From assembly GCA_963712665.1 (NCBI GenBank), contig CAVQIV010000010.1, positions 135,291-199,290 of the forward strand: a stretch of DNA of 64,000 bases. The letters run 5' to 3'. Made by a program: the position numbers and the translations under genes. Below are positions 1-64,000 of the stretch, piece by piece. The DNA comes from Thermoanaerobaculaceae bacterium (lineage in GTDB: Bacteria > Acidobacteriota > Thermoanaerobaculia > Multivoradales > UBA5704). The notes under the pieces are model-generated. The model searched no databases, was not told the DNA's origin, and saw nothing but the letters and a program-made list of their open reading frames with translations. How positions within the stretch are numbered: the first letter of the stretch is position 1; each line of letters begins with the position of its first letter.

Positions 1-186
1 CTCACCGCACTCCGCCTTCAGCTCTGCTGCGGCCTGCCGGTAGGCCTCCGCGGCCCCCGGCGCGTCGTTGGCTGCCAGCAGGGTGGAGCCGAGATCCATC
101 AGCACCTGGGCATGGACGAACGTCGAGGGCGCCGCGGCCTGGCCGGGAGACCCTACGAACAAGACGAGGATCCAGAGCGCGTTCAT
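1..186 (-). CDS. 5' part of a probable secreted TPR-like protein (runs off window edge)
   Basis: Manual translation from ATG at 186: MNALWILVLFVGSPGQAAAPSTFVHAQVLMDLGSTLLAANDAPGAAEAYRQAAAEL. Hydrophobic N-terminus followed by a TPR-like LG..L...A...YRQA pattern. Confidence 0.5.
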   Translation of the reverse strand, partial: MNALWILVLFVGSPGQAAAPSTFVHAQVLMDLGSTLLAANDAPGAAEAYRQAAAELKAECGE

Positions 187-252
187 CGGGATTGGAAAGA
201 TACATCAAAGGCGAGCGCTGAAGGAGTGTTCCCGTGAGGTCCTGCGAAAAGA

Positions 253-277
253 TCCCTCCCCTCGGCGAGGGGAGGGA
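253..277 (-). terminator. Intrinsic terminator-like hairpin after 288..1616
   Basis: TCCCTCCCCTCG/CGAGGGGAGGGA inverted repeat followed on the minus strand by TCTTTT. Confidence 0.55.
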
Positions 278-287
278 GCGAGCAGCT

Positions 288-1616
288 TCAATTGATGCAG
301 GGCCGCGGGTTCTCGTCCGTGCTGCCGCAGGGGTCGCCGGAATCAGGTGGCGGCGGTGGACCCGGAGGCGGTGGGGGAGGCGGCGGAGCACAGGCCGGGT
401 TGATGCACGCGAAGTAGCCTTTGAGACCCCACTCATTGCTTTCGAAGGTATATACGCGGGGGAAGTTGGTGGTGGGATCGCTGCAGAACTGGGCCGTGGT
501 GACTCCGAAGATGGGGTTGTAGAGGTCGTCGTCCCCGCTGACGAAAAAACCCGTCCCGTTGTCGTCCTCGACCAGCAGTGAGGAGTAGTTGACGAAGAGG
601 GGTATGGCGTAGGCGGCCAGATTGACCGTGTACCAGGCGCCGTTGTCGTCGATGTCCGGCAGGTAGCGCGACTGCCCCGAGGCGTCGGTGATCGTCCGCC
701 CGGAGAATACATAGGGAGTCGTCGGCCCGAAGCTGCCGACAGTGGGCTCAAGGAAGTCGTAGTGCACGCCGTAGAGCTCGATCTCTGGATCGCCGTGGAA
801 GCAGCACCCCTCGTGGTTCTCGATGACTTTGAGCTGACTGACCACGAAGTAAGGGCTGTAGCCGGCGCTGCAGCCCAGGCCGCCGATGACACATTGGGGC
901 CGGACCTCGACGGGGCAGTCAACCTTGGGGCTCACTGCGACCGCCGGTCTCTTCGCCGGCGCCTCCCCCTCGGGCCGGAAGGCGACTTTCTCCCGCGCTG
1001 CGCCCAGCGGGATGGGGGCGGACTCCAGCCGGAACCCGCCGGCCGCATCCTCCGCCATGCTCTTCGACAGGGTCAGCGCGAGGGCCGGAAAGCGGTCGAG
1101 GTCCGAGCCGTCGAGGACCATCTCCTCGCCGTTCAGGTAGCCGAGAGCCCGTTCAGTTCCCAGTCCGTCATAGACCTCGTGGGTGAGGAAGATGATGAAA
1201 TTGCCGGCTGCCGGATCGAAGCCCTTCCAGAGCCTGCCAACCTTTTCGAGCTTGATCCGGTAGGAATGCTCGCCCACGGTGACGTATCGTGGCGCGTTCT
1301 GAAAGACCTCGTCGAGAGCCAGGGCCCGTTGACCCAGCTCCTTCAGAGTGTCCTGCGTCAGCCAGGCGCGATCGCGTGACAGGCGGGCGGCGAGATCGGA
1401 CACGAGGCCGACCCGGTCTTCCTGGAGGATTCCATGGCGAGCCTGTGGGGCTGAAGCCGGCCGGCTCGCAATCCGGCCCTCGGCTGCGTTGCCGAGGATG
1501 ATCGTCTGAGCGGACCCTTCCCGAGGGTTCACGGCCGCGCCAACCGGCGCGGAGCTGGCGAGAGAGAGCAGGGTAGCAGCGATTCCCAACGACAGGAGCT
1601 TCAAAGCTCTGAACAC
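288..1616 (-). CDS. Secreted hypothetical protein, Cys-containing, poly-Pro C-terminus (C-terminal half weakly reminiscent of DUF3103)
   Basis: 442-aa ORF, GTG start with AAAGGAG RBS, signal peptide, motifs ENHEGCCFHGDPEIELY and LVEDDNG. Confidence 0.75.
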   Translation of the reverse strand: MFRALKLLSLGIAATLLSLASSAPVGAAVNPREGSAQTIILGNAAEGRIASRPASAPQARHGILQEDRVGLVSDLAARLSRDRAWLTQDTLKELGQRALALDEVFQNAPRYVTVGEHSYRIKLEKVGRLWKGFDPAAGNFIIFLTHEVYDGLGTERALGYLNGEEMVLDGSDLDRFPALALTLSKSMAEDAAGGFRLESAPIPLGAAREKVAFRPEGEAPAKRPAVAVSPKVDCPVEVRPQCVIGGLGCSAGYSPYFVVSQLKVIENHEGCCFHGDPEIELYGVHYDFLEPTVGSFGPTTPYVFSGRTITDASGQSRYLPDIDDNGAWYTVNLAAYAIPLFVNYSSLLVEDDNGTGFFVSGDDDLYNPIFGVTTAQFCSDPTTNFPRVYTFESNEWGLKGYFACINPACAPPPPPPPPGPPPPPDSGDPCGSTDENPRPCIN

Positions 1617-1949
1617 AAAAAGACTCCTTTCTCGTTCACGTTTGAAAAGAAGACACTAGCTGACGGACACGTCCTCCAGAGTGGCGCTACAGATCGCACC
1701 TCCTTTCTTCGTCTGACGCCTTCATCTGGTGTTAACGGGAGGCAGAGCGAGAATGGCCGGAAAGTCGCGTGCCCGCACGCACCGCCACCCTGGCGCGCGT
1801 CCAGCTTGCGGGGCCGCCGCCGAGCCTGATCTTCGTGGATGGGTTCGAGACCGAGAATCTTCGCGCTGGGCGCAGTAAGACCTAGCTATTGGTGCTCTTC
1901 TTGAGCCGTTTACGCTGTATCGCCTGATCCAAGACGGTTATCAGAAGAG

Positions 1950-2252
1950 TCACCAGCACCCATAGGAGTACTCGTGCCACAAGAGGAAACGAAGGAGCCT
2001 CCGGTACGCGCTGACGTCAATAAAGAATCCAGTCATAAGGACAACTGCATAAGCACAGATAGCACCCCGAAGGACACTCTGGAATTTGCTTCGGTTATCT
2101 ACGTGGAGGAGGACGTTCAAAAAAATAGCTGAGAATAACGAAATTCCGATGACTGCTTCCACGACAGTCAACCTAGTCATAAAGAACGCACAGATCGTTC
2201 CTCCTACCGCACCAAAAATCAAGAGACCATTGGCAATCCGTTGCTGTTCCAT
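1950..2252 (-). CDS. Small membrane protein
   Basis: 100 aa, about 3 hydrophobic segments, GAGGAG RBS, lower GC than surroundings. Confidence 0.7.
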   Translation of the reverse strand: MEQQRIANGLLIFGAVGGTICAFFMTRLTVVEAVIGISLFSAIFLNVLLHVDNRSKFQSVLRGAICAYAVVLMTGFFIDVSAYRRLLRFLLWHEYSYGCW

Positions 2253-2274
2253 CGCCTTTTTTGCTCCTCGGGAT

Positions 2275-3135
2275 TCAGAACACCGTCACCCGGCCGTCGC
2301 GGCCGATCCGGCGGACCCGCACGGCGTTGGTGGTGGAACATTCCAGCAGCCACAGATCGCCGTTGGGGGCCAAGAATCCACCTGTCGGGGCCCATGGGAA
2401 GGAGGAACGCGCTGCGATCTGGACCTGACCGGCGGGCGTCACCTTCTTCACCACCCGGTTGCCATACGAGGCAATGTAGGTATTTCGCGCCGTATCGGTC
2501 CACAGTCCCATGAGGAGGTGAGAATCGTTCACCTGCGGCTGTGTGAAGGAACGTTCCTGGAGGTGCTTCGCCAGCGTGCGCAGGGAACCGGCAGGGCTCA
2601 CCTCGACGAGGTCCCCGGCATCGATGAAGCGAACAGTGCCGTCCGCGGTGACCGTCATCCACCGCACGTCCCGGCAGCTCGGACAGGCCGCGAGCGTGCT
2701 GATCGTTCCGTCCGGCGCGCGCTTGCGGATCAACGTCCGGGGCTCGCGCTCGGCCCAATACATGTTGCCCGCGGCATCGCGCACGAAGCTGTAGTCGCGA
2801 AGGAATCCCTGCCGGGGCGGGATGACGTCGACGAGCTTGCCCTCCGGGCTCAGCCGCCAGACGCGATAACCCCACCGGTCCGTGGCCTCGCCCTCGTACC
2901 ACAGATGCTCGCCATACAGATTGCCTTCCGCGTCGAGGCAGAGCTCATGCGTATGGACACCGGGCACCGCAACGGACTTCTTGCCCTGGGGACTGATCTT
3001 CCAGACCTGCTTGAGGTCCGTATAAAACACGTTGCCCTGGCGGTCCATGACGATTCCCACGCCCGGATGGGCGGTCGCGGAGCCGGCGAGCGCCAGCCAG
3101 AGGGTTGAGATGATCATGAGGTGCCGGGCGTGCAT
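2275..3135 (-). CDS. Secreted NHL-repeat/beta-propeller protein
   Basis: Start MHARHL with GGGAGG RBS; signal peptide; repeated D..GN(V/L/M)(F/Y) blades. Confidence 0.8.
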   Translation of the reverse strand: MHARHLMIISTLWLALAGSATAHPGVGIVMDRQGNVFYTDLKQVWKISPQGKKSVAVPGVHTHELCLDAEGNLYGEHLWYEGEATDRWGYRVWRLSPEGKLVDVIPPRQGFLRDYSFVRDAAGNMYWAEREPRTLIRKRAPDGTISTLAACPSCRDVRWMTVTADGTVRFIDAGDLVEVSPAGSLRTLAKHLQERSFTQPQVNDSHLLMGLWTDTARNTYIASYGNRVVKKVTPAGQVQIAARSSFPWAPTGGFLAPNGDLWLLECSTTNAVRVRRIGRDGRVTVF

Positions 3136-3212
3136 CTGCGTTTCCTCCCCACGGGTCCGGCGACTAATGTAGAATTTCAGACGCGTGCCTGTCAAAGGCG
3201 ATCCCCAAGATT

Positions 3213-3238
3213 CCTGGGACCGCCGGCGTCCCGCCGGC
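3213..3238. repeat. Short REP-like palindrome (family A), second copy inverted at 21521..21546
   Basis: CCTGGGACCGCCGGCGTCCCGCCGGC vs reverse complement CCTGGGAGCGCTGGCGTCCCGCCGGC. Confidence 0.6.
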
Positions 3239-3250
3239 TCTTCCTTCAGT

Positions 3251-3491
3251 CCATCCGGCCCTACGGGCCGGGAGAACGGAGCCCAGGGCTTCTGAGGCCG
3301 AAGGCCGATGCCCTGGGTTGAGGGATGAGGGATGACAAAGCGGTGCGGCCTGAAAGGTCGCGAGAGCCTTTTTGTCGAACCGGGTTCTCGCGACCTTTCA
3401 GGCCGCAAGCCACAAAGAGGGGTTGTTTCCCAGGGCATCGGCCTTCGGCCTCGGCCCTGGGCTAAAGTCTCCCGGCCCGTTGGGCCGATGG
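3251..3491. repeat. Long nested inverted-repeat REP/MITE-like element
   Basis: Paired arms GAGGCCGAAGGCCGATGCCCTGGG/CCCAGGGCATCGGCCTTCGGCCTC and GCGGCCTGAAAGGTCGCGAGA/TCTCGCGACCTTTCAGGCCGC; intergenic. Confidence 0.85.
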
Positions 3492-3601
3492 GTAGATTGA
3501 AGGCGCCGGCGAACCACCGTTCACTGTCGGCGCCCGCCCCGAGCTAGCCTGGATTCCCACGTTAGCCGATCTGAAGACCGGCACTCGGAACCCCGCATTT
3601 C

Positions 3602-4474
3602 TTATGGCGGCGGCGAGTAGGCGCCTTGTAGGCCCTCAAAGAAGGATTTCCGCTGAGCATCGGGACCCTCCAGTTCCTGCATAATAGCAGATGAGCTGAT
3701 TACCGTCTTCCAGATTTCCCTGAGAGCATCCCCGAAGCGTGCAAGAGTGAGCAATTTATCTGGGCCCGGTATAGTGTAGCCACGACCATGCATAACATCC
3801 GAACGCTTACTGTAAAGCTCTCGGAATTCTCGGAAACGTCGATGGCGCTCTGGAGTATCCTGAGCGATCAAGCAAGCGTATGCCAAGGCGAGGCGCCGCG
3901 TAATCCCCGGGCCGGTCTCATATGTGAGAATTGCCTCCGCAGCGGCAGCATGGCAGATCAGTGCCACCTGCCATTGAATAGCTTGGCAGCCAGCAAGGGT
4001 TAGATGCAGAGCGTTCGACAGGCGAGAGGCGCCAAGGCGAACCTGGCGCAGAGAGGGGAAAAAAGAGGATGCGGTGGCAAGATGGACATCTGTGATGTCA
4101 TCGGCCGCAGCTCCTTCAATCCATTCAAACTGATCGTGGAGGCGTGACATAGAACCGGGCGCGGCATCCAGATCAGTAGCGACCTTGAAACGGAACTGAA
4201 CATGAGTTCTGGTTGGCTGAGCCAACCATAGCGCGAGCAGAACAATATTAACGATCTCTGAGGGATTCGGCTCATCGCCAGTCGACCAATCGACGGTGAG
4301 CCAATGGTCCGCAAAAAAGAGGTGGTTGCGGTCGAATTGTGTGAGATCTTCGTCAAGTTCTCGTAGTGGATACGGCTGAGGGCGCCGGATAATCTCAACT
4401 CCGGGAGCAATCGAGAATGTCGAGCCCTGCCACAGGAAGTTGCTTAGGGGCGCATAGACCTTAAATTCAGACAT
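3602..4474 (-). CDS. HEPN-domain (ApeA-like) protein
   Basis: 290 aa, low GC, helical C-terminal domain with LYSKRSDVMHG (Rx4H HEPN motif). Confidence 0.7.
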   Translation of the reverse strand: MSEFKVYAPLSNFLWQGSTFSIAPGVEIIRRPQPYPLRELDEDLTQFDRNHLFFADHWLTVDWSTGDEPNPSEIVNIVLLALWLAQPTRTHVQFRFKVATDLDAAPGSMSRLHDQFEWIEGAAADDITDVHLATASSFFPSLRQVRLGASRLSNALHLTLAGCQAIQWQVALICHAAAAEAILTYETGPGITRRLALAYACLIAQDTPERHRRFREFRELYSKRSDVMHGRGYTIPGPDKLLTLARFGDALREIWKTVISSSAIMQELEGPDAQRKSFFEGLQGAYSPPP

Positions 4475-4609
4475 AGCGTTCTTGAGCCAGCTAACCTCTA
4501 TGTGAGCTTACGTGCTATCCCCTGAATACTTATCGGCAAACCGATGAAGGATCCCCCGGCATGCCTTCTGGTGGCGCATCTTCTCTATCTATGATCGTTA
4601 TCACTCTAC

Positions 4610-6051
4610 CACTAGTGTCCGGTTAGAAGTCGAATAGAATCAATTGGTTAGCGGGGGTGGCTATTTCTCGTTGGGACCGATCGGGCTGCAAGGCGCATGA
4701 AATCTCGGTTTTCTCGAAGATCGAGACCGACAAGATCTGTAGACATGTGTACAGCGAGGCCTCGAGTTGAAGCTCTTTCTTTACAATGGCGATCAACACG
4801 TAAGTGGCCACGGCGCACCAGATTTGCGTCTTCACCGCGTTCTCGCTGGTGCCAATAAATCGCTTAATGCGCAGGTGCTGTTTGATCCACTTGAAGAACA
4901 GCTCGACCTGCCAGCGGCCTTTGTACAGAGCGGCGATCGTCAAGGCGGGCAAGACCGTGTTGTTGGTCAGGAAGACGAGCGTCTTGCCCGACTCGGGGTC
5001 CTTGAAACGGACGCGCCGCAGATGCTCCGGGTAGGCCTTGGCCGAGTAGAAGCCGTTGAGCATCACGCGCTGATCGCAGATCACGCCGGTAGAGCGCTGC
5101 GTCGGCGACGAATACACGCGCCGGGCATCCATCCCGTGCTTGGCACGAGTGACGAAGAAAGCACCGGCCTGATGCATCGCGTACAGCCGCGTAAAGTCCA
5201 CGTAGCCACGATCCATCACGTAGAAGGCACCGGCCTCAATCGGCAGGATGTCGAGCACGTTGACATCGTGCAGCTTGCCATCGCTGATGTGGAGAAACGT
5301 CGGGATCGAACCCCGGAGGTCCAGAAGCGTGTGCAGTTTGACGGCCGCCTTGGTCGATCGAAATGGCGCCCAGTCGAACAGGCTCAGGCACAGATCGATA
5401 GTGGTGGAATCCAGCGCATAGACGCTGGCATCGAGCTCGAGCACCGAAGGATCTTGCGCGTAGAGCGCTTTGGCGCGCGCGATAAGTCGCTGAGCCAGCG
5501 CATGATAGATGCGCCAGTCGCGACGCTCGAGTGCGTCGGCCAACGTCGAGCGCGCAGGCGACGCCTTCATCCCCATGTGGAACAGCTTGGTTTGGTTGGC
5601 GGCCAGACAAGCCTCGATGTCGCGCAGCGATTCGCGCCAGGTGAGTTGCGCGAAGGCCATGACGCGGAACAGGTCGGCACAGCTCAGAGTGCGCACGCCC
5701 GCATCACCCTTGTGCCGTTCGACGATGCGTCCGAAGGTCTTCCAGGGGACGAACTCCATCACCTGTGCGAAGAGCGTCTTGCCCACGTTCATGCTTCACC
5801 TCGGGGTCGGTCAAGCCCGAGAGCATGGCATGGACGAGTAGCAAAGCCTCGCCCTCAGCTACCGGGAGCCCGGCCAACCCCCTGGCTCAGTTCTGGACCG
5901 GAGCCGAAGCCCCATCCCCAAGAGATTGCTCAAGCTCTCCGGGCCGCCTCCTCCCCCGAAATTCAAATCGTGGACACCCCTGAGTCAACCCGAAACTACA
6001 GTCAATGCTGGCCTTACGGTCGGTAGACAGCAAATAGACCGGACACTAGTG
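4610..6051 (-). mobile_element. Complete IS4-family insertion sequence, 1442 bp
   Basis: 14-bp perfect terminal inverted repeats CACTAGTGTCCGGT (4610-4623) and ACCGGACACTAGTG (6038-6051); 9-bp target duplication TCACTCTAC at 4601-4609 and 6052-6060. Confidence 0.95.
4623..5792 (-). CDS. IS4-family DDE transposase (DUF4372-type N-terminus)
   Basis: YALDSTTIDL, VMDRGY, YKGRWQVELFFKWIKQHL motifs; intact 389 aa. Confidence 0.95.
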   Translation of the reverse strand: MNVGKTLFAQVMEFVPWKTFGRIVERHKGDAGVRTLSCADLFRVMAFAQLTWRESLRDIEACLAANQTKLFHMGMKASPARSTLADALERRDWRIYHALAQRLIARAKALYAQDPSVLELDASVYALDSTTIDLCLSLFDWAPFRSTKAAVKLHTLLDLRGSIPTFLHISDGKLHDVNVLDILPIEAGAFYVMDRGYVDFTRLYAMHQAGAFFVTRAKHGMDARRVYSSPTQRSTGVICDQRVMLNGFYSAKAYPEHLRRVRFKDPESGKTLVFLTNNTVLPALTIAALYKGRWQVELFFKWIKQHLRIKRFIGTSENAVKTQIWCAVATYVLIAIVKKELQLEASLYTCLQILSVSIFEKTEISCALQPDRSQREIATPANQLILFDF

Positions 6052-6053
6052 TC

Positions 6054-6082
6054 ACTCTACATGAATTGAGGGTGTTCGTCAA
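6054..6082 (-). promoter_or_regulatory. Sigma70-like promoter within a ~75-bp repeated element (4565-4609 plus 6061-6086) split by the IS
   Basis: TTGACG-17 bp-TAGAGT; homologous intact copy at 17808-17879. Confidence 0.6.
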
Positions 6083-6089
6083 GATGCGA

Positions 6090-6117
6090 GGCGCCAGCCG
6101 CTTTCGCGGCTGGCGCC
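6090..6117 (-). terminator. Hairpin downstream of S8 protease gene
   Basis: 12-bp stem GGCGCCAGCCGC/GCGGCTGGCGCC with a 4-nt loop. Confidence 0.6.
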
Positions 6118-6135
6118 CTCCACTTCCGATGGGCT

Positions 6136-8766
6136 TTACGGTGTATACGTCACCGTAAGCTGCGGCCGGTTCGCCTGGGTCGCGTTCTCTCCCGAGAAGA
6201 AACCGATGTAGTCGTAGCCGAGGTCGTCGTTGTCGTCGAGGGTGAAGGTGAGACGGAGCTGCGTGGTGCCGGTCTTGTTGATGGCGGCGAGGCCGGCGGC
6301 GTTCAGGGTGCCGGTTGAGGCGGAGCCGTTGGCGGTGGGGTTTGACATCGTGGCCACGCTGGTCGCCGTTGCCGCGGCCTGCCAGTCGGCGAAGGCGAAG
6401 GCGGTGGAGCCGCCGAAGCCGCCGGTGGCGATGTCCACGACGCAGGAGCCGTGGGTGGTGAAGGGATTGGTGCCTGAGGAGGTCCCTCGCACCAGGCGGA
6501 GGGTCGCGGAGGTGATCGTCGCCGTGTCCGGAATCGAGGAGGTGTCGAAGGAGACGAGGCTCTTGTATTGCTCGTCGGCGCTGGTGTCGCCCACACGCAG
6601 GGCCGCGGTGGTGTTGTCGGTCGAGTTGCCGCCGCCGCCGGCGTTGCTGGTCTCTCCCACTTCCCAGATCCGGCCGTCCTCCGCTGGCACCGAGAAGAAG
6701 GTCACAGTCACCGGGTTCGTCGGCACGCTCGTTACGGTGACGGGGATCTCGTTCGAGATCAGGGTCGAGCCGCAGCCGGGCGTCGTCCTCTCGACCAGGA
6801 AGTAGCTGCCGGCGGCCGGGAAGCTGGCGCAATTGAGAACGTAACTATTTCCCGTCTGGCCCGTGATGTTGGTGATCGCGCCGCCCGAGACGGTGCGATA
6901 ACCCCACTGATGGCTGGCGGTGCCGCCGCCGGTATCCGTCACCGTCGCGGTGCCGCCCAGACAGGGGCTGCCGATCGTCGTGCTGCCCGCGACGGAGATC
7001 GTCACGCTGGTGAGAGGAGAGGCGATGCTCACGGTGGCGCTGCCGGCGCCGGGCTGGTTGCAGCCGGTGCTCGACACACTGGTGAGGGAGTAGGTGGTGG
7101 CGGTGGTGGGCGACACGGAGCGCGTGGCCGGGGTGGAGCTGACACCGCTCTGGACGAAGCCGTCCGACCAGGTGAGCGTCCACGGTCCGCTCCCCACGAG
7201 ATCGACGGTGAGGGTGGCCGGACTGCCGGCGCAGACCGCAGTCGATCCAGAAACCTTTCCTGGAATGGCACATCCCACGTCGAGGCGGCCGTAGCCGTAG
7301 ACGTTGTTGGGAACGGCTCCGGCCGCGCTGCTGCATGTGGCCGTGGTCAACGTGATGTGCTTGGCGGACGAGGTGAGGCGGCTTTCGATCGCGTCCACGT
7401 TGCCGATGAGCGAGGGGAACGCCGAGAGTAGAAGCGCCACGCCGCCGGCCACGTGCGGCCCTGCCATCGAAGTGCCCGAGAGGGAGGTGTAGGTGGTATC
7501 GCCGGTGCCGTAGGATGAACGGGTGCTGGTGCCGGGTGCCATGATGTCGGGCTTGATGCGATTGCTGCCGTCGGCCGTCACTGGACCGCGGCTGCTGAAG
7601 CTGGCCACGGTATCGGCGCCGGTGTTGAGCGCTCCCGTGGTGAACGATGGATCGTAGAAGCTGGGGGGATCCATCACCGTGGAGCAGCCCGATCCCGAGT
7701 TGCCGGCCGAGACCTCCATCAGGATGCCAGCCGCGCGCGTGTTGGTGACGCCGGTCAGGAGGACGTTGGGGGTCGTGCAGCCCTCGGCGGCATTGCAGCC
7801 CCAGGAATTGACCGTCACGTGGGGGGCCTTGCTGGGATCGCCCTGGCTGGTGGTGCCGCCCACCGGATAGGGAGCCAGGAAAAACTCCATACATTCGAGA
7901 TAGCTGGCGGGCGTGCCGGCACCCTGGTTCATGTTGCGGCAGCCGATCCACCGCGCTCCCGGCGCCATGCCGACCTGGTTGGCGCCGTCGAGGCCCACCG
8001 CGGTGCCCATGGTGTGAGTGCCGTGACCGTTGTCGTCGCACGGCGCGGGGGAGTTGGCGCCGCACGAGCCGCCGCCGGAATGGATGGAGTCGTGCCAGTT
8101 GTAATTATGGCTGGCCGTGGTGCCGTTCCAGCCACGATAGGCGTTCTTGAGCGCGGCGTGCGTCCAGCGATAGCCCGTGTCGGCGCCGCCCACGACCACG
8201 CTCTGCCCGGTGTAGCCCAGGCTCCAGACCTGCGGCGCCCGCACGTAGCTGATTCCCGGCTCGGCGGACGTGATGGCCTTGTCGAGCCAGTCCGGATTGA
8301 ATTCCAGGACCTCCGCCTTTTGCGGCCTGGGCAGCGTCTGGCGCATTTCGGGGTTGCCGTCGATCCGCTTCACGTCGGGCCGCGCGGCCAGGATCTCCGC
8401 GAGATTGCGATCGCCTTTGACCAGGATCGCGTTGACCAGGTAGAACGAACGGTACTCGATCCCGCGGGCGTCCAACTCGGCCAGGATCGGCTTCTGGGTT
8501 TCCTGCGCGGTCCTGAGGAGCGTCCGATAGACGAACTGTCCTTTGCTCAGCTTGCTCTTGAGCTCTTTGGCGTCCGAGAGGTTCGCCTGCTTCGCCAGCA
8601 CGACGAAGAACTCCGCCTGGGCGCCGGCCCGGGTGTTCTCGATTACCCAGGGCTGGATCTTCTCAAATCCGGGCTGGCGCACCTGGGCGTGCGCGCTCGA
8701 CGCGATCAGCAAGGCTCCAACGACCAGGACCAGGCATTCACTCGCCTTCCAACGGGATATCTTCAT
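6136..8766 (-). CDS. Secreted S8 (subtilisin-like) serine protease with C-terminal beta-rich accessory domains
   Basis: Signal peptide; catalytic motifs GGADTG, HGTHTMG, GTSMAGPHVAG; C-terminal SFDTSSIPDTATITSATLRL...RPQLTVTY (DNRLRE/CBM96-like). Confidence 0.93.
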   Translation of the reverse strand: MKISRWKASECLVLVVGALLIASSAHAQVRQPGFEKIQPWVIENTRAGAQAEFFVVLAKQANLSDAKELKSKLSKGQFVYRTLLRTAQETQKPILAELDARGIEYRSFYLVNAILVKGDRNLAEILAARPDVKRIDGNPEMRQTLPRPQKAEVLEFNPDWLDKAITSAEPGISYVRAPQVWSLGYTGQSVVVGGADTGYRWTHAALKNAYRGWNGTTASHNYNWHDSIHSGGGSCGANSPAPCDDNGHGTHTMGTAVGLDGANQVGMAPGARWIGCRNMNQGAGTPASYLECMEFFLAPYPVGGTTSQGDPSKAPHVTVNSWGCNAAEGCTTPNVLLTGVTNTRAAGILMEVSAGNSGSGCSTVMDPPSFYDPSFTTGALNTGADTVASFSSRGPVTADGSNRIKPDIMAPGTSTRSSYGTGDTTYTSLSGTSMAGPHVAGGVALLLSAFPSLIGNVDAIESRLTSSAKHITLTTATCSSAAGAVPNNVYGYGRLDVGCAIPGKVSGSTAVCAGSPATLTVDLVGSGPWTLTWSDGFVQSGVSSTPATRSVSPTTATTYSLTSVSSTGCNQPGAGSATVSIASPLTSVTISVAGSTTIGSPCLGGTATVTDTGGGTASHQWGYRTVSGGAITNITGQTGNSYVLNCASFPAAGSYFLVERTTPGCGSTLISNEIPVTVTSVPTNPVTVTFFSVPAEDGRIWEVGETSNAGGGGNSTDNTTAALRVGDTSADEQYKSLVSFDTSSIPDTATITSATLRLVRGTSSGTNPFTTHGSCVVDIATGGFGGSTAFAFADWQAAATATSVATMSNPTANGSASTGTLNAAGLAAINKTGTTQLRLTFTLDDNDDLGYDYIGFFSGENATQANRPQLTVTYTP

Positions 8767-8914
8767 CGCTCTCTCCCTTCCGTAGGTTGAGGTGCAGCGG
8801 AAAAGCTGCCGTCAATGAAACACGGTTGAAGAGGCGCTGTCAACAACCGCGCGACTTGGGCGGCACTTTGGGTCTCGCCCTGGTGTAGACTCGGGGAACA
8901 AGGAGGAGCACGCT

Positions 8915-9109
8915 ATGAAGAAGAGGCTTCCGAAGAAGCTGGAGCTCAGCCGCGAGACCCTGCGGTCTCTCACGGCGCCCCGGATGGGCGAGGTGGCCGG
9001 AGGGGGGTCGAAGATCACGTGCGCGGTGATGTGCACGTCGATTGATACGGCCTGCTTCCAGACCTGCGACTGCCCCCCGCCCACCTCGCCCATCGTTTGC
9101 TCGACCTGA
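8915..9109 (+). CDS. RiPP (lanthipeptide-type) precursor peptide 1
   Basis: AAGGAGG RBS; leader KKLELSRETL ending VAGG; core with 6 Cys and many Ser/Thr. Confidence 0.85.
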   Translation: MKKRLPKKLELSRETLRSLTAPRMGEVAGGGSKITCAVMCTSIDTACFQTCDCPPPTSPIVCST

Positions 9110-9216
9110 TCGCGGCACTACTAATTTAGGTGCCTGAGGCACCTCTGCCGGGACAGCGGCATATACCGGTCTGGGTCGATCTCAGTGTAGAATTGGAAGC
9201 CAAGGAGGAGCAAGCC

Positions 9217-9408
9217 ATGAAGAAGAGACTTCCGAAGAAGCTGGAGCTCAGCCGCGAGACCCTGCGGTCTCTCGCGGAGATCCGGATGGGCGAGGTGGCC
9301 GGCGGGGTGTCGAGGCAGTCGCCCACGTGCCCGATCATATGCGGGTCGGACGCCAACACCGTCTGCTTCGAGACCTGCGCCTGCACCTCGCCTATCGTCT
9401 GCGAGTAG
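9217..9408 (+). CDS. RiPP (lanthipeptide-type) precursor peptide 2
   Basis: AAGGAGG RBS; leader nearly identical to precursor 1; core VSRQSPTCPIICGSDANTVCFETCACTSPIVCE. Confidence 0.85.
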   Translation: MKKRLPKKLELSRETLRSLAEIRMGEVAGGVSRQSPTCPIICGSDANTVCFETCACTSPIVCE

Positions 9409-9410
9409 GC

Positions 9411-9472
9411 ACCCTCATCACCCCGGCCCTCTTCTCCCGCCTCCTGCCACCCCCTCACCGGGAGAAGAGGGA
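9411..9472. repeat. Partial copy of palindromic repeat family B
   Basis: CCCTCATCACCCCGGCCCTCTTCTCCC...CCGGGAGAAGAGGGAG shared with 34058-34248 and 58679-58866. Confidence 0.8.
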
Positions 9473-9569
9473 GTAGGTTGCGCTGTGCGCATCAGGAACA
9501 GTGAAGGTGCGCACAGCACATCCTACGGCAAGACCATTCGCAGGCGTTCCCCTCAGGGTTTCGAGGGCC

Positions 9570-9770
9570 TCAGAAGCCGCAGGCGATCGTCCACTGCCCG
9601 CAGTTCGTGACATGGGAGGTCCCGGGGCAGGTGCAGGGATAGCTCGGCGGCATCGTGGGCGAGCAGGTGGTGCTGTTACAGTACCGCGGCAGGGCGTTCG
9701 CCCGCGGTGCCCAGAGGGCGACCAGCGTGATCCCAAGCACGGACGCGAGAAGCACGATCTTTTTTCTCAT
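9570..9770 (-). CDS. Small secreted cysteine-rich peptide
   Basis: AAAGGAG RBS; Sec signal ending ANA; 40-aa mature part with 6 Cys. Confidence 0.8.
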   Translation of the reverse strand: MRKKIVLLASVLGITLVALWAPRANALPRYCNSTTCSPTMPPSYPCTCPGTSHVTNCGQWTIACGF

Positions 9771-9915
9771 GGCAAAGCTCCTTTGGAATAGGTCTCTCTC
9801 TTAGAGGAGTGCAGGATTCCCGCCAAAGCGAGACCGAGGAGGTGGCGCCAGGCCATGGGAGCCAGGGATTTCAATCCCGGCGAGGGGTGGGCGCCGAACG
9901 TTTATGAGGCCGCTT

Positions 9916-10679
9916 CTACGGACCCTTCAAGAGGGATAGGTACTCCTCGCTGTCCGAGATCGAGTTGTGGCCCGTACCGCGAATGACCTTCATCGTCGCG
10001 ATGCCCGGCAGGAAGTGATGGAAGAGAGCCTCGGTGCTCGCGCGCGGGATGATCTCGTCGTGCTCGGCCGCGATCAACAGCGTCGGCACCGTGATCCGGA
10101 CTGCGTAGCGCCACGACTCGAATTTGTCTTTGAGCAGCCACCGTACCGGGAAATAAGGATATTGGCGAACCGCCAGCTCCTCGACGCTGTTGTAGGGCGT
10201 GACCAGCACCAGACGGCTGACGGGCCGCTCGCTCGCCAGCCGGATCGCGACGCCGCTGCCCAGGCTTCGACCCACGACGGTGATCGTCGGCATGCTCCGC
10301 GTGCACCTTGTCGAACAGGGCCAGCGCGTCACCATGGATGGCCGCTTCGGAGGGCTCGCCGGAGCTTTCCCCATAGCCCGCGGTAGTGGAGCAGGTAGAG
10401 CGAGTGTTCCGGAAAAGCCGCGGAGAACGCGGGGAGGTTGTGCGACACGTCTTCGGCATTGCCGCCAAAATAGATCAGAGCCTTCGGACCTGAATGCGGC
10501 CGTACCGACAGGGAGAGTGTAGCGTCAGGCCGCTGGAGCGTGGCCGTGCTTGCGGTGCTCTTGTAGGCCCGCGGCTGTGGATAATAGATGAGCGATCGCT
10601 GGGAGGTGTACATCAGGACACAGATACCCAGATAGACACCCACAATCACGAGGATGGCACCGATGATCACGCGTCGCAT
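9916..10679 (-). CDS. Alpha/beta hydrolase (one frameshift near 10380, further indel near 10300-10330)
   Basis: YFGGNAE and LLHYRG in one frame; GRSLG nucleophile elbow, AEHDEII and TGHN in another. Confidence 0.8.
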
Positions 10680-10700
10680 GGGTCTCCCGTTAGCCTGGCA

Positions 10701-11534
10701 TCAAGAAGGATCGCCGGTCTGCGTTCCCGTGACCAGGCGGACGTATTCTTCCATGACGGCACTGTTTCGCGAAGCGTTCCATCCCCGCCGATTTTTACGA
10801 GGTGCCGTTTCAATCTCCGCCACGATGAGGTCCGGGCCAAGTTGCCGTGCCGACTGAAGCACCATGCCGTCCGGATCGACAATCCCAGAGGATCCGTAGG
10901 ATATCAGGCTTTCCGTACGCCCTGAGACGTCGGCACGGATCACGGAAACGCTGTTCTCGATCGCCCGCGCGATGTCAAGGTTTCTTGCCTGGGCGACCAG
11001 CTCCGGTCCTCCTTTCGCCGGAGGGAGACCATTGTTCGTGGGCACGAACAGTGCTGCCGCCCCGCGAGAGGCCATGATCCTGGCAGGTTCGTAATAGTTG
11101 GAGTCGAGGCAGATGATGATTCCGAAAGTCAGGTCGCCTACCGTGAAGACTGGGATCTTGTCTCCAGCCTCGTAGACCGACTTGTTGATCGCCGGATACA
11201 GTTTGCGATAGATGCCGAGGACCGACCCTTGGTGAAAAACCGCTGCAGAATTGTAGAGCCGTCCTCTTCTGTCAATCTCCGTGAATCCTAGAATGGTCGT
11301 GACCCTGTCGCTCGCAAGGGGGGCCAGTAGCGCCTGTAACTGACCGCCCTCCGCGTCGATCGCGATGTCGGTGGGGCGGCTCACGTAGTCAGCCAGACCT
11401 CCCAAGACTCCCTCTGGACAACATAGAATCTCTACACCGTTCGCTTCACACCAGTCCACCTGTTCGCGAATCAGGCTCAGGACCTCCAGCGAGCGGGTGG
11501 CAGGCAGGGGAGCTTGGTAGGCGGCGACCTTCAT
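10701..11534 (-). CDS. Carbon-nitrogen hydrolase (nitrilase family)
   Basis: Glu-Lys-Cys triad motifs CCPEG, IYRK, IICLD. Confidence 0.9.
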   Translation of the reverse strand: MKVAAYQAPLPATRSLEVLSLIREQVDWCEANGVEILCCPEGVLGGLADYVSRPTDIAIDAEGGQLQALLAPLASDRVTTILGFTEIDRRGRLYNSAAVFHQGSVLGIYRKLYPAINKSVYEAGDKIPVFTVGDLTFGIIICLDSNYYEPARIMASRGAAALFVPTNNGLPPAKGGPELVAQARNLDIARAIENSVSVIRADVSGRTESLISYGSSGIVDPDGMVLQSARQLGPDLIVAEIETAPRKNRRGWNASRNSAVMEEYVRLVTGTQTGDPS

Positions 11535-11587
11535 TGGAGGTAGTCTCCGGGCGAGGTTCTGAATGCGGTTGGACCTATCTCCCGGTG

Positions 11588-11793
11588 TTCAGCCCCGAAG
11601 GGGGCGACAGCGTGCAGCCTGGGGCGTGAGCCCCAGGAACACGGAGCCTTCCATCCTTTCAAGCCCTGAAAGGGCGGCAGCAGCTTTCTTTCGGCGGTCT
11701 TCTGCCGCCCTTTCAGGGCTTTCGGGTTTGGAGAGATCCTTTACCTGGGGCTCACGCCCCAGGCTGCACGCTGCCGCCCCCTTCGGGGCTGAA
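11588..11793. repeat. Long nested inverted-repeat REP/MITE-like element
   Basis: TTCAGCCCCGAAGGGGGCG..CAGCGTGCAGCCTGGGGCGTGAGCCCCAGG arm and its mirror image; inner AGCCCTGAAAGGGCGGCAG/CTGCCGCCCTTTCAGGGCT. Confidence 0.85.
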
Positions 11794-11855
11794 GCAAAAA
11801 CTGGCACCACGGTTGTTCCGTGAGGAACTCTAAGCATCCAAGACCGTCAAGCCGA

Positions 11856-11884
11856 AAGATAGACTTCCTTCAGCCTGGCGTCAA
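11856..11884 (-). promoter_or_regulatory. Sigma70-like promoter
   Basis: TTGACG-17 bp-TATCTT on the minus strand. Confidence 0.45.
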
Positions 11885-11974
11885 GAAGCATGACCTCCCC
11901 GAAGCCTCCTTCAGAGACGTTCAACCCCGGTTCGCCGTCTGTCGCCCGAGGCGCGGAGACGTTTGGAGCCGGCG

Positions 11975-12220
11975 CGCAGCCGTTGGAAATCCTCTGGCCG
12001 ACGCTCGAAATCGTCCGGCCGGCAGCGGCGAGAGCCTGGCCGCTGTCGGCCAGCCATCGGCCGGTGGTGAAAACCGTCTGGCCGGCGCTGGCGAGAGGCT
12101 GGCCAGCGTTGGCGAGGCACCGTTTACTGCCGGCGAGCCTTCGCCGAACGCTGGCGAGCTCTGTTTGAGCGTTGGCGAGCCTCGTTTCAACGCCGGCGAG
12201 CCGCTCCCAGACGCCGGCCG
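11975..12220. repeat. Degenerate 21-bp tandem repeat array
   Basis: (C/T)GGCGAG-like motif recurring every 21 nt; minus frame reads LAGVETR LANAQTE LASVRRR. Confidence 0.7.
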
Positions 12221-12459
12221 ATGTACTCCGGAGGGACTTGGGGCGACGCTGGAAGGGGCTGATCCGTAAATCAGTCGGGCGGGATACGGCGCGGACCGGG
12301 AGATCCCTGGTTTCGACTCTGGCCTGCCGGCGGCTCTTTGACAATTGACGCAAACTCAATCTCCGGCCCGGTGCGGGGACGGGCCGAGGATTTCCTTGCC
12401 AGGGGGACAGGTGCGGGCTGTCCTCCTGGTGCCTTGTCTGGCGGGCTTCAGATCATCGT

Positions 12460-13262
12460 TCAGCCTCCAGTTCGCTGTGGCCAGCGCACGAAGAATCCAT
12501 CTGACCATACGATGTCTTCGTCGAAATCGGTTGGAGCGAAGGGACCGACGGTATAGTCGGTAGCGGAAAATCTACCATCTCGTCCCGGGCTACGGATGCT
12601 CATAACTTGTTTTGCCAAGACGTCTGCAGTATTCAGGTAGAACTCATAAGGATGGCCCCAACCATCCTTTTCTGGGAGTGACTGCAGGTACTTGGGAACC
12701 AGGATCGGCTCGAGCTCTTTGCGGGAAATGGGGGGATACTGTGTGAGAGATATCGTCTTGCTTTCCCCTGAAGTCTGCGACTGCCCTGCTGCTCCTGCTC
12801 CGACCTGATCCGTCAGCCAACTGAACATGGCAGTGCCAACGTTTCGAAGGTCCGCAACGGTTCTCTTCTGCGCCTCCTTGTCATGGATTGGATTTTGTTC
12901 CACCGCGCCCTGTCCAGGATCAGCATTGGATTTCTTCGTATAACGGTTACATTTACAAACGGAACAGATGAGCTCGCCGCTGCTGGAGTCGATGGGCAAG
13001 GGGAGCGATCCCATCATGGGAATGCCGCTCATCACCAGTGTTCCCTTGTCGTCAACTGACGCAGGAAAGGTATGACCGTTCTCGTCGGTCACCAGGAATG
13101 AGCCTTGATTAGCCTTGATCTCGAAGAAGTCGCTGCGTCCAGAGGCGCACTCCCATCTGCCGTATAGCTTTCACCCTTGGCGCGACACCCGAGACCTGAA
13201 CCCAGAATTACCGCTACACCTAACGACCACAGCAGTGTCAGACCGCGAACTTGGCGCATCAT
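12460..13262 (-). CDS. Probable lipoprotein with C-terminal GspG-like (type II secretion pseudopilin) domain; frameshifted near 13090-13160
   Basis: GGAGGAGG RBS and lipobox-like GLGC in the upstream frame; QKRTVADLRNVGTA, DGWGHPY, IRSPGRDG, DIVWSDG in the downstream frame. Confidence 0.65.
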
Positions 13263-13286
13263 CGTAAACCTCCTCCCAGTCAGAAA

Positions 13287-13344
13287 GCCCAACCTTTAAG
13301 CATAAGTATACCGCAGCGATCCGGTTGGATACACTACCTTGGGC
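13287..13344 (-). other. attC-like site (58 bp)
   Basis: Begins GCCCAAG immediately after the GNAT stop, ends GTTGGGC (GTTRRRY); imperfect internal palindrome. Confidence 0.5.
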
Positions 13345-13836
13345 TCACTCTGGTGCTTCGAACCGCATCAGCACCCAGCCCTCGCGATGCTCCTCGTCGG
13401 CCTCGTGGCGTGAGATCTCGACAAAGCCTGCTTTCGCCCAGCCGCGCAGCGCTTGCTTGTTCGAGGCGGAAGGGTCGACGGTGACGGAGGCCCAGCCGGC
13501 GGCGATGAGTGCCTTGGCGAGGGCGCGGGCTGCATCCGGCATGAGGCCGCGGCCGCGCGCATGCGGCAAGAGGAAGCCATCGAGGCCGCCGCGCCTGGGC
13601 AGATCGACCTCCCACCATGATTGCAAGTAGCCCACTGGCTCCCCGTCCGCCTCGATGATCCAGCAGTCGACCGCTTCGCGATGCAGACGATGCAGCATCT
13701 GCTCGCGCGTGAACGTCTCGTCGTCCCAGTAGCGTGAGACCTCAGGGTCGGCGTGCCAGGTGACGAGGCGATCGACGTCATGGTCCGTCGCCGGCCGAAC
13801 GACCGTCAGCAGTCCGCGTACCGCGGTTTCGGTCAT
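13345..13836 (-). CDS. GNAT acetyltransferase (AAC(6')-Ib/RimJ-like)
   Basis: PVGYLQ, ARGRGL, VDPSASNKQALRGWAKAGF. Confidence 0.85.
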   Translation of the reverse strand: MTETAVRGLLTVVRPATDHDVDRLVTWHADPEVSRYWDDETFTREQMLHRLHREAVDCWIIEADGEPVGYLQSWWEVDLPRRGGLDGFLLPHARGRGLMPDAARALAKALIAAGWASVTVDPSASNKQALRGWAKAGFVEISRHEADEEHREGWVLMRFEAPE

Positions 13837-14162
13837 CTTGATCCCGCTTTAGATCCGTTGGATTTGCGCCGAGACGAGGAGTTGAAGACTGACCGGCAAA
13901 GAAGGCCGATGAGAATGCCGCTGCCCAACTCAAGGGCAATCGCTCCGTAAAGAGCAGAAAGCCAAGGATGCAAAGGACTGTTCGTAAGCTGCGGATGGCG
14001 AACGAAGAAGTCTGCAGGCAACACAAACGGCAATGTGAATCCGAGCACGGCAACGAGGAGAGCGCCGAGACCAAGAAAAAGAAGAACCCGCGAGTAACGA
14101 TGAGCGACAAGTGCCGCGGCCAAGCCGACGAGAACGACTAAAGCCGCAATGACGGTCATCAT
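13833..14162 (-). CDS. Small membrane protein
   Basis: Three hydrophobic segments; ATGA overlap with GNAT. Confidence 0.65.
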   Translation of the reverse strand: MMTVIAALVVLVGLAAALVAHRYSRVLLFLGLGALLVAVLGFTLPFVLPADFFVRHPQLTNSPLHPWLSALYGAIALELGSGILIGLLCRSVFNSSSRRKSNGSKAGSR

Positions 14163-14201
14163 GATCGTTGTCGGCTCCGAACGCCGATGGCGTCAGGCGG
14201 C

Positions 14202-14669
14202 TCAGCGGCCCTGCAGCGCCAGTCTGATCTGCTCCAAGTGATGCTCATTGTGGGAGGCGACTTTGTCGAATTCGTCCTTCAACGTCCGCACTCCCGTTAC
14301 ACTGTGCACGAACTCGAGGTGGCCTTTGCTTTCGTAGTGCTGGCCGGCGTAGTAGATGATTGCGTTGCGAACCGATTCGTAGACTTGCCGCGAGATGTCG
14401 AGAGGTACCTGAGAATAGTCGAGCCCCTTGGCCCAGGCATCCTGGTCAAAGACCCAGAGGACCTGACGAGACTCGCTGAGGACCCGGCGAATGCGGTCGA
14501 AGAGAACCGTCTCGCTGTCAGCGAGGTGGTGGAGGATGAATCGGACGGACCACTTGCCGGGCGCGTAGGTACGCTCCAGATCGCTCTGATCGAGCGAGAA
14601 GTAGCTCAGCGTCTCGTCTCGGGTCTTTTCGAGGTCTCGGATGAGTTTCATGTCTTTGTCACTTGACAA
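14202..14669 (-). CDS. DinB/YfiT-like protein
   Basis: YAPGKWSVRFILHHLADSE and HNEHHLEQI motifs. Confidence 0.88.
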   Translation of the reverse strand: MSSDKDMKLIRDLEKTRDETLSYFSLDQSDLERTYAPGKWSVRFILHHLADSETVLFDRIRRVLSESRQVLWVFDQDAWAKGLDYSQVPLDISRQVYESVRNAIIYYAGQHYESKGHLEFVHSVTGVRTLKDEFDKVASHNEHHLEQIRLALQGR

Positions 14670-15189
14670 TGTTTAATGGATCATCCTCGTCCCGCGCCAG
14701 CAGCCACGAGTGGTACTCCAGCTCCGGAATCAGGCGGTCGAACCGCTTGCGGAGCATCGGGATCAACTTGTCGAGAACAGCCTGGTGGCACGCCAACTCG
14801 ACGCTCGGACGCACGTCTTTCGGCAAACCTTTCTTGAGGATATCTGGCGGGATTCCGAGCTTCTTCGGGTGCCGGTACGCCCCGCAGTCACGGTGGTCGA
14901 GGATGACGATTCGCCGGATGTCGTGCTCCAGGAACCTGGCGGCCTTGATGTGTTGCACGAGCACTTTCTGCCAGTCCGGCCGGCAGGCCCCGAGCGATGC
15001 ACCCGCGAGGATGAACTGGTCGTAGGCGACACCGGGGAAGACGCGCTGCATCGCGTCGAGCACCCGGCGGGGATATCGGTAGTCGATGCAAGTCAAAAGC
15101 AGCGACATACCGCCTTTAGAGAAGACCTCGGGAGCATACGCCTCAAACGTCATCGACCGCTGAACGTCTTTCATCGTGTCATCAGCCAT
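14659..15189 (-). CDS. Beta-carbonic anhydrase-like protein
   Basis: AAGGAGG RBS; Zn ligand motifs CIDYR and HRDCGAY. Confidence 0.75.
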   Translation of the reverse strand: MADDTMKDVQRSMTFEAYAPEVFSKGGMSLLLTCIDYRYPRRVLDAMQRVFPGVAYDQFILAGASLGACRPDWQKVLVQHIKAARFLEHDIRRIVILDHRDCGAYRHPKKLGIPPDILKKGLPKDVRPSVELACHQAVLDKLIPMLRKRFDRLIPELEYHSWLLARDEDDPLNIVK

Positions 15190-15242
15190 CGCAAAGACCT
15201 CCTTCAAAGTGATGCCGTCTACTGCCTGGCCTCGACGTGAGT

Positions 15243-15683
15243 TTACTCCAGAATCCACCCCCGCACCCACTCCGCCGCATAGGTCGTCACCTCCAGCCGG
15301 TGTCCCCAGGGGTCGTTGAAGTAGACGGAGAAGGCCTTGGTATGGTCGCGGGCGGTGAGGGTGTGGATCTCGTCGCCGGCGTCGTTGTGGACGGGGTGGG
15401 TGCGGACGTGCTCCAGGAAGTTGAGGAAGCCGGGACCGTCCACGCGGAAGGCGACGAGATGGAAGCCGGCGGTGGGACGGGAGCGGCGGGGCTCACCGGT
15501 GAAGAGGGCGAGCTTGGTGCTGCCGCTGTCGCTGGAGAGCATGAGCGGGCCGTGGGGGTCCTCGGCCCAGTCTTCGTATTGGGAGAGGACGGAGAGGCCC
15601 AGCGTCCGCTCATACCAGCGGGAGGCTTCGCGGCGGTCGGGAACGAAGAATTCGACGTGATCGATCTGATCCACCTTGAACAT
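15243..15683 (-). CDS. VOC (glyoxalase/bleomycin resistance) family protein
   Basis: IDHVEFFV, WYERTLGL, VYFNDPWGHRLE. Confidence 0.9.
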   Translation of the reverse strand: MFKVDQIDHVEFFVPDRREASRWYERTLGLSVLSQYEDWAEDPHGPLMLSSDSGSTKLALFTGEPRRSRPTAGFHLVAFRVDGPGFLNFLEHVRTHPVHNDAGDEIHTLTARDHTKAFSVYFNDPWGHRLEVTTYAAEWVRGWILE

Positions 15684-15695
15684 GGGTATCCCCCC

Positions 15696-16556
15696 TCAGG
15701 GCTCCTTTCCGGGAGCCCCTGGCGGCGACCATAAGACATTCACCTGATACAGCTCAAGGAGGATCGAGCGCAGCGGGTCTTTGGAGGAAGGCCGGGTCCA
15801 GGGGCTGGGTGTGGTCGAGTAGCGCAGGATGTAGCGGTATTTCTTCCCGGGATCGAAGGGACGAGGCTCGCCGATGAAGGCGCCTTCAAAGGCGAGAACC
15901 CGTCTTCCAGGAGGCAGGGGTCGGCCTTCGGCAACGGTGCCGCAGAAGCCTCCACGGCTGAAGTGTTCCCAGGCTCCGTCCTGCCACTGCTCGAAGGAGC
16001 CGAAGAAGTTGCCCCAGATGGCGGCGCCGTGGAGGGTCTGGGAGGTTCCATTCTCCAGGAGGAAGACGGGGGCGTGAGGACCGGGGCCGAGACCCCAGGG
16101 TCGCAGCCGGGCTTCCGGTGGAGCGGGAAGGACGCGGCGAAGGTCCAGCGTGGCCTGGGCTCCCTCCAAATCTGGATATTCACCCGGCCGGAACCAGACG
16201 GCGCTCAAGGAGAGCTCGAAGACGATCTCCCGGCCATCGGCGTGGAACGGCCGTTCGAGACGCAGGGGGGCGCTCCCGTCGTTGCGGTCGATCCGCGCCG
16301 TGATCCGGTACTCCCCCGGGCCGGCGAACCAGTCGGTGGGCAGGGGGCAGGGCACGGAGCGGGAGGGCAGAGAGACCCGGCACATCCAGAGCGGCCGGCC
16401 CGAGGGCCCCCGAAGGACGACGCCATAGCCGGTGAAGGGTTCAGGGTTGACCGCGCCGATCCAGCGGAAGGTCAGGGGTGGTCCGGCCAGGAGCGGCCCG
16501 GGCAGGGAGAGGCCCAGGAGGGCGAGGAGAGGGAGAATCCGCCGCGAGGTCCGCAT
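15696..16556 (-). CDS. Secreted hypothetical protein
   Basis: 286-aa ORF with signal peptide; co-oriented with neighbours. Confidence 0.65.
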   Translation of the reverse strand: MRTSRRILPLLALLGLSLPGPLLAGPPLTFRWIGAVNPEPFTGYGVVLRGPSGRPLWMCRVSLPSRSVPCPLPTDWFAGPGEYRITARIDRNDGSAPLRLERPFHADGREIVFELSLSAVWFRPGEYPDLEGAQATLDLRRVLPAPPEARLRPWGLGPGPHAPVFLLENGTSQTLHGAAIWGNFFGSFEQWQDGAWEHFSRGGFCGTVAEGRPLPPGRRVLAFEGAFIGEPRPFDPGKKYRYILRYSTTPSPWTRPSSKDPLRSILLELYQVNVLWSPPGAPGKEP

Positions 16557-16595
16557 CTGGAGGATTGGACGCGCGGGGGGCGGGGAAGGTTCCGG

Positions 16596-17138
16596 TTAGC
16601 CGGCCATTGCAGCCTCGGTCTGAGATACCAACACCTCGATCGGACAAGAGCCATCAAGCCGAACCAGGGGACAAGCAAGCTGCTTTATCCATTCTTCGTG
16701 CAGACGACGACTCCGCATCTCCATGGGTCCATCGTCGTACTGCGCCGCCCAAGCCAAGAAAGCCTGATGCTGTTGGTACATGTCGCCCGTCGCCGAAAGG
16801 CGCTCGCCAAAGCGACGCTGCTCCCGTTCACGAAGTCGATCAAGTCGTACTGCCGTGGACGTCACGACGAACACCGCGAGGTCTAACCGTTGGATGACTA
16901 CGTCACCCCATCCGCAGATCGACCCGGTCAACACCCAGCGACTTTTGGAGTGTAGCGCTTCGGCCAACACTTTCTGCCGGTCGGAGAGCTCCCGGATGAC
17001 CTGAAACGGCGGGTCCGTTGTCTCCCAGAAGAAATCATCAGCATTGAAGACTGCGAGATCATGACGCTTAGCGATCTCTCGGCCAAGTGTCGATGTACCG
17101 CTACCCGAGGCGCCGAAGAGGAGTATGCGGTCTCGCAT
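16596..17138 (-). CDS. P-loop nucleotide kinase (adenylate kinase/FlaR-like)
   Basis: GASGSGTSTL Walker A variant, DDFFW, WVLTGS. Confidence 0.85.
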   Translation of the reverse strand: MRDRILLFGASGSGTSTLGREIAKRHDLAVFNADDFFWETTDPPFQVIRELSDRQKVLAEALHSKSRWVLTGSICGWGDVVIQRLDLAVFVVTSTAVRLDRLREREQRRFGERLSATGDMYQQHQAFLAWAAQYDDGPMEMRSRRLHEEWIKQLACPLVRLDGSCPIEVLVSQTEAAMAG

Positions 17139-17145
17139 TGTCTAC

Positions 17146-17205
17146 GGCCGGTCAACGCTGTGGCCTCAGTGTGCGGCGTCAGCCGTCCGCCGCAACGGCT
17201 GGGAT
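17146..17205 (-). other. Degenerate attC-like site
   Basis: CCAGCCGTTGCGGCGGACGGCTGACGCCGCACACTGAGGCCACAGCGTTGACC resembles 59-base-element architecture; lies between two co-oriented genes. Confidence 0.55.
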
Positions 17206-17207
17206 CC

Positions 17208-17747
17208 CTACCTTTCAAGCTCAGGAATACTCTTGCTGAACATGAAATCAATGATAACCATCAGTATTGCTATGCCGAATATTATCCAGGTTACCCAGTC
17301 GCCTTCCGGCATATTGCGTCGATAGGCAATCCAAAGTAACAGGACGACTAAAACATTGGTGCCTATCCAAAGATACTGCTCACGATAGGCGCCGGCGCGG
17401 AGCGCTACTACAACAATCCAGAGGGTGGAAATGCTGATCGCGACACCCACCAGGAAGTACGCATCCCGGAGTTCTGGGACTAACCATCCTCCCAAAGCCC
17501 AGAAAAGCCAGGATACGACACCAACGACAAACCCAATTTTGAAGTGAACATTCCTCGTCTCCGTACTAGCGAAGTATTTGTGATCGTCCAGATATATTTT
17601 TAAGCGCATGAAGAAAAAGAACGCAACGAATAGCCAGAGAGTGAGCGGCCGGTCGGCAATTGCAGTGGGGATCTTGGCAAATCCACCGAGAAAAGCAGCA
17701 AGTGTTAGACCGAAGACAGCTGTGTTCAAGGTTTGGAATACGTTCAC
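17208..17747 (-). CDS. Multi-pass membrane protein
   Basis: 179 aa, about 6 TM segments, low GC. Confidence 0.8.
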   Translation of the reverse strand: MNVFQTLNTAVFGLTLAAFLGGFAKIPTAIADRPLTLWLFVAFFFFMRLKIYLDDHKYFASTETRNVHFKIGFVVGVVSWLFWALGGWLVPELRDAYFLVGVAISISTLWIVVVALRAGAYREQYLWIGTNVLVVLLLWIAYRRNMPEGDWVTWIIFGIAILMVIIDFMFSKSIPELER

Positions 17748-17807
17748 TCAATCGCGCTCATTTCTGTTGTCTGAACATCTACCTCGTTTCGAGAGTCGCT
17801 CGATACG

Positions 17808-17879
17808 CTTCTGGCGGCGCATCTTGCTCTATCTACGATGGTTATCACATTACGCCAGTTACTGGTGTTCGTCAAGATG
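17808..17879 (-). promoter_or_regulatory. Repeated ~72-bp promoter-bearing element at the head of the cassette-like gene run
   Basis: TTGACG (17870-17875)-17 bp-TAATGT (17847-17852); CATCTTG/CAAGATG inverted repeat; homologous to the IS-split copy at 4565-6086. Confidence 0.6.
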
Positions 17880-17931
17880 GGGGAAATTTGCCGGCTTAAG
17901 CATCCAAGACCTGGTGACGGATAAATCTCCG

Positions 17932-18026
17932 CCCGCGGGGCGTCTGCGATGTCGGAGGCGTCGCGTCCGCCCCAGAGACGCCCCACGGGTTTCCCGTGGG
18001 CGTCTCTACATTGGGAACACCCTTTC
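17932..18026. repeat. REP-like element, direct repeat 1
   Basis: AGAGACGCCCCACGGG..CCCGTGGGCGTCTCTAC palindrome with GTAG end; repeated at 18643-18739. Confidence 0.85.
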
Positions 18027-18037
18027 AGGACCTTCCT

Positions 18038-18254
18038 TCATGGACGCCAGGCTCCAGACATGACGTCCGGATCCATCAGGTCCATGCCGCTCATCGTCGC
18101 CAGAGCTTCGACCTCCTCTTGCCGTGCTTTGCCCCGCAGGATTCTCTGGAAGTGCTTCCTCGATGGTCTCCTCGCGGGTGGCCGTGGGGAGCACCTCCTG
18201 GACGGCGGAGAGAAGCTCCTCGTTGATCTCGACTCTGGTCTTCCGAGCGCTCGT
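18038..18254 (-). pseudogene. VapB-like antitoxin pseudogene
   Basis: GGAGGT RBS followed by ACG instead of ATG; RKTRVEINEELL; +1 frameshift near 18157 restores ...MDLMDPDVMSGAWRP. Confidence 0.65.
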
Positions 18255-18380
18255 GAGACACCTCCCGGCGTATGATATCATCGAATTGCCAGATCGGATT
18301 GCTTTCAGGCTCTCGTTTTCAATGTCCTGGCTCCCACCGGAGCTATTGAAGATTTCACCAAGGGAGAAGGGGAGAGGATC

Positions 18381-18614
18381 ATGGCCACCACCAGCTTCAA
18401 CGTTCCCGACGAGGTGAAGAGGGAGTTCCAGGAGACCTTCGCCCATGAGAACAGGAGTGCCGTGATCACCCGTCTCATGAAGCAGGCCGTCGAGGAGCGC
18501 AAGCGCCAGCAGACCCGGGCCGCGGCGATCGAGGCGCTATTGAAGCTGCGCCAGCATCAGCGCCCGGTATCCGACGAAGAGATCCGGCGGGCGCGACAGA
18601 CGGGCCGGCCGTGA
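18381..18614 (+). CDS. Ribbon-helix-helix/VapB-like antitoxin
   Basis: MATTSFNVPDEVK...NRSAVITRLM...SDEEIRRARQTGRP; stop overlaps a GTG start remnant. Confidence 0.75.
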   Translation: MATTSFNVPDEVKREFQETFAHENRSAVITRLMKQAVEERKRQQTRAAAIEALLKLRQHQRPVSDEEIRRARQTGRP

Positions 18615-18642
18615 ACCGCCTGGTCCCGCGTACCTCGGCGCA

Positions 18643-18739
18643 CCCGCGGGGCGTCTGGGATGTCGAAAGGACATCGCCGCCTCAGAGACGCCCCACGGGG
18701 TTCCCCGTGGGCGTCTCTACATTGGGGGAACACCCTTTC
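18643..18739. repeat. REP-like element, direct repeat 2
   Basis: High identity to 17932-18026. Confidence 0.85.
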
Positions 18740-18758
18740 CAGACATCTTAGAGGCCGA

Positions 18759-18989
18759 GGACCCTGGACCAACAGGGAAGGACTCCGGACCAACGGGGAA
18801 AGGCCTGTACCTGCTCGGGAGAGGCCCCGGACCAACGGGGAAGGCCCCCGGACCAACAGGGAGAGGCCTGTACCTGTTCGGGAAAGCCGCCGTACGAGCA
18901 GGGAAAGGCCTGTACCCACTGGGGAAGGCCCTCTCCCCGCTCGGTACGGACCCGTACCTGCTCGGGAGGCCTCTGTACCCGTCCCATCC
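18759..18989. repeat. 21-bp tandem repeat array (about 11 units, two unit types)
   Basis: Units such as GGACTCCGGACCAACGGGGAA and AGGCCTGTACCTGCTCGGGAG. Confidence 0.85.
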
Positions 18990-19024
18990 CGCCGGAGAGC
19001 GGCCTGTACTATCCTTCTCCCATC

Positions 19025-21487
19025 ATGGCAGACGAAATCGCGGCATACGAGAAGCTGGGAGCGTTCTATGTGGGGCGGCCGTACGATGTGGCGAAGAAGG
19101 CCACGGAGCCGGCGCCTCTCCTCTACGATTCGCGGGACCTGGTGACCCACGCGGTGTGCGTGGGCATGACGGGCAGCGGCAAGACCGGCCTCCTCATCGG
19201 GCTGCTGGAGGAGGCGGCCATCGACCACATCCCTTCGCTGGTCATCGATCCCAAGGGGGATCTCTCCAACGTCCTCCTCACCTTCCCGGAGCTGCGGCCG
19301 GCGGATTTCGCGCCGTGGATCGATCCCGATGCCGCGGCGCGGGGGGGAATGACGCCCGAGGCGTTCGCGGCCAAGGAGGCGGAGAACTGGCGCAACGGTC
19401 TCGCCAAGTGGGACCAGTCGGGCGAGCGGATCGCCCGGCTGCGGGACTCGGCCGAATTCGCCATCTATACGCCGGGGAGCGAGGCGGGCCTTCAGGTCTC
19501 GATCCTTTCCTCGCTCGATGCGCCGCCGGCCGAGGTGGTGGCGGACGGCGACGCGTTGCGCGATCGCGTCTCGACCATCGTCTCCAGCCTGCTGTCGCTG
19601 CTCGACGTCGAGTCCGATCCCATCCAGGGGCGTGAGTCCATCCTGCTGGCCAACATCTTCGATGCGGCGTGGCGCGAGGGTCGGGGGCTCGATCTCGCGA
19701 CGCTCATCCAGCAGATCCAGAAGCCGCCCATCGAGCGGGTCGGAGTGATGGACCTCGAGTCGTTCTATCCCGCCAAGGAGCGCTTCGGTCTCGCCATGGC
19801 GTTCAACAACCTGCTGGGCTCGCCGGGTTTCGCGGCGTGGCTCAAGGGCGAGCCGCTGGACGTGGACCGACTGCTCTACACCTCCACGGGCAAGCCGCGG
19901 GTGGCGGTGTTCTCGATCGCCCACCTTTCGGACAAGGAGCGGATGTTCTTCGTCTCCCTCCTCTTCAACCAGACCCTGGGCTGGATGCGGGGGAGGCCGG
20001 GCACCACCAGTCTGCGGGCCATCCTCTGCATGGACGAGGTCTTCGGCTACATGCCGCCGGTGGCCGAGCCGCCTTCGAAGCGGCCGCTGCTCACGCTGCT
20101 CAAACAGGCCCGCGCCTTCGGTCTCGGCCTCGTGCTCGCCACCCAGAACCCGGTAGATCTGGATTACAAGGGGCTCGCCAACGTGGGCACCTGGTTCCTG
20201 GGCCGGTTGCAGACGGAGCGCGACAAGCAGCGGCTGATGGATGGTCTGGAGGGAGCGTCGGGGGGCGGCCAGTTCGATCGCGCGCAGATGGAGCAGATCC
20301 TTGCGGGCTTAAGCAATCGCGTCTTCCTGCTGCACAACGTGCACGAGGACCATGCGCAGCTCTTCCAGACCCGCTGGACCCTCTCGTATCTGCGGGGGCC
20401 GCTCACCCGGCCGGAGATCAAGCGGTTGATGGATCCCGTCAAGAAGGGGACCTCGCCTACCGCTGCTCCCGCCATGACGGCTACCACGGCTTCAGTGTCT
20501 TCGACGATGTCGACGAGCGCCGCGGCTGCTGTCCCCGGGGCTTCGGCGCCGGCCCCTCCCACCACGGTGGGGGAGAGCGCTCCAGTCCTGCCGCCGGACG
20601 TGTCGCAGCGTTTCCTCCCCGTCCGCGGCAGGCCGGAGGGGATCGCCTACTCGCCGTGCCTCTATGCCGCAGCCACGGTGCACTACCAGGACGCGAAGAT
20701 GGGCGTCGAGCACGACGAGGAGCTGGCGCTTCTGGCTACTCTCACGGAGGACGGGGCGGACTGGTACGCGGCCGAGGCGGTGGATCTGGCGAAGGACGAT
20801 CTGGAGAGCGAGCCTGTGGCCGGAGCCCGGTTCGCGGCGCTGCCGGCCGCGGCGGTGAAGGCCAAGAGCTACGACGCATGGCGCAAGGCCCTGGAGGAGT
20901 GCCTCTACCGCACCCGCAAGTGCGAGCTGTTCCGCAGCTCGACGCTGGACGAGGTGTCGAAGCCCGGGGAGTCGGAGCGGGACTTCCGCATCCGGCTGAC
21001 GGAGAAGGCCCGGGAGGTGCGCGACGAGCAGGTGGCGGCGCTGCGCAAGAAGTATGGCGTGAAGATCGCCCAGCTTCAGGAGCGGATCCGCAAGGCCGAG
21101 CAGGAGAAGCAGAAGCAGCAGGCCCAGGCGAGCCAGCAGACGTTGCAGACGGTCGTCTCGGCCGGCGCCGCCGTGCTGGGGATGTTCTTCGGCCGCCGCC
21201 GCTCCGTCACGTCCGCGGCCGGCACCGCGGTCCGCGGCGTGGGCCGCTCCTTCCAGGAGCGGCAGGATGTGGGACGGGCCGAGGAGAACGTCGAGGCGCT
21301 GCAGAAGCAGCTCGCGGATTTGAACACCGAGCTGGAGCACGAGGTGGACAACCTGTCGGAGCGCTTCGATCCGGAGGCCGGGGAGCTGGAGGTGCTGGGG
21401 GTGAAGCCCAAGAAGACGGACGTGCAGACGCGCTTCTTGACTCTGGCATGGGAGCCCCGGCGGGGGGGCGAGGTGGCTTGGAAGTAG
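19025..21487 (+). CDS. HerA/FtsK-like ATPase (DUF87/DUF853-type) with C-terminal coiled coil
   Basis: GMTGSGKT Walker A, IDPKGD, MDEVFG Walker B, LATQNP. Confidence 0.9.
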   Translation: MADEIAAYEKLGAFYVGRPYDVAKKATEPAPLLYDSRDLVTHAVCVGMTGSGKTGLLIGLLEEAAIDHIPSLVIDPKGDLSNVLLTFPELRPADFAPWIDPDAAARGGMTPEAFAAKEAENWRNGLAKWDQSGERIARLRDSAEFAIYTPGSEAGLQVSILSSLDAPPAEVVADGDALRDRVSTIVSSLLSLLDVESDPIQGRESILLANIFDAAWREGRGLDLATLIQQIQKPPIERVGVMDLESFYPAKERFGLAMAFNNLLGSPGFAAWLKGEPLDVDRLLYTSTGKPRVAVFSIAHLSDKERMFFVSLLFNQTLGWMRGRPGTTSLRAILCMDEVFGYMPPVAEPPSKRPLLTLLKQARAFGLGLVLATQNPVDLDYKGLANVGTWFLGRLQTERDKQRLMDGLEGASGGGQFDRAQMEQILAGLSNRVFLLHNVHEDHAQLFQTRWTLSYLRGPLTRPEIKRLMDPVKKGTSPTAAPAMTATTASVSSTMSTSAAAAVPGASAPAPPTTVGESAPVLPPDVSQRFLPVRGRPEGIAYSPCLYAAATVHYQDAKMGVEHDEELALLATLTEDGADWYAAEAVDLAKDDLESEPVAGARFAALPAAAVKAKSYDAWRKALEECLYRTRKCELFRSSTLDEVSKPGESERDFRIRLTEKAREVRDEQVAALRKKYGVKIAQLQERIRKAEQEKQKQQAQASQQTLQTVVSAGAAVLGMFFGRRRSVTSAAGTAVRGVGRSFQERQDVGRAEENVEALQKQLADLNTELEHEVDNLSERFDPEAGELEVLGVKPKKTDVQTRFLTLAWEPRRGGEVAWK

Positions 21488-21520
21488 AACCCCCTCAAAG
21501 AAGAAAAGACAGAGTAAGTT

Positions 21521-21546
21521 GCCGGCGGGACGCCAGCGCTCCCAGG
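21521..21546. repeat. Short REP-like palindrome (family A)
   Basis: Inverted copy of 3213-3238. Confidence 0.6.
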
Positions 21547-21644
21547 AGGGTGCACGCCGGAAACACGCGAGCCCTTCCTTGCGTTAACATCTCCGGAGAC
21601 GGTCTTCCGCCGCCGCCAGACGTGAAAGGAGGGGAGAGGGAGGG

Positions 21645-22217
21645 ATGGACACGATTCTGAGCCTTCTCATCGGTCTCGGTCTCGCCGCCGCGTGTGGCTT
21701 CCGGGTCTTCGTCCCCCTGCTCGTCATGAGCCTGGCCTCGCGGGCGGAGATCGGCCATCTCGTTCTGGGGCCGCACTTTGCGTGGATCGGCTCGACGCCG
21801 GCGCTCATCGCGTTCTCGGTGGCGACCGTGCTGGAGATCGCCGGCTATTACATCCCCTGGGTGGACAACCTGCTGGATACGATCGCCACACCCACGGCCA
21901 TCGTCGCCGGCATCATAGTGACCGCCTCGGCCGTCACCGACATGAGCCCGTTCCTCAAGTGGACGCTCGCGGTGCTGGCGGGCGGCGGCACCACGGCGGT
22001 GTTCCAGGGGATCACGGCCACGGCGCGGCACATCTCCTCCTTCACCACCGGGGGGCTGGGCAATCCCGTGCTGGCCACGGCCGAGGCCGGAGGCTCGGCA
22101 CTCCTCGCCGTGCTCGCCATCACCCTGCCGGTGATTGCCTTCCTGTGCGTGGTGGGGCTGATCTGGTTCGGAGCAAAGAAATTGCTTTTCCGGCGGCCGG
22201 CCGCGCGGGCCGCCTGA
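21645..22217 (+). CDS. DUF4126 family membrane protein
   Basis: GLGLAAACGFRVFVPL, YYIPWVDNLLD, TGGLGNPV. Confidence 0.88.
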   Translation: MDTILSLLIGLGLAAACGFRVFVPLLVMSLASRAEIGHLVLGPHFAWIGSTPALIAFSVATVLEIAGYYIPWVDNLLDTIATPTAIVAGIIVTASAVTDMSPFLKWTLAVLAGGGTTAVFQGITATARHISSFTTGGLGNPVLATAEAGGSALLAVLAITLPVIAFLCVVGLIWFGAKKLLFRRPAARAA

Positions 22218-22253
22218 GCGGGGGCTTTTCCAGTCCTGCGTTGCGGAGGCGTT

Positions 22254-23381
22254 GTGAGACGACCGGCCGCGTTGCCCTTCATCCTCGCCCCGGCCCTTCT
22301 GATCCTGGGGTGTGCCAGCTACGGACCGGTGGGCTCGCCGGAGCTGGCGCGGACCCTCCACTCCCGGGGGGTCGATCCCTCTTCCATCGTGATTCCCTTC
22401 GAGATCTCGGACGAGATGCGGGCCTGGGCCCATGCGCAGGTGCCGGAGTCCACGCCTGCGGCGGAGCGGCTGGATCGATTGCTGGCGGCCATGGTGGACC
22501 CCACCCGTCTCCGGCTGGAGTACGAGCCGGGGCACACCTCCACGGCCCGCGAGGCTTTCGAGACCCGCAAGGCCAACTGCCTCGCCTTCACCAGCCTGTT
22601 CGTGGGCATGGCCCGGGAGGTGGGCGTGCCGGCCTACTACCTGGACGTCGACGACGTGGAGAGGTTCGAGAAGGACGGCGATCTGATGGTGGTCTCGGGC
22701 CACGTGAGCGGCGGCTACGACACCGGCGGCGGCAAGGTGAAGATTCTCGACTTCACGCCCCGGGCCCAGCCCGGCTATCGCCGCGTCCATAGGCTGCCGG
22801 ACGTGACGGCCATCGCTCTCTATTATTCGAACCGTGGCGCCGAGATGATCCGCGTCGGCCGCGGCAACGAGGCCCTCTCCTGGCTGCGCCAGGCGGTAGT
22901 GATCGATCCCGAGCTGGGCGGTGCCTGGGTCAACCTCGGGGTGGGGCTGCGCCGCGCGGGCGACATGGCGGGCGCCGAGGCCGCCTATCGCAAGGCCCTG
23001 GAGGTCGATCCCTCTGCGGCCTCGGCCTACTCCAACCTGGCTGGGTTGCTGCGCTCCCGCGGCCGCGATGCCGAGGCCGGGGAGCTGCTCTCTCTGGCCA
23101 CCCGGGCGGACAGCCGCAATCCTTTCAGTTACATCTCCCTGGGGGACCTGGCGCTGTCTCACGGCCGGCTGGAGGAGGCGCGGCGTTTCTATCAGAAGGC
23201 TTTGCGATTGAATCGCGACGATGCCGAAGCCTATGCGGCTCTGGGGATGGTGGCCCTGGCTGGCGGCGACCGGGGCGAAGCCCAGCGCTGGCTACGCAAG
23301 GCCGAGGCGCGGAACCGCGAGAACGACCGCGTGCGGCAGCTCGGCGGCCGGCTTGCTCCTCCGCGGACGGAGGGACGATGA
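22254..23381 (+). CDS. Lipoprotein with transglutaminase-like domain and TPR repeats
   Basis: Lipobox LILGC; ANCLAF (Cys), GHV (His), ILDF (Asp); C-terminal TPRs. Confidence 0.85.
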   Translation: MRRPAALPFILAPALLILGCASYGPVGSPELARTLHSRGVDPSSIVIPFEISDEMRAWAHAQVPESTPAAERLDRLLAAMVDPTRLRLEYEPGHTSTAREAFETRKANCLAFTSLFVGMAREVGVPAYYLDVDDVERFEKDGDLMVVSGHVSGGYDTGGGKVKILDFTPRAQPGYRRVHRLPDVTAIALYYSNRGAEMIRVGRGNEALSWLRQAVVIDPELGGAWVNLGVGLRRAGDMAGAEAAYRKALEVDPSAASAYSNLAGLLRSRGRDAEAGELLSLATRADSRNPFSYISLGDLALSHGRLEEARRFYQKALRLNRDDAEAYAALGMVALAGGDRGEAQRWLRKAEARNRENDRVRQLGGRLAPPRTEGR

Positions 23382-23432
23382 AGTCGCTCACCCGGCATCT
23401 CACCATGAACGTCCGGTTGATCAAGATCCTCG

Positions 23433-25670
23433 GTGAATAAATCCCTCTGGCACGTCTGGGCCGACACCGGTGGCACGTTCACCGATTGCCTGGCCGTGGA
23501 TCCCGCGGGGCGTCTCCATCGCGCCAAGGTGCTTTCCACCAGCGCCGTGCGCGGGCGGATTGCGGAGCGGACCGGTGCGGATGCCGTGCGGGTGGAAGCC
23601 GGCTGGCCGGTCCCCTCCGGGTTTTTCCGCGGCTTCACATTCCTCTTGCTGGGCCATGGCCTGACAGCGACGGTGATCGATTGGGATCCTGAATCACGTC
23701 TCCTTTCTATTCAAGGATCGCTGCCCGCGGGCGATCTCGCCGGTGCGGCGTTCGAGTTGCGGTCCCCCGAGGAGGCGCCCGTGCTGGCGGCCCGGCTGGT
23801 GACGGGCACGCCTCTGGATTCGGCGCTTCCTCCCATTGCCATGCGCCTTGCCACCACGCGGGGAACCAACGCCCTCCTGGAGCGCAAGGGCGCGGCCACG
23901 GCGCTCTTCATCACCCGAGGATTCGCGGACGTGCCGCGCATCGGCACCCAGCAACGGCCGGACCTCTTCGCCCTGGAGATCGTCCGCCCCGAGCCCCTGT
24001 ATCGGGAGGTCGTGGAGGTCCCCGAGCGGCTGGCCGCGGACGGCTCGGTCCTCGTGCCGTTGGACAGGGAGGCCCTGGGGGAGACCATCCGGCGCCTGAT
24101 GGATTCCGGGATCGAGTCCGTTGCCGTGGCCTTCATGCACTCCTATCGCAATCCGCAGCACGAGGAGGAGCTGGGCGAGCTGTTGCGCGCGGCCGGCTGT
24201 CGTTACATATCTCTCTCATCGCGGCTCGCGCCCCTCATCAAGCTCCTGCCGCGCACCGAGACGGCGGTGGTGGACGCCTATCTCTCGCCCATCCTGGAGC
24301 GCTATCTCTCGGGAGTGGCGAGCGCTTTGGGAAAGGGATCGGAAGGATCGCTGCACGTCATGACCAGCGCCGGCGGTCTGGTGCGGGCCGGCTCGTTCCG
24401 GGCCAAGGACGGCCTCCTCTCTGGTCCGGCCGGAGGGGTCGTGGGAGCGGCGCGGGCGGGCCGGCGCTCCGGTTTCGAGCGGGTGATCGCTTTCGACATG
24501 GGGGGCACCAGCACGGACGTGGCCCACTGGGACGGCGATTTCGAGTACCTCTTCGAGCACCGGGTGGGCGACGCTCACCTCGTGGCCCCGGCTCTCGCCA
24601 TCGAGAGCGTGGCCGCGGGCGGCGGCTCCATCTGCTCGTTCGACGGCATTCAGCTCAAGGTGGGACCGGAGAGCGCCGGGGCCTGGCCCGGTCCTGCCTG
24701 CTATGGCGCGGGGGGCCCCCTCACCCTGACCGATGTCAATCTGATCCTCGGACGGCTCGATCCCGGCCGCTTCGAGATCCCCCTCGATCCCGCCGCGGCC
24801 GGGGCCGCTCTCGACCGGCTGAGATCGGCGATGGGGGAGCGCGATCCGGGGCCCGAAGCCGTGCTCGCCGGCCTTTTGGAGATCGCGGACGAACGGATGG
24901 CCGAAGCCATAAGGGCCATCTCGCTGCGGCGCGGCTACGATCCCACGGGGCACGCGCTGGTGGCTTTCGGCGGTGCCGGGGCTCAGCATGCCTGCGCCGT
25001 GGCCGGGCTGCTGGGGATCACCCATGTGGTGGTGCCCGCCGATGCCGGTCTGCTCTCGGCCCTGGGGCTGGGCGCTGCCGTGGTGGAGCGCTTCGCCGCC
25101 CGACAGGTGCTGGAGCCGCTCGAACAGGTCCGGGACCGGATCGCCGGCTGGCTCGCCGAGTTGGGGCAGGAGGCGGCCGAGGCCGTGGCCGCCGAGGGGA
25201 TCGCTCCGGAGGAGGTCGCAGTGCGGCGCCGGCTGCTCAACCTGCGTTTCGCCGGTCAGGAGACCTCGCTGGCCGTGGAGTACGAGGGCGACGAGGCGAT
25301 CGAGCCCGCCTTCGGGGCAGCCTACCGGGAAATCTACGGCTATGCCCCCGAAGGGCGGGCCATCGAGCTGGAGTCTCTGCGCGTGGTGGCCTCCTCGCGT
25401 CCGTCCGCGGAGATGGCCGAGCCTATGTCCACGATCGAATCCCGGTTGTCCCACCTGGCTGAGCCCAGAGGGACCCGCCGGTGCTGGACGGGCGGCGCCT
25501 GGCAAGAGGTCCCCTTCTTCGATCGCCTCGGGCTCCGTCCCGGCGCTGCTTTTCCAGGGCCGTGCCTCGTGTTCGAAAGCCACAGCGCTACCTTCGTGGG
25601 GGAGGAGTGGAGAGGATGGGTGGACGGCGCGGGCAACCTGGTGCTCGCTTCGATGCCTGAGGTAGAGTGA
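23433..25670 (+). CDS. Hydantoinase A/5-oxoprolinase N-terminal subunit
   Basis: DTGGTFTD, LSGPAGG, FDMGGTSTDV, AAGGGS, PESAGAWPGPACYG. Confidence 0.93.
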   Translation: MNKSLWHVWADTGGTFTDCLAVDPAGRLHRAKVLSTSAVRGRIAERTGADAVRVEAGWPVPSGFFRGFTFLLLGHGLTATVIDWDPESRLLSIQGSLPAGDLAGAAFELRSPEEAPVLAARLVTGTPLDSALPPIAMRLATTRGTNALLERKGAATALFITRGFADVPRIGTQQRPDLFALEIVRPEPLYREVVEVPERLAADGSVLVPLDREALGETIRRLMDSGIESVAVAFMHSYRNPQHEEELGELLRAAGCRYISLSSRLAPLIKLLPRTETAVVDAYLSPILERYLSGVASALGKGSEGSLHVMTSAGGLVRAGSFRAKDGLLSGPAGGVVGAARAGRRSGFERVIAFDMGGTSTDVAHWDGDFEYLFEHRVGDAHLVAPALAIESVAAGGGSICSFDGIQLKVGPESAGAWPGPACYGAGGPLTLTDVNLILGRLDPGRFEIPLDPAAAGAALDRLRSAMGERDPGPEAVLAGLLEIADERMAEAIRAISLRRGYDPTGHALVAFGGAGAQHACAVAGLLGITHVVVPADAGLLSALGLGAAVVERFAARQVLEPLEQVRDRIAGWLAELGQEAAEAVAAEGIAPEEVAVRRRLLNLRFAGQETSLAVEYEGDEAIEPAFGAAYREIYGYAPEGRAIELESLRVVASSRPSAEMAEPMSTIESRLSHLAEPRGTRRCWTGGAWQEVPFFDRLGLRPGAAFPGPCLVFESHSATFVGEEWRGWVDGAGNLVLASMPEVE

Positions 25671-25676
25671 CTGGCC

Positions 25677-26185
25677 GTGGATCTGGACCTCGATCTCAGC
25701 GGCAGGAGCCGCGACGACCCCGTTCCCCGCTATGCCGAGCGGCTCCGGCCCACGGTCCGCATCTGCGCCTTTCAGTTGGGGACGGTCGTGCTCTTCGCCC
25801 TCCTCTGTTGGGGCCTGGCGCGCAAGGGTGGGGGGATGATGGCGGGGGCCTGCCCCCGTCCGTGCCCCTGGTCCTGAGCCTGCTTCCGGCGATGCTGATC
25901 CTTCTTTCCTCACGCGTCCGGTCCGCCCCGGTCCGCCGGGCCATCCCGCGGTCCGCGGCCCTGCCGATCCAGCCGGACGCCGTGCTCGCCGCCTACAAGC
26001 GGGGGACCCTCCAGAGCTTCGCCATCCTGGACTTCGCGGCCCTGCTGGGGATCGGGGAGTCGGTGATCACAGGCTCGGCGGCCTACGGGATCATCCTCTG
26101 TATGGCTAGCGCCTTGGCCATGCTCACCCGCTGGCCCCGGGCCTCTGAGGTGGACCGCCTGATCCGGGGCCGCGCCAAACCCTGA
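25677..26185 (+). CDS. Membrane protein (frameshift near 25845), paralog of the next gene
   Basis: Two overlapping frames join into a 4-TM protein; AYKRGT...FAILDFAALLG aligns with GYTTAT...FALREAAGLLG of the neighbour. Confidence 0.6.
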
Positions 26186-26592
26186 TGAATCGATACCGGC
26201 AGCTCGTCATCCTCTGCAGCGCCATCGCCCTGAGCCTGGTGATGGTGAACGTCGTCCTCACCCTCTGGATCTCGGACTCACTGCCGCCGAAGACCGCTCT
26301 GCCCCAGGCCGTGCTGCTGGGAATGTTCGCGCTCTCCCTGATGATCCTCGTGGCCGCGCCCTCGATCCAGCGAGCCATCCTCAAGCGATACGAAGCAGAG
26401 GGAGATCCGGGGGCACTCGCGACAGGCTATACCACAGCGACGATCGTCGCCTTCGCCCTCCGCGAAGCCGCCGGCCTCCTCGGCTTCCTCCTCGCCCTCT
26501 TGACCGGCAACCCCTGGTGGAGCTGGAGCCTGGGCGGCGCGGCCCTTATTGCCATGGTGATGGACCGGCCTCGGCGGGCGATGTTGGAGTGA
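26185..26592 (+). CDS. Membrane protein
   Basis: 135 aa, 4 TM segments, TGATG overlap with the previous gene. Confidence 0.75.
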   Translation: MNRYRQLVILCSAIALSLVMVNVVLTLWISDSLPPKTALPQAVLLGMFALSLMILVAAPSIQRAILKRYEAEGDPGALATGYTTATIVAFALREAAGLLGFLLALLTGNPWWSWSLGGAALIAMVMDRPRRAMLE

Positions 26593-26607
26593 GGGAAAAC
26601 CAGAAAG

Positions 26608-27366
26608 TCAGTCGATGTAATAGAGCATGGGGCGGCGGGCTGGCTTGTTCTGTTCCAGAACCTGGAATACCTCATCGATCGACTGAGAGTGGGCGAGCAA
26701 CTCGCTACCCAGGAGAGCAACCCACTGTCCCCGGTATGGCTCAGAGTGTTCTCTGATCCATTCGATCTCCGGGGTCCTGTCGAAATCCAACTCTCCCTTG
26801 ACCGGGCGTCCGGGCCCGCCTTTGGCCAACACCTTCTGCCAGTAAGCGAGTTTCTCTTCCTGCGCGCCTTTCTCCAAGGCCTCAGCTAGCAACCGCCGGG
26901 CTCCCCCGACCAAGTCCGCTTCGACGAGCTCAAGGATTCTCTCGCTGTAGCTGCGGGTCTCGGGCTCGACCTTCTTGAGTCGTTCGGCCGTGGATTGACG
27001 GTCTATATAGTGGAGCAGAGGTAAGCGGGCCGGCTTGTTCTGTTTCAAGAACTGGACTACTTCATCGAGTGACTGAGAGTGAGCGAGTAGCTCGCCACCC
27101 AGGAGAGCGACCCACTGCCCTCGGTAGGGCTCAGATTGTTCCCTGATCCATTGGACATCTGGAGTCCTGTCGAAGTCCAACTCTCCCTTGACCGGGCGTC
27201 CGGGCCCGCCCTTGGCCAACACTCTCTGCCAGGCGGAAAGATCCTCGTCGTGATCCCCTCGCTCCAAGGCTTCGGCTAGCAACCGCCGGGCTCCCCCGAC
27301 CATGTCCGCTTCGACGAGTTCGCGGATTCTCTCGCGATAGCTGCGAGATTTCGGTTCGAATAGCAT
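26608..27366 (-). CDS. Tandem two-unit DUF5678-like protein
   Basis: Two ~125-aa repeats, each ending WIRE.SEPYRGQWVALLG.ELLAHSQS...YID. Confidence 0.85.
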   Translation of the reverse strand: MLFEPKSRSYRERIRELVEADMVGGARRLLAEALERGDHDEDLSAWQRVLAKGGPGRPVKGELDFDRTPDVQWIREQSEPYRGQWVALLGGELLAHSQSLDEVVQFLKQNKPARLPLLHYIDRQSTAERLKKVEPETRSYSERILELVEADLVGGARRLLAEALEKGAQEEKLAYWQKVLAKGGPGRPVKGELDFDRTPEIEWIREHSEPYRGQWVALLGSELLAHSQSIDEVFQVLEQNKPARRPMLYYID

Positions 27367-27370
27367 TGGA

Positions 27371-27811
27371 TCAGGCCCCGAAGTAGAAATGGTTCAACCG
27401 GGGGTCAAGGGCGAAGCGCATGGAGTCCAGGAGGCCCGAGTAGCCAAGGAAGGTGCGGCCGGTTGGCCAGTCGGGGCAGATGAAGAAGGTGCCTTCTGTA
27501 TCGAGAGGTTCACCGTCATCAGCCAGAAATCTGAAGGGGATTTGCACCAGGACTCCTTGTTTACGTCCCAGGCGGGTATCCAGACTGATGCGCTCTCCGT
27601 CGAAATCCAAGTACCCTAGACGTCTGGCGACTTGGGGGTCGAGAACCGACCAGGCCGCTCCGGTATCAACTTGGGCCCAAAGGCTGGAATCAATGTCCTC
27701 CACGAGGGAGATCTTGACGAAGATCTTGGCCGTGGGCTCAGGAGCCTCCCTAAGCACGTCGATATACCGGGAGCGACCGCAGGTGAAATCCGCCTGACCG
27801 AGCCTGAGCAT
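27371..27811 (-). CDS. Retropepsin-like aspartyl protease
   Basis: VDTGAAWSVL catalytic motif, FLGYSGLL C-terminal motif, 146 aa. Confidence 0.85.
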   Translation of the reverse strand: MLRLGQADFTCGRSRYIDVLREAPEPTAKIFVKISLVEDIDSSLWAQVDTGAAWSVLDPQVARRLGYLDFDGERISLDTRLGRKQGVLVQIPFRFLADDGEPLDTEGTFFICPDWPTGRTFLGYSGLLDSMRFALDPRLNHFYFGA

Positions 27812-27820
27812 GAGCGAGGT

Positions 27821-28204
27821 CTAGTCGATGTAATGGAGCATGGGGCGACGCGGCGGCTTGTGCTCTTTGAGAATTGAGACGACCTCGTCCAGAGACGGGG
27901 AATGCGCTAGTAGCTCGTCTCCCAGCAAGGCAACCCACTGGCCTTTGTAGGGCGCGCTCTTCTCTCTGATCCAGGTGACCTCTGGAGTTCGATCAAAATC
28001 GAGCTCCACGTCAGGGTTCGGCCGGCCTCTGGGCTTGGCCAGCACCCTTTGCCATCCTGAGAGATCCTCGCCGTGATCCCCCTTCTCCAAGGCCTCAGCC
28101 AGCAATCGCCGGGCTCCTTCCACCTTGTCTGCTTCAACGAGCTCGCGGATTCTCTCGCGGTAGCTGCGGGTCTCGGGCTCGATCTTTCTGAGTGGCTGTG
28201 CCAT
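27821..28204 (-). CDS. Single-unit DUF5678-like protein
   Basis: MAQPLRKIEPETRSYRERIRELVEAD...PYKGQWVALLGDELLAHS; paralog of 26608..27366. Confidence 0.85.
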   Translation of the reverse strand: MAQPLRKIEPETRSYRERIRELVEADKVEGARRLLAEALEKGDHGEDLSGWQRVLAKPRGRPNPDVELDFDRTPEVTWIREKSAPYKGQWVALLGDELLAHSPSLDEVVSILKEHKPPRRPMLHYID

Positions 28205-28234
28205 GGCTTCGTCCATCCCTGGGTACGGGTAGGC

Positions 28235-28263
28235 ATTATACCTCACGGCGGATCGGACTGCAA
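28235..28263 (-). promoter_or_regulatory. Near-consensus sigma70 promoter for the DUF5678/protease operon
   Basis: TTGCAG-17 bp-TATAAT. Confidence 0.7.
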
Positions 28264-28290
28264 AGCGCGGGTCGGGCGGAGGAAATCGCG

Positions 28291-29400
28291 TCAGGCGGGG
28301 ACGAGGAGCTTGGCCTGGCCCAGGCCTTCCTCGCCGTACTTCCGGGCGATCCTCTCTCCGGCGGCGCGGGCGGTGCCGCGGTTGGCGACGGCGACGATGG
28401 CGCCTCCGAAGCCGCCGCCGGTCAGGCGGGCGCCGTAGAGGTCCGGCTCGGCCTGGGCCAGCTCGACGAGGCGGTCGATCTGGGGGATGGAGACTTCGTA
28501 GTCGTTCTTCAGGGATTCGTGGGAGGCATCGAGGAGCTTGCCGAGGCGCGGCAGGTCGCGCTCGCGCAGGGCGGCGACGGCGGAACGGACGCGGGCGTTC
28601 TCGGTGATGACGTGCCGCGCCCGGCGGTCCAGGGGCTCGGGGAGGAGGGCGAGACGCCAGATCTCCTGGATGCCGACGTCCCGGAGCTGGGGAACCCTGA
28701 GCAGCTCGGCCGCGGTCTCGCACTCGCGACGGCGGGTCTTATACTCGCCGCCCGTGTGGCGGTGCGGGATCCCGGAATCGATCACCAGCAGCTCGCAAGC
28801 CTCCGGCAGCATCAACCGTTCGTAGGTCAGGTTGCGGGTGTCGAGGAAGAGCGCCGTGGTCTCGTTGCCCAGGCTCGACGCCATCTGGTCCATGATCCCC
28901 ACGGGCGCGCCCACGAAGTCGTTCTCGGCCTGCTGGCCGATCTGGGCCAGGCGCACGTCGTCGAGGTCCAGGTGGAAGGCCTCGCGCAGGGCCCGGAGGA
29001 TTGAGATCTCCAGGGCTGCGCTGGAGGAGAGGCCGCTGCCGGGCGGCACGTCGGATTCGATGCGCAGGTCGAAGCCGCGCAGGGAGCATCCCTCCTCGCG
29101 CAGCACCTCGGTGATCCCCTGGACGTAGTCGATCCAGCCGTGCCCGGGCTCTTCCTCGCCCAGCCGGTACTCTTCAATCTCCGGCGGCTCGCGGTCTGTG
29201 AAATGGGCGCTCCAGGCCCGTACCAGAGAGCCGATCCGTGGGCCCAGCTCCACTCTCGTGCGCTGGGGGATGGCCACGGGGAGCACGAAGCCGCCGTTGT
29301 AGTCCGTGTGCTCGCCGATCAGGTTCACCCGCCCCGGAGCGTCGGCGTGGACCGCGGGCTCGCGGCCGAAGAGGTCGACGAAAGTTTTCCCATCACTCAA
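28291..29400 (-). CDS. galK: Galactokinase
   Basis: APGRVNLIGEHTDYN, PPGSGLSSSAA, GARLTGGGFGG. Confidence 0.97.
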   Translation of the reverse strand: MSDGKTFVDLFGREPAVHADAPGRVNLIGEHTDYNGGFVLPVAIPQRTRVELGPRIGSLVRAWSAHFTDREPPEIEEYRLGEEEPGHGWIDYVQGITEVLREEGCSLRGFDLRIESDVPPGSGLSSSAALEISILRALREAFHLDLDDVRLAQIGQQAENDFVGAPVGIMDQMASSLGNETTALFLDTRNLTYERLMLPEACELLVIDSGIPHRHTGGEYKTRRRECETAAELLRVPQLRDVGIQEIWRLALLPEPLDRRARHVITENARVRSAVAALRERDLPRLGKLLDASHESLKNDYEVSIPQIDRLVELAQAEPDLYGARLTGGGFGGAIVAVANRGTARAAGERIARKYGEEGLGQAKLLVPA

Positions 29401-30493
29401 GTTTCACCTCCACACCTCGCAACTCCTGGACCTTCTCCTCCGGCAGCGTATCCGCGGTGAACACCCCGGCGCCGAGCTCGCTGCCGGCCAGGTACTTGAG
29501 CCGGCCCGGCATGCGGTAGGCAGGGTAGAGCTCGATGTGGAGATGAGCCTCGGGGTGCGGCTCGCCGTCGGTGGGGGCCTGGTGAAAGACCATGACGTAG
29601 GGGAACGGTTTGCTCCACAGCCCGTCGTACTTGAGGAGCACGGTCTTGAGAGCACGGGCGAAGTCGGCCCGCTCGGGCGCGTCGAGGTCCGCCACCGAGC
29701 CCGCGGACCGGCGGGGGGCGATCCAGACCTCATAGGAGTAGCGGGCGAAGACCGGCATCCAGGCCACGGCCCGCTCGCCCGTGTAGAGGGTCCGCCGGCC
29801 GTCCGCGAGCTCGCGGCCGATCAGGTCCTCCAGCAGACCGGTCCCGTGCTCGGCCAGCCAGGACCGCTGCTGCTCCAGCTCCCGGGCGGGGACGGGAGGG
29901 ATGAAGGGATAGGCGTAGATCTGCCCGTGCGGATGGTGGAGCGTGACGCCCACCTCGACCCCCCGGTTCTCGAAGGGCATGACGTAGTCGACGTCGTCGC
30001 GCGCGCCCAACTCGCGGTAACGGTCGGCCCAGACCTCCAAAAGCAGCTCCAGGTGATCGAGCGGGAGCGCGCCCAGCGACGAGGCGGGATCCTGGGTGAA
30101 GACCACCACCTCGCAAGCCCCCTTGCCCGGCCGGGTGGGGACGATCGCCGGGGACGCCGGCTCCGCGGCACGCTCCGTGAGGGTGGGGAAACGGTTCTCG
30201 AACACCGCCACGTCGTAGTCGCCGGCCGGCAGCTCGGTGGGATGGGTGGGATCGGTCGTGGGAGCCAGGGGATTGTATTCGGGAGGCGGCAGGAAGGTAC
30301 GGTTCTGCCGGTAGCTGGCATAGGCCACCCACTCGCCCCGCAGGGCGTGCCAGCGCAGGTGGGTCTGGTTGCCGGGCGGCTCCGTGCCGGGGCTGGTGGC
30401 CTCGATGTTTTCCGGAATGGGCCGGCGCGCGTAGAGGATGAGCGCGCGGCCGTCCGGTTTGGTGAGCCTCCTCTCGTACATGCCGCGGCTCAA
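29393..30493 (-). CDS. galT: Galactose-1-phosphate uridylyltransferase (start may be 30481)
   Basis: [13 protein letters not shown] active-site motif, KYLAGSE. Confidence 0.95.
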
Positions 30494-32389
30494 TCCTTCT
30501 CGAAAGGTGGAGCGTGGGGATCGTGCCGCGTGCCGGCGCCGCCGACGCCGGCGGCCTGGATCGGGCTCTTCCGTTTCGCCTCCGCCGCGGCTTCACCCCG
30601 GGTGGCCGCCGCGATCTCCTCCAGGGGGAACTTGGGTGTGCGGTCGGCGTGCAGGAGCCCGTTGGCTTCCTGATAGGTGTCGGCGAACTGGGTGTAGCAG
30701 AAACCGGCGAGGAGGCGCGCGGAGTTGACCTGCTCCATGCAGGGCGCGGTAGCGCTCGGCGAGCTCTTCGCTGCGCCGACACCCGCGAGTAGCCCCAGGT
30801 TTCGGCGATCGGCCGAGGCGGCGATGCCGCCGAACTCGGTGAGCATGACCGGCATGCCCGCGTGGCGCTGCTCCTCCAGCTCCAGCACCAGCAGCCGGCC
30901 GCCGGGCCGCTCCCGCTCGAACAGCCGCGGCAGCACGTCCTCGGCCTGATAGCGCTGCCCGAGGCGCTCGGGATCGGCGTCGTAGTCGTGGATGCCGATG
31001 ATGTCGGTGGCGACGCTCTCCCAGCCGTCGTTGCCGATCACCGGGCGGGTCGGGTCGAGCGTCTTGGTCAGGTGGTACAGGGAGCGCACGTAGTGGCGTT
31101 CCGGCTGGCTGTCCGGCAGATTGGGCACGCCCCAGGACTCGTTGAACGGCACCCAGGCGATGATGCACGGATGGCTGTAGTCGCGGCGCACGGCCTCGCA
31201 TCCACTCGCGGGTCAGCCGCTGGATGGAGCGCTTGTGTGAAGCGGTAGGCGCTCGGCATCTCCTCCCAGACCAGGAGGCCCAGGCGGTCGGCCCAGTAGA
31301 GGTAGCGCGGGTCCTCGATCTTCTGGTGCTTGCGCACGCCGTTGAAGCCCATGGCCTTGGCCAGCTCGACGTCGCGGCGCAGGGCGTCGTCGTCGGGCGC
31401 GGTCAGGCCGGTCTCGGGCCAGTAGCCCTGGTCGAGCACCAGGCGCAGGAAGTAGGGCCGGCCGTTGAGCATGAAGCGGTCGCCCTGGATGGCGACCGAG
31501 CGCAGCGCCGTGTAGCTGCTCACCTCGTCGAGCAGCTCGCCACGGTCGGCCCAGAGCTGCGAGCTGGGCGTCGATCAGGGTGGGCGGCTGGGGGCTCCAC
31601 AGCAGCTCGTTGCGGAAGTCGTCGATGCCGGGATCGGACAGGGCGATCCGGCGGTGCGACCTCGCCGGCTACGACGGTGTAGGTGTCGTCCGCCAGGAGC
31701 TGGCCGTCGGCCCGCAGCTTGACGCCGAGCCGCAGCCGCTCGCGGGCATCGCCTGCCATCCAGGCCTCGAAGCCCGATCTCCCAGCGCTCCAGGTTGGGG
31801 GTCCAGCGCACGCTGCCGATCCAGGTGGAGGGGACCAGCTCCAGCCAGACCGTCTGCCAGATGCCGGTGGTGCGCGGGATACCAGATCGAGTGCGGCTCG
31901 AGCTGCCAGTCCTGCTTGCCGCGCGGCTTCGCGAGGTCGGCGGGATCGTCGTCGGCGCGCACGACGAGCGTCTGCGTGCCGGGCGACGAGCAGATCGGTG
32001 ATGTCGGCCGAGAACGGCGTGTAGCCGCCTTCGTGGCAAATCGCGAGCGAGCCGTTGACCCACACGGTCGCGGCGTAGTCCACGGCGCCGAAGTGGAGGA
32101 GCAGGCGCTCGCCCCGCCGCAACCCCGGGGCCTCGAAGGTGCGGCGGTACCAGCACCGGGAATAGAAGCCCGTGTCATGGATGCCGCTCGCCGGCGTCTC
32201 GGGCGAGAACGGCACCACGATCGTGGCGTTCCAGTCCACCTCCCGGGGCGACCGCCAGCGGGCCTTGGGATCGAGGGCGAACTCCCAGGTCCCGTTGAGC
32301 GACGTCCAGGAGGCGCGCTGCATCAAGGGCCGGGGATGGCCATGGCCGGTCTCATCGATCGGGGTCTTGGGCGGATGTCGTCTGGCCAT
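30490..32389 (-). CDS. GH2 glycoside hydrolase (beta-galactosidase/glucuronidase-like), multiply frameshifted
   Basis: [61 protein letters not shown] spread over several frames. Confidence 0.85.
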
Positions 32390-32451
32390 TCAGACGATAT
32401 GAGTGCAAGAGGCGAGCCAGGGAAACTCTATAATCCAGCCAGGAGGGATTC

Positions 32452-34047
32452 TTGATCTCGACGACCCCGGCCCCCCGACCCGAAGCCGTGCAGCTCGAGC
32501 TGTTCACCCATCGCTTCGCGGCGATCGCGCGGCAGATGGGGGAGCGGCTTCAGCGCACGGCCGTCTCCACCAACGTCAAGGAGCGGCTCGACTTCTCGTG
32601 CGGTCTGCTCGACGCGGCAGGGGAGCTGGTGGTCAACGCTCCCCACATCCCCGTCCATCTCGGGGCTCTGGGGCTCTGCGTCCGCCGGTTGCGGGAGACG
32701 ATCGCCATGGAGCCAGGGGACGTGATCGTCACCAATCATCCTGCCTTCGGCGGCTCCCACCTGCCGGACGTGACGGTGGTGACTCCCGTGTTCGGCGACC
32801 TTGGGGTGAAAATGGACGTCCTCCTCGGTTACGTGGCCAGCCGCGCGCACCATGCGGAGATCGGGGGCATCCGCCCGGGGTCCATGCCGCCCGGGGCGCG
32901 ACGGCTGAGCGAGGAAGGGGTGGTGATCCCCCCCACCCATCTCGTGCGCCGGGGCGAGCCCCGCTGGGAAGAAGCCCGCCGGCTCCTCCTGGAGGCGCCG
33001 TTCCCCACCCGGGCGGTCGAGGAGAACCTCGCCGACCTGCGGGCCGCGGTAGCCGCGAACCATCGGGGCGCCGAAGCCCTGGCCGCCCTCGCCGCCGAGC
33101 ACGGCCCGGAAACCGTGCATCACTACATGGCCGCTCTCAAGGCCCGGGCCGAGGAGCGGCTGCGGATCGCCCTGGCCCGCCTCCCCGCCAACGACTACGA
33201 GGCCCTGGAGCGGCTGGACGACGGCGCGGCCCTCGCGGTGCGCATCACGATCGGCGGCCCGGGCGCGGACCCCATCGTCACCGTGGACTTCACGGGCACG
33301 GCCGGAGTCCATCCCGGGAACCTCAACGCACCGCCGGCCGTGGTGCGCAGCGCCGTCCTCTACGTGCTGCGCCTGCTGATCGCCGAGCCTCTGCCGTTGA
33401 ACGAGGGGATCCTGCGGGCGGTTGCGATCCACATCCCGCCGGGGATGCTGAACCCGCCGTTCCCGGACGATCCCGCGCTGGCGCCGGCCGTGGTGGGCGG
33501 CAACGTGGAGACCAGCCAGCGGGTGGTGGACACCCTCATCAAGGCCCTGGGCCTGCTTGCCTGCGGCCAGGGGACGATGAACAACCTCCTCTTCGGCAAC
33601 GACCGCTTCGGCTTCTACGAGACGGTGTGCGGCGGCTCCGGCGCCGGGCCGGGATTTAACGGCACGAGCGGTGTTCACATCCACATGACGAACACGCGGA
33701 TCACCGATCCGGAGGTTCTGGAGCACCGCTATCCCGTGCGCCTGGAGCGCTTCGCCCTGCGCGCCGGCTCGGGCGGTGCCGGCCGCTGGCGAGGAGGAGA
33801 CGGCGTGGTGCGCGAGCTGACCTTCCTCGAGCCCATGGCCCTCTCCCTCCTCACCCAGCACCGGGTGGAGGCGCCCTATGGCAAGGAAGGGGGCTCACCC
33901 GGGCAGCGGGGGCGGCAGCGGCTGGTACGGGCGACCGGAGAGGTGGAGGAGCTCGCCTCGCTCGACGGCCGTGAAGTGGGGCCGGGAGACCGGCTCATCC
34001 TGGAGACCCCGGGGGGCGGGGGGTGGGGAAGGCCCCATAGGCGCTAA
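32452..34047 (+). CDS. Hydantoinase B/5-oxoprolinase C-terminal subunit
   Basis: [53 protein letters not shown]. Confidence 0.93.
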
Positions 34048-34057
34048 TCTAACCTTG

Positions 34058-34248
34058 CCTCAGAGCGCCCCCACCCAAGACCCTCATCACCCCGGCCCTC
34101 TTCTCCCGTCCCCCACTACCCCCCTCACCGGGAGAAGAGGGAGAACAGCCAGACCGCTTCAACCGGGTTCCCCTCTCCCGCGGGAGGAGGAGGGGAGGCG
34201 TCGGGAGAGGGGCAGGGGTGAGGGTCTTGGGTGGGGGCGCTCTGAAGG
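34058..34248. repeat. Palindromic repeat family B, full copy
   Basis: Terminal inverted repeat CAGAGCGCCCCCACCCAAGACCCTCA/TGAGGGTCTTGGGTGGGGGCGCTCTG between convergent genes. Confidence 0.85.
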
Positions 34249-34250
34249 CT

Positions 34251-34721
34251 TCACCGCCGCTGCCGCAGCACTTCATACACACCCAGCGCCACAGCCGTCG
34301 AGAGGTTGAGCGAGCGCAGCTCCGGATCGGCCATGGGGATGCGCACCAGCCGGTCGCGGTGGCGCTCGCGGATCTCGGGCGAGAGGCCCACGCTCTCCTT
34401 GCCGAAGATCAGCACCGTCCGCTTCGGATAGTCGACGCTCCAGTAGTCTTTCTCCGCCTCGGAGCTGAAGAGGAACGGCTCGCCGAGCCGCGGCAGTTGC
34501 GCCTCGAATTCGCGCCAGGAGTCCCACACCCTGGGATCCACCCGCGGCCAGTAGTCGAGCCCGGCCCGCCGCACGTGGCGCTCGGTGAGGAAGAATCCCA
34601 GCGGCCGGACGAGGTGGAGCTGGGCCCCGGCGGCGAGACACGTGCGGCCGGCGTTGCCGGTGTTCCAGTGGATCTCCGGCTCTACCAGCACCACGTGGAG
34701 ATCCCGGAGGTCGGCGGACAT
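34251..34721 (-). CDS. trmL: tRNA (cytidine/uridine-34-2'-O)-methyltransferase, SPOUT family
   Basis: VLVEPEIHWNTGN, RRAGLDYW, FGKESVGL, RSLNLS. Confidence 0.93.
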   Translation of the reverse strand: MSADLRDLHVVLVEPEIHWNTGNAGRTCLAAGAQLHLVRPLGFFLTERHVRRAGLDYWPRVDPRVWDSWREFEAQLPRLGEPFLFSSEAEKDYWSVDYPKRTVLIFGKESVGLSPEIRERHRDRLVRIPMADPELRSLNLSTAVALGVYEVLRQRR

Positions 34722-34775
34722 GGACCGGCAGTCTAGCAGGGGAACGATCCGCCCCTCGCCTCCGTCTACAATGGC

Positions 34776-35063
34776 GTGGTGATCACGATCGAAAGCCTCA
34801 TCTCCTTCGTCTGCCTCGCGAGCCTCATCGTGATCCTCCTCGAGGCGTCGCAGGTCGGCGGGCTCCGCCGGCGGTGGCCCGTGGCGATCTGGGCCTTCAC
34901 CCTCCTGGCCCTGGCCGTCCTGGCCCTGCTGCGGGTGCTGGTGAACCGCGACGACTGGAGCGACGGCCGGATCCTCTCGGGCTGCGTAGGAGCGTGCAAC
35001 TTCCTGTTCGGCAGCGGCCTCCTGGTGCGCTGGCTGTTCAGGAGGCCGCCCTCCGGTCGCTGA
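34776..35063 (+). CDS. Small membrane protein
   Basis: 95 aa, 3 TM segments; TACAAT just upstream of the start. Confidence 0.6.
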   Translation: MVITIESLISFVCLASLIVILLEASQVGGLRRRWPVAIWAFTLLALAVLALLRVLVNRDDWSDGRILSGCVGACNFLFGSGLLVRWLFRRPPSGR

Positions 35064-35068
35064 GAAGG

Positions 35069-35710
35069 CTACTTCAGGACCACGTCGATCTCGCCCACGC
35101 CGCAGTCCACCGTCACCTTGGAACGGCCCGTGCCCTTGTCCCAGGTGAGCGTCCGCGTCACGAGCCCGGCGCTCTCGTAGTGCCGGCCGGCCGCGATCAG
35201 GCTGGCCTCGCCGATCCCCGTGTCGAGGCTCGCCGAGCCGAAGGCCTCCTTGGGCAGGGTGACGTTGACCTCGCCGACCCCGAGGTCCACGTCCAGATCG
35301 CCAGTGAGACCGTGGATGTTCATCTCCCCCACGCCCAGCTCGACGTGCGCCGGCAACTCGCGCGGCACGGTGATGTGGGCGACCACGTGCATGTTCTTCG
35401 AGCCGCCCCACTTGGGGAAGCGCTTGATCTGGACACGGAAGACGTCGTCGCTGTTGTCGTAGACGAGCTTGAGCTCTTGGGCCGCGTCCGCGCAGCTACC
35501 CGTTTTGTGCTTGCACATCACCTTGACGTCGAGGCCCACCTGGCCGCCGTCTCCGGGATCCACGGTGAGCTCGCCCACGGGAAAGTCGAGATGGATCTTC
35601 TGGGCATTGGCGACGGGGACCTGCTGGCGGAAGGAACGGACGACCTCGTCGGCGGCGGCGGGAACGACCCACAGGAGCGCGGCTCCAAGGATCAGGGCGG
35701 TTTTCTTCAT
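35069..35710 (-). CDS. Secreted beta-solenoid (DUF4097/adhesin-like) protein
   Basis: GAGGAG RBS, signal peptide, repeated GVGE motifs. Confidence 0.8.
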   Translation of the reverse strand: MKKTALILGAALLWVVPAAADEVVRSFRQQVPVANAQKIHLDFPVGELTVDPGDGGQVGLDVKVMCKHKTGSCADAAQELKLVYDNSDDVFRVQIKRFPKWGGSKNMHVVAHITVPRELPAHVELGVGEMNIHGLTGDLDVDLGVGEVNVTLPKEAFGSASLDTGIGEASLIAAGRHYESAGLVTRTLTWDKGTGRSKVTVDCGVGEIDVVLK

Positions 35711-35833
35711 GGTATCTCTCCTCTTTGGGGGCCGGCGCACCGCCGGCCACGAAGATCCCTACGAGAGGGACCGCTCCAAGGTTCCAGGATCGCGGCATCG
35801 ATCTTGCCAAGGGAGGACTGGAGGAGGATCGCA

Positions 35834-36865
35834 ATGGACCCGTCGCCGCCCCCGTTCCAGGAATCGCCGCCGGGCGACCGTCCCATCCGCGACCTCGGCC
35901 TCAAGATCGAAGGCACGGAGCTCGAGCCGGTGATCGCCGAGTTCGAGCGCGAGATCGCGGCCGCCGGCATCTGCCGGGTGCGTCCCCGCTTCTACCTTTC
36001 CACCGAATGGGGAGTGCCCTTCGGCACCGTGGCCATCGCCATCCCCTTTTATTTGGCCCGTCCGGATCTCGCGGCACTCCATGCCGAGCGCACGGGGCTG
36101 GTCGAGGGGCTCGGCCGCCGCGACCTGCTGCGCTACCTCCGCCACGAGATGGGGCACGTGGTCAACTACGCCTACCGCCTCTACGACCGGGAGGACTGGG
36201 TGGAGCTCTTCGGCCCCATGACCCGGCCCTACCGGGAGGAGTACCGTCCCCAGCCGTTCAGCCGGCGCTACGTCCGCCATCTGCCCGGCTGGTATGCGCA
36301 GAAGCATCCGGATGAGGATTGGGCCGAGACCTTCGCCGTGTGGATGACTCCCGGCGCCGACTGGCGCGCCGAGTACGCCGGTTGGCCCAAGGCTCTCGCG
36401 AAGCTCACGTATTGCGAGACCATGATGCGCGAGCTGTGCGCCGTCGATCCCCTGGTGACGGACGAGGAATTGGATGAGCCCGTCTCCGAGATCCCCTACA
36501 CCCTGGAGCAATACTACCGGAATTGGGAGCTGGACGGGGGCGAGGTCCCGCCGGGGCTCGACGGGGCCCTGCGCTCCATCTTCGAAGACTGGGGCCGGCC
36601 CGAGGACCTGACGACCGACGCGCCCCGCCGTCCCGCCTCCGAGCTGATCCGCCGCCTCGGCCGCGACCTGCCCGCGGACGTCTACCGCTGGACCGGCCAC
36701 TTCCCCGAGCGCACCCGGCTGCTCCTGAGGCACCTCGCCGAGCGGGCGGATGCCCTGGAGCAGGTCTATCCGGAGGATCGGGAAACGCCGGCCGTCATCG
36801 CCCTCACCACCTTCGTGACGGCGCTGGCGATGAACCACGTGCGGAAGGGGAGCTACATGGCTTAG
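35834..36865 (+). CDS. Putative zinc-binding metallopeptidase (zincin)
   Basis: GGAGGAGG RBS; LRHEMGH (HExxH), YAQKHPDEDWAETF. Confidence 0.88.
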   Translation: MDPSPPPFQESPPGDRPIRDLGLKIEGTELEPVIAEFEREIAAAGICRVRPRFYLSTEWGVPFGTVAIAIPFYLARPDLAALHAERTGLVEGLGRRDLLRYLRHEMGHVVNYAYRLYDREDWVELFGPMTRPYREEYRPQPFSRRYVRHLPGWYAQKHPDEDWAETFAVWMTPGADWRAEYAGWPKALAKLTYCETMMRELCAVDPLVTDEELDEPVSEIPYTLEQYYRNWELDGGEVPPGLDGALRSIFEDWGRPEDLTTDAPRRPASELIRRLGRDLPADVYRWTGHFPERTRLLLRHLAERADALEQVYPEDRETPAVIALTTFVTALAMNHVRKGSYMA

Positions 36866-36901
36866 CGCGCCCAGGCATGAATGCCCGGGCGGGTTGGACG
36901 C

Positions 36902-37111
36902 TCAGCAGTTTTCGTTCCGGGTCGGGAAAGGCCTCGTCGGGCACGCATAGCACTGCGTAGCGCAGGAGTCTGACGGGCCGCACATGGTGATGCAGAGGCT
37001 CGGGCAGGTATCTCCTGCGGTCGAGGCTCCGGCGATTTCCTGCAAAGACGTCTGATCCAGCGCGACCAGGGTTTCCCGATTCAGATGGAGCTTCCCAAGT
37101 TTCTTCTTCAT
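36902..37111 (-). CDS. RiPP (lanthipeptide-type) precursor peptide 3
   Basis: AAGGAGG RBS; leader KLHLNRETL ending IAGA; core with 7 Cys and many Ser/Thr. Confidence 0.85.
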   Translation of the reverse strand: MKKKLGKLHLNRETLVALDQTSLQEIAGASTAGDTCPSLCITMCGPSDSCATQCYACPTRPFPTRNENC

Positions 37112-37150
37112 GCTTACCTCCTTGAGAGGGGCTGATTCTACTCTAAAAGC

Positions 37151-38125
37151 TCAAGAATACCGCTCCTTCGCCAACTCCACGATCCGCTCCACCAGGTCCG
37201 GAAACTCCATCTCTGCCGCCTTGGCCGCCATCGCGAACTCGCTCTCCTTCTCCAGATAGCAGCTCGCGTTGACCTCGATGACGTAGATCTCCCCCGTCTC
37301 GGTGAGCCGGAGATCGACTCGGCCATAATCGCGGACCCGCACGGCGCGGTAGGCGTCCACGGCGGTCTTCTGCAACCGGGCGCGCAGCTCGTCGGGGAGA
37401 TCGGCGAGCACGGATTTCGTCCCCTTGTATTCGGCGCTGTTCTTCTTCCACTTCGCCTTGGTGCCCAGGATGCGCGGCTCTCCTTCGGGGAAGCCCGTGA
37501 AATCCACCTCGATGGGCGGCAGGGGGATGGGCTCGCGGTTGCCGAGCACGCCGACGTAGATCTCGCGCCCCTCGATGTACTCCTCCACCAGAGCGCTGTC
37601 CCCCACCTTCTCGTGGATGGCGATCACCCGCTTCATCAGCGACGTGGCGTCGCGCACCAGGGAGTCGCCGTCGATGCCGATCGAGGCGTCGGCGGTCAGG
37701 GGCTTGACGAAGAGCGGCATGCGCAGCCGGCCCGCGGTCTCGAAGTCGGAGTCGCGGGAGAAGACGGCGAAGTGGGGATAGAGGAGATCGTCGAAGGCCA
37801 GGACCTTCTTGGCCAGACCCTTGTCCTGCCGCAGGTAAAGCTCCCCAGGGCCGCCGCCGGTGAAGCGCAGACCCAGGAGATCCAGCACGCCGGCCACGCC
37901 GATGTCCCCCGCCGTGCTCTTGCCGAAGGTCTCCAGGAGGTTGAACACCAGCTCCGGCTTGCGCCGGGTGAGGCCCGAAACCAGCGTGCGCAGGTCGTCG
38001 TGCACGCCCAGCACGCCGACTTTGTGACCCTTCTCTTCCAGGGCGGCGACCACCTGGTCCACCACCACGTCATAGGACTTTGTATCCTCTTTTTTCTCGA
38101 GACCCGCGAGGACGGTGATTTTCAT
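37151..38125 (-). CDS. D-Ala-D-Ala ligase-like ATP-grasp protein
   Basis: VFNLLE, PLFVKP, ASIGI, LVEEYIEGREIYVG, YGRVDLR, IEVNAS. Confidence 0.9.
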   Translation of the reverse strand: MKITVLAGLEKKEDTKSYDVVVDQVVAALEEKGHKVGVLGVHDDLRTLVSGLTRRKPELVFNLLETFGKSTAGDIGVAGVLDLLGLRFTGGGPGELYLRQDKGLAKKVLAFDDLLYPHFAVFSRDSDFETAGRLRMPLFVKPLTADASIGIDGDSLVRDATSLMKRVIAIHEKVGDSALVEEYIEGREIYVGVLGNREPIPLPPIEVDFTGFPEGEPRILGTKAKWKKNSAEYKGTKSVLADLPDELRARLQKTAVDAYRAVRVRDYGRVDLRLTETGEIYVIEVNASCYLEKESEFAMAAKAAEMEFPDLVERIVELAKERYS

Positions 38126-38238
38126 GGCCGCTGCCCCATGCAAGGGCTGGGCCGGGAAGGCATCCGTCTTGCAGAAGAAAGGGAAATGAGGCCATGGCGA
38201 CGGTGCCGCGGCCCCCAGCTCTCCCAAGGAGGATTCCC

Positions 38239-39723
38239 ATGATCCGATCTCAGAGGATGTGGTGGAGAAGGGGAGCGGCCTCGGGTCTCGTGGCCGCCCT
38301 GCTCCTTCTCCTCGGTTGTTCGACCAACCCGGCCACGGGCCGCAGCCAGATCGCGTTGATCTCCGAGCAGCAGGAGATCCAGATGGGCCGCGAGGCCGAC
38401 CAGCAGGTGCAGCAGCAGCTCGGCCTCTATCCCGATCCGGAGCTCCAATCCTACGTCAACCGCGTGGGCCAGAAGCTGGCGGCGGATTCCGAGCGCCCCC
38501 ACCTCCCCTGGACCTTCCGGGTGGTGGACGATCCCTCGGTGAACGCCTTCGCCCTGCCCGGCGGGTTCATCTATGTCACCCGCGGCCTGATGACGCATCT
38601 CACCTCGGAGGCCGAGCTGGCCTCGGTTGTGGGTCACGAGATCGGCCACGTCACGGCCCGCCACAGCGTCGAGCAATTGAGCAAGCAGCAGCTCGCCCAG
38701 ATCGGGCTCATCGCAGGGATGATCGTCAAGCCCGAGCTGGCCAACTACAGCGACCTGGCCAGCACAGGCCTCCAGGTCATGTTCCTCAAGTTCAGCCGCG
38801 ACGACGAGCGCCAGGCCGACCATCTCGGCCTGCGCTACCTGAACCGCGAGAGCTACGACCCCCGCGAGATGCCCCAGGTCTTCGAGGTGCTGCGCCGGGT
38901 GAGCACGCAGAGTCAGAGCCAGCAGGGGAGGCTCCCCAACTGGCTCTCCACCCACCCGTCGGAGGAGGAGCGCATCCGCACCATCAGCGGCGAGGTGTCG
39001 CAGCTCGGCGGCGACTTTTCGAACCGGACGGTCAATCGCGAGGGCTATCTGCGCAGCCTCGACGACGTGGTCTTCGGCCAGAACCCGCGTGAAGGGTATT
39101 TCGTGGGGAGCACCTTCATCCAGCCCGACCTCGGCTTCGAGATCCGCTTCCCCCAGGGCTGGAAGACCAGCAACGAGAAGTCGGCCGTGGGCGCCATCAG
39201 CCCCAACCAGGACGCCATCGTGGTGGTGAGCCTCTCGGACCAGAGCTCGCCGCGGGCCGCGGCCCAGAAGTTCTTCTCGCAGCAGGGCATCCAGTCCGGC
39301 CAGTCGCTCGCGGTGAATCCGAACGGCCTGTCGTCGGTGTCGCAGGTCTTCGGCGTCCAGGGGCAGAACGGCGACCTCGAGGGGATCGCCACCTTCGTCG
39401 AGCACAACAACAAGGTCTACCAGATCCTCGGCTACACCCGGGCGCAGAACTGGAGCCGCTACGACGACGTCCTCTCCGGCTCGGCCGCGACCTTCGGTCC
39501 GGTGCGGGACCGCCGCGCCCTGGACGTGCAGCCCAAGCGGATCGACGTGGTGAGCCTCCCCAGCGCCATGACGCTCCAGGAGTTCCACCAGCGCTACCCC
39601 TCGACCGTGGACTTCAACACGATCGCCATCATCAACCAAGCGGACGCGAGCACCCGGTTCCCGGCGGGAGCCGAGGTCAAGCGGGTGGTGGGAGGGGAGC
39701 TGCCGACGGAGCGGGGGAGGTAG
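38239..39723 (+). CDS. M48 family metalloprotease lipoprotein
   Basis: AAGGAGG RBS, lipobox LLGC, NAFALPGG, GHEIGH, FSRDDERQAD, STHP. Confidence 0.92.
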   Translation: MIRSQRMWWRRGAASGLVAALLLLLGCSTNPATGRSQIALISEQQEIQMGREADQQVQQQLGLYPDPELQSYVNRVGQKLAADSERPHLPWTFRVVDDPSVNAFALPGGFIYVTRGLMTHLTSEAELASVVGHEIGHVTARHSVEQLSKQQLAQIGLIAGMIVKPELANYSDLASTGLQVMFLKFSRDDERQADHLGLRYLNRESYDPREMPQVFEVLRRVSTQSQSQQGRLPNWLSTHPSEEERIRTISGEVSQLGGDFSNRTVNREGYLRSLDDVVFGQNPREGYFVGSTFIQPDLGFEIRFPQGWKTSNEKSAVGAISPNQDAIVVVSLSDQSSPRAAAQKFFSQQGIQSGQSLAVNPNGLSSVSQVFGVQGQNGDLEGIATFVEHNNKVYQILGYTRAQNWSRYDDVLSGSAATFGPVRDRRALDVQPKRIDVVSLPSAMTLQEFHQRYPSTVDFNTIAIINQADASTRFPAGAEVKRVVGGELPTERGR

Positions 39724-39726
39724 ATC

Positions 39727-40486
39727 CTACCTCTCCATCCAGATCCGTCGCAGCCGCCCGGCCGTGGATCCGACGGGCATCTCCCGCCCGTCGATCCGCG
39801 ACACGGGTATTACGCCGATCAGGCTGTTCATCATCAGCACCTCGCGCGCCGTCGCCAGGTCCTCCACCGTGAGGGGCCCCTCTTCGAGGACCCCTCTCTA
39901 GCAGCCGGCGGCGCACGGTGCCGGGCAGGCAGCCGTCGGTCGTGGGCGGGGTGAGGATCCGATTTTCGAACACCAGGGCGAGATTGGAGCGCGCCCCTTC
40001 GACGAGCCGGTCCTGCTCGTTCAGCAGCAGGACCTCCCAGGCGCCTCGGGACTCCGCTTCCCGCAGGGCGAGCCGGTGGGATTGATAGGAGAGGCTCTTC
40101 AATCCGGCCAGGGGATGGCCCGAGTGGATACGGTACTGCGGGAGGAGACGGGCGGTGACGATCTCCGGCGGCTCGTAGCGGGCCGTGGTGATGAGCCGCG
40201 TGCTGTGGGTGATGGTGATACGCAGCCGGGCCACGGGCCAGGGTGCCGCGCCGGCGATCTCCGCCACGGCCTGCTCCAAGGCTTTCCGGTCCTCGGGAAG
40301 GTCGATCTCCACCCGCCGCAGGCCGGCCAGCAGGCGATCGAGATGGGCTTCGACGTCCCGCGCCCGGCCTTCATCCACCCGCAGGGTCTCGAACAGGCCA
40401 TCGCCGAAGAGGAAGCCGGAGTCGTCCGCGGGGATCTGGACCTCGCCGGCCGGGACGGTCCGACCGTTCCACCAGGCGAGGCTCAA
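39727..40486 (-). CDS. Class IV aminotransferase (4-amino-4-deoxychorismate lyase-like); frameshift in G-run near 39892
   Basis: GDGLFET, HLDRL, EGARSN, LPGTVR; shifted frame continues MNSLIGVIPV. Confidence 0.85.
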
Positions 40487-41934
40487 GCCCCTTCTCCCAC
40501 GCCGAGAGCCGTGAGGAAGGCGCGGGCCTTGGCTGTGCTCTCGGCGAGCTCCAGCTCAGGGTCTGAATCCGCCACGATACCGCAGCCTGCGTGATAGACG
40601 ACCTTCCCCTGGGCCGCGGCCGCGGTGCGGATGGCCACGGCGAGGTCGAGGTCTCCCCCGAGGGAGATCCAACCCAAAGCTCCCATGGCCGGCCCGCGCC
40701 GCCGCTCCTCCTCGCCGGCGATGACGGCCATGGCGCGGATTTTCGGCGCTCCGGTGATGGACGCCGGAGGGAAAGAGGCCCGCAGCAGCTCGGGGGGACC
40801 GGCGTCGGGCCGCAGCCGGCCGCGCACGGTCGAGACCGTGTGGTGCACCGTGGGGAGGGTCATCAGCTCGGCGTGGCTCGTCACCTCGACGCTCCCGGTC
40901 TCGCAGACCCGGCCCAGGTCGTTCCTCGCCACGTCCACGATCATGGTGAGCTCCGCGCGGTCCTTCTCACTCTCCAGCAGCTCGCGGGCGAGGGCGCGGT
41001 CTTGCCGCGGATTGTCGCCCCGCGGCCGGGTGCCCTTGATGGGACGGGTCTCGACCTCGCGATCTTTGACGGCGAGGAACCGCTCGGGCGAGATGGAGAG
41101 CACGGCCCGGCCGCGCCCGAGATCGAAGAATGCGCCGCGATCGGCCGGGCTCGCGGCCCGCAGCCGGAGATAGAGGTGCCAGAGACTTCGTGCTCCCAGG
41201 CGGGTTTCGAGGCGCCGGCAGAGGTTCATCTGAAAGATCTCGCCGCTCGCGATGCGCTCCACCACCCGCACCACCGCGGCCTCGAAGCCGCTGTGAGAGG
41301 GCCGGCTCACCACGGGTCCGCCCGCGAGACGCCCCGCCGGGATCTCGGATGGAAGCCGCCGCCGGGCCGCGGCGAGGAGCCGCTCCGCCTCGACCACGGG
41401 ATCGGGACCTCCGGCCTCGCGCCAGGCGTCCGTCGAATCCAGCCCCCAGCTCCGGCCATCCCAACGCAGGGCCGAGTCATAGAGCCCCAGGAACAGATCG
41501 GGGAGCTGGAGGTCGTCTGAAGGGGGAGGAGGGATCGGCTCGATCTCACCTCCCAGCTCATACCCGAGATAGCCCACCAGGACGGCTCCGGCCCCACCCC
41601 AGGCCGCGAACGCCGCGTCCAGCACCTCGAATCCTCCCGCCTTGAACGAGGCTTTCCCTCCTGGCCCCGAGACGGCCGTCCGGCCGTTGCGCACCGAGAG
41701 CACGGCCCGCGGCCGGGCAAAGAGGCGGTGACCCTCCGCGCCGCCATCCAGCCAGGCGAAACCCGGCTGCTCCCGCATCTCCTCGGCCACCTGGAGAGGC
41801 GAGGGCTCGGTCTTTCCGCCGGAGCGAAGAGGGGTTTTCGATCCGCGGGCACGCGGGGAGGGCGCGGGCAGGATCGACCGGAGACGATCAGCGAGCCGCT
41901 GCCGGCGCTTCTCGGGGAGGCGGTCGGACCACAT
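40483..41934 (-). CDS. pabB: Aminodeoxychorismate/anthranilate synthase component I family protein
   Basis: SPERFL, TRPIKGTRPR, KDRAELTMIVDVARNDLGRV, SITGAPKIRAM; adjacent to a PabC-like gene. Confidence 0.85.
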   Translation of the reverse strand: MWSDRLPEKRRQRLADRLRSILPAPSPRARGSKTPLRSGGKTEPSPLQVAEEMREQPGFAWLDGGAEGHRLFARPRAVLSVRNGRTAVSGPGGKASFKAGGFEVLDAAFAAWGGAGAVLVGYLGYELGGEIEPIPPPPSDDLQLPDLFLGLYDSALRWDGRSWGLDSTDAWREAGGPDPVVEAERLLAAARRRLPSEIPAGRLAGGPVVSRPSHSGFEAAVVRVVERIASGEIFQMNLCRRLETRLGARSLWHLYLRLRAASPADRGAFFDLGRGRAVLSISPERFLAVKDREVETRPIKGTRPRGDNPRQDRALARELLESEKDRAELTMIVDVARNDLGRVCETGSVEVTSHAELMTLPTVHHTVSTVRGRLRPDAGPPELLRASFPPASITGAPKIRAMAVIAGEEERRRGPAMGALGWISLGGDLDLAVAIRTAAAAQGKVVYHAGCGIVADSDPELELAESTAKARAFLTALGVGEGA

Positions 41935-41972
41935 GGGGTTTCGAGTCTATAGGACTCTTCTAAGATCACCCC

Positions 41973-42320
41973 GTGAATCCCCGCCCTCCTTTCCTCCCAA
42001 CCCTCTCCCGCGGCCTCCATCTGCGCTGCCCCCAGTGCGGCGAGGGCCGGCTCTTCGTCTCCTGGAACCACCTGCGGGAGACCTGCCCGGTCTGCGGGCT
42101 CGACTTCGAGCGCCGGCTGGGGGATACGTGGTTCTTCATGTACATGAGCACGGCCGGGCTCTCAGGGATCCTGGTGGTCGCCATGTTCCTCCTGCGTCCC
42201 CGGGTGCTGTGGGTGGGGCAGATCCTCGTCTGCCTGGCGGCGGTGGCGGTGATCGGGCTCTCCCTACCGTATCGGAAGGGGATCGCCGTGGCTTTGGATT
42301 ACTGGATCGAAGGGGATTGA
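41973..42320 (+). CDS. DUF983 family protein
   Basis: RCPQCGEGRLF...CPVCGL plus two TM segments. Confidence 0.85.
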   Translation: MNPRPPFLPTLSRGLHLRCPQCGEGRLFVSWNHLRETCPVCGLDFERRLGDTWFFMYMSTAGLSGILVVAMFLLRPRVLWVGQILVCLAAVAVIGLSLPYRKGIAVALDYWIEGD

Positions 42321-43450
42321 GGTGTCGATTCGACGCGCAGCTTCTCGGCCAGCTCGACTTCAGCGAGGAGGGCCTTCCAGCCTTTGGAATCCGCGCCCGC
42401 GGGTCTCTCCAGCAGGTGCGACTCCTCGTAGGTGTAGTCGATGGGCAGGAAGGATGGCTCCTCTCCCGGCTGCCGGTCGGCCACCAAGCCCACCACGTAG
42501 CCGCGCCCGTCCAGCACTGGAGCGCCGGCGTCGCCAGGTTGAACGTCAGGTTGGACGTCGCCTGCGATCAGCAGATAGGCGAGGCCGTGGAGCTGCCTGG
42601 CGGCGATCCCCAGGCGGGCTTCACGGGGAGGCGATCCCGCTCCCAGGATGACGATGCGGTCGCCGCTACGGAGCGACGCGGCATCCCCCAGGCGCAGCGG
42701 CTCGGCCCCGGACGCGGTCGTACGCACCAGGGTCAGGCCGAGCCAGGGGTCCTGCTGCGTCACCTCGCCCGTGAGCTTCGAGCCGCCGGCGGTCACGTCC
42801 ACGGCGGAGCAGCCGTCGGTCGCCGCGGCGCGGGTGAGGACCACGTCCCGCGCCACGAAGAACCCCACGGACCGGCGGTCGTTGCAGCGGACCTCCACTG
42901 TTGCGGGAGCGGCGAGGGCCGAGAGGTCCTGCAAGGAGAGCGGCGGTCTCTGCGTGGACCAGGGGATCGAGCGCGCCTGGGTAAAGGCGGAGGAGCGCCG
43001 GGCCGACGCGGCTGGATGGCCCGGCGGTGCTCCATGGCGCATGGCGACGAAGAGGAGGGCCGCCGTCGCCGCGCCCAAAGCAGCCGCCATCCCCAGACGG
43101 CGCGCTCCCGAGGGGCTTGGAGGAGCCACGGTGCCTGCCGTTTCGGCCGTGGCAGCAAAACCGAAATCCGTCAAGGCTGCCACGAGATCGCGAGCCGCGA
43201 GCTTCGAGAGGTCCCGGGCGATCACCGGCCGGGGGCTCTCCAGAGCCCGCAGGGCCGTGGAGAAGGACGGCGCCGGCGGACCTAGCGAGGCGATGGCCCG
43301 GGCGAGCTGATAACGGATCCGTTCGTCCTCCACGGGCGCCCCCAACGCCACGTCCACCCGCAGGCTCGCCTTGCAGAAAGGACAGGCGGTCGTTGCGAGC
43401 GGTACGGCTTCGCCGCACCCCGGGCAGGGCTCCCGATCGGCAGAGGTCAT
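42299..43450 (-). CDS. Zinc-ribbon membrane protein with degenerate trypsin-like (S1C) domain
   Basis: CPGC/CPFC; TM segment; GFFVARDVVLT and QPGDAGAPVLDGRGYVVGL. Confidence 0.75.
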   Translation of the reverse strand: MTSADREPCPGCGEAVPLATTACPFCKASLRVDVALGAPVEDERIRYQLARAIASLGPPAPSFSTALRALESPRPVIARDLSKLAARDLVAALTDFGFAATAETAGTVAPPSPSGARRLGMAAALGAATAALLFVAMRHGAPPGHPAASARRSSAFTQARSIPWSTQRPPLSLQDLSALAAPATVEVRCNDRRSVGFFVARDVVLTRAAATDGCSAVDVTAGGSKLTGEVTQQDPWLGLTLVRTTASGAEPLRLGDAASLRSGDRIVILGAGSPPREARLGIAARQLHGLAYLLIAGDVQPDVQPGDAGAPVLDGRGYVVGLVADRQPGEEPSFLPIDYTYEESHLLERPAGADSKGWKALLAEVELAEKLRVESTPQSPSIQ

Positions 43451-43501
43451 GGGAGGAATTCTAGTATGACTGCATCACAGCCGAGCTCTCGTGCGTCATC
43501 C

Positions 43502-43858
43502 GACCCATGGGGCGAATGACCGGACCCGTGGATTCTGTGACCGGACCCTTGGGTCAAGTGACATGACCCATGGGTCGAGTGACCGGACCCTTGGGTCGAG
43601 TGACCGGACCCTTGGGTCGAGTGACGTGACCCGTGGGTCGAGTGACCGGACCCATGGGGCGAGTGACGTGACCCGTGGGTCCTGCGACGCGACCCGTGGG
43701 TCCTGCGATCTGACCCATGGGTCGGGTGATGCGACCCGTGGGTCGGACGACATAATCCATGGAGCCGACGACAGGACCCGAGGCCCCCGTGACGCACGGC
43801 GCGGGTCCGGCGATGCAGACCTGGGTCGCGAGGAAGCAATTCATGGAGCCCATGGGCC
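43502..43858. repeat. 21-bp tandem repeat array (about 17 units) with palindromic core
   Basis: Consensus GACCC(A/G/T)TGGGTCGAGTGACCG; decays rightwards. Confidence 0.92.
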
Positions 43859-43889
43859 ACGCCGCGGGGCCGGCGGCTCACGGATCGGG

Positions 43890-44432
43890 TCAGGCGCCCG
43901 GCGACACCTTCCCCAACCGCGCCAGGGCTCTTTCTGCGATCGCGCGGGCCAGCTTGAGCTGGTCCGCGTCGTCGGGGCTCTGGACGGTGATGACGAGCTG
44001 CACGGCACCGTGGAGCACGTGGAGCTGCTGCAGGCGGCCGCCGGCCCAGAGGGCTCCCTCGCCCAGACCGGGGATGTCCTGTACCTGCCCGCCGCTCATG
44101 GATGCGAGCGTCGAATGGCTGCCCTCCTGCACCCGCTTCGCCGATTCCCGGGTGGGGAACTGCCGGATGACCAGACTGAGGATGCGGGGCTGCTCCAGGG
44201 TGCCGCTGTTGTAGATGCACTGGCCTGGATCGCGACCCACGGCTTCGTCCAGGGTGCTGGCCATGGCGGCGATGGTATCTCCGGCCACCTCCCGGGCATC
44301 CTCTTCGGTGAAGAGGGTGCAAGCGTCCACCTTCAGCGGGGGAACGGGCTTCTCGGAGCGGCCACAGGCGGCGAGGACGGCCAGCAGCGGCAACGTCAGC
44401 AGCATCATGGAGCGGCGAAAGGGCATAGTCAC
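43890..44432 (-). CDS. Lipoprotein (DUF3558-like)
   Basis: Lipobox LAAC, DACTLFT, IPGLGEGA. Confidence 0.8.
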   Translation of the reverse strand: MTMPFRRSMMLLTLPLLAVLAACGRSEKPVPPLKVDACTLFTEEDAREVAGDTIAAMASTLDEAVGRDPGQCIYNSGTLEQPRILSLVIRQFPTRESAKRVQEGSHSTLASMSGGQVQDIPGLGEGALWAGGRLQQLHVLHGAVQLVITVQSPDDADQLKLARAIAERALARLGKVSPGA

Positions 44433-44539
44433 CTGGAATCCCTCCTGGGGGTCAGGTCGGGATTCTACCCTTTGTCGGAGAAAAGGGAGGCGGGCCGCAC
44501 GGCGGCGGCCCGCGAAACACCCTTCCCGATTTCCTTCCT

Positions 44540-45862
44540 TTACTTCGCCGCTCCAGGCACCAATTCCCGAGCCAGCTTCGTGATCTCCTCGAACCCGTCC
44601 GCATCCGACTGGTGGGACTCTGTGCGGATCTGGCGGACGACGACGAGCCTGGGGCCAGTCAGCACCACGATGAACTGGCCGAGGTAGCCGTTGGCGTTGA
44701 AGCCGATGGGGGAACCCGCGGTCACCTTGGGGTTGGGGAGGCCCTTCATCCGCACGTTCGTCATGTAGGCCTCGAGGCCCTTGCCGGCTCCGAAGAGGCG
44801 GTCGAGCTCGGCGAAGAGCTCGGCCTGGGAGAAGCCTTTTCCTTTGAGGGTGGCAATTTTTTCCAGGAAGGCCGGGTCGGAGCCACCCTTGCGCCAGGTC
44901 TCCAGGATCGCGTCATCCACCTGGATCTTGGACCACTCGGGGATCACCCACCAGAGGAGGCCGCCCGTGGGGTTGAACGTCTGCGCCGCGGTCACGGACT
45001 CCTTGGCCCATTCCGCGGAGACGATCCGCTGGTCCCGCTGGCCCAGATAGACGCCGCCGTCGAGCATGAGCTGGCCGATCTTGGCGAGGTCGAGAGCGTC
45101 GAGCTGTAAGCCGGCCATGACGTGCGGATTGCTCGCCGGATCGCGCATCCACTGGAAATGGCGGACGCCGAGGGGAGTGAAGACCTCGTCGCGCATGTAG
45201 ACGTCGAGCTTCTTGCCGGAGGCTTTCTCGACGACTCCCGCCAGCAGGTTCACCGCCTTGTTGTTGTAGAAGAAGTCCATTCCCGACGGATGGGCGAGAT
45301 CGGCGTCCAGGGCGAGCTTGAGGACGTTCCGGCTCTCATAGACCTCCTGGGCGTTGGGATTGGCCCGCAACCCTGAGGTGTGGGTGAGGACGTGGCGGAG
45401 GGTGACGTCCTTCCGGGGACCCTCCTTCCACTCGGGGAAGAAGTCGGAGAGCGGCTGGTCGAGCGAGCGGATCTTCCCGGTGTAGGCGAGATGCCCGATG
45501 GCGACGTTGACCACCGACTTGGTGACCGACATCACCTCGATGGGCTCGGCAGGCTTGCCGAACCGCCAGTCGCCGACCAGCTTGCCGTCCTTGAGGATCA
45601 CCAGTGCGTCGGAGTGGGTCTCCTCGGCCCGCTTCACCAGCCGGTCGAGAGCGGCGGGATCGATTCCGGCCGCCTTCGGGTCCACCTTCTCGAAGGCTGA
45701 GGGTGACGCCTTGAGCTCGATCGGGTAGTCGACGTACCGGTGGGGGTTCTCCTGGGGCGGAGCGGGCTGAGCCGGCTGTTGTGCCGCCAGGCTGGCGGCC
45801 AGAGTTACGGTCAAAGCGACAGCGAAAAAACCAGGCGCTGGGCGCCGGAATGTTTGAGTCAT
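44540..45862 (-). CDS. Beta-lactamase-like serine hydrolase
   Basis: Signal peptide, SVTK (SxxK), LTHTSGL, YNN, ANGYLGQ. Confidence 0.9.
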   Translation of the reverse strand: MTQTFRRPAPGFFAVALTVTLAASLAAQQPAQPAPPQENPHRYVDYPIELKASPSAFEKVDPKAAGIDPAALDRLVKRAEETHSDALVILKDGKLVGDWRFGKPAEPIEVMSVTKSVVNVAIGHLAYTGKIRSLDQPLSDFFPEWKEGPRKDVTLRHVLTHTSGLRANPNAQEVYESRNVLKLALDADLAHPSGMDFFYNNKAVNLLAGVVEKASGKKLDVYMRDEVFTPLGVRHFQWMRDPASNPHVMAGLQLDALDLAKIGQLMLDGGVYLGQRDQRIVSAEWAKESVTAAQTFNPTGGLLWWVIPEWSKIQVDDAILETWRKGGSDPAFLEKIATLKGKGFSQAELFAELDRLFGAGKGLEAYMTNVRMKGLPNPKVTAGSPIGFNANGYLGQFIVVLTGPRLVVVRQIRTESHQSDADGFEEITKLARELVPGAAK

Positions 45863-45952
45863 GGCTGGGACTCCCGTTGAAGGGGGCCCTCGGGATGAGG
45901 GCTGGTGTTTCTACGGGAGAGGAGGGGAGAAGTTCAGCGAGCCCGACGGGCT

Positions 45953-46420
45953 TTACGAGATCGCCTCCATCCGCGCTCCCGTGACCACCCACTTGCCATC
46001 CTTGAGCTGCACGCGGTAGGACTCCGTAGAGGCGCTGAGGTTGCCCTCGAAGTAGCCGCCGCGGACCCAGACCTCGGTCTCCTTGTGCCAGTCGAGCCTG
46101 TTGATGCGGAAGAAGAGATTCTTCCCCGACCGCCGCTCGCACTGGTCGGCGGTCACCACGGGCGGCTGATTGCCTGCGAAGCGCTGGAGGAACGCCGCGT
46201 CCGGAGGCCGCTCTCCCGGCAGCTCCAGACAATACTTCGCCGCCTTCTTCTGAATGCCCGAGGCGTTGTGATCGAACTGATAGCGGAACACGGCCTCGTA
46301 GATCTCCGGCTCGGCGGCGGTGTGGGAGGGAGCGGCCGGGCTGCTCGTCGCGGGCGAGCTCGAGGCACAGCCTGCCATGGAAAGGGAGAAGGCCAGGAGG
46401 AGCGCTGTGGGTTTGCTCAT
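45953..46420 (-). CDS. Hypothetical lipoprotein
   Basis: Lipobox MAGC. Confidence 0.75.
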   Translation of the reverse strand: MSKPTALLLAFSLSMAGCASSSPATSSPAAPSHTAAEPEIYEAVFRYQFDHNASGIQKKAAKYCLELPGERPPDAAFLQRFAGNQPPVVTADQCERRSGKNLFFRINRLDWHKETEVWVRGGYFEGNLSASTESYRVQLKDGKWVVTGARMEAIS

Positions 46421-46429
46421 TTTCCGTTC

Positions 46430-47521
46430 CTACCGCACCCTCTTCCGCCGGTTCCGGATGTAGTCCGCCAGGATGAACTCCCCCAGGTTGTAGGGTGAGG
46501 CGAAGTAGGCGCGGCCGCGGTTGATCTGGGTCAGCTTCTCCACGAACTGGGTGAGCATGGTGTCCGTGGCCAGCATGAAGGTGGTGATGACCACCTTCTG
46601 GCGGCGGCAGAGGTCGGCTTCCTCCAGGGTGAGGTTGACGATCCGCATGTCGAGGCCGAAGGGGTTTTTGTAGATCCGTCCGCCTTCGGTGATGGCCGAG
46701 GGCTTGCCGTCGGTGATCAGGAAGATCTGCTTGTTGGGCTGCTTCTGGCGGGCCAGGATGCTGCGGGAGAGCTGCAGCGCGTCGCGGGTGTTGGTGTGGT
46801 ACGGCCCGGCCTGGATATAGGGGATCTCGGAGAGGAATACCTGCTCGGCCTGATCGCCGAAGAGCACCACTGAGAGGTCGTCCTTGGGGTACTTGGTGGT
46901 GATCAGCTCGGTCAACGCCAGGGCCACGGTCTTGGCCGGCGTGATGCGGTCCTCGCCGTAGAGGATCATCGAGTGGCTGATGTCGATGGCCACCACCGTG
47001 GCGCAGGAGGTGAGGTGCTCGGTCTCATAGACCTCCAGGTCCTCCTCCATGAGATCGAACTCGTCGCTGGAGTTCCTCTTGAAGGCGTTCTGGAGCGAGC
47101 GCGCCGAGTCCAGGAGGTGGATGTCGTCGCCGAAGCTGTAGGGGCGAGTCTCGGGGAGGCGCTCGATCCCCTCGCCGGAGGCGCGGATGGGGTGGTAACC
47201 CGCGCCGGAGCGCCCGAGGGTGGAGAAGATCTCCTCGAAGGCACTCTTGCGGACGCGGCGCTCGCCGCCGGTGGTGAGCTGGAGGCCGCCCTCGCTGTCC
47301 TGGCCCACGAGGTTCTGCTCCTGGAGGCTGGCGAAGAAGGCTTCGAGGTCGATGTTCTCGGGGATGTGCCCCTCGGACTGGAGGTAGCGCATCCACTCCA
47401 TGGCCTCCTCGACGTCGCCGCCGGTCGCCAGCACGAGCTGGTTGAACAGGCGCAGGAGGTCCAGGCCCGCGAGGAGGGCCTTGATGAGCTCGGGGTCGAG
47501 ATAGAGGTACTGATGCCGCAT
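46430..47521 (-). CDS. VWA domain protein
   Basis: MIDAS DISHSM, TNT, ITDGKP. Confidence 0.92.
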
Positions 47522-47539
47522 GATGCTCCCGTTCCGGCT

Positions 47540-49051
47540 CTAGTTGACATCCCCCCGGTCCCGTCCCCCTGAACCCCGCCGCGGCTTCAGGAGCTGGAAC
47601 TTGACCATCTCCTTGTAGCTGATCTGGCTGTCCAGGTCGGCCCGGGCGAGCTTCAGGTGCTGGTGCAGGCCTTCGAGGACCATCTCGGCGGCCAGAGCCC
47701 GTTCCTCACGGGTGGAGCCGAGGCGCACGACCAGATCCCGGAGGCCGGGGACGCGGAAGATCTCCTCCTCGTAGTCGGCGAACGGCTGCTCGTCGGAGAT
47801 CGTCACCGTGTTGCCATCCGCGAACCAGCGGATCATGCGGGCGTAGGGTCCCTTGTCGTCCTCGCCGCCGCTGCCGGTCTCCTTGCCTACCTCGGGGAAG
47901 CGGGCGTCGAAGGCCTTGCGGACGGCCTGGCCGATGAGCTTCCGGGCCACCACTTCGGCACCCTGCTGCTCGCCCTCGTAGACCATCTCCACCTTGCCGG
48001 TGATGGCGGGCAGCAGCATGTGCAGGTCGGCGAGGCGCGGATAGACGGGGCTGTCCTTGGTGGCCAGGGCCCGGCGCTCGAGGTTCGAGGCCAGGAGCTC
48101 CAGGGCCGAAATGGCCACGCGGGCTGAGACGCCGGAGGACTGGTCCACCAGGTCGCTCGCGCGGGCCGCCAGGCTGATCTCCTCGACTAAGAGACGGACG
48201 TCCTCGGGGATCACGACGCTCGCCACGTCGCGCTCCGTCCACGCCTCCTGGCGGGTGATGTCGGCCGCGATGGTGGCGTCCGGCGGGTAGTGGGTGAGGA
48301 TCTGGGACGAGATGCGGTCCTTGAGCGGCGTGATGATGCTGCCGCGGTTCGTGTAGTCCTCCGGATTGGCGGAGAAGCACATGAGGATGTCGAGCGGGAT
48401 GCGCACGGGGAAGCCGCGGATCTGGAGGTCGCGCTCCTCCAGGATGTTGAACAGGCCCACCTGGATGCGGGGGGCGAGGTCCGGAAGCTCATTGATGGCG
48501 AAGATGCCGCGGTTGGTGCGCGGGATGATGCCGAAGTGGATCACCTCGGGGTCGGCGAAGGTGAGCTTGCGCGTCGCCGCCTTGATGGGATCGATGTCGC
48601 CCAAGAGGTCGGCGATCGAGACATCCGGCGTCGCCAGCTTCTCGTTGTAGCGCTGCTCGGCCGTCATCCACTCGACGGGAGCGTCGTCGCCGGCGTCCGC
48701 GATCAGGCGCTGACCCGGAATGGAGATGGGGGCGAGCGGATCGTCGTTGAGCTCCGAGCCCGCGAGCACCGGCACCTCGGGATCGAGGAGGGTGACGAGC
48801 GAGCGCAGGATGCGGGTCTTCGCCTGGCCGCGCAGGCCGAGCAGGATGAAGTCGTGGCCGGCGAGGAGCGCATTGACCACGGACGGGATCACCGTGCGGT
48901 CGTAGCCGAGGATGCCCGGGAACAGGGGGCCGCCGCTCTTCAGGCGCGAGCGCAGGTTGTCGCGGATCTCCTGCTTGATGGAGCGGGGCCGGTAGCCGGC
49001 CTGCCGGAGCTGGCCTAAGGTCTTGATCTGGGACGTGGGACGGGAAAGCAT
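47540..49051 (-). CDS. AAA+ ATPase (Mg-chelatase subunit-like)
   Basis: GLRGQAKT, INELPDL, SANPEDYTNRG; coupled to the VWA gene. Confidence 0.92.
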   Translation of the reverse strand: MLSRPTSQIKTLGQLRQAGYRPRSIKQEIRDNLRSRLKSGGPLFPGILGYDRTVIPSVVNALLAGHDFILLGLRGQAKTRILRSLVTLLDPEVPVLAGSELNDDPLAPISIPGQRLIADAGDDAPVEWMTAEQRYNEKLATPDVSIADLLGDIDPIKAATRKLTFADPEVIHFGIIPRTNRGIFAINELPDLAPRIQVGLFNILEERDLQIRGFPVRIPLDILMCFSANPEDYTNRGSIITPLKDRISSQILTHYPPDATIAADITRQEAWTERDVASVVIPEDVRLLVEEISLAARASDLVDQSSGVSARVAISALELLASNLERRALATKDSPVYPRLADLHMLLPAITGKVEMVYEGEQQGAEVVARKLIGQAVRKAFDARFPEVGKETGSGGEDDKGPYARMIRWFADGNTVTISDEQPFADYEEEIFRVPGLRDLVVRLGSTREERALAAEMVLEGLHQHLKLARADLDSQISYKEMVKFQLLKPRRGSGGRDRGDVN

Positions 49052-50019
49052 CAGTCGTGAAGCTCCTGGAGCCAGCGCTCGGCGTCGATGGCCGCCTGGC
49101 AGCCGGTGCCGGCGGAGGTGACCGCCTGGCGGTAGATGGGATCCATGGCATCGCCCGCGGCAAAGACGCCGTGGACGCTGGTCTTGGTCGTCGGTTCCTG
49201 GACTTTGATGTAGCCCACGTCGTTCATCTCCAGCTTGCCCTTGAAGATGGCGGTGTTGGGCTGGTGGCCGATGGCGTAGAAGACGCCCTGGGTGGGATAG
49301 AGGCTGTCGAGCTCCGTGCGCTTGTTGTGCAGCTTGGCGCCGGTGACGCCGCCTTCGCGGGTGCCGACGATCTCGGTGACGACGGAGTCCCAGATCCAGG
49401 CGATCTTGGGATTGGCGAAGGCGCGGTCCTGCATGATCTTCGAGGCGCGCAGCTCGCGCCGGCGGTGGATGACGGTCACCTTGCTGGCGAACTTGGTCAG
49501 GTAGGTGGCCTCCTCCATGGCCGAGTCGCCGCCGCCGATGACCACGATCTCCTTGTCGCGGAAGAAGAAGCCGTCGCAGGTGGCGCAGGCCGAGACGCCG
49601 TAGCCCATGAGCTCCTGCTCGCCGGGGGTGTTGTCGAGCTTGGCGGTGGCGCCGGTGGCGACGATCAGGGCGTCGCACCGGTAGGTGGCCTCGTCGGTGC
49701 GGATGGTGAACGGCCGCTTCTCGAAATCCACCTCGACGGCCTGCTCGAACTTGACCTTGGTGCCGAAGCGCCGGGCCTGCTCGCGCATGCGGTCCATGAG
49801 CTCGGGCCCCAAGATACCCTCGGGGAACCCGGGGAAGTTCTCGACGTCGGTGGTGATGGTGAGCTGCCCGCCGGGCTGGTTGCCCTCTAACACCAGGGGC
49901 GCCAGGTCAGCCCGGGCGGCATAGAGCGCGGCCGTGAGACCGGCCGGCCCCGAGCCCAGGATGATGACCCGGTGGTAGTTGTCGGCGTTGTGATGCTCCG
50001 TCGCTGAGGTAGCTGACAT
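49051..50019 (-). CDS. trxB: Thioredoxin reductase
   Basis: GSGPAG, GGQL, CATCDG, GGGDSAMEEA, FAAGD, YRQAVTSAG. Confidence 0.97.
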   Translation of the reverse strand: MSATSATEHHNADNYHRVIILGSGPAGLTAALYAARADLAPLVLEGNQPGGQLTITTDVENFPGFPEGILGPELMDRMREQARRFGTKVKFEQAVEVDFEKRPFTIRTDEATYRCDALIVATGATAKLDNTPGEQELMGYGVSACATCDGFFFRDKEIVVIGGGDSAMEEATYLTKFASKVTVIHRRRELRASKIMQDRAFANPKIAWIWDSVVTEIVGTREGGVTGAKLHNKRTELDSLYPTQGVFYAIGHQPNTAIFKGKLEMNDVGYIKVQEPTTKTSVHGVFAAGDAMDPIYRQAVTSAGTGCQAAIDAERWLQELHD

Positions 50020-50181
50020 TCGGGGCGGTCCCCTCTCCTGAAAAGGTCTGGAAATCACCTGCGGAGCGGCAGCCAGGTGAGCCCCGGCAGTATATCGCGG
50101 CCTTGGGCTCCCCCACGCCGCACACGGCGGCGTAAGGAGTACAACGTAGTGGGCGGGAGGGGGCATTCCGGGGGGGAACGC

Positions 50182-50748
50182 TCATGCGCAGGCGTTCAGC
50201 CCGGGCACCGCCTCCTCCAGCATCTCCCGCATCGCCTTGAGCCCCAGGCGGATGCGCGATTTGAGCGTGCCGAGCGGCAAAGCGAGCCGGCTGGCTGCTT
50301 CCTCGTAGGTCAAGCCCTGGAAGTAGGCCATCTCGATGGCCCGGCGTTGATCGGGGTTGACGCGGGTGAGGGCCTGGCGAAGGGTGATGCGCAGGTCGCG
50401 GGATTCCCTGTCCGGCTGCGGCAGGCGCTGGTCGTTCAGCTCCTCGGACTCGCGGTTGCGGTCCGAGCGGCGCCAGAGGTCCACGAGCTTGTTGCGGGTC
50501 AGGGTGTAGAGCCAGGCGGCCACGGCGCCGCGGTCCGGCCGGTAGGTGGCGGCTTTGCGCCAGACGGTGGTGAAGACCTCCTGGGCCACGTCCTCGGCCA
50601 AGCAGCGGTCGCCGCACAGGCGGTGGGCGTAGGCGATCACCGCGCCGGCGTGGCGCAGGTAGAAATCATGGAAGGAATCGAGATCTCCGAGGGCGGTGGC
50701 CGCCAGCAGGTCTTCGTCGGGCTCGGGGGTGATGTGATGATCGTTCAC
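50182..50748 (-). CDS. ECF sigma factor (second)
   Basis: GGAGGAGG RBS; AEDVAQEVF, WLYTLTRNKLVD, GTLKSRIRLGL. Confidence 0.92.
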   Translation of the reverse strand: MNDHHITPEPDEDLLAATALGDLDSFHDFYLRHAGAVIAYAHRLCGDRCLAEDVAQEVFTTVWRKAATYRPDRGAVAAWLYTLTRNKLVDLWRRSDRNRESEELNDQRLPQPDRESRDLRITLRQALTRVNPDQRRAIEMAYFQGLTYEEAASRLALPLGTLKSRIRLGLKAMREMLEEAVPGLNACA

Positions 50749-50775
50749 GCATCCTCCTCCATCAGATCGGAAGGG

Positions 50776-50807
50776 GTAGATCCGGCCGAGGGGAGGATGG
50801 GTTAGCG
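50776..50807 (-). promoter_or_regulatory. Putative ECF promoter CGCTAACCC-N15-GGATCTAC upstream of the second sigma
   Basis: Identical boxes and spacing to 51038-51069. Confidence 0.7.
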
Positions 50808-50831
50808 ATCGGTGGCGGCCCCTGAAACGAG

Positions 50832-50862
50832 CCGGCCCGGCCGCAGGGAGCAGCCGGGCCGG
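50832..50862 (-). terminator. GC hairpin after the small peptide gene
   Basis: CCGGCCCGGC/GCCGGGCCGG inverted repeat. Confidence 0.5.
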
Positions 50863-50885
50863 AGGGTGCGAGACCGACGAAGAGC

Positions 50886-50996
50886 CTACTTCTCGGTCGG
50901 CGGGGGCGGACCGGTCCAGGGTGGATTCCGGGTGTCGACTGGACCGTCCTGGAACGACTTGAGGTCGAGCTCGGGGTACTGGGTGCGGGGATTCAT
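50886..50996 (-). CDS. 36-aa peptide MNPRTQYPELDLKSFQDGPVDTRNPPWTGPPPPTEK
   Basis: Strong AAGGAGGA RBS, own promoter motif, downstream hairpin, ATGA overlap with the CHAT stop. Confidence 0.7.
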   Translation of the reverse strand: MNPRTQYPELDLKSFQDGPVDTRNPPWTGPPPPTEK

Positions 50997-53980
50997 CGTG
51001 TCCTCCTTGATAGACCGCGGGGTACGGGTTCTTGATCGTAGATCCCGTTGACGCGGATCGGGGTTAGCGGTTGGCCGGCTCGCCAGTCTCCTTGCAGGAT
51101 GAAGCCTGCCCAATAGTATGGCGCTTCCCGCCCCGGTTGGCGGCGCAGGCCGTCCTGGGCGGCGCGCAGGGCGGCCGCGGGCTGGCCGTGCTCCAGCATC
51201 TCGCGATAGAAGCGCTGCATCAGCTCGGCCGTGGCCTCGTCGTCCACCTCCCAGAGGCTCACCAGCACGGCGCGGGCGCCGGCGTACTGGAAGCCGCGAG
51301 TGAGCCCCACCAGACCCTCGCCGCGGATCTCCTGGCCCAGAGCCGTGCTGCACGCCGAGAGGACCACGAGGTCGGCGGCCCAGCGCAGGCCATAGATCTC
51401 GTGGGCCCACACGAAGCCGTCCTCACTCCGCGGCCTGCCGTGCTCGTCCACTTGGGAAAAGATGAGCTTCGACAGCTCCGGATGCTCGGTGTCGATCTCG
51501 CCGTGGGTGGCGAGATGGACGATGCGGTAGCCCGCGAGCTTGCCGCTCAGCACCACCTCGCGGCTGGCCGCGAAGCCGAGGGCGGCGAGCCGCTGGTCCT
51601 GGGGCACCAGATCCTGCAGGGCTTCCGCCTCCTTGCTGGAGTAGGAAAGGCGTTGGAAGCTGTCCGTGTTGAACACCGGATCAGCCACCACCGCCAGGGT
51701 TCCGGGGGCGCTCCTGCGGCCGGCGAGCTCGCGGCGGGCCACGGCCAGGGCGGAGGCGGAGGGGGAGATCACGACCTCATGCGCGGCCACGAGCGGCTCG
51801 GACGAGCCTGGAATGGGGAGCGCCGCGAAGGGGAGATAGAAGAGGGCGCCGTCCGGCACGATCAGCAGGCGCTTGCGTCCGAGGAGCCCCGCGACCGGCT
51901 GCAGGAGGAGATGGGAGAGCTCGTCCTGAGAATCCGCGGCCGGGATCCGCGCCAGAGACCGATGGCTGCGCTCCAGCCGCTGGTAGCCGCGCCGGGCCGC
52001 CTCCTCGATCGTTGCGCGCCCCGGCAGCGGGAAGACGGCGAGATGGTCCGGCGTGACGGCCCAGACGAAGCTCCTCTCTTTTCCCAGATGGTATTCGAGG
52101 AGCAGGGTGTCGGCGTCCAGGATCTGGCGCTGGATCTCCGGCACGCTCGAGGGACGTCCTTGAGTGAGGGCGGCATAGGCGGGGCTCGCCTGCCGCAGCT
52201 CGGTCTGGGCCCGCTCGGAATTCGCGAGCGCCTGGCGCAGCGTCCGTTCGGCGGCCGCTTGCTGCTCGCTGGACGCCCTCGCGTTCTGGAGCCTCCAGCG
52301 CGCGCGATCGGCCTCGTTGACCTGGCGGTCGGCCTCATCCACCCGGGCGAGGAGAGTGGGATCGACGCCGCGCCGCAGGTCGGTCCTGGATTCCGCCAGC
52401 AGGTCGAGCAGACCGCGCGCCCGTGCCCTCTCGCTGGCTGTCAGGGCCTCGTCGACGCGGTGCATCGCTACCAGCAGGTCCACTTCAAAAGCGTAGAGCT
52501 CCTGGTTGCGGACCTGGAACGCGGTGCGGATCTCGTGGCTGGCTGAGGTGCCGCGCAGCGACTCGGCCTGTACGATGCCTGCCTGGATGGCCTCCCGAGC
52601 GCCGGCGAGGTCGCCGAGTCTTCTCCGGGCGCGAGCCAGGCCGAGCCGGGCAAAGGCCGCGGTGGCACGATCGCCAAGAGCCGAGAGACGCGGCAGCACC
52701 TGCCCATAGACCTCGATGGCCTCCTTGGGACGGTCCGCCGCGACGTCGGCCCAGGCCACGTTGGCGAGGGCCACGGCCTCGTCGGGCCCATCCCTCAGGT
52801 CATGGAACAAGGTGCGGGCCTGGGCGAAATACAGCCCCGCCTGTCGCCAGTCGCCGAGCAGGATGTAGACGCAGCCGAGATCGTTGAGCGTCACCGCCTG
52901 GCTGCGGCGATCCCCGAGATGCTGCTCGAGGGCGAGGGCCTGCTGGAGGTTTTCGATCCCCTTCGGGATCTGCCCTGCCCGGCTGTAGGCGTTGCCCATG
53001 GAGTTCAGGGCTCGCGCCTGTTCCTTCTCGTTGTTTTCCGCCCTGAAGAAGTCGAGAGCGAGTTGGAGCTCATCCAGCCCCTTCTGCGGCTCACCGAGGG
53101 ACTGATAGAGGTCCCCGAGGCTGGAGCGGGTGATCGCCTCCTGTCTCCGGTTTCCCACCGCGCGCCAGAGGTCTTGGGACTGCTGGAAGTGAGCGATAGC
53201 CTTGCCGTTCTCCCCCAGCGCCCGGTAGGCCATGCCAAGGTTCGCGAGGGTCGTAGCCTCGGTCGATCGCTCGCCCAGGCGCTGGCTCAGGGCGAGAGCC
53301 TCGCGGTAGGACACCATGGCCTGGCGGACCTGGCCCTGGAACTTGTAGATCACGCCGAGGAGGTTCAGCGTGTACCCCGCTTCGTGCTCCCAGCCGAGGG
53401 CGCGGAAGAGGGCCAGGGCTTCCTTCGCCCGGTCGGGATCGGAGCCGATCTTGGCCAGAGAGTAGAGGGTCGCGGCCTCTCGCCCGCGCTCGCCCGCAGC
53501 GCGAAAACCGGACAGGGCCTGGCGGTAGGCCGCTGAGGTGAAGAGACGCTCGGCGGCAACCCGGGCGCGGTCGCGGGGTTGGGCGGGGCGCAATGCCGCC
53601 AGCCGCACCTCGTATTTTCCCGCGGGCTCCAGGGAGCCGGAGGGCCGGACCTCCAGCCGATACCGCCCGGATCGCTCCGCGATCACCGGCACCGGCTCGG
53701 CGCCCCAGGCGCCGAAGAAGCTGTCGGAGGTGGCGAGCGGGCGGCCGTCCGGATCCTTCACGGTCACGGCGACATCGATCCCACGCTGATCCACGGCGAG
53801 GTCGGCGAAGGTGCCCGCGGGGAGGTCCAGGAGATAGTCGTAGGTGGCGAGGGTGGACTCGACAACGGCGCCGGCTCGGGGCGGGAGAACCCGTGACGGG
53901 ACAGCCGGCGGCGCCGGCTTCTGGCCGTGGACGGCGAGCAGGGCGCACAGGGCGAGCCCGACGGCTGGATGGGCCCTCAT
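50993..53980 (-). CDS. Exported TPR-CHAT (caspase-like) protease
   Basis: Hydrophobic N-terminus, PPC-like beta domain, TPR array, IVPDGAL, VHLATHG (His), VVLSACST (Cys), SLWEVDD, YYWAGF. Confidence 0.93.
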   Translation of the reverse strand: MRAHPAVGLALCALLAVHGQKPAPPAVPSRVLPPRAGAVVESTLATYDYLLDLPAGTFADLAVDQRGIDVAVTVKDPDGRPLATSDSFFGAWGAEPVPVIAERSGRYRLEVRPSGSLEPAGKYEVRLAALRPAQPRDRARVAAERLFTSAAYRQALSGFRAAGERGREAATLYSLAKIGSDPDRAKEALALFRALGWEHEAGYTLNLLGVIYKFQGQVRQAMVSYREALALSQRLGERSTEATTLANLGMAYRALGENGKAIAHFQQSQDLWRAVGNRRQEAITRSSLGDLYQSLGEPQKGLDELQLALDFFRAENNEKEQARALNSMGNAYSRAGQIPKGIENLQQALALEQHLGDRRSQAVTLNDLGCVYILLGDWRQAGLYFAQARTLFHDLRDGPDEAVALANVAWADVAADRPKEAIEVYGQVLPRLSALGDRATAAFARLGLARARRRLGDLAGAREAIQAGIVQAESLRGTSASHEIRTAFQVRNQELYAFEVDLLVAMHRVDEALTASERARARGLLDLLAESRTDLRRGVDPTLLARVDEADRQVNEADRARWRLQNARASSEQQAAAERTLRQALANSERAQTELRQASPAYAALTQGRPSSVPEIQRQILDADTLLLEYHLGKERSFVWAVTPDHLAVFPLPGRATIEEAARRGYQRLERSHRSLARIPAADSQDELSHLLLQPVAGLLGRKRLLIVPDGALFYLPFAALPIPGSSEPLVAAHEVVISPSASALAVARRELAGRRSAPGTLAVVADPVFNTDSFQRLSYSSKEAEALQDLVPQDQRLAALGFAASREVVLSGKLAGYRIVHLATHGEIDTEHPELSKLIFSQVDEHGRPRSEDGFVWAHEIYGLRWAADLVVLSACSTALGQEIRGEGLVGLTRGFQYAGARAVLVSLWEVDDEATAELMQRFYREMLEHGQPAAALRAAQDGLRRQPGREAPYYWAGFILQGDWRAGQPLTPIRVNGIYDQEPVPRGLSRRTR
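51038..51069 (-). promoter_or_regulatory. Putative ECF promoter CGCTAACCC-N15-GGATCTAC upstream of the peptide
   Basis: Identical boxes and spacing to 50776-50807. Confidence 0.7.
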
Positions 53981-54068
53981 GGGTGAATCATTCTCCTCGC
54001 TGGGCTTGAGTCTCCATCCAATACTACGTGGGCGCGAGGGATTCGGGATGAAGGGTCCTGCGAAGTCG

Positions 54069-54824
54069 TCAGGGCTTCTGCCGGGGCGCCTCGATGGGCA
54101 ACCGATACTCCGCGATCGGTTTTTCGGACGCGCCCTGGCCCGTGTTGCCGAAGAGGAGGAGACGGTAATCCCCCGGTCCGAGCTCATCCCGCGACAGCTC
54201 CAGGGTCACGCCGTCAAGCTTCTCCTTGAATACCAGCCCTTGAACCTCCAGGACCTTGCCGCCGTCCTTACGGACGATCTCCGCTCGATATTGAGTGGCT
54301 CTGGCCGGCGGCCCGGGGAGATACAGGACGAGGATGAGACGCCGGGAATCATCCGCGGAGATCCCTTCGCCGAGGGATCCCCTCCCACCCCGGGTCGTGG
54401 AAGGGGAGAGCTGGATCACGGACGGATTGGCCTGCGGCTGGGAGAGCTCGCTGACGGTGCGTTGAAGCGAAGCCACCCAGGCCGAGAGGCCCACCGTAGC
54501 GACCAGCAGGGCGGCGGCCAGGGCCTGGAGCCAGCGTGGCGATCTCGAAGATCGGGAGGGCCGGCGCAGGGGCACGACGGGGGCCGGGGGCTTCTCCTGC
54601 GTCTCCTGATGGATCTCTCCCTGGATGCGCCCCCACAGCGCCTCCTGATCCGCCGGGGAGAGCGAGCCGGCGCCGAAGCCGGGATCGGCCAGGCCTGCGA
54701 GATCGAGGAGCAGGTCGGAGCATTCCCGGCAGGAGAGGAGGTGATCCTGGAGACGCTGCTCCTCGTCCGCGGTCAGCTCGCCTGCGTGGTAGGCGGCCAG
54801 GGTTTCGGGCTCCGGATGGCTCAT
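54069..54824 (-). CDS. zf-HC2 zinc-binding anti-sigma factor with TM helix and extracytoplasmic domain
   Basis: HPEPETL...HLLSCREC; TM WLQALAAALLVATVGLSAWV; ATGA overlap with sigma. Confidence 0.9.
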   Translation of the reverse strand: MSHPEPETLAAYHAGELTADEEQRLQDHLLSCRECSDLLLDLAGLADPGFGAGSLSPADQEALWGRIQGEIHQETQEKPPAPVVPLRRPSRSSRSPRWLQALAAALLVATVGLSAWVASLQRTVSELSQPQANPSVIQLSPSTTRGGRGSLGEGISADDSRRLILVLYLPGPPARATQYRAEIVRKDGGKVLEVQGLVFKEKLDGVTLELSRDELGPGDYRLLLFGNTGQGASEKPIAEYRLPIEAPRQKP

Positions 54825-55447
54825 GGCGCCTCCTCGATCCCGGAGATCAGGTCCTGGAAGTAGGGGCCCAGCTCCTCGCGCAGCCGCCGCCGGCCTTGAG
54901 CCAGGTGGACCTTGACCGTCTCCGGCGACAGCCGCAGCAGCACGGCGATCTCCTTGTAGCGGAGCTCCCGGTCGATCCTCAGGACCAGGCACTTCCGCAT
55001 CTGCTCCGGCAGCTTGTCGATGGCCTGACGCAGGAGGCGCGAGCGCTCCTTGCTCAGCATCTCCTCGCTCGCCGTGGGCACGTCCGTTGCCGCCAGGGTC
55101 GCCATCGGTCCCAAGTCCTCCTGATCTCCCTCCAGGGCCACTTCCGTCGCTCCCCGCTTCTCGGCCGTGCCCCAGCGCAGCCGCTTGCGGTAGGCGTTGG
55201 TGGCGATCTTGAACAGCCAGGTCTCGAAGCTCGCGTCGCGGCGGAACGCTTCGATGCCCCTATAGATCCCGATGAAAGTCTCCTGGGTTAGGTCGAGGCA
55301 ATCCTGGTGCGGGAAGCCTCGCCGGGAGAAGAAATGGTAGAGCCGGGGAGAGTAGAGGTCGAAGAGGCGACGGAAGGCCGCGTCGCGCAAGGATCGCGTC
55401 GGGCCGGTCTGGAGCTGCTCGATGAGGTTCTGGATGGGCTCCGCCAT
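54821..55447 (-). CDS. ECF sigma factor (first)
   Basis: DLTQETF, FETWLFKIATN, YKEIAVLL, TVKVHL. Confidence 0.92.
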   Translation of the reverse strand: MAEPIQNLIEQLQTGPTRSLRDAAFRRLFDLYSPRLYHFFSRRGFPHQDCLDLTQETFIGIYRGIEAFRRDASFETWLFKIATNAYRKRLRWGTAEKRGATEVALEGDQEDLGPMATLAATDVPTASEEMLSKERSRLLRQAIDKLPEQMRKCLVLRIDRELRYKEIAVLLRLSPETVKVHLAQGRRRLREELGPYFQDLISGIEEAP

Positions 55448-55454
55448 CGCCGTC

Positions 55455-56634
55455 TCAAGGTATGCCCGTAGGATACCCCATCCCACCCGCTCGAGGCCCG
55501 CCATAGCTCACGGAATGTCCCCAGGCGATGAGCGGTCTCTCGAAGAGCCGCCACGAGACCTCGGCCAGGGCGAGGGTCGCCGCGACCGCCGCCGCCGTGA
55601 TCGCCATTTCGGCGGGGGTGCCGAAGCCGGGAGGGCGGCCCAGGATTAGGCCGTGGGCCAGGCCGTTGACCGTCTGGTGGAGGAGATAGACGCAGTAGGC
55701 CCGGCCGCCGAGCCACCGCAGCCAGCGGTGGCGGACGAGCCAGGTCACCGGTCCTCTGGGCTCGGTGACGGCGAGGAGCAGCAGCGAGCCGTAGAGCACG
55801 GCGAGGACGGAGAACATGAACGGGCTGCCCTCGAACCCGTAGTGCCGGAAGAGGCAGAGGCCCCCGAGCCCGGCGAGGAAGACGGCGAGGATGCCATAGA
55901 GCAGAGGCCGCGAGCCCTGGATGGCCCGCCGCCAGCGCTCCTGCCGCAGGGCCCAGGCGCAGAGCACGCCCAGCAGCAGGGAGTCGGCCCGGCAGTGGGT
56001 GAGGACGATGGTGTCGAAGTACCCCGCGGGACCGGCGAGGACCCGCCACAGGGGCGCGGCGAGGCCCACGGCCGCGAGCGTGGCCGGCAGCCAGCCGGTC
56101 GGGATGAAGCGGATCAGGAGGGGCAACGCGAGGTAGAACTGCTCCTCGACGGCCAGCGACCAGGTGATGGCGAGGCCGATGGCGACCGAAGGAGCTCTCG
56201 TGCGCCATCACCAGGTTCTGGGTGAACGTGGCATAGGACCAGACCGGCAGCGGATCGCGGAAGATCGGCGCCAGGACCGGGGAGGCCGTGAAGGCCGGGA
56301 CCGCGGCCCGCAGCAGGAAGAACGCGCCCAGGAAGAGGAAGTAGAGCGGCAGGATGCGGCAGAAGCGGCGGGCGTAGAAGGCCTGGAAGTAGCGGGGAGC
56401 CGTGCGCCGGTCGAGCAGGATGCCGCCGATCAGGAAGCCCGAGAGCACGAAGAAGAGATCCACGCCGCTCCAGGCGAGACGCAGCGACCGCCAGGTGAGC
56501 TGGGCTAGGGGAGCGGGCAGGGTCTGGAGCGGCATGGCCACGTAGTGCCAGGCGAGGACCAGCAGGATGGCCAGTCCCCGGATGCCGTCCAGCTCCGGAA
56601 TGCGTCCGGAGGCTTCCTCGTTCGAGTGTGACAA
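55455..56634 (-). CDS. Acyltransferase 3 (OafA-like); frameshift near 56180
   Basis: [34 protein letters not shown]; second frame [11 protein letters not shown]...YLLH...SWRLFERP. Confidence 0.88.
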
Positions 56635-56696
56635 GGTGGGGGCCAGAGTATCAGAGCAGCGCATATACACGATCCCCGCGGAGGCGGACTTTTTTC

Positions 56697-58077
<1,381 letters not shown>

Positions 58078-58119
58078 GCTGACGCCTCAAAGCCGCTGTC
58101 TCTCGTCCAAGGAGACTTT

Positions 58120-58650
58120 ATGCTCGCCAACGACCAGCTCATTCAGGCGTTCAATCAGCAGATCGGCAACGAGATGGGCGCCTCGATGCAGTACATCGCC
58201 ATCGCCAGTTATTTCGACCACGAGACCCTGCCGCAGCTCGCGAAGTTCTTCTACCGCCAGTCGGAGGAGGAGCGCACGCACGCCATGCGCTTCGTCAAGT
58301 TCATCAACGACGTGGGCGGCCGGGTGCGCATCCCCGACCTGCCGGCCCCGGTCATGGATTTCGCCTCGGCCGAGGAGGCGGTGGGCAAGGCCCTCGCCTG
58401 GGAGGAGGAGGTCACCCGCCAGATCTACGACCTGGTGGAGATCGCCAAGGCGGACAGGAACTACGTGGGCGTCCGCTTCCTCGACTGGTTCGTGGAGGAG
58501 CAGCTCGAGGAGGTGACGTCGATGAACGACCTGCTGTCGGTGATCCGCCGCGCCGGCCCTGATCGCCTGCTGTTCGTCGAGGAGTACCTGGTGCGCCAGG
58601 GCGCCGCAGGGCTCGAAAGCCCCGCGGCACCGGCATCCGCGGCAACTTAG
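58120..58650 (+). CDS. Ferritin
   Basis: QSEEERTHAM, LAWEEEVT, FLDWFVEEQLEE ferroxidase motifs. Confidence 0.92.
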   Translation: MLANDQLIQAFNQQIGNEMGASMQYIAIASYFDHETLPQLAKFFYRQSEEERTHAMRFVKFINDVGGRVRIPDLPAPVMDFASAEEAVGKALAWEEEVTRQIYDLVEIAKADRNYVGVRFLDWFVEEQLEEVTSMNDLLSVIRRAGPDRLLFVEEYLVRQGAAGLESPAAPASAAT

Positions 58651-58678
58651 AGGGTGTCTCGAAAGTCGCCGGCTTGCC

Positions 58679-58866
58679 CTTCGAAGCCCTCATCACCCCG
58701 ACCCTCTTCTCCCAACCTCCCCCCCTTCCGCCGGGAGAAGAGGGAGAGGTTGGTCTTGAAAAAGCAAGAAGGCGGTTTTTGCCTTTGTAGGACTGACCGC
58801 TCCCCTCTCTCCCGGCCGGCGGGAGGGCGGCTGGGAGAGAGGGGTTGGGGGAGTGAGGGCCTCGAA
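58679..58866. repeat. Palindromic repeat family B, full copy
   Basis: CTTCGAAGCCCTCATCACCCCGACCCTCTTCTCCC...GGGAGAGAGGGGTTGGGGGAGTGAGGGCCTCGAAG between convergent genes. Confidence 0.85.
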
Positions 58867-58946
58867 GCGGCGGACAGAGGTCCTCCACCAGGTCGCTCGG
58901 CGTCACGAAACGGGCTCGCGGCAGATCTGCTTTCGAGGCACCCCTC

Positions 58947-59372
58947 CTAGAGGCACTTGGTGAGCCGGGGCTGGGCGTCCCGGGTGAGGAGGAAGGACCC
59001 GATCTCCTCGCCGGAGCTCAAGGTGACCGTCAGCTTCAGCGAGCCGCCCTTCACCTGGCCGTGGTAGCGGGCCGGCCGGCCCTCGTCCTGCTCGCCCTCC
59101 CGCACCGGTCCGCCATGCTCTGCCGTGTGGGTGCCTGTGGCCTCGAAGCGGCCTTCCCGGTCCGGGACCACGGGGTCGTCGATGGTGCCCTGGGCGCAGT
59201 CGTACTCGATGGCGGCTCCCTGGGCTGTGAAGGTGATGCCGATGTGCTCGCCGCCCCAACTCCCGATGAGGGGCTCGCCCTTGGTCTTGCCGGGACTGGC
59301 GGCCACACAGCCGATCCAGACGATCCAGACTACGGCCAGCAGCACGCTGCTCAGGATTCGGTTGCGGATCAT
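58947..59372 (-). CDS. Hypothetical lipoprotein
   Basis: WIGC lipobox-like; WGGEHI, IEYDCAQGTI, terminal KCL. Confidence 0.8.
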   Translation of the reverse strand: MIRNRILSSVLLAVVWIVWIGCVAASPGKTKGEPLIGSWGGEHIGITFTAQGAAIEYDCAQGTIDDPVVPDREGRFEATGTHTAEHGGPVREGEQDEGRPARYHGQVKGGSLKLTVTLSSGEEIGSFLLTRDAQPRLTKCL

Positions 59373-59434
59373 CTTTCCATTGTAATCCGAGACAGGCCGG
59401 CCCCCGGGAGCTCCCGGAGGCCGGCTGGAAAGGG

Positions 59435-62400
59435 CTACTGGTTGTGCGGCACGGTCACCGTGACGTTCTGGCTGCTGGAACGTCCCGCCTGGTCGGTGCA
59501 CGTGATGGTGATGGTGTAGACGCGGCCGCTGCCGTTGCCGGAGCGCTCGGAGCGCAACTGCACGTGGTGGTTGTCCACGATCACCCAGTCGGGGTCCGTG
59601 TCACCGTCGCCGGTGCCGTTGATGGGCTCGTTGCTGGCCACCGAGAGGCCGCAGGTGATGGCCGTGGAAGCCGAGCAGTTGTCGGACGTGGTGTAGGACA
59701 CCGTCACGTCGTCGTACTTGTGGTTCGGCGGCCACAGCGAAGTGGGAGACGCGGCGGCGCCGGTGATCGCCGGCCCCTGGACGTCGTTGACGGTGATGGG
59801 GAAGCTGCACGTGGTGGTGGAGCCGCTCTGGCGGGTGGCCGTGCAGACATCCGTGGTGGTCCCCAGCGGGAAGACCGAGTTGCTGGGCGGCACGCAGGCC
59901 AGGGTGCCGCACGAGCCGGTCACGCCCGGGAAGGGGAAGGTGACCGCGGCCTGGCAGACGTTGGGCTCGGTGCCGGCCGTGATGGGCGACGGGCAGGCGA
60001 GCGAGCACGCCTGGTTGCAGCAGACCGGGTCCGAGGTCTGGAAGTTGAGGCTCCAGCCGCCGGCGACGTTGCCGATGTCGCCACCGGCGTCGTCGGTGAC
60101 GTAGAGGCTCCAGGTGCCGTTGGCATTGACGCCCGAGAAGTCGGCCAGGGCCGAGCCGTAGGGGGCTGCCGGGGCCGGGGCCGGGAAGGTGTCGCCGGTG
60201 CCGGAGTTGGTGGGCCGGAAGGTGCCGGAGACGATCTGAGCCGAAACCGGCAGGGACGGCCCGGCGTCGTCGAAGGTCAGGGTGTTGTTGATCAGGTCGA
60301 AGCTGCTGCCGACGTCGGACATCAGCAGGATCTTCTGGCCTCCCGGTCCCACCAGCAGGACGTCGAGGTCGCCGGGGAAGGTGTGGTTCATGCGGGTGAG
60401 GGTCACCGTCACCTTGTTCACCGTGCCGGCGATGCCGGAGACGCTGATGGTGGACGGGTAGGGGCTCGCCGCTCCCGAGGTGATCGTGGGAGCGCCCGCC
60501 GGGATGGTGATCGAGGTAGCGTTGGCGAACGGTCCATAGGTGTTGCCGGCCGTGGTGCCGAGACGCAGGGGGAAGCTGATGTTGCCGAGGTCGAAGGGCC
60601 CGTCCTGCAGGTGGAGCGTGGCCGTGACGGTGCCGCCGCAGGTGCCCGCGGGCACGAAGCTGAAGGTCCGTGAGACGGCGGGAGCGCCGGCCTGCACCAC
60701 GCCGTAGGTCTGCGGCGGCCCGGGCTGCTGCACGCCGCCGGTGGGCAGGAGGTTGGCCACCAGGTTGGTGGTGTCGCCGCTGCCGGCGTTGACCAGGGCG
60801 AAGTCCACCTTCACCGATTCATCGGGATCGATGGCGGTGTTGGCGGGGGAGCAGCTCTCAGCCGTGACCGCGGAGCCCGCTCCCTGGGTCACCGGCGTGC
60901 CGGGGACGCCGCAACAGACGAAGACGCGTCGCGAGATCTCGAGCTGGAAGCAGAACAGGGTGCCGACGTCGAGGTTGGCGGTGTCGGCAATGCGCAGCTT
61001 CCAGGTGCCCGCCGAGAGCTTGCCGTTGAAGGCCGCGAGGGCCTGCTCGGGCCGGAAGGTACCGGCGAACGGAGCGGTGGCCGAGGTGATGGAGGCCGCC
61101 GCGGCGTCGTCGAAGATGGTGGGCTGGCCGGAGCAGTCGTTGGCGCCGGCGCCGTAGTTGTCGTCGCCGCCGCCGTTGGCGGAGGACAGGTCGATGACCG
61201 TGCCATCCGGGCCCACGAGGCTGATGTTCAGGTCGCCGTCGAAGGTGTGGTTCAGGCGGATGCGGACGTTGACGTCCGCGACCACGCCGACGTCGGGCAC
61301 GTTGAGCGGCACGTCCACCGTGCTCAGGTCGGGCAGCGGTACGCTGAGGTTACCGCTGCTGGTGGTGGCGGAGAGCGAGAACGGATTGAGCTGGCCCAGC
61401 GAGAAGCTGTAGGTCACGGTGCCGAGATCGGTGGCGCCGTCCTGGAGGTGCAAGGTGGCGGTCAGAGTGCCGCCGCAGGTGCCGGCGGCGACGAAGGTGA
61501 ACGGCCGCGACACGGCGGGGCCGCCCACGGTGAGCACGCCGTAGGTCTGCGGCGAGCCGGGGGAGGTGACGCCGCCCGTGGCCAGCAGGGTGGCCACGAG
61601 GTTGACCGAGTCGGCTGTGCCGATGTTCGAGAGCGGCAGGCTCACGGTCACCGTCTCGCCCGGGTCGATGGCGCCGTTGCCGGTGCCGCAGCTCTCGGCG
61701 TTGATGGTGGCGGTGCCCGCCTTGAGGATGGGCCGGCCCACGAGGGCGAAGTTCTGGGTAACGGTGCCGCCCGTCGGCACGGTCACCGTCGCCGTGGCCG
61801 TCGAGTAGCCGGGCGCCGAGGCCACCATGTTGTAGGTGCCGGCCGGCACCTTCATGGTGTAGCCGCCGGTCAAGCCGGTGATGCGGGAGTAGCCGTTGGT
61901 GGTGGCCACCGTGGCGCCGGGGATCGGCGCGCTGGTCACCGAGTTGACCACTACGCCGGTGATCGTGCCGGTGGCCGCCGGGGTGCAGGAGGGGAAGGTG
62001 AAGCGGCCGATGCCGGTCACCCAGCCGAAGCTGCTGGTGGCGGCGCTGGCGGACGTGTAGTACTCGGTGGTGTACCAGAAGGTGCAGTCGTCGTCGGGGT
62101 CGACCGACAGGGCCGAGTAGTCGCCCCAGCGCGACTGGGTGGCGGTCTGGGCGCCGGTGCCGGCGATCAGCACCGTCTCACCCTGGAACAGGCCGCCCGG
62201 CGGGTCGGTCGAGAGGCGGCCGGCATAGCGGATGGACGGGAACGAGGTCAGGCTGGAGGCGCTATAGCCCACGGCGAGGTTGCCGCTGCCGTCCATGGCG
62301 GCGCTCGGCATCCAGCGCTCGAGGCCGTCGGCGGGGGCGAAGGTCGCCTGCTCGTTGACCGTGAAGGAGCCGCCCGGCAGGCTGCGCCGCAGCTCGTAGT

Positions 62401-63697
62401 AGCGGACGCCGGCCCGCAGGTTGGCCGGCGTCGTGGGCGCCACACCGCTGACGTTCACCGTGTGGCTCGCCACCAGCGACTCGTAGGTTCCGAAGTTGCG
62501 GTACTGGAGACGGAACATGAGCCGGTCCATGATCGCGTCCAGGAAGGCCGAGCTGGTGGCCGGCGGCGGCTGCTCGATGTCGTCGCGGCCCGTCACCGAC
62601 CGGGGGTCGAAGGCGGCCACGGCGAGGGGGCTGTCCGCCCGCTCGGCGAAGGTGGAGGCAGCCGGGGTGGCGAAGCTCGGCCGGAATTCGAAGATGCGCA
62701 GCGAGTCGAACGGGTGGGCCGGATCGGCGAACTCGTCGGCCGTGAAGTAGATGAAATAGCCCGGCGCTCCGGCCGGCGGCGGGGTCAGGCCGTCGAGGTC
62801 CGCGGGCAGCATGCCGCCGATGTTGGCGTTGCCGTTCTCGACGTCGAAGTAGATCAAGCCCGCCGTGGGATCGCCGGCCAGCATCTTGGCGCGGTCGAAG
62901 GCGAAGGCGCCGGCGCCGAGGAAGACGGTGCCCGCCTGGTTGAACTGGTTGTCGGTCATGTAATAGGCATCGGTCCACACACCGAAATGGGGATAGTCGT
63001 TGAACTTGTTGTTCGGCATCACGAAGTCGTACAGGTAGTAGGCCCCGGCGGGGTCCGACGTCTTCGAGATGGCGATGAGCTGATGGGTGTTGGGGTTGGC
63101 CAGCGTGCAGAACTGGCTCATCAGCCAGCGGTCCGCCAGGGGATCGTAGAGCACGATGGGATCGCCGTCGTTGCGGTTGGCGCACCCGCCGGCAATGGTG
63201 GCGAACAGGCTGCCGAGGGTCAGCTTGGCAGTCACCGGATTGCCCGCCTTGTCATAGACCCGGAACAGGTTGTTCACCATCTGCACGTAGTTGTTGGGGC
63301 CGATGTCGCCCACGGTGTCCGGAGGCATGACCCGGCCGCCGAAGGCCGCCGCGTCGTCGTCGCTTGAAAGGCCGCTGAAGAACAGCGACGGCGAGGGCAC
63401 GAGCGTGGCGGGCGCCGACACCTGGGCCACCGGGTCCTCGGTCGCGGGAGCGTCGGGCAGCTCCGAGCGGAAGATCTTCAACGGCACGATCTTGACTTCC
63501 GTCGGGCCTTCCGTGGGTTTGTCCTCGCTCGGCGGCAGGTCTCTCAGCTCCGGCGACACGCCGAAGGCCGCGGCCTGCGAGACCGTGGGACCCTGAGCGC
63601 GGACCGCGGGGGCGGCCAGCAGCAGGGCCGCCAGCCCGAGGACGAGCACGGCGGCAAGCCGGCTCTTGGCGGAGAAGCGGTCAACATCCATCCCCAT
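59435..63697 (-). CDS. Large secreted multidomain protein (N-terminal propeller-like domain, carboxypeptidase-regulatory-like, two proprotein-convertase P domains, HYR-like)
   Basis: GAGGAGGT RBS, signal peptide, PPDTVGDIGPNNYVQMVN, RWGDYS, NHTF.GDL twice, GTW.L...D, LWPPNHK. Confidence 0.9.
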   Translation of the reverse strand: MGMDVDRFSAKSRLAAVLVLGLAALLLAAPAVRAQGPTVSQAAAFGVSPELRDLPPSEDKPTEGPTEVKIVPLKIFRSELPDAPATEDPVAQVSAPATLVPSPSLFFSGLSSDDDAAAFGGRVMPPDTVGDIGPNNYVQMVNNLFRVYDKAGNPVTAKLTLGSLFATIAGGCANRNDGDPIVLYDPLADRWLMSQFCTLANPNTHQLIAISKTSDPAGAYYLYDFVMPNNKFNDYPHFGVWTDAYYMTDNQFNQAGTVFLGAGAFAFDRAKMLAGDPTAGLIYFDVENGNANIGGMLPADLDGLTPPPAGAPGYFIYFTADEFADPAHPFDSLRIFEFRPSFATPAASTFAERADSPLAVAAFDPRSVTGRDDIEQPPPATSSAFLDAIMDRLMFRLQYRNFGTYESLVASHTVNVSGVAPTTPANLRAGVRYYELRRSLPGGSFTVNEQATFAPADGLERWMPSAAMDGSGNLAVGYSASSLTSFPSIRYAGRLSTDPPGGLFQGETVLIAGTGAQTATQSRWGDYSALSVDPDDDCTFWYTTEYYTSASAATSSFGWVTGIGRFTFPSCTPAATGTITGVVVNSVTSAPIPGATVATTNGYSRITGLTGGYTMKVPAGTYNMVASAPGYSTATATVTVPTGGTVTQNFALVGRPILKAGTATINAESCGTGNGAIDPGETVTVSLPLSNIGTADSVNLVATLLATGGVTSPGSPQTYGVLTVGGPAVSRPFTFVAAGTCGGTLTATLHLQDGATDLGTVTYSFSLGQLNPFSLSATTSSGNLSVPLPDLSTVDVPLNVPDVGVVADVNVRIRLNHTFDGDLNISLVGPDGTVIDLSSANGGGDDNYGAGANDCSGQPTIFDDAAAASITSATAPFAGTFRPEQALAAFNGKLSAGTWKLRIADTANLDVGTLFCFQLEISRRVFVCCGVPGTPVTQGAGSAVTAESCSPANTAIDPDESVKVDFALVNAGSGDTTNLVANLLPTGGVQQPGPPQTYGVVQAGAPAVSRTFSFVPAGTCGGTVTATLHLQDGPFDLGNISFPLRLGTTAGNTYGPFANATSITIPAGAPTITSGAASPYPSTISVSGIAGTVNKVTVTLTRMNHTFPGDLDVLLVGPGGQKILLMSDVGSSFDLINNTLTFDDAGPSLPVSAQIVSGTFRPTNSGTGDTFPAPAPAAPYGSALADFSGVNANGTWSLYVTDDAGGDIGNVAGGWSLNFQTSDPVCCNQACSLACPSPITAGTEPNVCQAAVTFPFPGVTGSCGTLACVPPSNSVFPLGTTTDVCTATRQSGSTTTCSFPITVNDVQGPAITGAAASPTSLWPPNHKYDDVTVSYTTSDNCSASTAITCGLSVASNEPINGTGDGDTDPDWVIVDNHHVQLRSERSGNGSGRVYTITITCTDQAGRSSSQNVTVTVPHNQ

Positions 63698-63889
63698 TGA
63701 TACACCTCCTCTTAAGGTGGAGAACCTCTAAAAGTGATGGTGCGCGAGACCCCCTCGAGCGAGCAGCGGAGGTTGAAGTGAGCAAGAAAGGAGAATCTGT
63801 CATTCCGGGTTGCCTTTCCCGGCCGTGATCCGTAAGGTATGCGGGGCCGAGGCTCATCGAGCCTCAAGAATGAAAGGAGACCTTAAAGA

Positions 63890-64000
63890 ATGACCAACCT
63901 GATCAGCGCTTCGACCCTGCGTCGGATCCTAGTCCTCAGCTTCCTCTTCGCGGTCCTGGCCTTCGCCCTGACCGTTACCACGCCGGTGACCAGCGCCGCT
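63890..64000 (+). CDS. 5' end of a secreted protein (runs off window edge)
   Basis: GAAAGGAG RBS; MTNLISASTLRRILVLSFLFAVLAFALTVTTPVTSAA signal-like sequence. Confidence 0.65.
   Translation, partial: MTNLISASTLRRILVLSFLFAVLAFALTVTTPVTSAA

Follow-up and report, generated by a model that had tools for sequence, protein, structure and literature searches.

The window (i.e., the whole stretch of 64,000 nucleotides under analysis) carries two short genes in tandem on its plus strand, which we refer to as precursor genes A and B. Gene A (8915..9109, with the stop codon at 9107-9109) encodes a peptide of 64 amino acids and gene B (9217..9408, with the stop codon at 9406-9408) one of 63 amino acids; the end coordinate of the initial annotation, 9408, corresponds to the stop codon of B. 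In precursor A, a leader running from M1 to G30 and ending in AGG (8915-9004, plus strand) is followed by a core of 34 amino acids with six Cys and 10 Ser/Thr (9005-9106, plus strand). In precursor B, the leader (9217-9306, plus strand) is followed by a core of 33 amino acids with six Cys and 8 Ser/Thr (9307-9405, plus strand). The two leaders (M1-G30, MKKRLPKKLELSRETLRSL...MGEVAGG) share 84 of their 90 bases. In the alignment of the two cores, 65 of 91 aligned bases match and a further 20 columns contain gaps. Both cores retain TCxxxC, CxxTCxC and TSPIVC, so the initial description of near-identical leaders joined to diverged cores that keep TCxxxC...CxxTCxC...TSPIVC is borne out.

The likeness between A and B starts at a GTGTAGA box about 30 nt upstream of the genes, decays 5' of this box and ends at the stop codon. 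Upstream of gene A the box lies at 8883-8891 on the plus strand (GTGTAGAC T, a possible -10 element that is common to gene B; the motif GTGTAGACT 5' of gene A denotes the same plus-strand site, 8883..8891, as a possible -10 element), and 5' of gene B it lies at 9185..9193 on the plus strand (GTGTAGAAT, likewise a possible -10 element). Each gene also has its own plus-strand Shine-Dalgarno sequence AAGGAGG, at 8900..8906 for A and 9202..9208 for B, in both cases 8 nt ahead of the ATG. A scan of 8700..9800 for the strict sigma-70 consensus returned 0 promoter-like sites, and we therefore treat the GTGTAGA box only as a shared motif: of what had been proposed, a box and an AAGGAGG for each gene are present, but the promoter role of the box found no support. 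Across the leader family described below, TAGAAT-type hexamers were found 5' of 5-6 of 47 members, and GGAG, GAGG or AGGA occurred at -20..-4 in 41 of the 47. The single terminator-like match in 8700..9800 is on the minus strand, within gene A, and was disregarded. A search for sequencing runs that contain this genome listed no RNA run and, among DNA runs, just those in which its share is small.

Upstream of the pair and divergent to it is a gene for a secreted S8 subtilase of 876 amino acids (6136..8766, minus strand), beyond which lies an IS4-type transposase; downstream, and convergent to the pair, is a 66-aa Cys-rich ORF with a Sec signal. A GC3-based caller picked 67 ORFs in the window, and Pfam scans of 59 of them (A and B included; the remaining eight are short) detected no Lan enzyme and no C39 transporter. 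Likewise, whole-genome scans with PF05147, PF04738, PF14028 and PF03412 gave no match on contig C10, the 238-kb contig that carries the window. These results agree with the earlier observation that the 64 kb hold no modifying enzyme or peptidase-ABC transporter.

The surroundings of the pair are not those of its orthologues. We found that 14 neighbouring proteins in the window, the S8 subtilase included, have no counterpart beside the orthologues in six relatives. In 4 of these 6 relatives the orthologue adjoins a GGDEF-EAL sensor and an unannotated, convergent gene of about 470 amino acids, whose own orthologue in the present genome (G000; C26:287702-289009) has no precursor beside it. Taken together, the neighbours without counterparts and the different position of the orthologues in 4 of 6 relatives show that the pair has moved. 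Two neighbours were considered as partners and set aside. The S8 subtilase was rejected as a LanP-like leader protease since it is not found beside the orthologues in the six relatives; S8 proteins do not recur near the 51 precursors of this genome (see below), and the S8 protein near the orthologue in G017 is unrelated at 1e-4. The gene of about 470 amino acids, which had no Pfam match and weak NCBIfam matches, was judged to reflect ordinary synteny.

Leader family, core conservation and the genome-wide library

Neither A nor B had a match in a Pfam scan, and at E <= 1 their sole NCBIfam match was NF038153 (lant_leader_L1a, 'class I lanthipeptide'), with no match to Nif11 or NHLP models. Over residues 1-30, A scored 26.3 bits and B 22.6 bits against a curated cut-off of 22 bits, which means that B is barely over it; the assignment of both to lanthipeptide-type precursors, first made from the letters of the DNA, thereby gains a curated basis. 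A third member of the family lies in the window on the minus strand (36902..37111; 69 aa, with a leader ending in IAGA and a core with 7 Cys), and it scored 27.9 bits with NF038153 and 1.4e-10 with a leader HMM for which A and B served as seeds. In A and B the leader pattern is L9-x-L11-x-R13-x5-L19 followed by G29-G30, with hydrophobic residues at -4, -7 and -12 relative to the GG end. According to Walker et al. (PMC7268733), an LxLxKx5L motif together with a Gly-Gly end marks class I LanAs of Bacteroidetes, in whose clusters a C39 protease is often found; in A and B, Arg replaces the Lys of the described motif.

A search of 5.8 billion proteins returned 23 further homologues of A, 58-112 aa in length and 58-73% identical to it over the full length, including the core. 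One of them is labelled by NCBI as Thermoanaerobaculia bacterium and is identical to the orthologue of a congener (G022). The resulting 25-row alignment shows no variation at S32, C36, C40, S42, T50, C51, C53 and C62, and almost none at T45 and C47. Judged from sequence, the passing of a curated HMM and the existence of full-length homologues with invariant residues make the pair real and place it beyond chance. B is the nearest to the consensus of the 25 aligned sequences (i.e., it is the canonical form of this peptide family) and is 78% identical to its orthologue in G019, and A is a divergent paralogue with a PPP insertion.

We compared B with its six orthologues and A with B in terms of substitution rates, bearing in mind the low counts (each region has about 20 synonymous sites). 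For B against the orthologues, dN/dS was 0.16-0.60 in the leader and 0.41-0.91 in the core, which indicates purifying selection on the B orthologues. Between A and B, dS was 0.09 in the leader and 0.31 in the core, with a core dN/dS of ~1.07, a value that relaxed constraint fits as well as diversification does; in a second tandem pair, in a relative (G013), the core dN/dS was 1.99. We propose that A and B are the product of a tandem duplication in which B kept the ancestral core and A diverged. The pattern of the pair would fit homogenisation of the leaders and quick change of the cores after duplication, in a prochlorosin-like manner.

To place the pair in its genome, we ran the A/B-seeded leader HMM over all stop-to-stop frames and iterated it to convergence. 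This yielded 51 leader-bearing small ORFs on 13 contigs; NF038153 itself gave 26 matches across the genome, 21 of them over the cut-off. All 51 ORFs start with MKK...L.L.RETL, and 46 of the 51 leaders end in GG or GA. By contrast, the 51 cores are hypervariable (median length 34 aa; median Cys count 6, with at least 2 Cys in 48 of 51), and they are composed of 16.9% Cys and 24.0% Ser+Thr, compared with 0.85% and 8.5% in long frames. Six near-pairs were found among the 51 precursors, A/B being one of them. The initial annotation had envisaged a genome-wide peptide library and advised a leader HMM search, and the 51 ORFs on 13 contigs give that idea its substance.

Enzymes elsewhere in the genome and in relatives

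A full-length LanB of 1121 aa is encoded at C3:21172-24207 (583 bits with PF04738, 236 bits with PF14028), with matches to MibB (5ehk, 7e-58) and NisB (4wd9), and a second, split LanB set is present on contig C8. Class I dehydratases are reported to employ glutamyl-tRNA (PMC9993889). We detected 16 matches to the LanC domain, of which 5 are stand-alone (one each on C3, C26 and C12, and two on C9) and 11 are in long fused ORFs. Aligned to NisC, the C26, C3 and both C9 copies keep the G.AHG, WC.G and CHG motifs, and in the C12 copy the two Cys motifs are absent. For the C39 ABC exporter of the cluster type, the best orthologue (56-61% identity) is encoded where the start of C11 meets the end of C4, as is its HlyD partner. 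LanB, LanC and the C39 exporter are thus all found, on contigs other than that of the pair, and the refutation offered in the initial annotation, a genome with no RiPP maturase, fails.

These enzyme genes are unlinked from one another, and the precursors are dispersed with respect to them. Only 4 of the 51 precursors have a Lan or C39 gene within 10 kb, which leaves 47 at a greater distance; none of the 51 is on the LanB contig, and 10 are on a contig without any Lan or C39 gene. An all-against-all comparison of the 482 proteins found within 6 kb of the 51 precursors revealed no recurring candidate maturase: the only recurring neighbours were Ser/Thr kinases/PD40, sigma-54 activators, histidine kinases and MacB/FtsX permeases. 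Given that no precursor lies on the LanB contig and only four come within 10 kb of a Lan or C39 gene, what connects the precursors with the enzymes is their co-occurrence and the evidence from relatives.

In the assembly (genome completeness 80.9%), a frameshift near L001:7940 divides the C3 LanC in two, and the C39 exporter gene is both cut by a contig end and frameshifted. We suspect that these frameshifts are assembly indel errors, since several unrelated genes are split likewise, but they may also reflect real decay. Against this background one has to consider whether A, and perhaps B with it, is a remnant in decay that yields no product, left from a dispersed family that is losing its enzymes in this strain. 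Such decay would account for the two frameshifted genes, for the core dN/dS of A, and for an IS4-type transposase near a pair that sits outside the position of its orthologues in 4 of 6 relatives. We nevertheless regard it as highly improbable, because neither ORF is disrupted, each gene has a strong ribosome-binding site and codes for the full set of six Cys, LanC copies elsewhere are whole and keep their catalytic motifs, split genes are common in the assembly, which points to sequencing indels, and 20 of 24 congeners retain the system.

We then asked how the leader family is distributed relative to the enzymes in a survey of 41 genomes, comprising G000 and 40 relatives. The A/B leader model matched 25 of the 41, and NF038153 matched 23, the same set minus G011 and G030. 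A strong match to the LanB N-domain (E <= 1e-100) was found in 25 of 25 leader-positive genomes and in 1 of 16 leader-negative ones (G029). As 24 of the 40 relatives belong to one genus, the independent co-occurrence events behind these figures are far fewer than the genomes. Within that genus, leader and LanB are both present in 20 of the 24 congeners. The four leader-less congeners (G004, G008, G009 and G010) are without a full-length-type LanB, yet they have kept fused LanC-domain synthetases, meaning that the leader family tracks LanB and not enzymes of the LanM/LanKC type. The split-type LanB was not found in four leader-positive congeners (G005, G012, G014 and G018).

This distribution bears on which enzyme would act on the peptides. 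The precursors might be true RiPP substrates of some other maturase, i.e., a fused LanC-domain synthetase (of the LanM, LanKC or LanL type), the split LanB on C8 or an enzyme that was not recognised. The genome does contain the 11 LanC-domain matches in long ORFs and the split LanB, GG leaders are typical of class II, and one precursor is 7.7 kb from the split LanB and another 7.7 kb from a fused synthetase. However, no precursor adjoins a fused synthetase, such synthetases are retained where the leader is missing, the split-type LanB does not appear in four congeners that have the leader, and the 482 neighbouring proteins included no candidate maturase. We thus consider another maturase unlikely, and full-length LanB the better candidate.

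In other families of the same order, leader and enzymes are found side by side. In G027, one contig (C11) has the order HlyD - C39-ABC - LanA - LanC - LanB and another (C7) the order LanB - LanC - six tandem LanA - C39-ABC - HlyD; in G030 (contig C127) the order is LanA - LanC - LanB - methyltransferase - C39-ABC; and in G025 two LanA lie between LanC and LanB. Within the genus of the present genome, the LanB locus is syntenic in 17 genomes, with the order chorismate synthase - LanC - LanB (convergent) - RNase II. LanC was found at this locus in 15 of the 17, and in 2 of the 17 (G019 and G020) its immediate neighbour is a leader ORF, with LanA directly upstream of LanC. Anywhere in the LanB stretch of about 12 kb, a leader ORF is present in 4 of the 17 genomes and absent in 13.

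Clustering of this kind also weighs on whether the peptides are modified at all. The six Cys could equally form three disulfides, and A and B might accordingly be unmodified or disulfide-only GG-leader peptides, bacteriocin-like or signalling, that are exported by a C39 transporter with no involvement of LanB or LanC. The GG end of the leader with hydrophobic residues at -4, -7 and -12, the C39 ABC transporters in the genome, the three disulfides possible from six conserved Cys and a contig (C10) without a Lan gene would all agree with such a peptide. Nonetheless, the leader scores above the cut-off of a curated class I lanthipeptide model, Ser/Thr positions in the core are as invariant as Cys, full-length LanB accompanies the leader in 25 of 25 genomes as opposed to 1 of 16 without it, and the same leader stands among LanC/LanB genes in G027, G030 and G025. 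Export without modification therefore seems to us very unlikely, and modification by the class I enzymes remains the preferred reading.

We also modelled LanB residues 1-800 in complex with precursor A, using custom alignments; in the LanB alignment, the G023 row (L045) was dropped for a stop in the matched stretch, and the ends of three other rows were trimmed. The structure of a NisB-leader complex has been solved, so that the score of the model (0.61, compared with 0.02 for the best of 3 controls) may reflect likeness to that complex more than it offers proof. The mark for this score is attained by 116 of 157 solved complexes and by 2 of 215 mismatched pairs. In the complex runs at least 35% of contacts agreed and the pLDDT of the partner was at least 39. 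The modelled interface brings LanB 204-228 and 248-272 together with leader residues 5-20, i.e., the LxLxRx5L stretch.

Our favoured explanation, which we hold to be probable, is that A and B are class I lanthipeptide precursors (LanA) that are matured in trans and form part of a dispersed library of about 51 members. In the proposed scheme, the 30-residue leader (LxLxRx5L ... AGG) would serve as the recognition handle and be bound by the full-length LanB from C3, which would glutamylate Ser/Thr residues of the core and then eliminate the glutamate to give dehydro residues. A stand-alone LanC (C3, C26 or C9) would subsequently add the six core Cys to these dehydro residues, giving up to 6 thioether rings, and the C39-peptidase ABC exporter with its HlyD partner, from the C11/C4 junction, would cut after the double glycine (G30) during export. 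One enzyme set would in this way serve some 51 dispersed precursors in trans. A wider claim, to which we give slightly better than even chances, is that the whole Acidobacteriota genus runs a class I 'prochlorosin-like' system, in which one LanB/LanC pair, fixed among housekeeping genes, and an unlinked C39 exporter mature tens of dispersed, fast-diverging precursors per genome.

Significance and relation to known systems

This leader type has been described before, with its enzyme set, and is represented by a curated HMM; the A/B peptides as such therefore belong to a known kind. A literature search, with most subscription journals and supplements lying outside it, found no description of class I enzymes that serve tens of dispersed precursors in trans, nor any such description for Acidobacteria. 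If the wider claim is true, the genus would hold the first natural combinatorial library to rely on tRNA-dependent LanB/LanC chemistry, and a class I dehydratase and cyclase would be as substrate-tolerant as ProcM. One LanB/LanC set that handles about 50 unrelated cores would also constitute a natural, tolerant class I toolkit for libraries of thioether-ringed peptides; to our knowledge, such substrate tolerance has so far been documented mainly for the class II enzymes ProcM and SyncM. In evolutionary terms, a standard cluster, intact in sister families, can break up into a core-genome enzyme pair and mobile substrates, and in ecological terms the data indicate that abundant, uncultured bacteria harbour many peptides so far unknown. 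There is a practical side as well: a search confined to the vicinity of LanB/LanC would overlook about nine in ten precursors in genomes of this kind (in the present one, 47 of 51 are more than 10 kb from any such gene or C39 gene), just as the authors' own neighbourhood limit is reported to have hidden distant prochlorosin genes (PMC7268733).

Among known systems, double-glycine class II bacteriocins resemble A and B in the GG site, the hydrophobic residues at -4, -7 and -12 and the C39 ABC exporter with an HlyD-type partner. Those bacteriocins are unmodified, however, whereas here co-occurrence and the gene clusters of relatives tie the leader to LanB/LanC.

The class I LanAs of Bacteroidetes (pinensins and Pedobacter PedA; NF038153) share with A and B the leader motif, the double-glycine end and cores rich in Cys, Ser and Thr. 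They also have the same enzyme set (full-length LanB, LanC and C39 ABC exporter), which in relatives of the present genome is clustered with the leader, and one of their number, PedA15.2, is reported to be cleaved by the C39 protease LahT150 (PMC12328550). The differences are that the present bacterium belongs to Acidobacteriota and that the Lys of the motif is Arg here. A precursor in one cluster with LanB and LanC, as is typical of class I, is not found in this genome, but the same leader family shows this arrangement in G027, G030, G025, G019 and G020.

Prochlorosins and SyncA peptides (made by the class II enzymes ProcM and SyncM in marine cyanobacteria) offer the closest parallel in organisation, with tens of precursors (79 SyncA substrates in PMC9872173), near-identical leaders and hypervariable cores. 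As in those systems, where PMC7268733 places prochlorosin genes at a distance from the synthetase, many genes here are far from any single enzyme locus, and their processing in trans is predicted. The prochlorosin analogy drawn in the initial annotation therefore stands for the library and for maturation in trans, but not for the class, which is I (LanB and LanC) rather than the class II of the prochlorosins. The leader family differs too, the Nif11/NHLP-type leader being absent from A and B, and so does the host, an acidobacterium as opposed to a marine cyanobacterium. With conserved leaders, hypervariable cores and one enzyme set acting in trans, the system described here would work like the prochlorosin system with class I enzymes, i.e., with a glutamyl-tRNA-dependent LanB and a LanC in place of the fused LanM.

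Surroundings of the leader-family precursors in the window

The tandem putative class I lanthipeptide precursors A and B do not lie at the position held by orthologues in relatives, and a gene for an IS4-type DDE transposase (DUF4372 and DDE_Tnp_1 domains; 4623..5792, minus strand) is found about 3 kb from the pair. Convergent to precursor B is an ORF of 66 amino acids (9570..9770, minus strand) with a Sec-type signal peptide, whose predicted mature part contains six cysteines (GC3 of 0.87). Since its weak homologues (32–50% identity), detected in 10 of the 40 relatives, include one in G004, a genome with no match to the leader, we consider this ORF to represent a predicted separate family of small, secreted, Cys-rich proteins, apart from the leader-family precursors.

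The third family member in the window shares its strand with an ATP-grasp gene (36902..38227 for the two together, minus strand), which lies 40 bp upstream of the precursor and encodes a 358-aa protein with a D-Ala-D-Ala ligase C-terminal domain. An M48 peptidase and a Peptidase_Mx-like protein are encoded on either side of these two genes.

Upstream motif and split genes

Examining positions -60 to -21 relative to the start codon for 47 family members genome-wide, we found TAGAAT and (C/G)TAGAAT hexamers upstream of 5–6 precursor genes (a raw count, in a genome of 67% G+C). Such hexamers may be the -10 element of these genes.

Two genes on the minus strand of the window, encoding an alpha/beta hydrolase (9916..10679) and a family 2 glycosyl hydrolase (30490..32389), seem to be broken up, each into a pair of ORFs that overlap or lie side by side. 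Because the same kind of split affects a C39 transporter (peptidase-containing ABC exporter) on contig C9, a LanC cyclase on C3 and an exporter on C4, these splits probably reflect indel errors in the assembly, which is also consistent with its 80.9% completeness in only 27 contigs.

Split LanB set and additional LanC genes

A split version of the LanB dehydratase is encoded on contig C8 (L002, G000:C8:495000-514999; 6722..13313 with the neighbouring oxidoreductase), comprising a 303-aa elimination-domain protein, a 149-aa protein of unknown function and a 937-aa glutamylation-domain protein, and adjoined by an 802-aa flavin oxidoreductase. This type was present in 16 of the 24 congeners; taking only genomes of the genus with a leader match, the source genome among them, 17 out of 21 have it.

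LanC genes were also found beside leader-family precursors. On contig C12 (L004, G000:C12:182000-201000; about 9050..10752), a precursor is followed after 165 bp by a LanC-like gene, whose 487-aa product has neither the WC.G nor the CHG zinc-ligand motif. On C9 (L003, G000:C9:801000-820999; 6619..11962), an operon-like row consists of an M1-family peptidase, two LanC genes and a precursor with CT.xC repeated four times in its core; no LanB was found near this row. The arrangement on C9 hints at additional cyclases reserved for certain cores.

Follow-up and report, generated by a model that had tools for sequence, protein, structure and literature searches.

We analysed a window of 64,000 nucleotides from the genome of an uncultured Thermoanaerobaculia (Acidobacteriota) bacterium and confirmed, at one locus, five genes that all lie on the minus strand, as had been proposed from the bare sequence: an ECF sigma factor (sig1), a membrane anti-sigma factor, a TPR–CHAT caspase-like protein, a 36-amino-acid open reading frame (ORF) and a second ECF sigma factor (sig2) (Table 1). 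The anti-sigma gene starts over the sig1 stop codon as ATGA, and the small ORF, which has a AAGGAGGA ribosome-binding site, starts over the CHAT stop codon in the same way. Frameshifts in the assembly make the details of gene ends less certain. Neighbouring genes encode trxB, a VWA protein, a serine dehydratase, a ferritin and an acyltransferase. The suggestion that the sigma, anti-sigma and exported TPR–CHAT genes form a CRISPR-independent unit is borne out by the surroundings: the flanking genes from 45.9 to 63.7 kb include no cas or defence genes, and PADLOC returned no defence family at the locus, only a generic TPR hit.

Table 1 Features of the locus, with positions in the window
Feature	Position	Strand	Description
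sig1	54821..55447	−	ECF sigma factor, 208 aa, RpoE/SigW-like; Sigma70_r2 1.3e-14, r4_2 1.1e-12
ECF-type promoter-like motif inside sig1	55263..55290	−	TAACCC-N-GGGATCTA, codons 53–62; candidate internal promoter for anti-sigma and CHAT genes
Anti-sigma factor	54069..54824	−	ZAS, single-pass, 251 aa; zf-HC2 7.7e-6
TPR–CHAT protein	50993..53980	−	Predicted exported, caspase-like, 995 aa; CHAT 1.2e-69, TPR_12 6.2e-32; signal 1–20, beta-sandwich 29–132, TPR 135–475, helical region 482–603, CHAT 613–964
His826 codon	51503–51505	−	TPR–CHAT dyad
Cys877 codon	51350–51352	−	TPR–CHAT dyad
ECF-type promoter-like motif upstream of small ORF	51039..51066	−	In 3′ tail of CHAT ORF
Small ORF	50886..50996	−	36 aa, hydrophilic, Pro-rich, C-terminal PW-x-(G/D)-PPPP, no signal peptide
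Hairpin	50832..50866	−	GC-rich, 13-bp core stem, then short T-rich tract; fold energy −47.4 kcal/mol, z-score −3.2
ECF-type promoter-like motif upstream of sig2	50777..50804	−	Kept in 9/9 orthologous loci
sig2	50182..50748	−	Second ECF sigma factor, 188 aa, GTG start, SigK/SigE-like; Sigma70_r2 1.7e-19
GGAAT-N19-GTT motif between sig2 and trxB	50141..50169	−	Kept in the window, L035, L040 and L041
trxB	49051..50019	−	Thioredoxin reductase; Pyr_redox_2 1.5e-52

Encoded proteins

Both sigma factors contain the Pfam domains Sigma70_r2 and r4_2 only, which places them in the ECF class (group 4), and they score 100 (sig1) and 93 (sig2) bits against the TIGR02937 sigma70-ECF model (cut-off 42.9). 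They are 24% identical to one another. The nearest solved relatives of sig1 are SigW (5e-18) and Escherichia coli RpoE (3e-17), and those of sig2 are Rhodobacter sphaeroides RpoE, followed by Mycobacterium tuberculosis SigE and SigK.

The anti-sigma factor scores 26.3 bits against zf-HC2 (cut-off 22.2), and a profile built from its family hits ChrR (1.5e-7), the N-terminal domain of DdvA (2e-4) and RslA. Its H-x3-C-x2-C motif (H28, C32 and C35) is invariant in all 21 homologues and lies within an N-terminal helical domain (helices at 6–45 in the AF2 model), the arrangement of ZAS (zinc-binding, class I) proteins. One hydrophobic helix (residues ~98–120) is followed by a conserved juxtamembrane segment and then by a seven-strand beta-sandwich (135–244; AF2 model, pLDDT 82), an Ig-like domain predicted to be periplasmic, so that the motif, membrane helix and outer domain first noticed in the sequence are all present. 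Fold searches with the outer domain gave generic Ig/FN3-like matches only, and an Atlas search gave only Acidobacteriota clusters without a name. We infer from gene adjacency and the ATGA overlap that the protein binds zinc and sig1; the ZAS domain by itself could also sense redox.

The TPR–CHAT protein (CHAT Pfam score of 235 bits; AF2 model with pLDDT 86.4 and pTM 0.78) resembles Csx29, separase and DdvA most closely in Foldseek searches (E value for DdvA, 3e-14) and, with a dyad that follows a TPR array, belongs to the class of TPR–CHAT proteases that these three represent. Both residues of the His826/Cys877 dyad are identical in all 18 aligned homologues, and this invariance speaks for a working protease whose predicted activity has been kept. 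Its N terminus is hydrophobic, and visual inspection showed a lipoprotein-type box in 17 of 19 homologues; the box is non-canonical in the window copy and in L033. These N termini predict that the protein is exported, mostly as a lipoprotein, and the signal-like N terminus, TPR array and His/Cys pair of the original prediction thus all withstood closer analysis. PDB searches with the protein, either as a single sequence or as a whole-protein profile, were dominated by TPR proteins.

A shared promoter-like motif

An ECF-type promoter-like motif with the consensus TAA(A/C)CC-N16-GGATCTA matches the window at three sites, compared with 0.03 expected: inside sig1, before the small ORF (kept in 7 of 9 orthologous loci) and before sig2. 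Its putative reader is sig1 and not sig2, because the motif also occurs in loci that have no sig2 nearby. The sigma cascade that had been suggested gains plausibility from this single motif standing before both the small ORF and sig2, with sig1 as its presumed reader. Variant motifs (TCACCC...GTCT) were sought after the CHAT genes of the other paralogous modules and none was found.

The embedded copy is found in 16 of 21 sig1-family genes. We initially read it as a mere coding coincidence common to paralogues and revised this after codon analysis: synonymous sites are constrained within the motif (Leu CTA 15/20, Thr ACC 20/20 and Gly GGG 16/17) and codon third positions in the spacer are variable. 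Conservation of the motif could in part mirror that of the amino acids. There is a precedent for an internal promoter in rseA P3, which is described as lying within rpoE (PMC8595263).

Conservation of the three-gene unit

A sigma ORF lies within 6 kb of 26 of the 54 CHAT hits in this genome but of only 9.3% of 5,000 random positions, an association beyond chance; the remaining 28 CHAT hits have no sigma within this distance, so CHAT proteins are not generally tied to sigma factors. Seen from the anti-sigma side, 17 of the 20 ORFs of this family in the genome have a CHAT ORF no more than 3 kb away, and every one of the seven paralogues nearest to sig1 is a CHAT-linked sigma factor. About a dozen paralogous modules are present, each with its own sigma, anti-sigma and CHAT gene.

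Among 20 loci of order-level relatives, picked solely by anti-sigma similarity, 18 carry a strong CHAT gene immediately downstream; of the other two, one is cut by a contig end yet contains the TPR part, and the second has only a weak, distant CHAT hit. In other families and classes of the phylum, 13 of the 14 loci examined also keep the linkage, and there the layout is sigma–anti-sigma–CHAT (5), CHAT–sigma–anti-sigma (4) or divergent or convergent (4). The synteny anticipated in relatives is therefore found both in the order and in the phylum, with varying gene order and strand. Many loci show an overlap of ~16–22 nt between the anti-sigma and CHAT genes. No third conserved periplasmic gene was seen in the modules of the order- and phylum-level loci. 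Among longer proteins, the sole candidate for a natural anti-sigma/CHAT fusion (1,221 amino acids) was rejected: it is a chimera created by a frameshift and contains a lipoprotein signal in its interior.

These data support the sigma factor, anti-sigma factor and exported TPR–CHAT protein as a conserved functional unit that exists in many copies in one group of soil bacteria. For the locus studied here, we judge the chances to be about even that it is a three-part envelope-signalling module, in which the CHAT protein serves as a site-1 protease in trans and the signal feeds through sig1 into sig2 and the peptide.

In ECF operons, target genes often stand beside the sigma/anti-sigma pair, and the TPR–CHAT protein could be a mere regulated output of sig1 with no sensing role, the sigma factor being freed otherwise (by a conventional site-1 protease or by zinc-finger redox). 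The candidate promoter inside sig1, which would render CHAT expression sigma-dependent, fits this account, as do the 28 CHAT genes without a sigma. We nevertheless consider it doubtful. The linkage outlasts rearrangement into CHAT-first, divergent and convergent layouts, all three genes are kept together in each of the paralogous modules, and the anti-sigma and CHAT genes overlap; moreover, separate output genes with the same motif stand after the CHAT gene, and both parts form one protein in DdvA, as described in PMC11506125.

Comparison with known systems

The closest known system is DdvA of Myxococcus xanthus, a transmembrane ZAS anti-sigma factor with a periplasmic TPR–CHAT part that is paired with the ECF sigma factor DdvS (PMC11506125, PMC6061681). 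In the scheme that its authors put forward, the CHAT part makes the site-1 cut and RseP acts next; this model of autoproteolysis is presented as unproven (PMC11506125), so the concept of a CHAT protein that cuts an anti-sigma factor is not without precedent. Common to both systems are an ECF sigma factor, an anti-sigma domain with a zinc finger, one membrane helix and, in the periplasm, a TPR–CHAT part with a His–Cys dyad. DdvA is one polypeptide, whereas two genes are present here, with a signal peptide between the parts and an Ig-like periplasmic domain of the anti-sigma factor's own. DdvA also controls an adjacent CBASS or CRISPR–Cas island, of which there is none near this locus, whereas this genome has around a dozen modules and this locus has an additional small peptide gene and second sigma factor. 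DdvA is without the three-helix motif, for which three helices at residues 655–700 within the CHAT region of our model are a candidate counterpart only. By analogy, the module probably works as a two-piece version of the one-piece DdvA-type sensor.

In type III-E CRISPR systems, the craspase, formed by Cas7-11 with the TPR–CHAT protein Csx29, reportedly cleaves Csx30, which binds an ECF-like sigma factor. The likeness lies in a TPR–CHAT protease that governs a sigma factor through cleavage of its inhibitor (as proposed here), and Csx29 is the best structural match. The craspase is cytoplasmic and RNA-guided, whereas the present system is predicted to be extracytoplasmic, with a membrane ZAS anti-sigma factor as inhibitor; with neither Cas7-11/gRAMP nor Csx30/Csx31 encoded in the neighbourhood from 45.9 to 63.7 kb, the locus does not fall in the craspase class. 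Separase and securin offer a similar TPR-like and CHAT architecture and the notion that a small, disordered partner is encoded or acts alongside; separase, however, is eukaryotic and cytoplasmic or nuclear, and the peptide here has no export signal, so a meeting with a periplasmic protease is unlikely.

The order of sigma factor, single-pass anti-sigma factor and periplasmic partner recalls rpoE–rseA–rseB, as do the logic of regulated intramembrane proteolysis and a sigma-dependent promoter, here a candidate, that lies within the sigma gene and replenishes the negative regulators (PMC8595263). The anti-sigma factor here is of ZAS rather than RseA type, the operon itself is proposed to encode the site-1 protease, and the third gene encodes a TPR–CHAT caspase-like protein and not an RseB homologue, so that the likeness to the rpoE–rseA–rseB operon is one of layout and internal promoter only.

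The same gene order would suit a TPR–CHAT protein that does not cut the anti-sigma factor: an RseB-like guard or co-sensor that sits on the Ig-like domain until released by a ligand, or a protease that cleaves a third protein, a fragment of which is the signal. TPR arrays bind peptides, and in the PDB the nearest TPR sequences belong to LGN/Pins, which bind peptides in a groove. Both versions are unlikely in our view, as the invariance of the dyad speaks for a working protease and the modules lack a third conserved periplasmic gene.

Small ORF, sig2 and trxB

The small ORF is present in all 8 orthologous loci; tblastn matches at the equivalent position in orthologues had E values of 1e-21, 3e-17 and 3e-7. 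A profile search of 1.84 billion proteins yielded four representative clusters of homologues, and nothing was found for the peptide in the Atlas. Behind other CHAT genes of this genome, a Pro-rich small ORF occurs in 3 of 30 cases (5 of 600 controls), and none occurs in the 13 distant loci of the phylum, so the peptide is confined to a subset of modules and is not a general part of them. The residues that precede the proline run (DGPVD...PW) are conserved as amino acids with synonymous changes and are followed by runs of 4–7 prolines near the stop codon. We regard the ORF as a real, conserved Pro-rich peptide gene. The hairpin after it is likely to terminate the transcript that runs from sig1 to the small ORF; similar hairpins with T-runs were seen by eye in L033, L035, L037, L039 and L040, although a consensus scanner did not call this one.

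The original prediction left the peptide as output, substrate or feedback signal. As it has no export signal and a sigma-type promoter of its own, a cytoplasmic output or feedback product is the better reading, and a role as substrate or ligand of a periplasmic protease is disfavoured. That the ORF is instead a translated leader with a non-functional product, in which poly-proline stalling of ribosomes close to the stop codon and directly before the hairpin tunes transcript stability or read-through into sig2, is very unlikely, given that its residues are conserved as amino acids, that sig2 has its own promoter motif beyond the hairpin and that the hairpin starts ~25–30 nt past the stop codon, out of reach of a stalled ribosome.

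In all 8 orthologous loci, sig2 directly follows CHAT and is an orphan, in agreement with the earlier view that it has no anti-sigma factor of its own; here the next gene downstream is trxB (~160 nt away), which adjoins sig2 in 6 of the 8. As an orphan with its own motif, sig2 may be controlled by transcription alone. The GGAAT-N19-GTT motif between the two genes is a lead for a sig2-type promoter; a genome-wide scan for GGAAT-N-GTT gave 11 matches, compared with 4 in the reversed control.

Proposed mechanism

In the reading that we put forward, with the CHAT protein as a site-1 protease in trans, the anti-sigma factor would keep sig1 at the membrane in the resting state, as its family membership suggests. 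A periplasmic cue acting on the TPR or beta-sandwich part would switch on the His–Cys protease, which would then cut the periplasmic part of the anti-sigma factor, probably in or close to its conserved juxtamembrane segment. This segment contains no invariant Asp or Arg of a caspase- or separase-type site in the homologue alignment. A complex prediction for CHAT residues 133–995 and anti-sigma residues 119–251 (with alignments, without controls) scored 0.00, below the mark, and favours neither binding nor its absence. A site-2 protease of RseP type, together with cytoplasmic proteases, would subsequently release sig1; an RseP-like M50 protease is encoded in the genome (1.4e-65).

Freed sig1 would read the shared motif at its three sites. 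The copy within sig1 would renew the anti-sigma factor and CHAT protein without making extra sigma factor, a negative feedback like that of E. coli rseA P3, and the copies before the peptide gene and before sig2 would drive the outputs. The orphan sig2 would relay the signal, probably to trxB among other genes, and the peptide would act in the cytoplasm as an output or feedback factor.

A broader proposal, possible but tentative, is that Acidobacteriota hold a large and diversifying set (a dozen or more per genome) of two-piece periplasmic receptors, in each of which a lipoprotein TPR–CHAT is a ligand-gated site-1 protease that acts in trans on its own ZAS anti-sigma factor; at this locus, the sigma factor would in addition turn on an orphan sigma factor and a PW-PPPP peptide that feeds back in the cytoplasm. 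If true, regulated intramembrane proteolysis would gain a site-1 protease of a new class. Self-cleavage of DdvA could not be put to the test for want of its signal and because a single chain contains both protease and substrate; the natural two-gene version makes the question of whether CHAT cuts the anti-sigma factor directly testable. The promoter motif held at synonymous sites within a sigma gene is a clean case of overlap between coding and regulatory sequence, and it provides a handle on a regulon in which one sigma factor feeds into another and a small peptide is conserved. Should cleavage be confirmed, the site-1 proteases of ECF signalling, among them DegS, Prc and signal peptidase, would be joined by caspase-like enzymes, and a function could be given to the many CHAT genes found in Acidobacteria and similar soil bacteria.

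Genes and products of the locus

The original prediction placed five genes in this locus, and all five open reading frames (ORFs) are present, all on the minus strand (table). The zinc-binding anti-sigma (ZAS) carries H28, C32 and C35, which do not vary in 21/21 aligned homologues, and a single hydrophobic helix at residues ~98-120. Its C-terminal part was modelled as a seven-strand beta-sandwich (AF2, 21-row alignment, mean pLDDT 82), with structural matches to generic Ig/FN3 folds only. The most conserved stretch of the extracytoplasmic part is the juxtamembrane segment directly after the helix; it would be a natural candidate for recognition, although neither an Asp nor an Arg is invariant there in the homologue alignment.

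The TPR-CHAT model (AF2, 18-row alignment; pLDDT 86.4, pTM 0.78) comprises a beta-sandwich (29-132) and approximately eight TPRs (135-475), followed by a helical stretch (482-603) and then CHAT (613-964). Among PDB entries it is closest to Csx29 (3e-16), then to human separase (5e-15) and DdvA (3e-14). The dyad His826/Cys877 is present without variation in 18/18 homologues. The N-terminus is hydrophobic and, as judged by eye, a lipoprotein-type box closes this stretch in 17/19 homologues; inspection found no such box at this point in the CHAT proteins of the window and of locus L033. In the same two loci the CHAT ORF runs ~28 codons beyond the usual ...LQGDWR end, spanning a promoter-like motif up to the ATG of the small ORF and creating an ATGA overlap; this tail is disordered in the AF2 model. 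In other orthologues CHAT ends earlier and the motif is intergenic.

The second ECF sigma (sig2) is an orphan: ~160 nt past its gene lies trxB (thioredoxin reductase), with no anti-sigma. The genome also encodes an RseP-like protease.

Features of the locus and its surroundings (positions in the window)
Feature	Position	Strand	Remarks
VWA-domain protein and 486-aa protein	46430-49000	-	downstream of trxB; 486-aa protein without Pfam match
GGAAT-N19-GTT motif	50141-50169	-	immediately after sig2 stop
sig2, second ECF sigma	50182-50748	-	24% identity to first ECF sigma (sig1); SigK/SigE-like
Promoter-like motif before sig2	50777-50804	-	9/9 orthologous loci, window included
Small ORF, 36 aa	50886-50996	-	strong ribosome-binding site; ATG overlaps CHAT stop
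Extended CHAT tail	50993-51080	-	window and L033
TPR-CHAT, 995 aa	50993-53980	-	CHAT 1.2e-69 and several TPR families
Promoter-like motif before small ORF	51039-51066	-	within CHAT 3' tail; 7/9 orthologous loci
Anti-sigma	54069-54824	-	zf-HC2 zinc finger; start within sig1 stop codon (ATGA)
sig1, first ECF sigma	54821-55447	-	Sigma70_r2 1.3e-14, r4_2 1.1e-12
Promoter-like motif inside sig1	55263-55290	-	16/21 sig1-family genes
Acyltransferase, N-terminal part	55288-56670	-	Acyl_transf_3; directly upstream of sig1
Acyltransferase, C-terminal part	55455-56126		second frame
L-serine dehydratase	56628-58077	+	two frames: SDH_beta and start of SDH_alpha 56628-57692; rest of SDH_alpha 57451-58077
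1420-aa protein	59435-63697	-	N-terminal signal-like stretch, CarboxypepD_reg, two proprotein-convertase P domains

Frame changes break up at least two genes next to the locus and several paralogous CHAT genes appear fragmented, so gene ends should be read with care. The acyltransferase either is a pseudogene or owes its split to a frameshift in the assembly; taken with the split serine dehydratase and the fragmented CHAT paralogues, it suggests indel errors in the assembly. The 1420-aa protein is a large secreted protein.

Linkage of sigma, anti-sigma and CHAT genes

Full-length anti-sigma homologues were found in 51/61 genomes of the genus and order (genome G000 counted) and in all 36 same-genus genomes (G000 left out). 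Twenty loci were taken around the best anti-sigma matches, with neighbouring genes disregarded in the choice, and in 18 of them the next gene downstream is a co-oriented CHAT gene with a strong match. In L034 a contig end cuts the CHAT gene, leaving 415 residues of the TPR part, and L045 has only a weak and distant CHAT match. In many of the fetched loci, the end of the anti-sigma gene and the start of CHAT share ~16-22 nt. A phylum-wide draw gave a match at 1e-8 in 66/201 genomes (64/199 without G083 and G108, which are flagged as unpublished and on which no other result depends). A CHAT gene lies within ~4 kb in 13/14 loci from other families or classes, in which the order is sigma-anti-sigma-CHAT (5), CHAT first (4), divergent or convergent (4) or cut by a contig end (1). 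That the linkage outlasts such rearrangement speaks for a functional bond between the genes and against mere hitch-hiking within an operon. Related genomes are not independent, so these counts serve as description and do not amount to a statistical test.

The module also recurs within the genome (8.79 Mb, 27 contigs, 81% complete), which holds 54 CHAT matches and ~70 sigma-70-family ORFs, the latter detected with an iterated custom HMM. A sigma ORF lies within 6 kb of 26/54 CHAT matches, compared with 9.3% of 5000 random positions. The anti-sigma family profile finds 20 ORFs, 17 with a CHAT ORF within 3 kb, and each of the seven best sig1 paralogues is a CHAT-linked sigma. Two layouts recur: sigma, anti-sigma, CHAT; and CHAT, sigma, anti-sigma. 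Two complete modules of the first type stand in tandem on one strand at C7:53311-63237. A further CHAT ORF (1039 aa, C10:132378-135494, minus strand) extends into window bases 1-204; beside it, in the region C10:131262-135494, lies an ORF whose product carries the Ig-like domain found on the periplasmic side of the anti-sigma family, with no sigma gene nearby.

Among the eight orthologous loci with sequence beyond CHAT (anti-sigma identity 49-72%), sig2 directly follows CHAT in 8/8; it does so in 0/11 more distant loci. Downstream, trxB follows sig2 in 6/8, and ferritin and serine dehydratase genes occupy the opposite flank. With such conserved flanks, the module belongs to the core chromosome rather than to a mobile or defence island; the only PADLOC match is a generic TPR one. 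The VWA-domain and 486-aa proteins keep their position in at least four orthologous loci.

Promoter-like motifs

The motif AACC-N15-19-GGATCTA has three matches in the window, compared with 0.03 expected. Under the strict definition it occurs 14 times genome-wide, compared with 6 in a reversed-sequence control. The copy inside sig1-family genes, present also in distant loci with no sig2 nearby, spans codons for L-T-Q-E-T-F-x-G-I-Y. Across the 21 genes compared, Leu is encoded by CTA, elsewhere a rare codon, in 15/20, and CTA is the top codon in no other listed conserved Leu column. The Thr codon is ACC in 20/20, the sole fixed four-fold column, and the Gly codon is GGG in 16/17, with other Gly columns led by GGC; third positions in the spacer vary freely. 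We read this copy as a putative promoter embedded in coding sequence. A precedent is rseA P3, described in the E. coli literature as a sigma-E-dependent promoter within rpoE that transcribes rseABC (PMC8595263).

A TAT(C/G)NT box, seen by eye and a lead only, lies ~25-35 nt upstream of the sig1 start in 9/9 orthologous loci. Just before trxB, the GGAAT-N19-GTT motif is found in four loci, and a TATACT-like box lies ~60 nt before the gene; both are kept in several orthologous loci, and trxB may have two promoters, one of ECF type. Scanning the whole genome for the GGAAT-type motif gave 11 hits, compared with 4 in a reversed control.

The closest paralogous module (C26:1165796-1171100) carries the same AACC-type motif twice just 3' of CHAT, preceding an 89-aa and a 156-aa ORF; the N-terminus of the latter resembles, by eye, post-CHAT ORFs in L042 and L050. 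This pattern suggests that every module has output genes of its own.

The small peptide gene

Matches to the small ORF occur at the same position by tblastn in L033 (1e-21), L035 (3e-17), L039 (3e-7) and L040 (6e-5), and in 8/8 orthologous loci the CHAT-to-sig2 spacer encodes a peptide of 27-58 aa preceded by a ribosome-binding site. The encoded peptides are Lys-/Pro-rich and hydrophilic, without a hydrophobic leader, and 7/8 end in PW-x-(G/D/P/S)-PPPP (L037 is the exception). In three distant loci (L043, L044 and L052), too, CHAT is followed by an ORF of this kind. By eye, the ORF is alignable among loci and the flank after its stop is not, with synonymous changes within the invariant C-terminal half. 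A profile built from 12 peptides found four representative clusters (44-56 aa) in 1.84 billion proteins. On these comparative grounds we take the small ORF to be a real peptide gene; it could instead act as a stalling leader. A GC-rich hairpin (z-score -3.2), followed by a short T tract, lies 3' of it; the consensus scanner made no call on it, and T-runs at this place are clearer in orthologues (by eye).

Such an ORF follows 3/30 strong CHAT ORFs of this genome, compared with 5/600 controls, and 0/13 CHAT genes in distant phylum loci. The peptide is not a general component of the module.

Relation to known systems and proposed mechanism

A full-text literature search for CHAT with ECF or anti-sigma factors returned essentially one system, DdvA of Myxococcus xanthus, and no description of a split form. 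The DdvA reports describe a ZAS anti-sigma with a periplasmic TPR-CHAT part (PMC11506125, PMC6061681), for which the authors suggest that a signal triggers autoproteolysis, which would provide the site-1 cut ahead of RseP; they state that this awaits validation (PMC11506125). By term search, the ECF reclassification paper does not mention CHAT in its main text (PMC7826278), and a comparative-genomics paper places ECF sigmas beside a different type of cytoplasmic caspase system (PMC8195603). The anti-sigma profile built here detects ChrR at 1.5e-7 and DdvA both through its N-terminal domain (2e-4) and at full length (6e-3).

Searching longer proteins of a public collection turned up a single apparent fusion, P0001 (1221 aa, zf-HC2 and CHAT). 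It was rejected as a chimera created by a frameshift between adjacent genes for an anti-sigma and a CHAT protein, because out-of-frame junk follows the first Ig-like strands and is succeeded by an internal lipoprotein signal. Such a chimera risks passing for a DdvA-like fusion in domain-architecture surveys.

The original description of the locus holds as observation, and its interpretation, in which an exported protease gates a sigma cascade, in part only. CHAT could be a mere output, or could act as an RseB-like partner without cleaving the anti-sigma. In the preferred reading, exported TPR-CHAT would sense a periplasmic cue and cut the anti-sigma outside the membrane, and RseP and cytoplasmic proteases would then release sig1. 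By reading the AACC-type motif, sig1 would drive feedback synthesis of the anti-sigma and CHAT and induce the peptide and sig2, which would act further downstream, perhaps on trxB. The locus is a split and multiplied variant of the DdvA type, with a proposed cascade and peptide output added.

Follow-up and report, generated by a model that had tools for sequence, protein, structure and literature searches.

The window (the whole 64,000-nt stretch of DNA that was analysed) carries on its minus strand an ECF sigma factor gene (sigma1), genes for an anti-sigma factor and a TPR-CHAT protein, a small peptide gene, a second, orphan ECF sigma factor gene (sigma2) and a thioredoxin-reductase-like gene, together with a hairpin and three copies of a two-box motif:

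54821-55450, minus strand: sigma1, ECF sigma factor of 209 aa (Pfam Sigma70_r2 and Sigma70_r4_2)
55262-55293, minus strand: copy of the motif inside the sigma1 gene, 3 mismatches over 17 bases
54069-54827, minus strand: anti-sigma factor (Pfam zf-HC2, 5.8e-06; NCBIfam 'antisigma')
50993-53980, minus strand: TPR-CHAT protein (Pfam CHAT, 1.2e-69, and TPR families)
51038-51069, minus strand: promoter-like site, 3' end 41 nt from the peptide ATG (50996)
50886-50996, minus strand: gene for a 36-aa peptide (MNPRTQYPELDLKSFQDGPVDTRNPPWTGPPPPTEK), with an AAGGAGG Shine-Dalgarno box
50825-50862, minus strand: GC-rich hairpin with a short U run after it, separating the peptide gene from the promoter-like site of sigma2
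50776-50807, minus strand: promoter-like site, 3' end 27 nt from the sigma2 GTG (50748)
50182-50748, minus strand: sigma2, orphan ECF sigma factor, RpoE(ChrR)/SigK-like (Pfam and NCBIfam)
49051-50019, minus strand: thioredoxin-reductase-like gene downstream of sigma2 (Pfam Pyr_redox_2)

Sigma1 starts at the ATG at 55450, in an ORF that is open up to 55504, and the solved structures nearest to it are SigW and E. coli sigma-E. The anti-sigma factor comprises a zf-HC2 domain, one hydrophobic span and a C-terminal domain of ~110 aa; the TPR-CHAT protein, whose ORF is open up to 54187, likely starts with MRAHPAVGLALCALL, which resembles a signal peptide. At the place of the peptide gene all 10 congeners encode a small ORF (27-58 aa), and the C-terminal motif NP(P)W.(G/D)PPPP is common to those of nine. 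The hairpin at 50825-50862 is a predicted intrinsic terminator: the 50805-50890 segment folds with -47.4 kcal/mol (z = -3.2) and a hairpin with a T-run occupies the equivalent place in congeners, and a simple terminator scan of 49900-55800 did not report it. The reductase gene lies downstream of sigma2 in nine of the 10 congener loci, the tenth stopping at a contig edge. A sigma-70 consensus scan of 49900-55800 returned no sites, and Rfam at permissive thresholds (49500-56000) gave only a sub-threshold L25-leader match at 55940-55980 (24.4 bits, gathering threshold 34.1), which we took as chance.

Two exact copies of CGCTAACCC-N15-GGATCTAC are present on the minus strand (32-nt pattern search), with the mutually unrelated spacers ATCCTCCCCTCGGCC (50776-50807) and CGATCCGCGTCAACG (51038-51069). 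An earlier note on this DNA had described two identical 17-base sites of equal spacing near start codons, and this description holds, at distances of 27 and 41 nt; both genes have Shine-Dalgarno boxes, and the site ahead of the peptide gene falls within the final codons of the ORF for CHAT, as read in this genome. A chance origin of the two sites was rejected on the basis of shuffle expectations and genome-wide counts: the 32-nt pattern occurs on average 0.15 times in 100 dinucleotide shuffles even with up to three mismatches, and the genome scan that the earlier note had suggested found five exact matches to TAACCC-N15-GGATCT in the 8.79-Mb genome, against none for the reversed control at N15. 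Each of the other spacings from 12 to 19 gave 0-1 matches across the whole genome (reversed control, 0-2 per spacing). The unrelated spacers also led us to reject a remnant of a duplicated sigma1 fragment as the source of the motif. Upstream of sigma1, where the motif had been said to be absent, a search of 260 nt allowing up to four mismatches in the 12 boxed bases found only 4-mismatch matches.

These sites have the layout of ECF promoters, with two boxes at a fixed distance (15 nt, or 14 in a variant), a free spacer, a single orientation and AAC in the putative -35 box. Many ECF promoters have CGT in the -10, a feature that is common but not universal and that is absent from the GGATCTA box found here; promoters of SigW and E. 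coli sigma-E follow an AAC ... TCT/CGT pattern, and E. coli sigma-E also uses a TCT-type -10. The motif is found upstream of sigma2 in all 10 congeners (core exact in eight, with one mismatch in two), 24-30 nt from the start codon in nine and 7 nt in the tenth, again with unrelated spacers, and a related pair, TAAACC-N14-GGATCTA, precedes the peptide gene in six. In the window and its congeners, the sites are all directional, on the coding strand and 24-41 nt from starts, with the single 7-nt exception. At eight of the 10 sigma2 sites the spacer opens with ATCC beside the -35 box, which could be a second determinant. Across the order, 81 of 201 genomes contain the core when one mismatch is allowed.

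The earlier note had placed no copy upstream of CHAT, which proved wrong: the third copy, at 55262-55293 within sigma1, precedes the anti-sigma gene by ~430 nt and hence CHAT as well. Its 14-base core, CTAACCC-N15-GGATCTA, is exact (55263-55291), and the copy encodes D-LTQETFIGIY of sigma region 2 with codons that are rare in this genome (Leu CTA, 0.9% of Leu codons). Genome-wide, CTA and TTA together account for 1.2% of Leu codons, and ATT for 5% of Ile codons. Among 41 CHAT-linked sigma genes, the motif Leu is encoded by CTA in 26, TTA in two, CTC in 11 and CTG in two, and this column is the strongest codon outlier of 34 conserved columns; the motif Thr is ACC in 40 of the 41, and the motif Ile is ATT in 20 and ATC in 19, compared with ATC in 40/41 at another conserved Ile column. 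An unrelated ECF family with the peptide DLTQE[IV]FLRIY uses CTC, CTG or TTG at this Leu, without the box pair (91 codon-blind matches, judged by eye). It appears that nucleotide-level selection acts on the boxes within sigma1-type genes, and the copy within sigma1 is probably an internal sigma1-dependent promoter for anti-sigma and CHAT.

Throughout the order, sigma/anti-sigma/TPR-CHAT clusters have two box pairs, the first in the sigma gene and the second just past the end of CHAT, which vary together by sigma subfamily (GGATC, GGATT, GCATC and GCATT). We scored 32 clusters for this co-variation. An in-gene ATC box is present in 16; an ATC-type pair follows CHAT within 2 kb in 12 of these and at +2107 in one more (L052), and an ATT-type post-CHAT pair occurs in none. 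The concordance of this set is partly by construction, since the window and L041-L054 were found with the DNA pattern itself. The 14 clusters with an in-gene ATT box were found only via a codon-blind protein pattern, and 12 have an ATT-type pair from -9 to +68 nt of the CHAT end, with no ATC-type pair in any. Pairs occur at 1.35-1.6 per kb near the CHAT end versus 0.06-0.11 per kb elsewhere, with a cross-type count of zero. Second-position variants are matched between gene and post-CHAT site in L052 (GCATC), its sister L051 (GGATC), L159 and L166 (both GCATT), and L053 has GCATC in the gene and GTATC after CHAT. The -35 boxes also differ by type (TAAC/TAAAC for ATC, CACCC for ATT), and in the tree the ATC-type clusters fall in at least three clades interleaved with ATT-type clusters. 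The exceptions are five of the 30 ATC- and ATT-type clusters, in which the post-CHAT site is absent, a -35 mismatch in L163 (TAACCC in the gene, GCACCC after CHAT) and -10 disagreements in two clusters (L161, GCATT vs GGATT; L054, GGGTC vs GGATC).

What follows the post-CHAT pair differs among relatives. In loci of other families (L050-L054), the box pair follows a sigma1/anti-sigma/CHAT cluster that lacks an adjacent sigma2, preceding an outer-membrane beta-barrel protein in L050 and small ORFs in the others, and in paralogous ATT-type clusters an S8 subtilase is downstream of the predicted post-CHAT promoter. The nearest solved relatives of sigma2 itself are RpoE-ChrR (2q1z, 5e-24) and SigK (6e-19), and it reaches 133 bits against the SigK subfamily model of NCBIfam, below the model's cut-off of 226. 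Similarity places sigma2 with RpoE-ChrR/SigK-like ECFs; unlike typical members, it has no cognate anti-sigma gene beside it, and there is no ORF between sigma2 and the reductase gene. A 59%-identical paralogue on C9 is directly followed by a ChrR-like anti-sigma gene (zf-HC2 + Cupin_7) and is, like its orthologues, among the five of seven sigma2-like genes with TCATCC(A/G)-N16-18-CGTAG upstream, a motif to which nothing similar was found near the window's sigma2 or reductase gene. Genome-wide, CATCC-N16-18-CGTAGG occurs 13 times versus eight for the reversed control, a count that alone is not significant, and this sigma2-family motif is informative only by its position upstream of sigma2-like genes. 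The window motif, in turn, is absent near the C9 paralogue and its orthologues, and was not found, at up to 4/14 mismatches, near the best sigma2-like genes of the L050-L054-type genomes (5/5 loci; 42-50% identity, plus one of 36% in G066).

These comparisons lend support to the ECF-promoter interpretation of the earlier note, which had left the choice between a sigma1 cascade and sigma2 autoregulation. We consider it likely that the motif sites are sigma1 promoters and that sigma1 drives the peptide and the orphan sigma2 as a cascade, because the motif follows sigma1/anti-sigma/CHAT clusters that have no adjacent sigma2, because it co-varies with the sigma1 subfamily and because the genes most closely related to sigma2 lack it and instead have TCATCCA-N17-CGTAGG upstream. 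The converse, in which sigma2 would drive its own gene together with the peptide and would raise the anti-sigmas of sigma1-like systems through the in-gene copies, seems quite unlikely to us. ECF sigma factors commonly autoregulate, the motif is directly upstream of sigma2 in 10/10 congeners, and a single reader of the identical in-gene boxes of three sigma1-like paralogues would entail no cross-talk; however, each of the three observations that favour the cascade counts against such autoregulation, including the five sigma2-like loci without the motif and the box variants that track each cluster's own sigma, and an uninhibited orphan sigma with positive feedback would have no off-switch. Within the genus, gains and losses of sigma1 and sigma2 coincide (G076, G083, G090, G097 and G067 have neither orthologue at the thresholds used), so presence and absence at this level cannot separate the two candidate readers.

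The three sigma1-like paralogues of this genome, C10 (that of the window), C13 and C26, have the same in-gene boxes, from which it follows that sequence alone cannot tell which of them reads the window sites, and cross-talk among these sigmas is possible. That the sites are ECF promoters read instead by the C26 or C13 sigma, or by several interchangeably, is in our view unlikely: the weaker sites that precede a 373-aa protein and two Peptidase_C25-like paralogues on C13 would be in keeping with it, but the window sites are in the C10 cluster, the arrangement is kept with a C10-type sigma1 in eight of the 10 congener loci (the eight that reach this gene), and the C26 post-CHAT pair is slightly different (TAAACC-N14-GGATCTG), which suggests some insulation between clusters. 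We regard it as very improbable that a non-sigma regulator binds the boxes, or that the in-gene copy is kept for a non-transcriptional reason such as slow translation of rare codons. The -10 box without CGT, the rare codons of the in-gene copy and a promoter activity that is predicted from sequence are compatible with this, but directional coding-strand sites near starts, with two short boxes, a fixed distance and a free spacer, argue against it, as do rare-codon pausing giving no account of the co-variation between in-gene and intergenic boxes and the cluster holding no conserved candidate regulator gene.

Under the sigma1 cascade that we prefer, TAA(C/A)CC-N14/15-GGATCTA would be the -35/-10 element recognized by RNA polymerase with sigma1. 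The sigma1 operon itself would be transcribed from a housekeeping-type promoter, and a TG-n-TATCCT-like -10 is found 20-35 nt ahead of the sigma1 ATG. Once released from its anti-sigma, probably via cleavage by or through the CHAT protein, sigma1 would initiate transcription at three places. Initiation just after CHAT would give a short transcript encoding the proline-rich peptide and ending at the hairpin terminator, and initiation 262 bp further on would give the sigma2 transcript, perhaps with the thioredoxin-reductase gene. Initiation inside the sigma1 ORF would give a transcript that carries anti-sigma and CHAT and is unable to encode sigma1, such that active sigma1 would raise its inhibitor and partner and not itself. 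Sigma1 acting on sigma2 would constitute a two-step sigma cascade, in which sigma2, having neither an anti-sigma nor its family's own motif, may be controlled by transcription alone. We put forward only tentatively, as possible rather than probable, the full scheme of an in-gene own-target promoter in rare codons of region 2 that raises anti-sigma and TPR-CHAT and not the sigma, co-evolves with the post-CHAT output promoter, is repeated in many paralogous clusters across Thermoanaerobaculia and has, in this genus, an output that includes an orphan sigma and hence forms a cascade. A limited literature search found no described sigma gene that contains a promoter upstream of the cognate anti-sigma gene.

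The closest parallel is DdvS/DdvA of Myxococcus xanthus, described as an ECF sigma and a transmembrane anti-sigma that bears a periplasmic TPR-CHAT domain, with release proposed to occur by caspase-like cleavage and then intramembrane proteolysis (PMC11506125, PMC6061681). As in that description, the locus studied here combines an ECF sigma, a zinc-binding anti-sigma domain, one membrane span, a TPR-CHAT part predicted to be outside the cytoplasm and several predicted sigma-dependent promoters. Unlike in DdvA, anti-sigma and TPR-CHAT are separate ORFs (54069-54827 and 50993-53980), and the motif is TAACCC-N15-GGATCTA and not the GTAA-N16-CGT given for DdvS (PMC6061681). DdvS is described as autoregulating from a promoter upstream of ddvS, whereas sigma1 has none upstream and a predicted one inside; its outputs are CBASS and CRISPR genes, as opposed to the peptide and second sigma predicted for sigma1. 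No DdvS-like chain was found among the solved relatives of sigma1 at E <= 1e-5. ECF54 of Actinobacteria, compared by its description, has TPR-CHAT proteins and subtilases as neighbours; it is described as lacking an anti-sigma, and its promoter is predicted to be GTATCAG ... CTCC (supplement of PMC7826278). The clusters studied here share the TPR-CHAT neighbours and, in paralogous ATT-type clusters, an S8 subtilase after CHAT, but they have an anti-sigma and different boxes and belong to Acidobacteriota. One ECF sigma transcribing the gene of another, as proposed here, is also described for Sphingopyxis, in which EcfG2 drives EcfG1 (PMC8103513); those sigmas are paralogues of one group that share a regulon, whereas sigma1 and sigma2 belong to different groups (SigW/sigma-E-like and RpoE-ChrR/SigK-like) and the second appears to have lost its anti-sigma. 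In E. coli, the RpoE-dependent promoter of micL lies within cutC (PMC8103513) and is, like the promoter predicted in sigma1, a sigma-E-type promoter within an ORF, but cutC is unrelated to the sigma, whereas the promoter predicted here is in the gene of the sigma itself, ahead of the anti-sigma.

For an ECF family of uncultured Acidobacteriota that has yet to be characterised, the motif offers a promoter that can be tested and, with it, a readout of the regulon, which is predicted to include the peptide and second sigma in the window and subtilases with tandem proline-rich repeats or outer-membrane proteins in relatives. DdvS/DdvA already ties ECF sigma factors to TPR-CHAT proteases, and the clusters described here would add a split version of this association, widespread within a single class. 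The naturally matched sigma/promoter variants (GGATC, GGATT, GCATC and GCATT) could be used to map the residues that read the -10 bases. If the in-gene copy does work as a promoter, it would be a clear case of regulatory DNA constraining synonymous codons in a regulator's own gene, and a circuit that raises the inhibitor and leaves the sigma unchanged would differ from the usual positive autoregulation of ECF operons.

The minus strand carries every gene of the locus, which in transcription order comprises:

54821-55450, minus strand: sigma1, an ECF sigma factor gene
54069-54827, minus strand: anti-sigma gene (zf-HC2 domain and one hydrophobic span)
50993-53980, minus strand: TPR-CHAT protein gene (CHAT), whose likely N-terminus resembles a signal peptide
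50886-50996, minus strand: gene for a 36-aa peptide, with a strong Shine-Dalgarno box
50825-50862, minus strand: GC-rich hairpin and short U run (-47.4 kcal/mol, z = -3.2) after the peptide gene
50182-50748, minus strand: sigma2, a second ECF sigma factor gene, after the hairpin
49051-50019, minus strand: thioredoxin-reductase-like gene, last of the series

As the earlier note had reported, the bipartite motif CGCTAACCC-N15-GGATCTAC is present in two exact copies on the minus strand (50776-50807 and 51038-51069), whose 3' ends lie 27 nt upstream of the sigma2 start codon (GTG) and 41 nt upstream of that of the peptide gene (ATG), and whose spacers and flanks are otherwise unrelated. Shuffled versions of the window average 0.15 matches, although up to 3 mismatches were tolerated. 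The genome scan that the note had proposed returned 5 matches of TAACCC-N15-GGATCT in the 8.79-Mb genome (67% G+C); other spacings from 12 to 19 gave 0 or 1 match, and a reversed control gave 0-2 per spacing. With up to 1 mismatch, the 14-base core (CTAACCC-N15-GGATCTA) matches 7 times, versus 0 for its reversed control. The motif is almost certainly functional. Weaker matches on contig C13 include two sites with 3 mismatches of 17 (C13:627353-627384, minus strand; C13:241544-241575, plus strand), each preceding one of two paralogous ~470-aa proteins with a Peptidase_C25-like C-terminal part, and a 2-mismatch site (C13:280619-280650) preceding a 373-aa protein without a Pfam family; among the matches listed, a near-identical box pair to the latter occurs in a congener (G157, C42:38279).

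Three of the five exact core copies fall within coding regions, namely those of sigma1 and of two sigma1-like paralogues (contigs C13 and C26), where the boxes supply the codons for D-LTQ..F..IY in sigma region 2. The motif had been described as absent upstream of both sigma1 and CHAT; no copy was found in the searched region upstream of sigma1, but the statement does not hold for CHAT, since the in-gene copy at 55262-55293 precedes both the anti-sigma gene and CHAT. The codons of this copy are unusual. Across 1556 long ORFs of the genome, Leu is encoded by CTA in 0.9% and TTA in 0.3% of cases, Ile by ATT in 5% and Tyr by TAT in 24%. Among 34 conserved residue columns in 41 CHAT-linked sigma genes, the Leu column of the motif stands out most, by a wide margin (CTA 26, TTA 2, CTC 11, CTG 2), and neither CTA nor TTA is among the four commonest codons at any of the 7 other conserved Leu columns. 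The motif Thr is ACC in 40 of 41 genes (another conserved Thr column: ACC 23, ACG 18) and the motif Ile is split between ATT (20) and ATC (19), another conserved Ile column being ATC in 40 of 41. Within the spacer, synonymous positions are free to vary, and homologous sigma genes of other phyla use ordinary Leu codons at the motif position. Judged by codon use, selection acts on the DNA sequence of the in-gene copy itself.

The core search found the motif in 81 of 201 genomes of the order (a tally that counts one unpublished genome, G145, on which no other result rests), often as pairs on one strand 4.3-5.9 kb apart. We fetched 14 paired places and mapped the window proteins onto each. In all ten loci of the same genus (the window included), CHAT and sigma2 are present and sigma2 has the motif on its upstream side; eight loci extend to sigma1 and nine to the reductase gene. 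At this position the core matches exactly in eight of the ten loci and with one mismatch in two, and the spacers differ. The 32-mer ends 24-30 nt from the sigma2 start codon in nine loci and 7 nt in the other (L044, genome G142), where the sigma2 mRNA may be leaderless, its ATG lying only 7 nt after the -10 box. Between CHAT and sigma2, every congener has a small ORF (27-58 aa) whose N-terminus differs from locus to locus; a C-terminal NP(P)W.(G/D)PPPP is common to 9/10, that of L042 being divergent. The boxes ahead of this ORF take a variant form with spacing one base shorter in six congeners, (A/G)TAAACCTT-N11-GGATCTAC, and the form CCAAACC ... GGATCTG in L049; L044 has kept the first box and lost the -10 box, and no box pair was found in the sequence before the small ORF of L041. 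In the window and at least in L049, the CHAT ORF has no stop after ...ILQGDWR, where most congeners end, and a 3' extension of ~27 codons (50993-51075, minus strand) runs across the peptide promoter and overlaps the peptide ATG. In congeners as in the window, a hairpin with a T-run lies between the peptide gene and the sigma2 promoter. The pattern as a whole is consistent with the two genes being transcribed as independent units from a promoter apiece. By eye, a -10-like element (TG-n-TATCCT or TATGAT) common to the congeners lies 20-35 nt 5' of the sigma1 ATG (window 55451-55490, minus strand), which suggests that the sigma1 operon is transcribed from a housekeeping promoter and that its leader is very short.

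A codon-blind search of the 201 genomes for D-L-T-Q-x-x-F-x-x-I-Y gave 91 matches in 55 genomes, with Leu as CTA or TTA in 55 matches (counted by eye). An unrelated ECF family (DLTQE[IV]FLRIY) uses CTC, CTG or TTG with CGC-ATC and hence has no boxes; a further set reads CTC-ACC ... GGG-ATT-TAC. At 20 places fetched from the GGG-ATT set and from mixed forms, CHAT lies 3' of the sigma gene in 17, the other three ending too soon to tell; the set consists of paralogous clusters of the same kind. We scored 32 clusters by the last bases of the in-gene -10 box (ATC 16, ATT 14, GTC 2), using only loci with a full CHAT hit, after dropping duplicates (L057, L058, L059, L064); in-gene matches were missing at four loci, two that end at contig edges (L048, L049) and two that did not fit the regex (L159, L063). 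An ATC-type pair follows CHAT in 12/16 ATC clusters and an ATT-type pair in none (the pair of L052 lies further out, at +2107). Conversely, 12 of the 14 ATT clusters have an ATT-type pair, (C/T/A)GCACCC-N15-GGGATT, from 9 nt before to 68 nt after the CHAT end, and 0/14 an ATC-type pair; five of these 30 ATC and ATT clusters have no post-CHAT pair. Box-pair density is 1.35-1.6 per kb near the CHAT end versus 0.06-0.11 per kb elsewhere (a figure that counts the in-gene sites too), with a cross-type count of 0. Agreement (in-gene/post-CHAT) extends to the second -10 position in L052 (GCATC/GCATC), its sister L051 (GGATC/GGATC), and L159 and L166 (GCATT/GCATT), with L053 reading GCATC/GTATC; mismatched clusters are L161 (GCATT/GGATT), L054 (GGGTC/GGATC) and L163 (at the -35 box). 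In a maximum-likelihood tree of 41 sigma proteins, with a weakly supported backbone, ATC clusters fall in at least three clades among the ATT ones. Since part of the ATC set was retrieved by the DNA pattern itself, it is the ATT set, L061 and the GC variants that count as independent evidence.

Rare-codon pausing was considered as the cause of the in-gene copy and set aside, as it gives no reason for the in-gene bases to track the intergenic boxes; a working DNA site, recognized by one and the same factor, can account for this. The simplest such function is a promoter, and we give the in-gene copy close to an even chance of working as one. Transcription from it would start ~430 nt ahead of the anti-sigma gene and, because that start lies inside the sigma1 ORF, would raise anti-sigma and CHAT and leave sigma1 itself unchanged.

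In most cases the ATT-type pair would drive a ~810-aa protein that combines tandem DPGDNYVMPPPG-like repeats with a Cys run and an S8 subtilase domain. These proteins (L147:1583-4045, minus strand; also L149, L150, L152, L156, L157 and L163) share an order of M..R.LHITI.EG N-terminus, 3-6 tandem proline-rich repeats, a run of 3-5 Cys and a Peptidase_S8 domain. They hold the same post-CHAT position as the small peptides of congeners, whose NP(P)W.(G/D)PPPP end resembles one unit of the subtilase N-terminal tandem DPGDNYVMPPPG repeats; the CHAT or subtilase proteins could have the peptides as their substrates or bind them as ligands. In the paralogous cluster on C26 (L180), two post-CHAT pairs, TAAACC-N14-GGATCTG (C26:1170144 and C26:1170580, plus strand), precede ORFs of 89 aa and ~156 aa, both without a Pfam family.

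The motif had been proposed to be the target promoter of one of the two sigmas, either of sigma1, in a cascade, or of sigma2 regulating itself. Autoregulation, in which sigma2 would read the motif, is improbable on comparative evidence. In other families of the order, the same box pair lies 3' of sigma1/anti-sigma/CHAT clusters with no sigma2 following. There it precedes the gene for an outer-membrane beta-barrel protein in L050, to which ORFs in L051 and L052 are homologous, and an 80-aa ORF in L053, with the target in L054 ambiguous; the best sigma2-like genes of these genomes (42-50% identity, except 36% in G066) have no site within 4 mismatches of 14 at any of the five loci. The nearest relative of sigma2 in its own genome (C9:120760-121400, minus strand; 59% identity) has a ChrR-like anti-sigma gene (zf-HC2 and Cupin_7) directly 3', and the motif was not found at this paralogue or its orthologues in G083 and G076. 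Instead, TCATCC(A/G)-N16-18-CGTAG lies upstream of 5/7 sigma2-like genes (noted at L179, L167, L168, L138 and L139), including these three, and probably represents the kind of promoter that serves the sigma2 family; nothing like it occurs near the window sigma2 or the reductase gene. With both an anti-sigma and this promoter missing, sigma2 looks like an orphan that has lost them. In 8/10 congener sigma2 promoters the spacer starts with ATCC (CTAACCCATCC...), which is reminiscent of the CATCC box in the motif of the sigma2 family and may reflect either an extended -35 box or a second determinant that overlaps.

The box variants, moreover, change along with the cluster's own sigma. The nearest solved relatives of sigma1 are SigW and E. 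coli sigma-E, and those of sigma2 are R. sphaeroides RpoE (the ChrR partner) and SigK. Between the ATC and ATT sigma subfamilies, region 2.4 shows consistent differences and the region 4.2 helix is similar, a fit to a changed -10 and a similar -35 box that is only suggestive. From sequence comparison, we thus favor, as fairly likely, the cascade alternative, in which the motif is a sigma1-type promoter through which sigma1 would drive both the peptide gene and sigma2.

The closest characterized system is DdvS/DdvA of Myxococcus xanthus, in which a single fusion protein holds the anti-sigma and a periplasmic TPR-CHAT domain, and one locus contains several promoters of the form GTAA-N16-CGT (PMC11506125, PMC6061681); here, however, anti-sigma and TPR-CHAT are separate genes and the boxes differ. 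Among the ECF groups compared, actinobacterial ECF54 is described as having TPR-CHAT and subtilase neighbors, no anti-sigma and a predicted GTATCAG/CTCC promoter (PMC7826278). A TPR-CHAT protease is likewise tied to an ECF sigma in Craspase systems. There are known examples both of sigma cascades and of ECF promoters within unrelated ORFs (PMC8103513); a limited literature search found no described case of a promoter within a sigma's own ORF ahead of its anti-sigma. What was not expected is that a copy lies within the sigma gene and that it co-varies with the output promoter. If TCATCC...CGTAG is indeed the sigma2-family promoter, sigma2 could in addition turn on the regulon of its C9 paralogue without ChrR.
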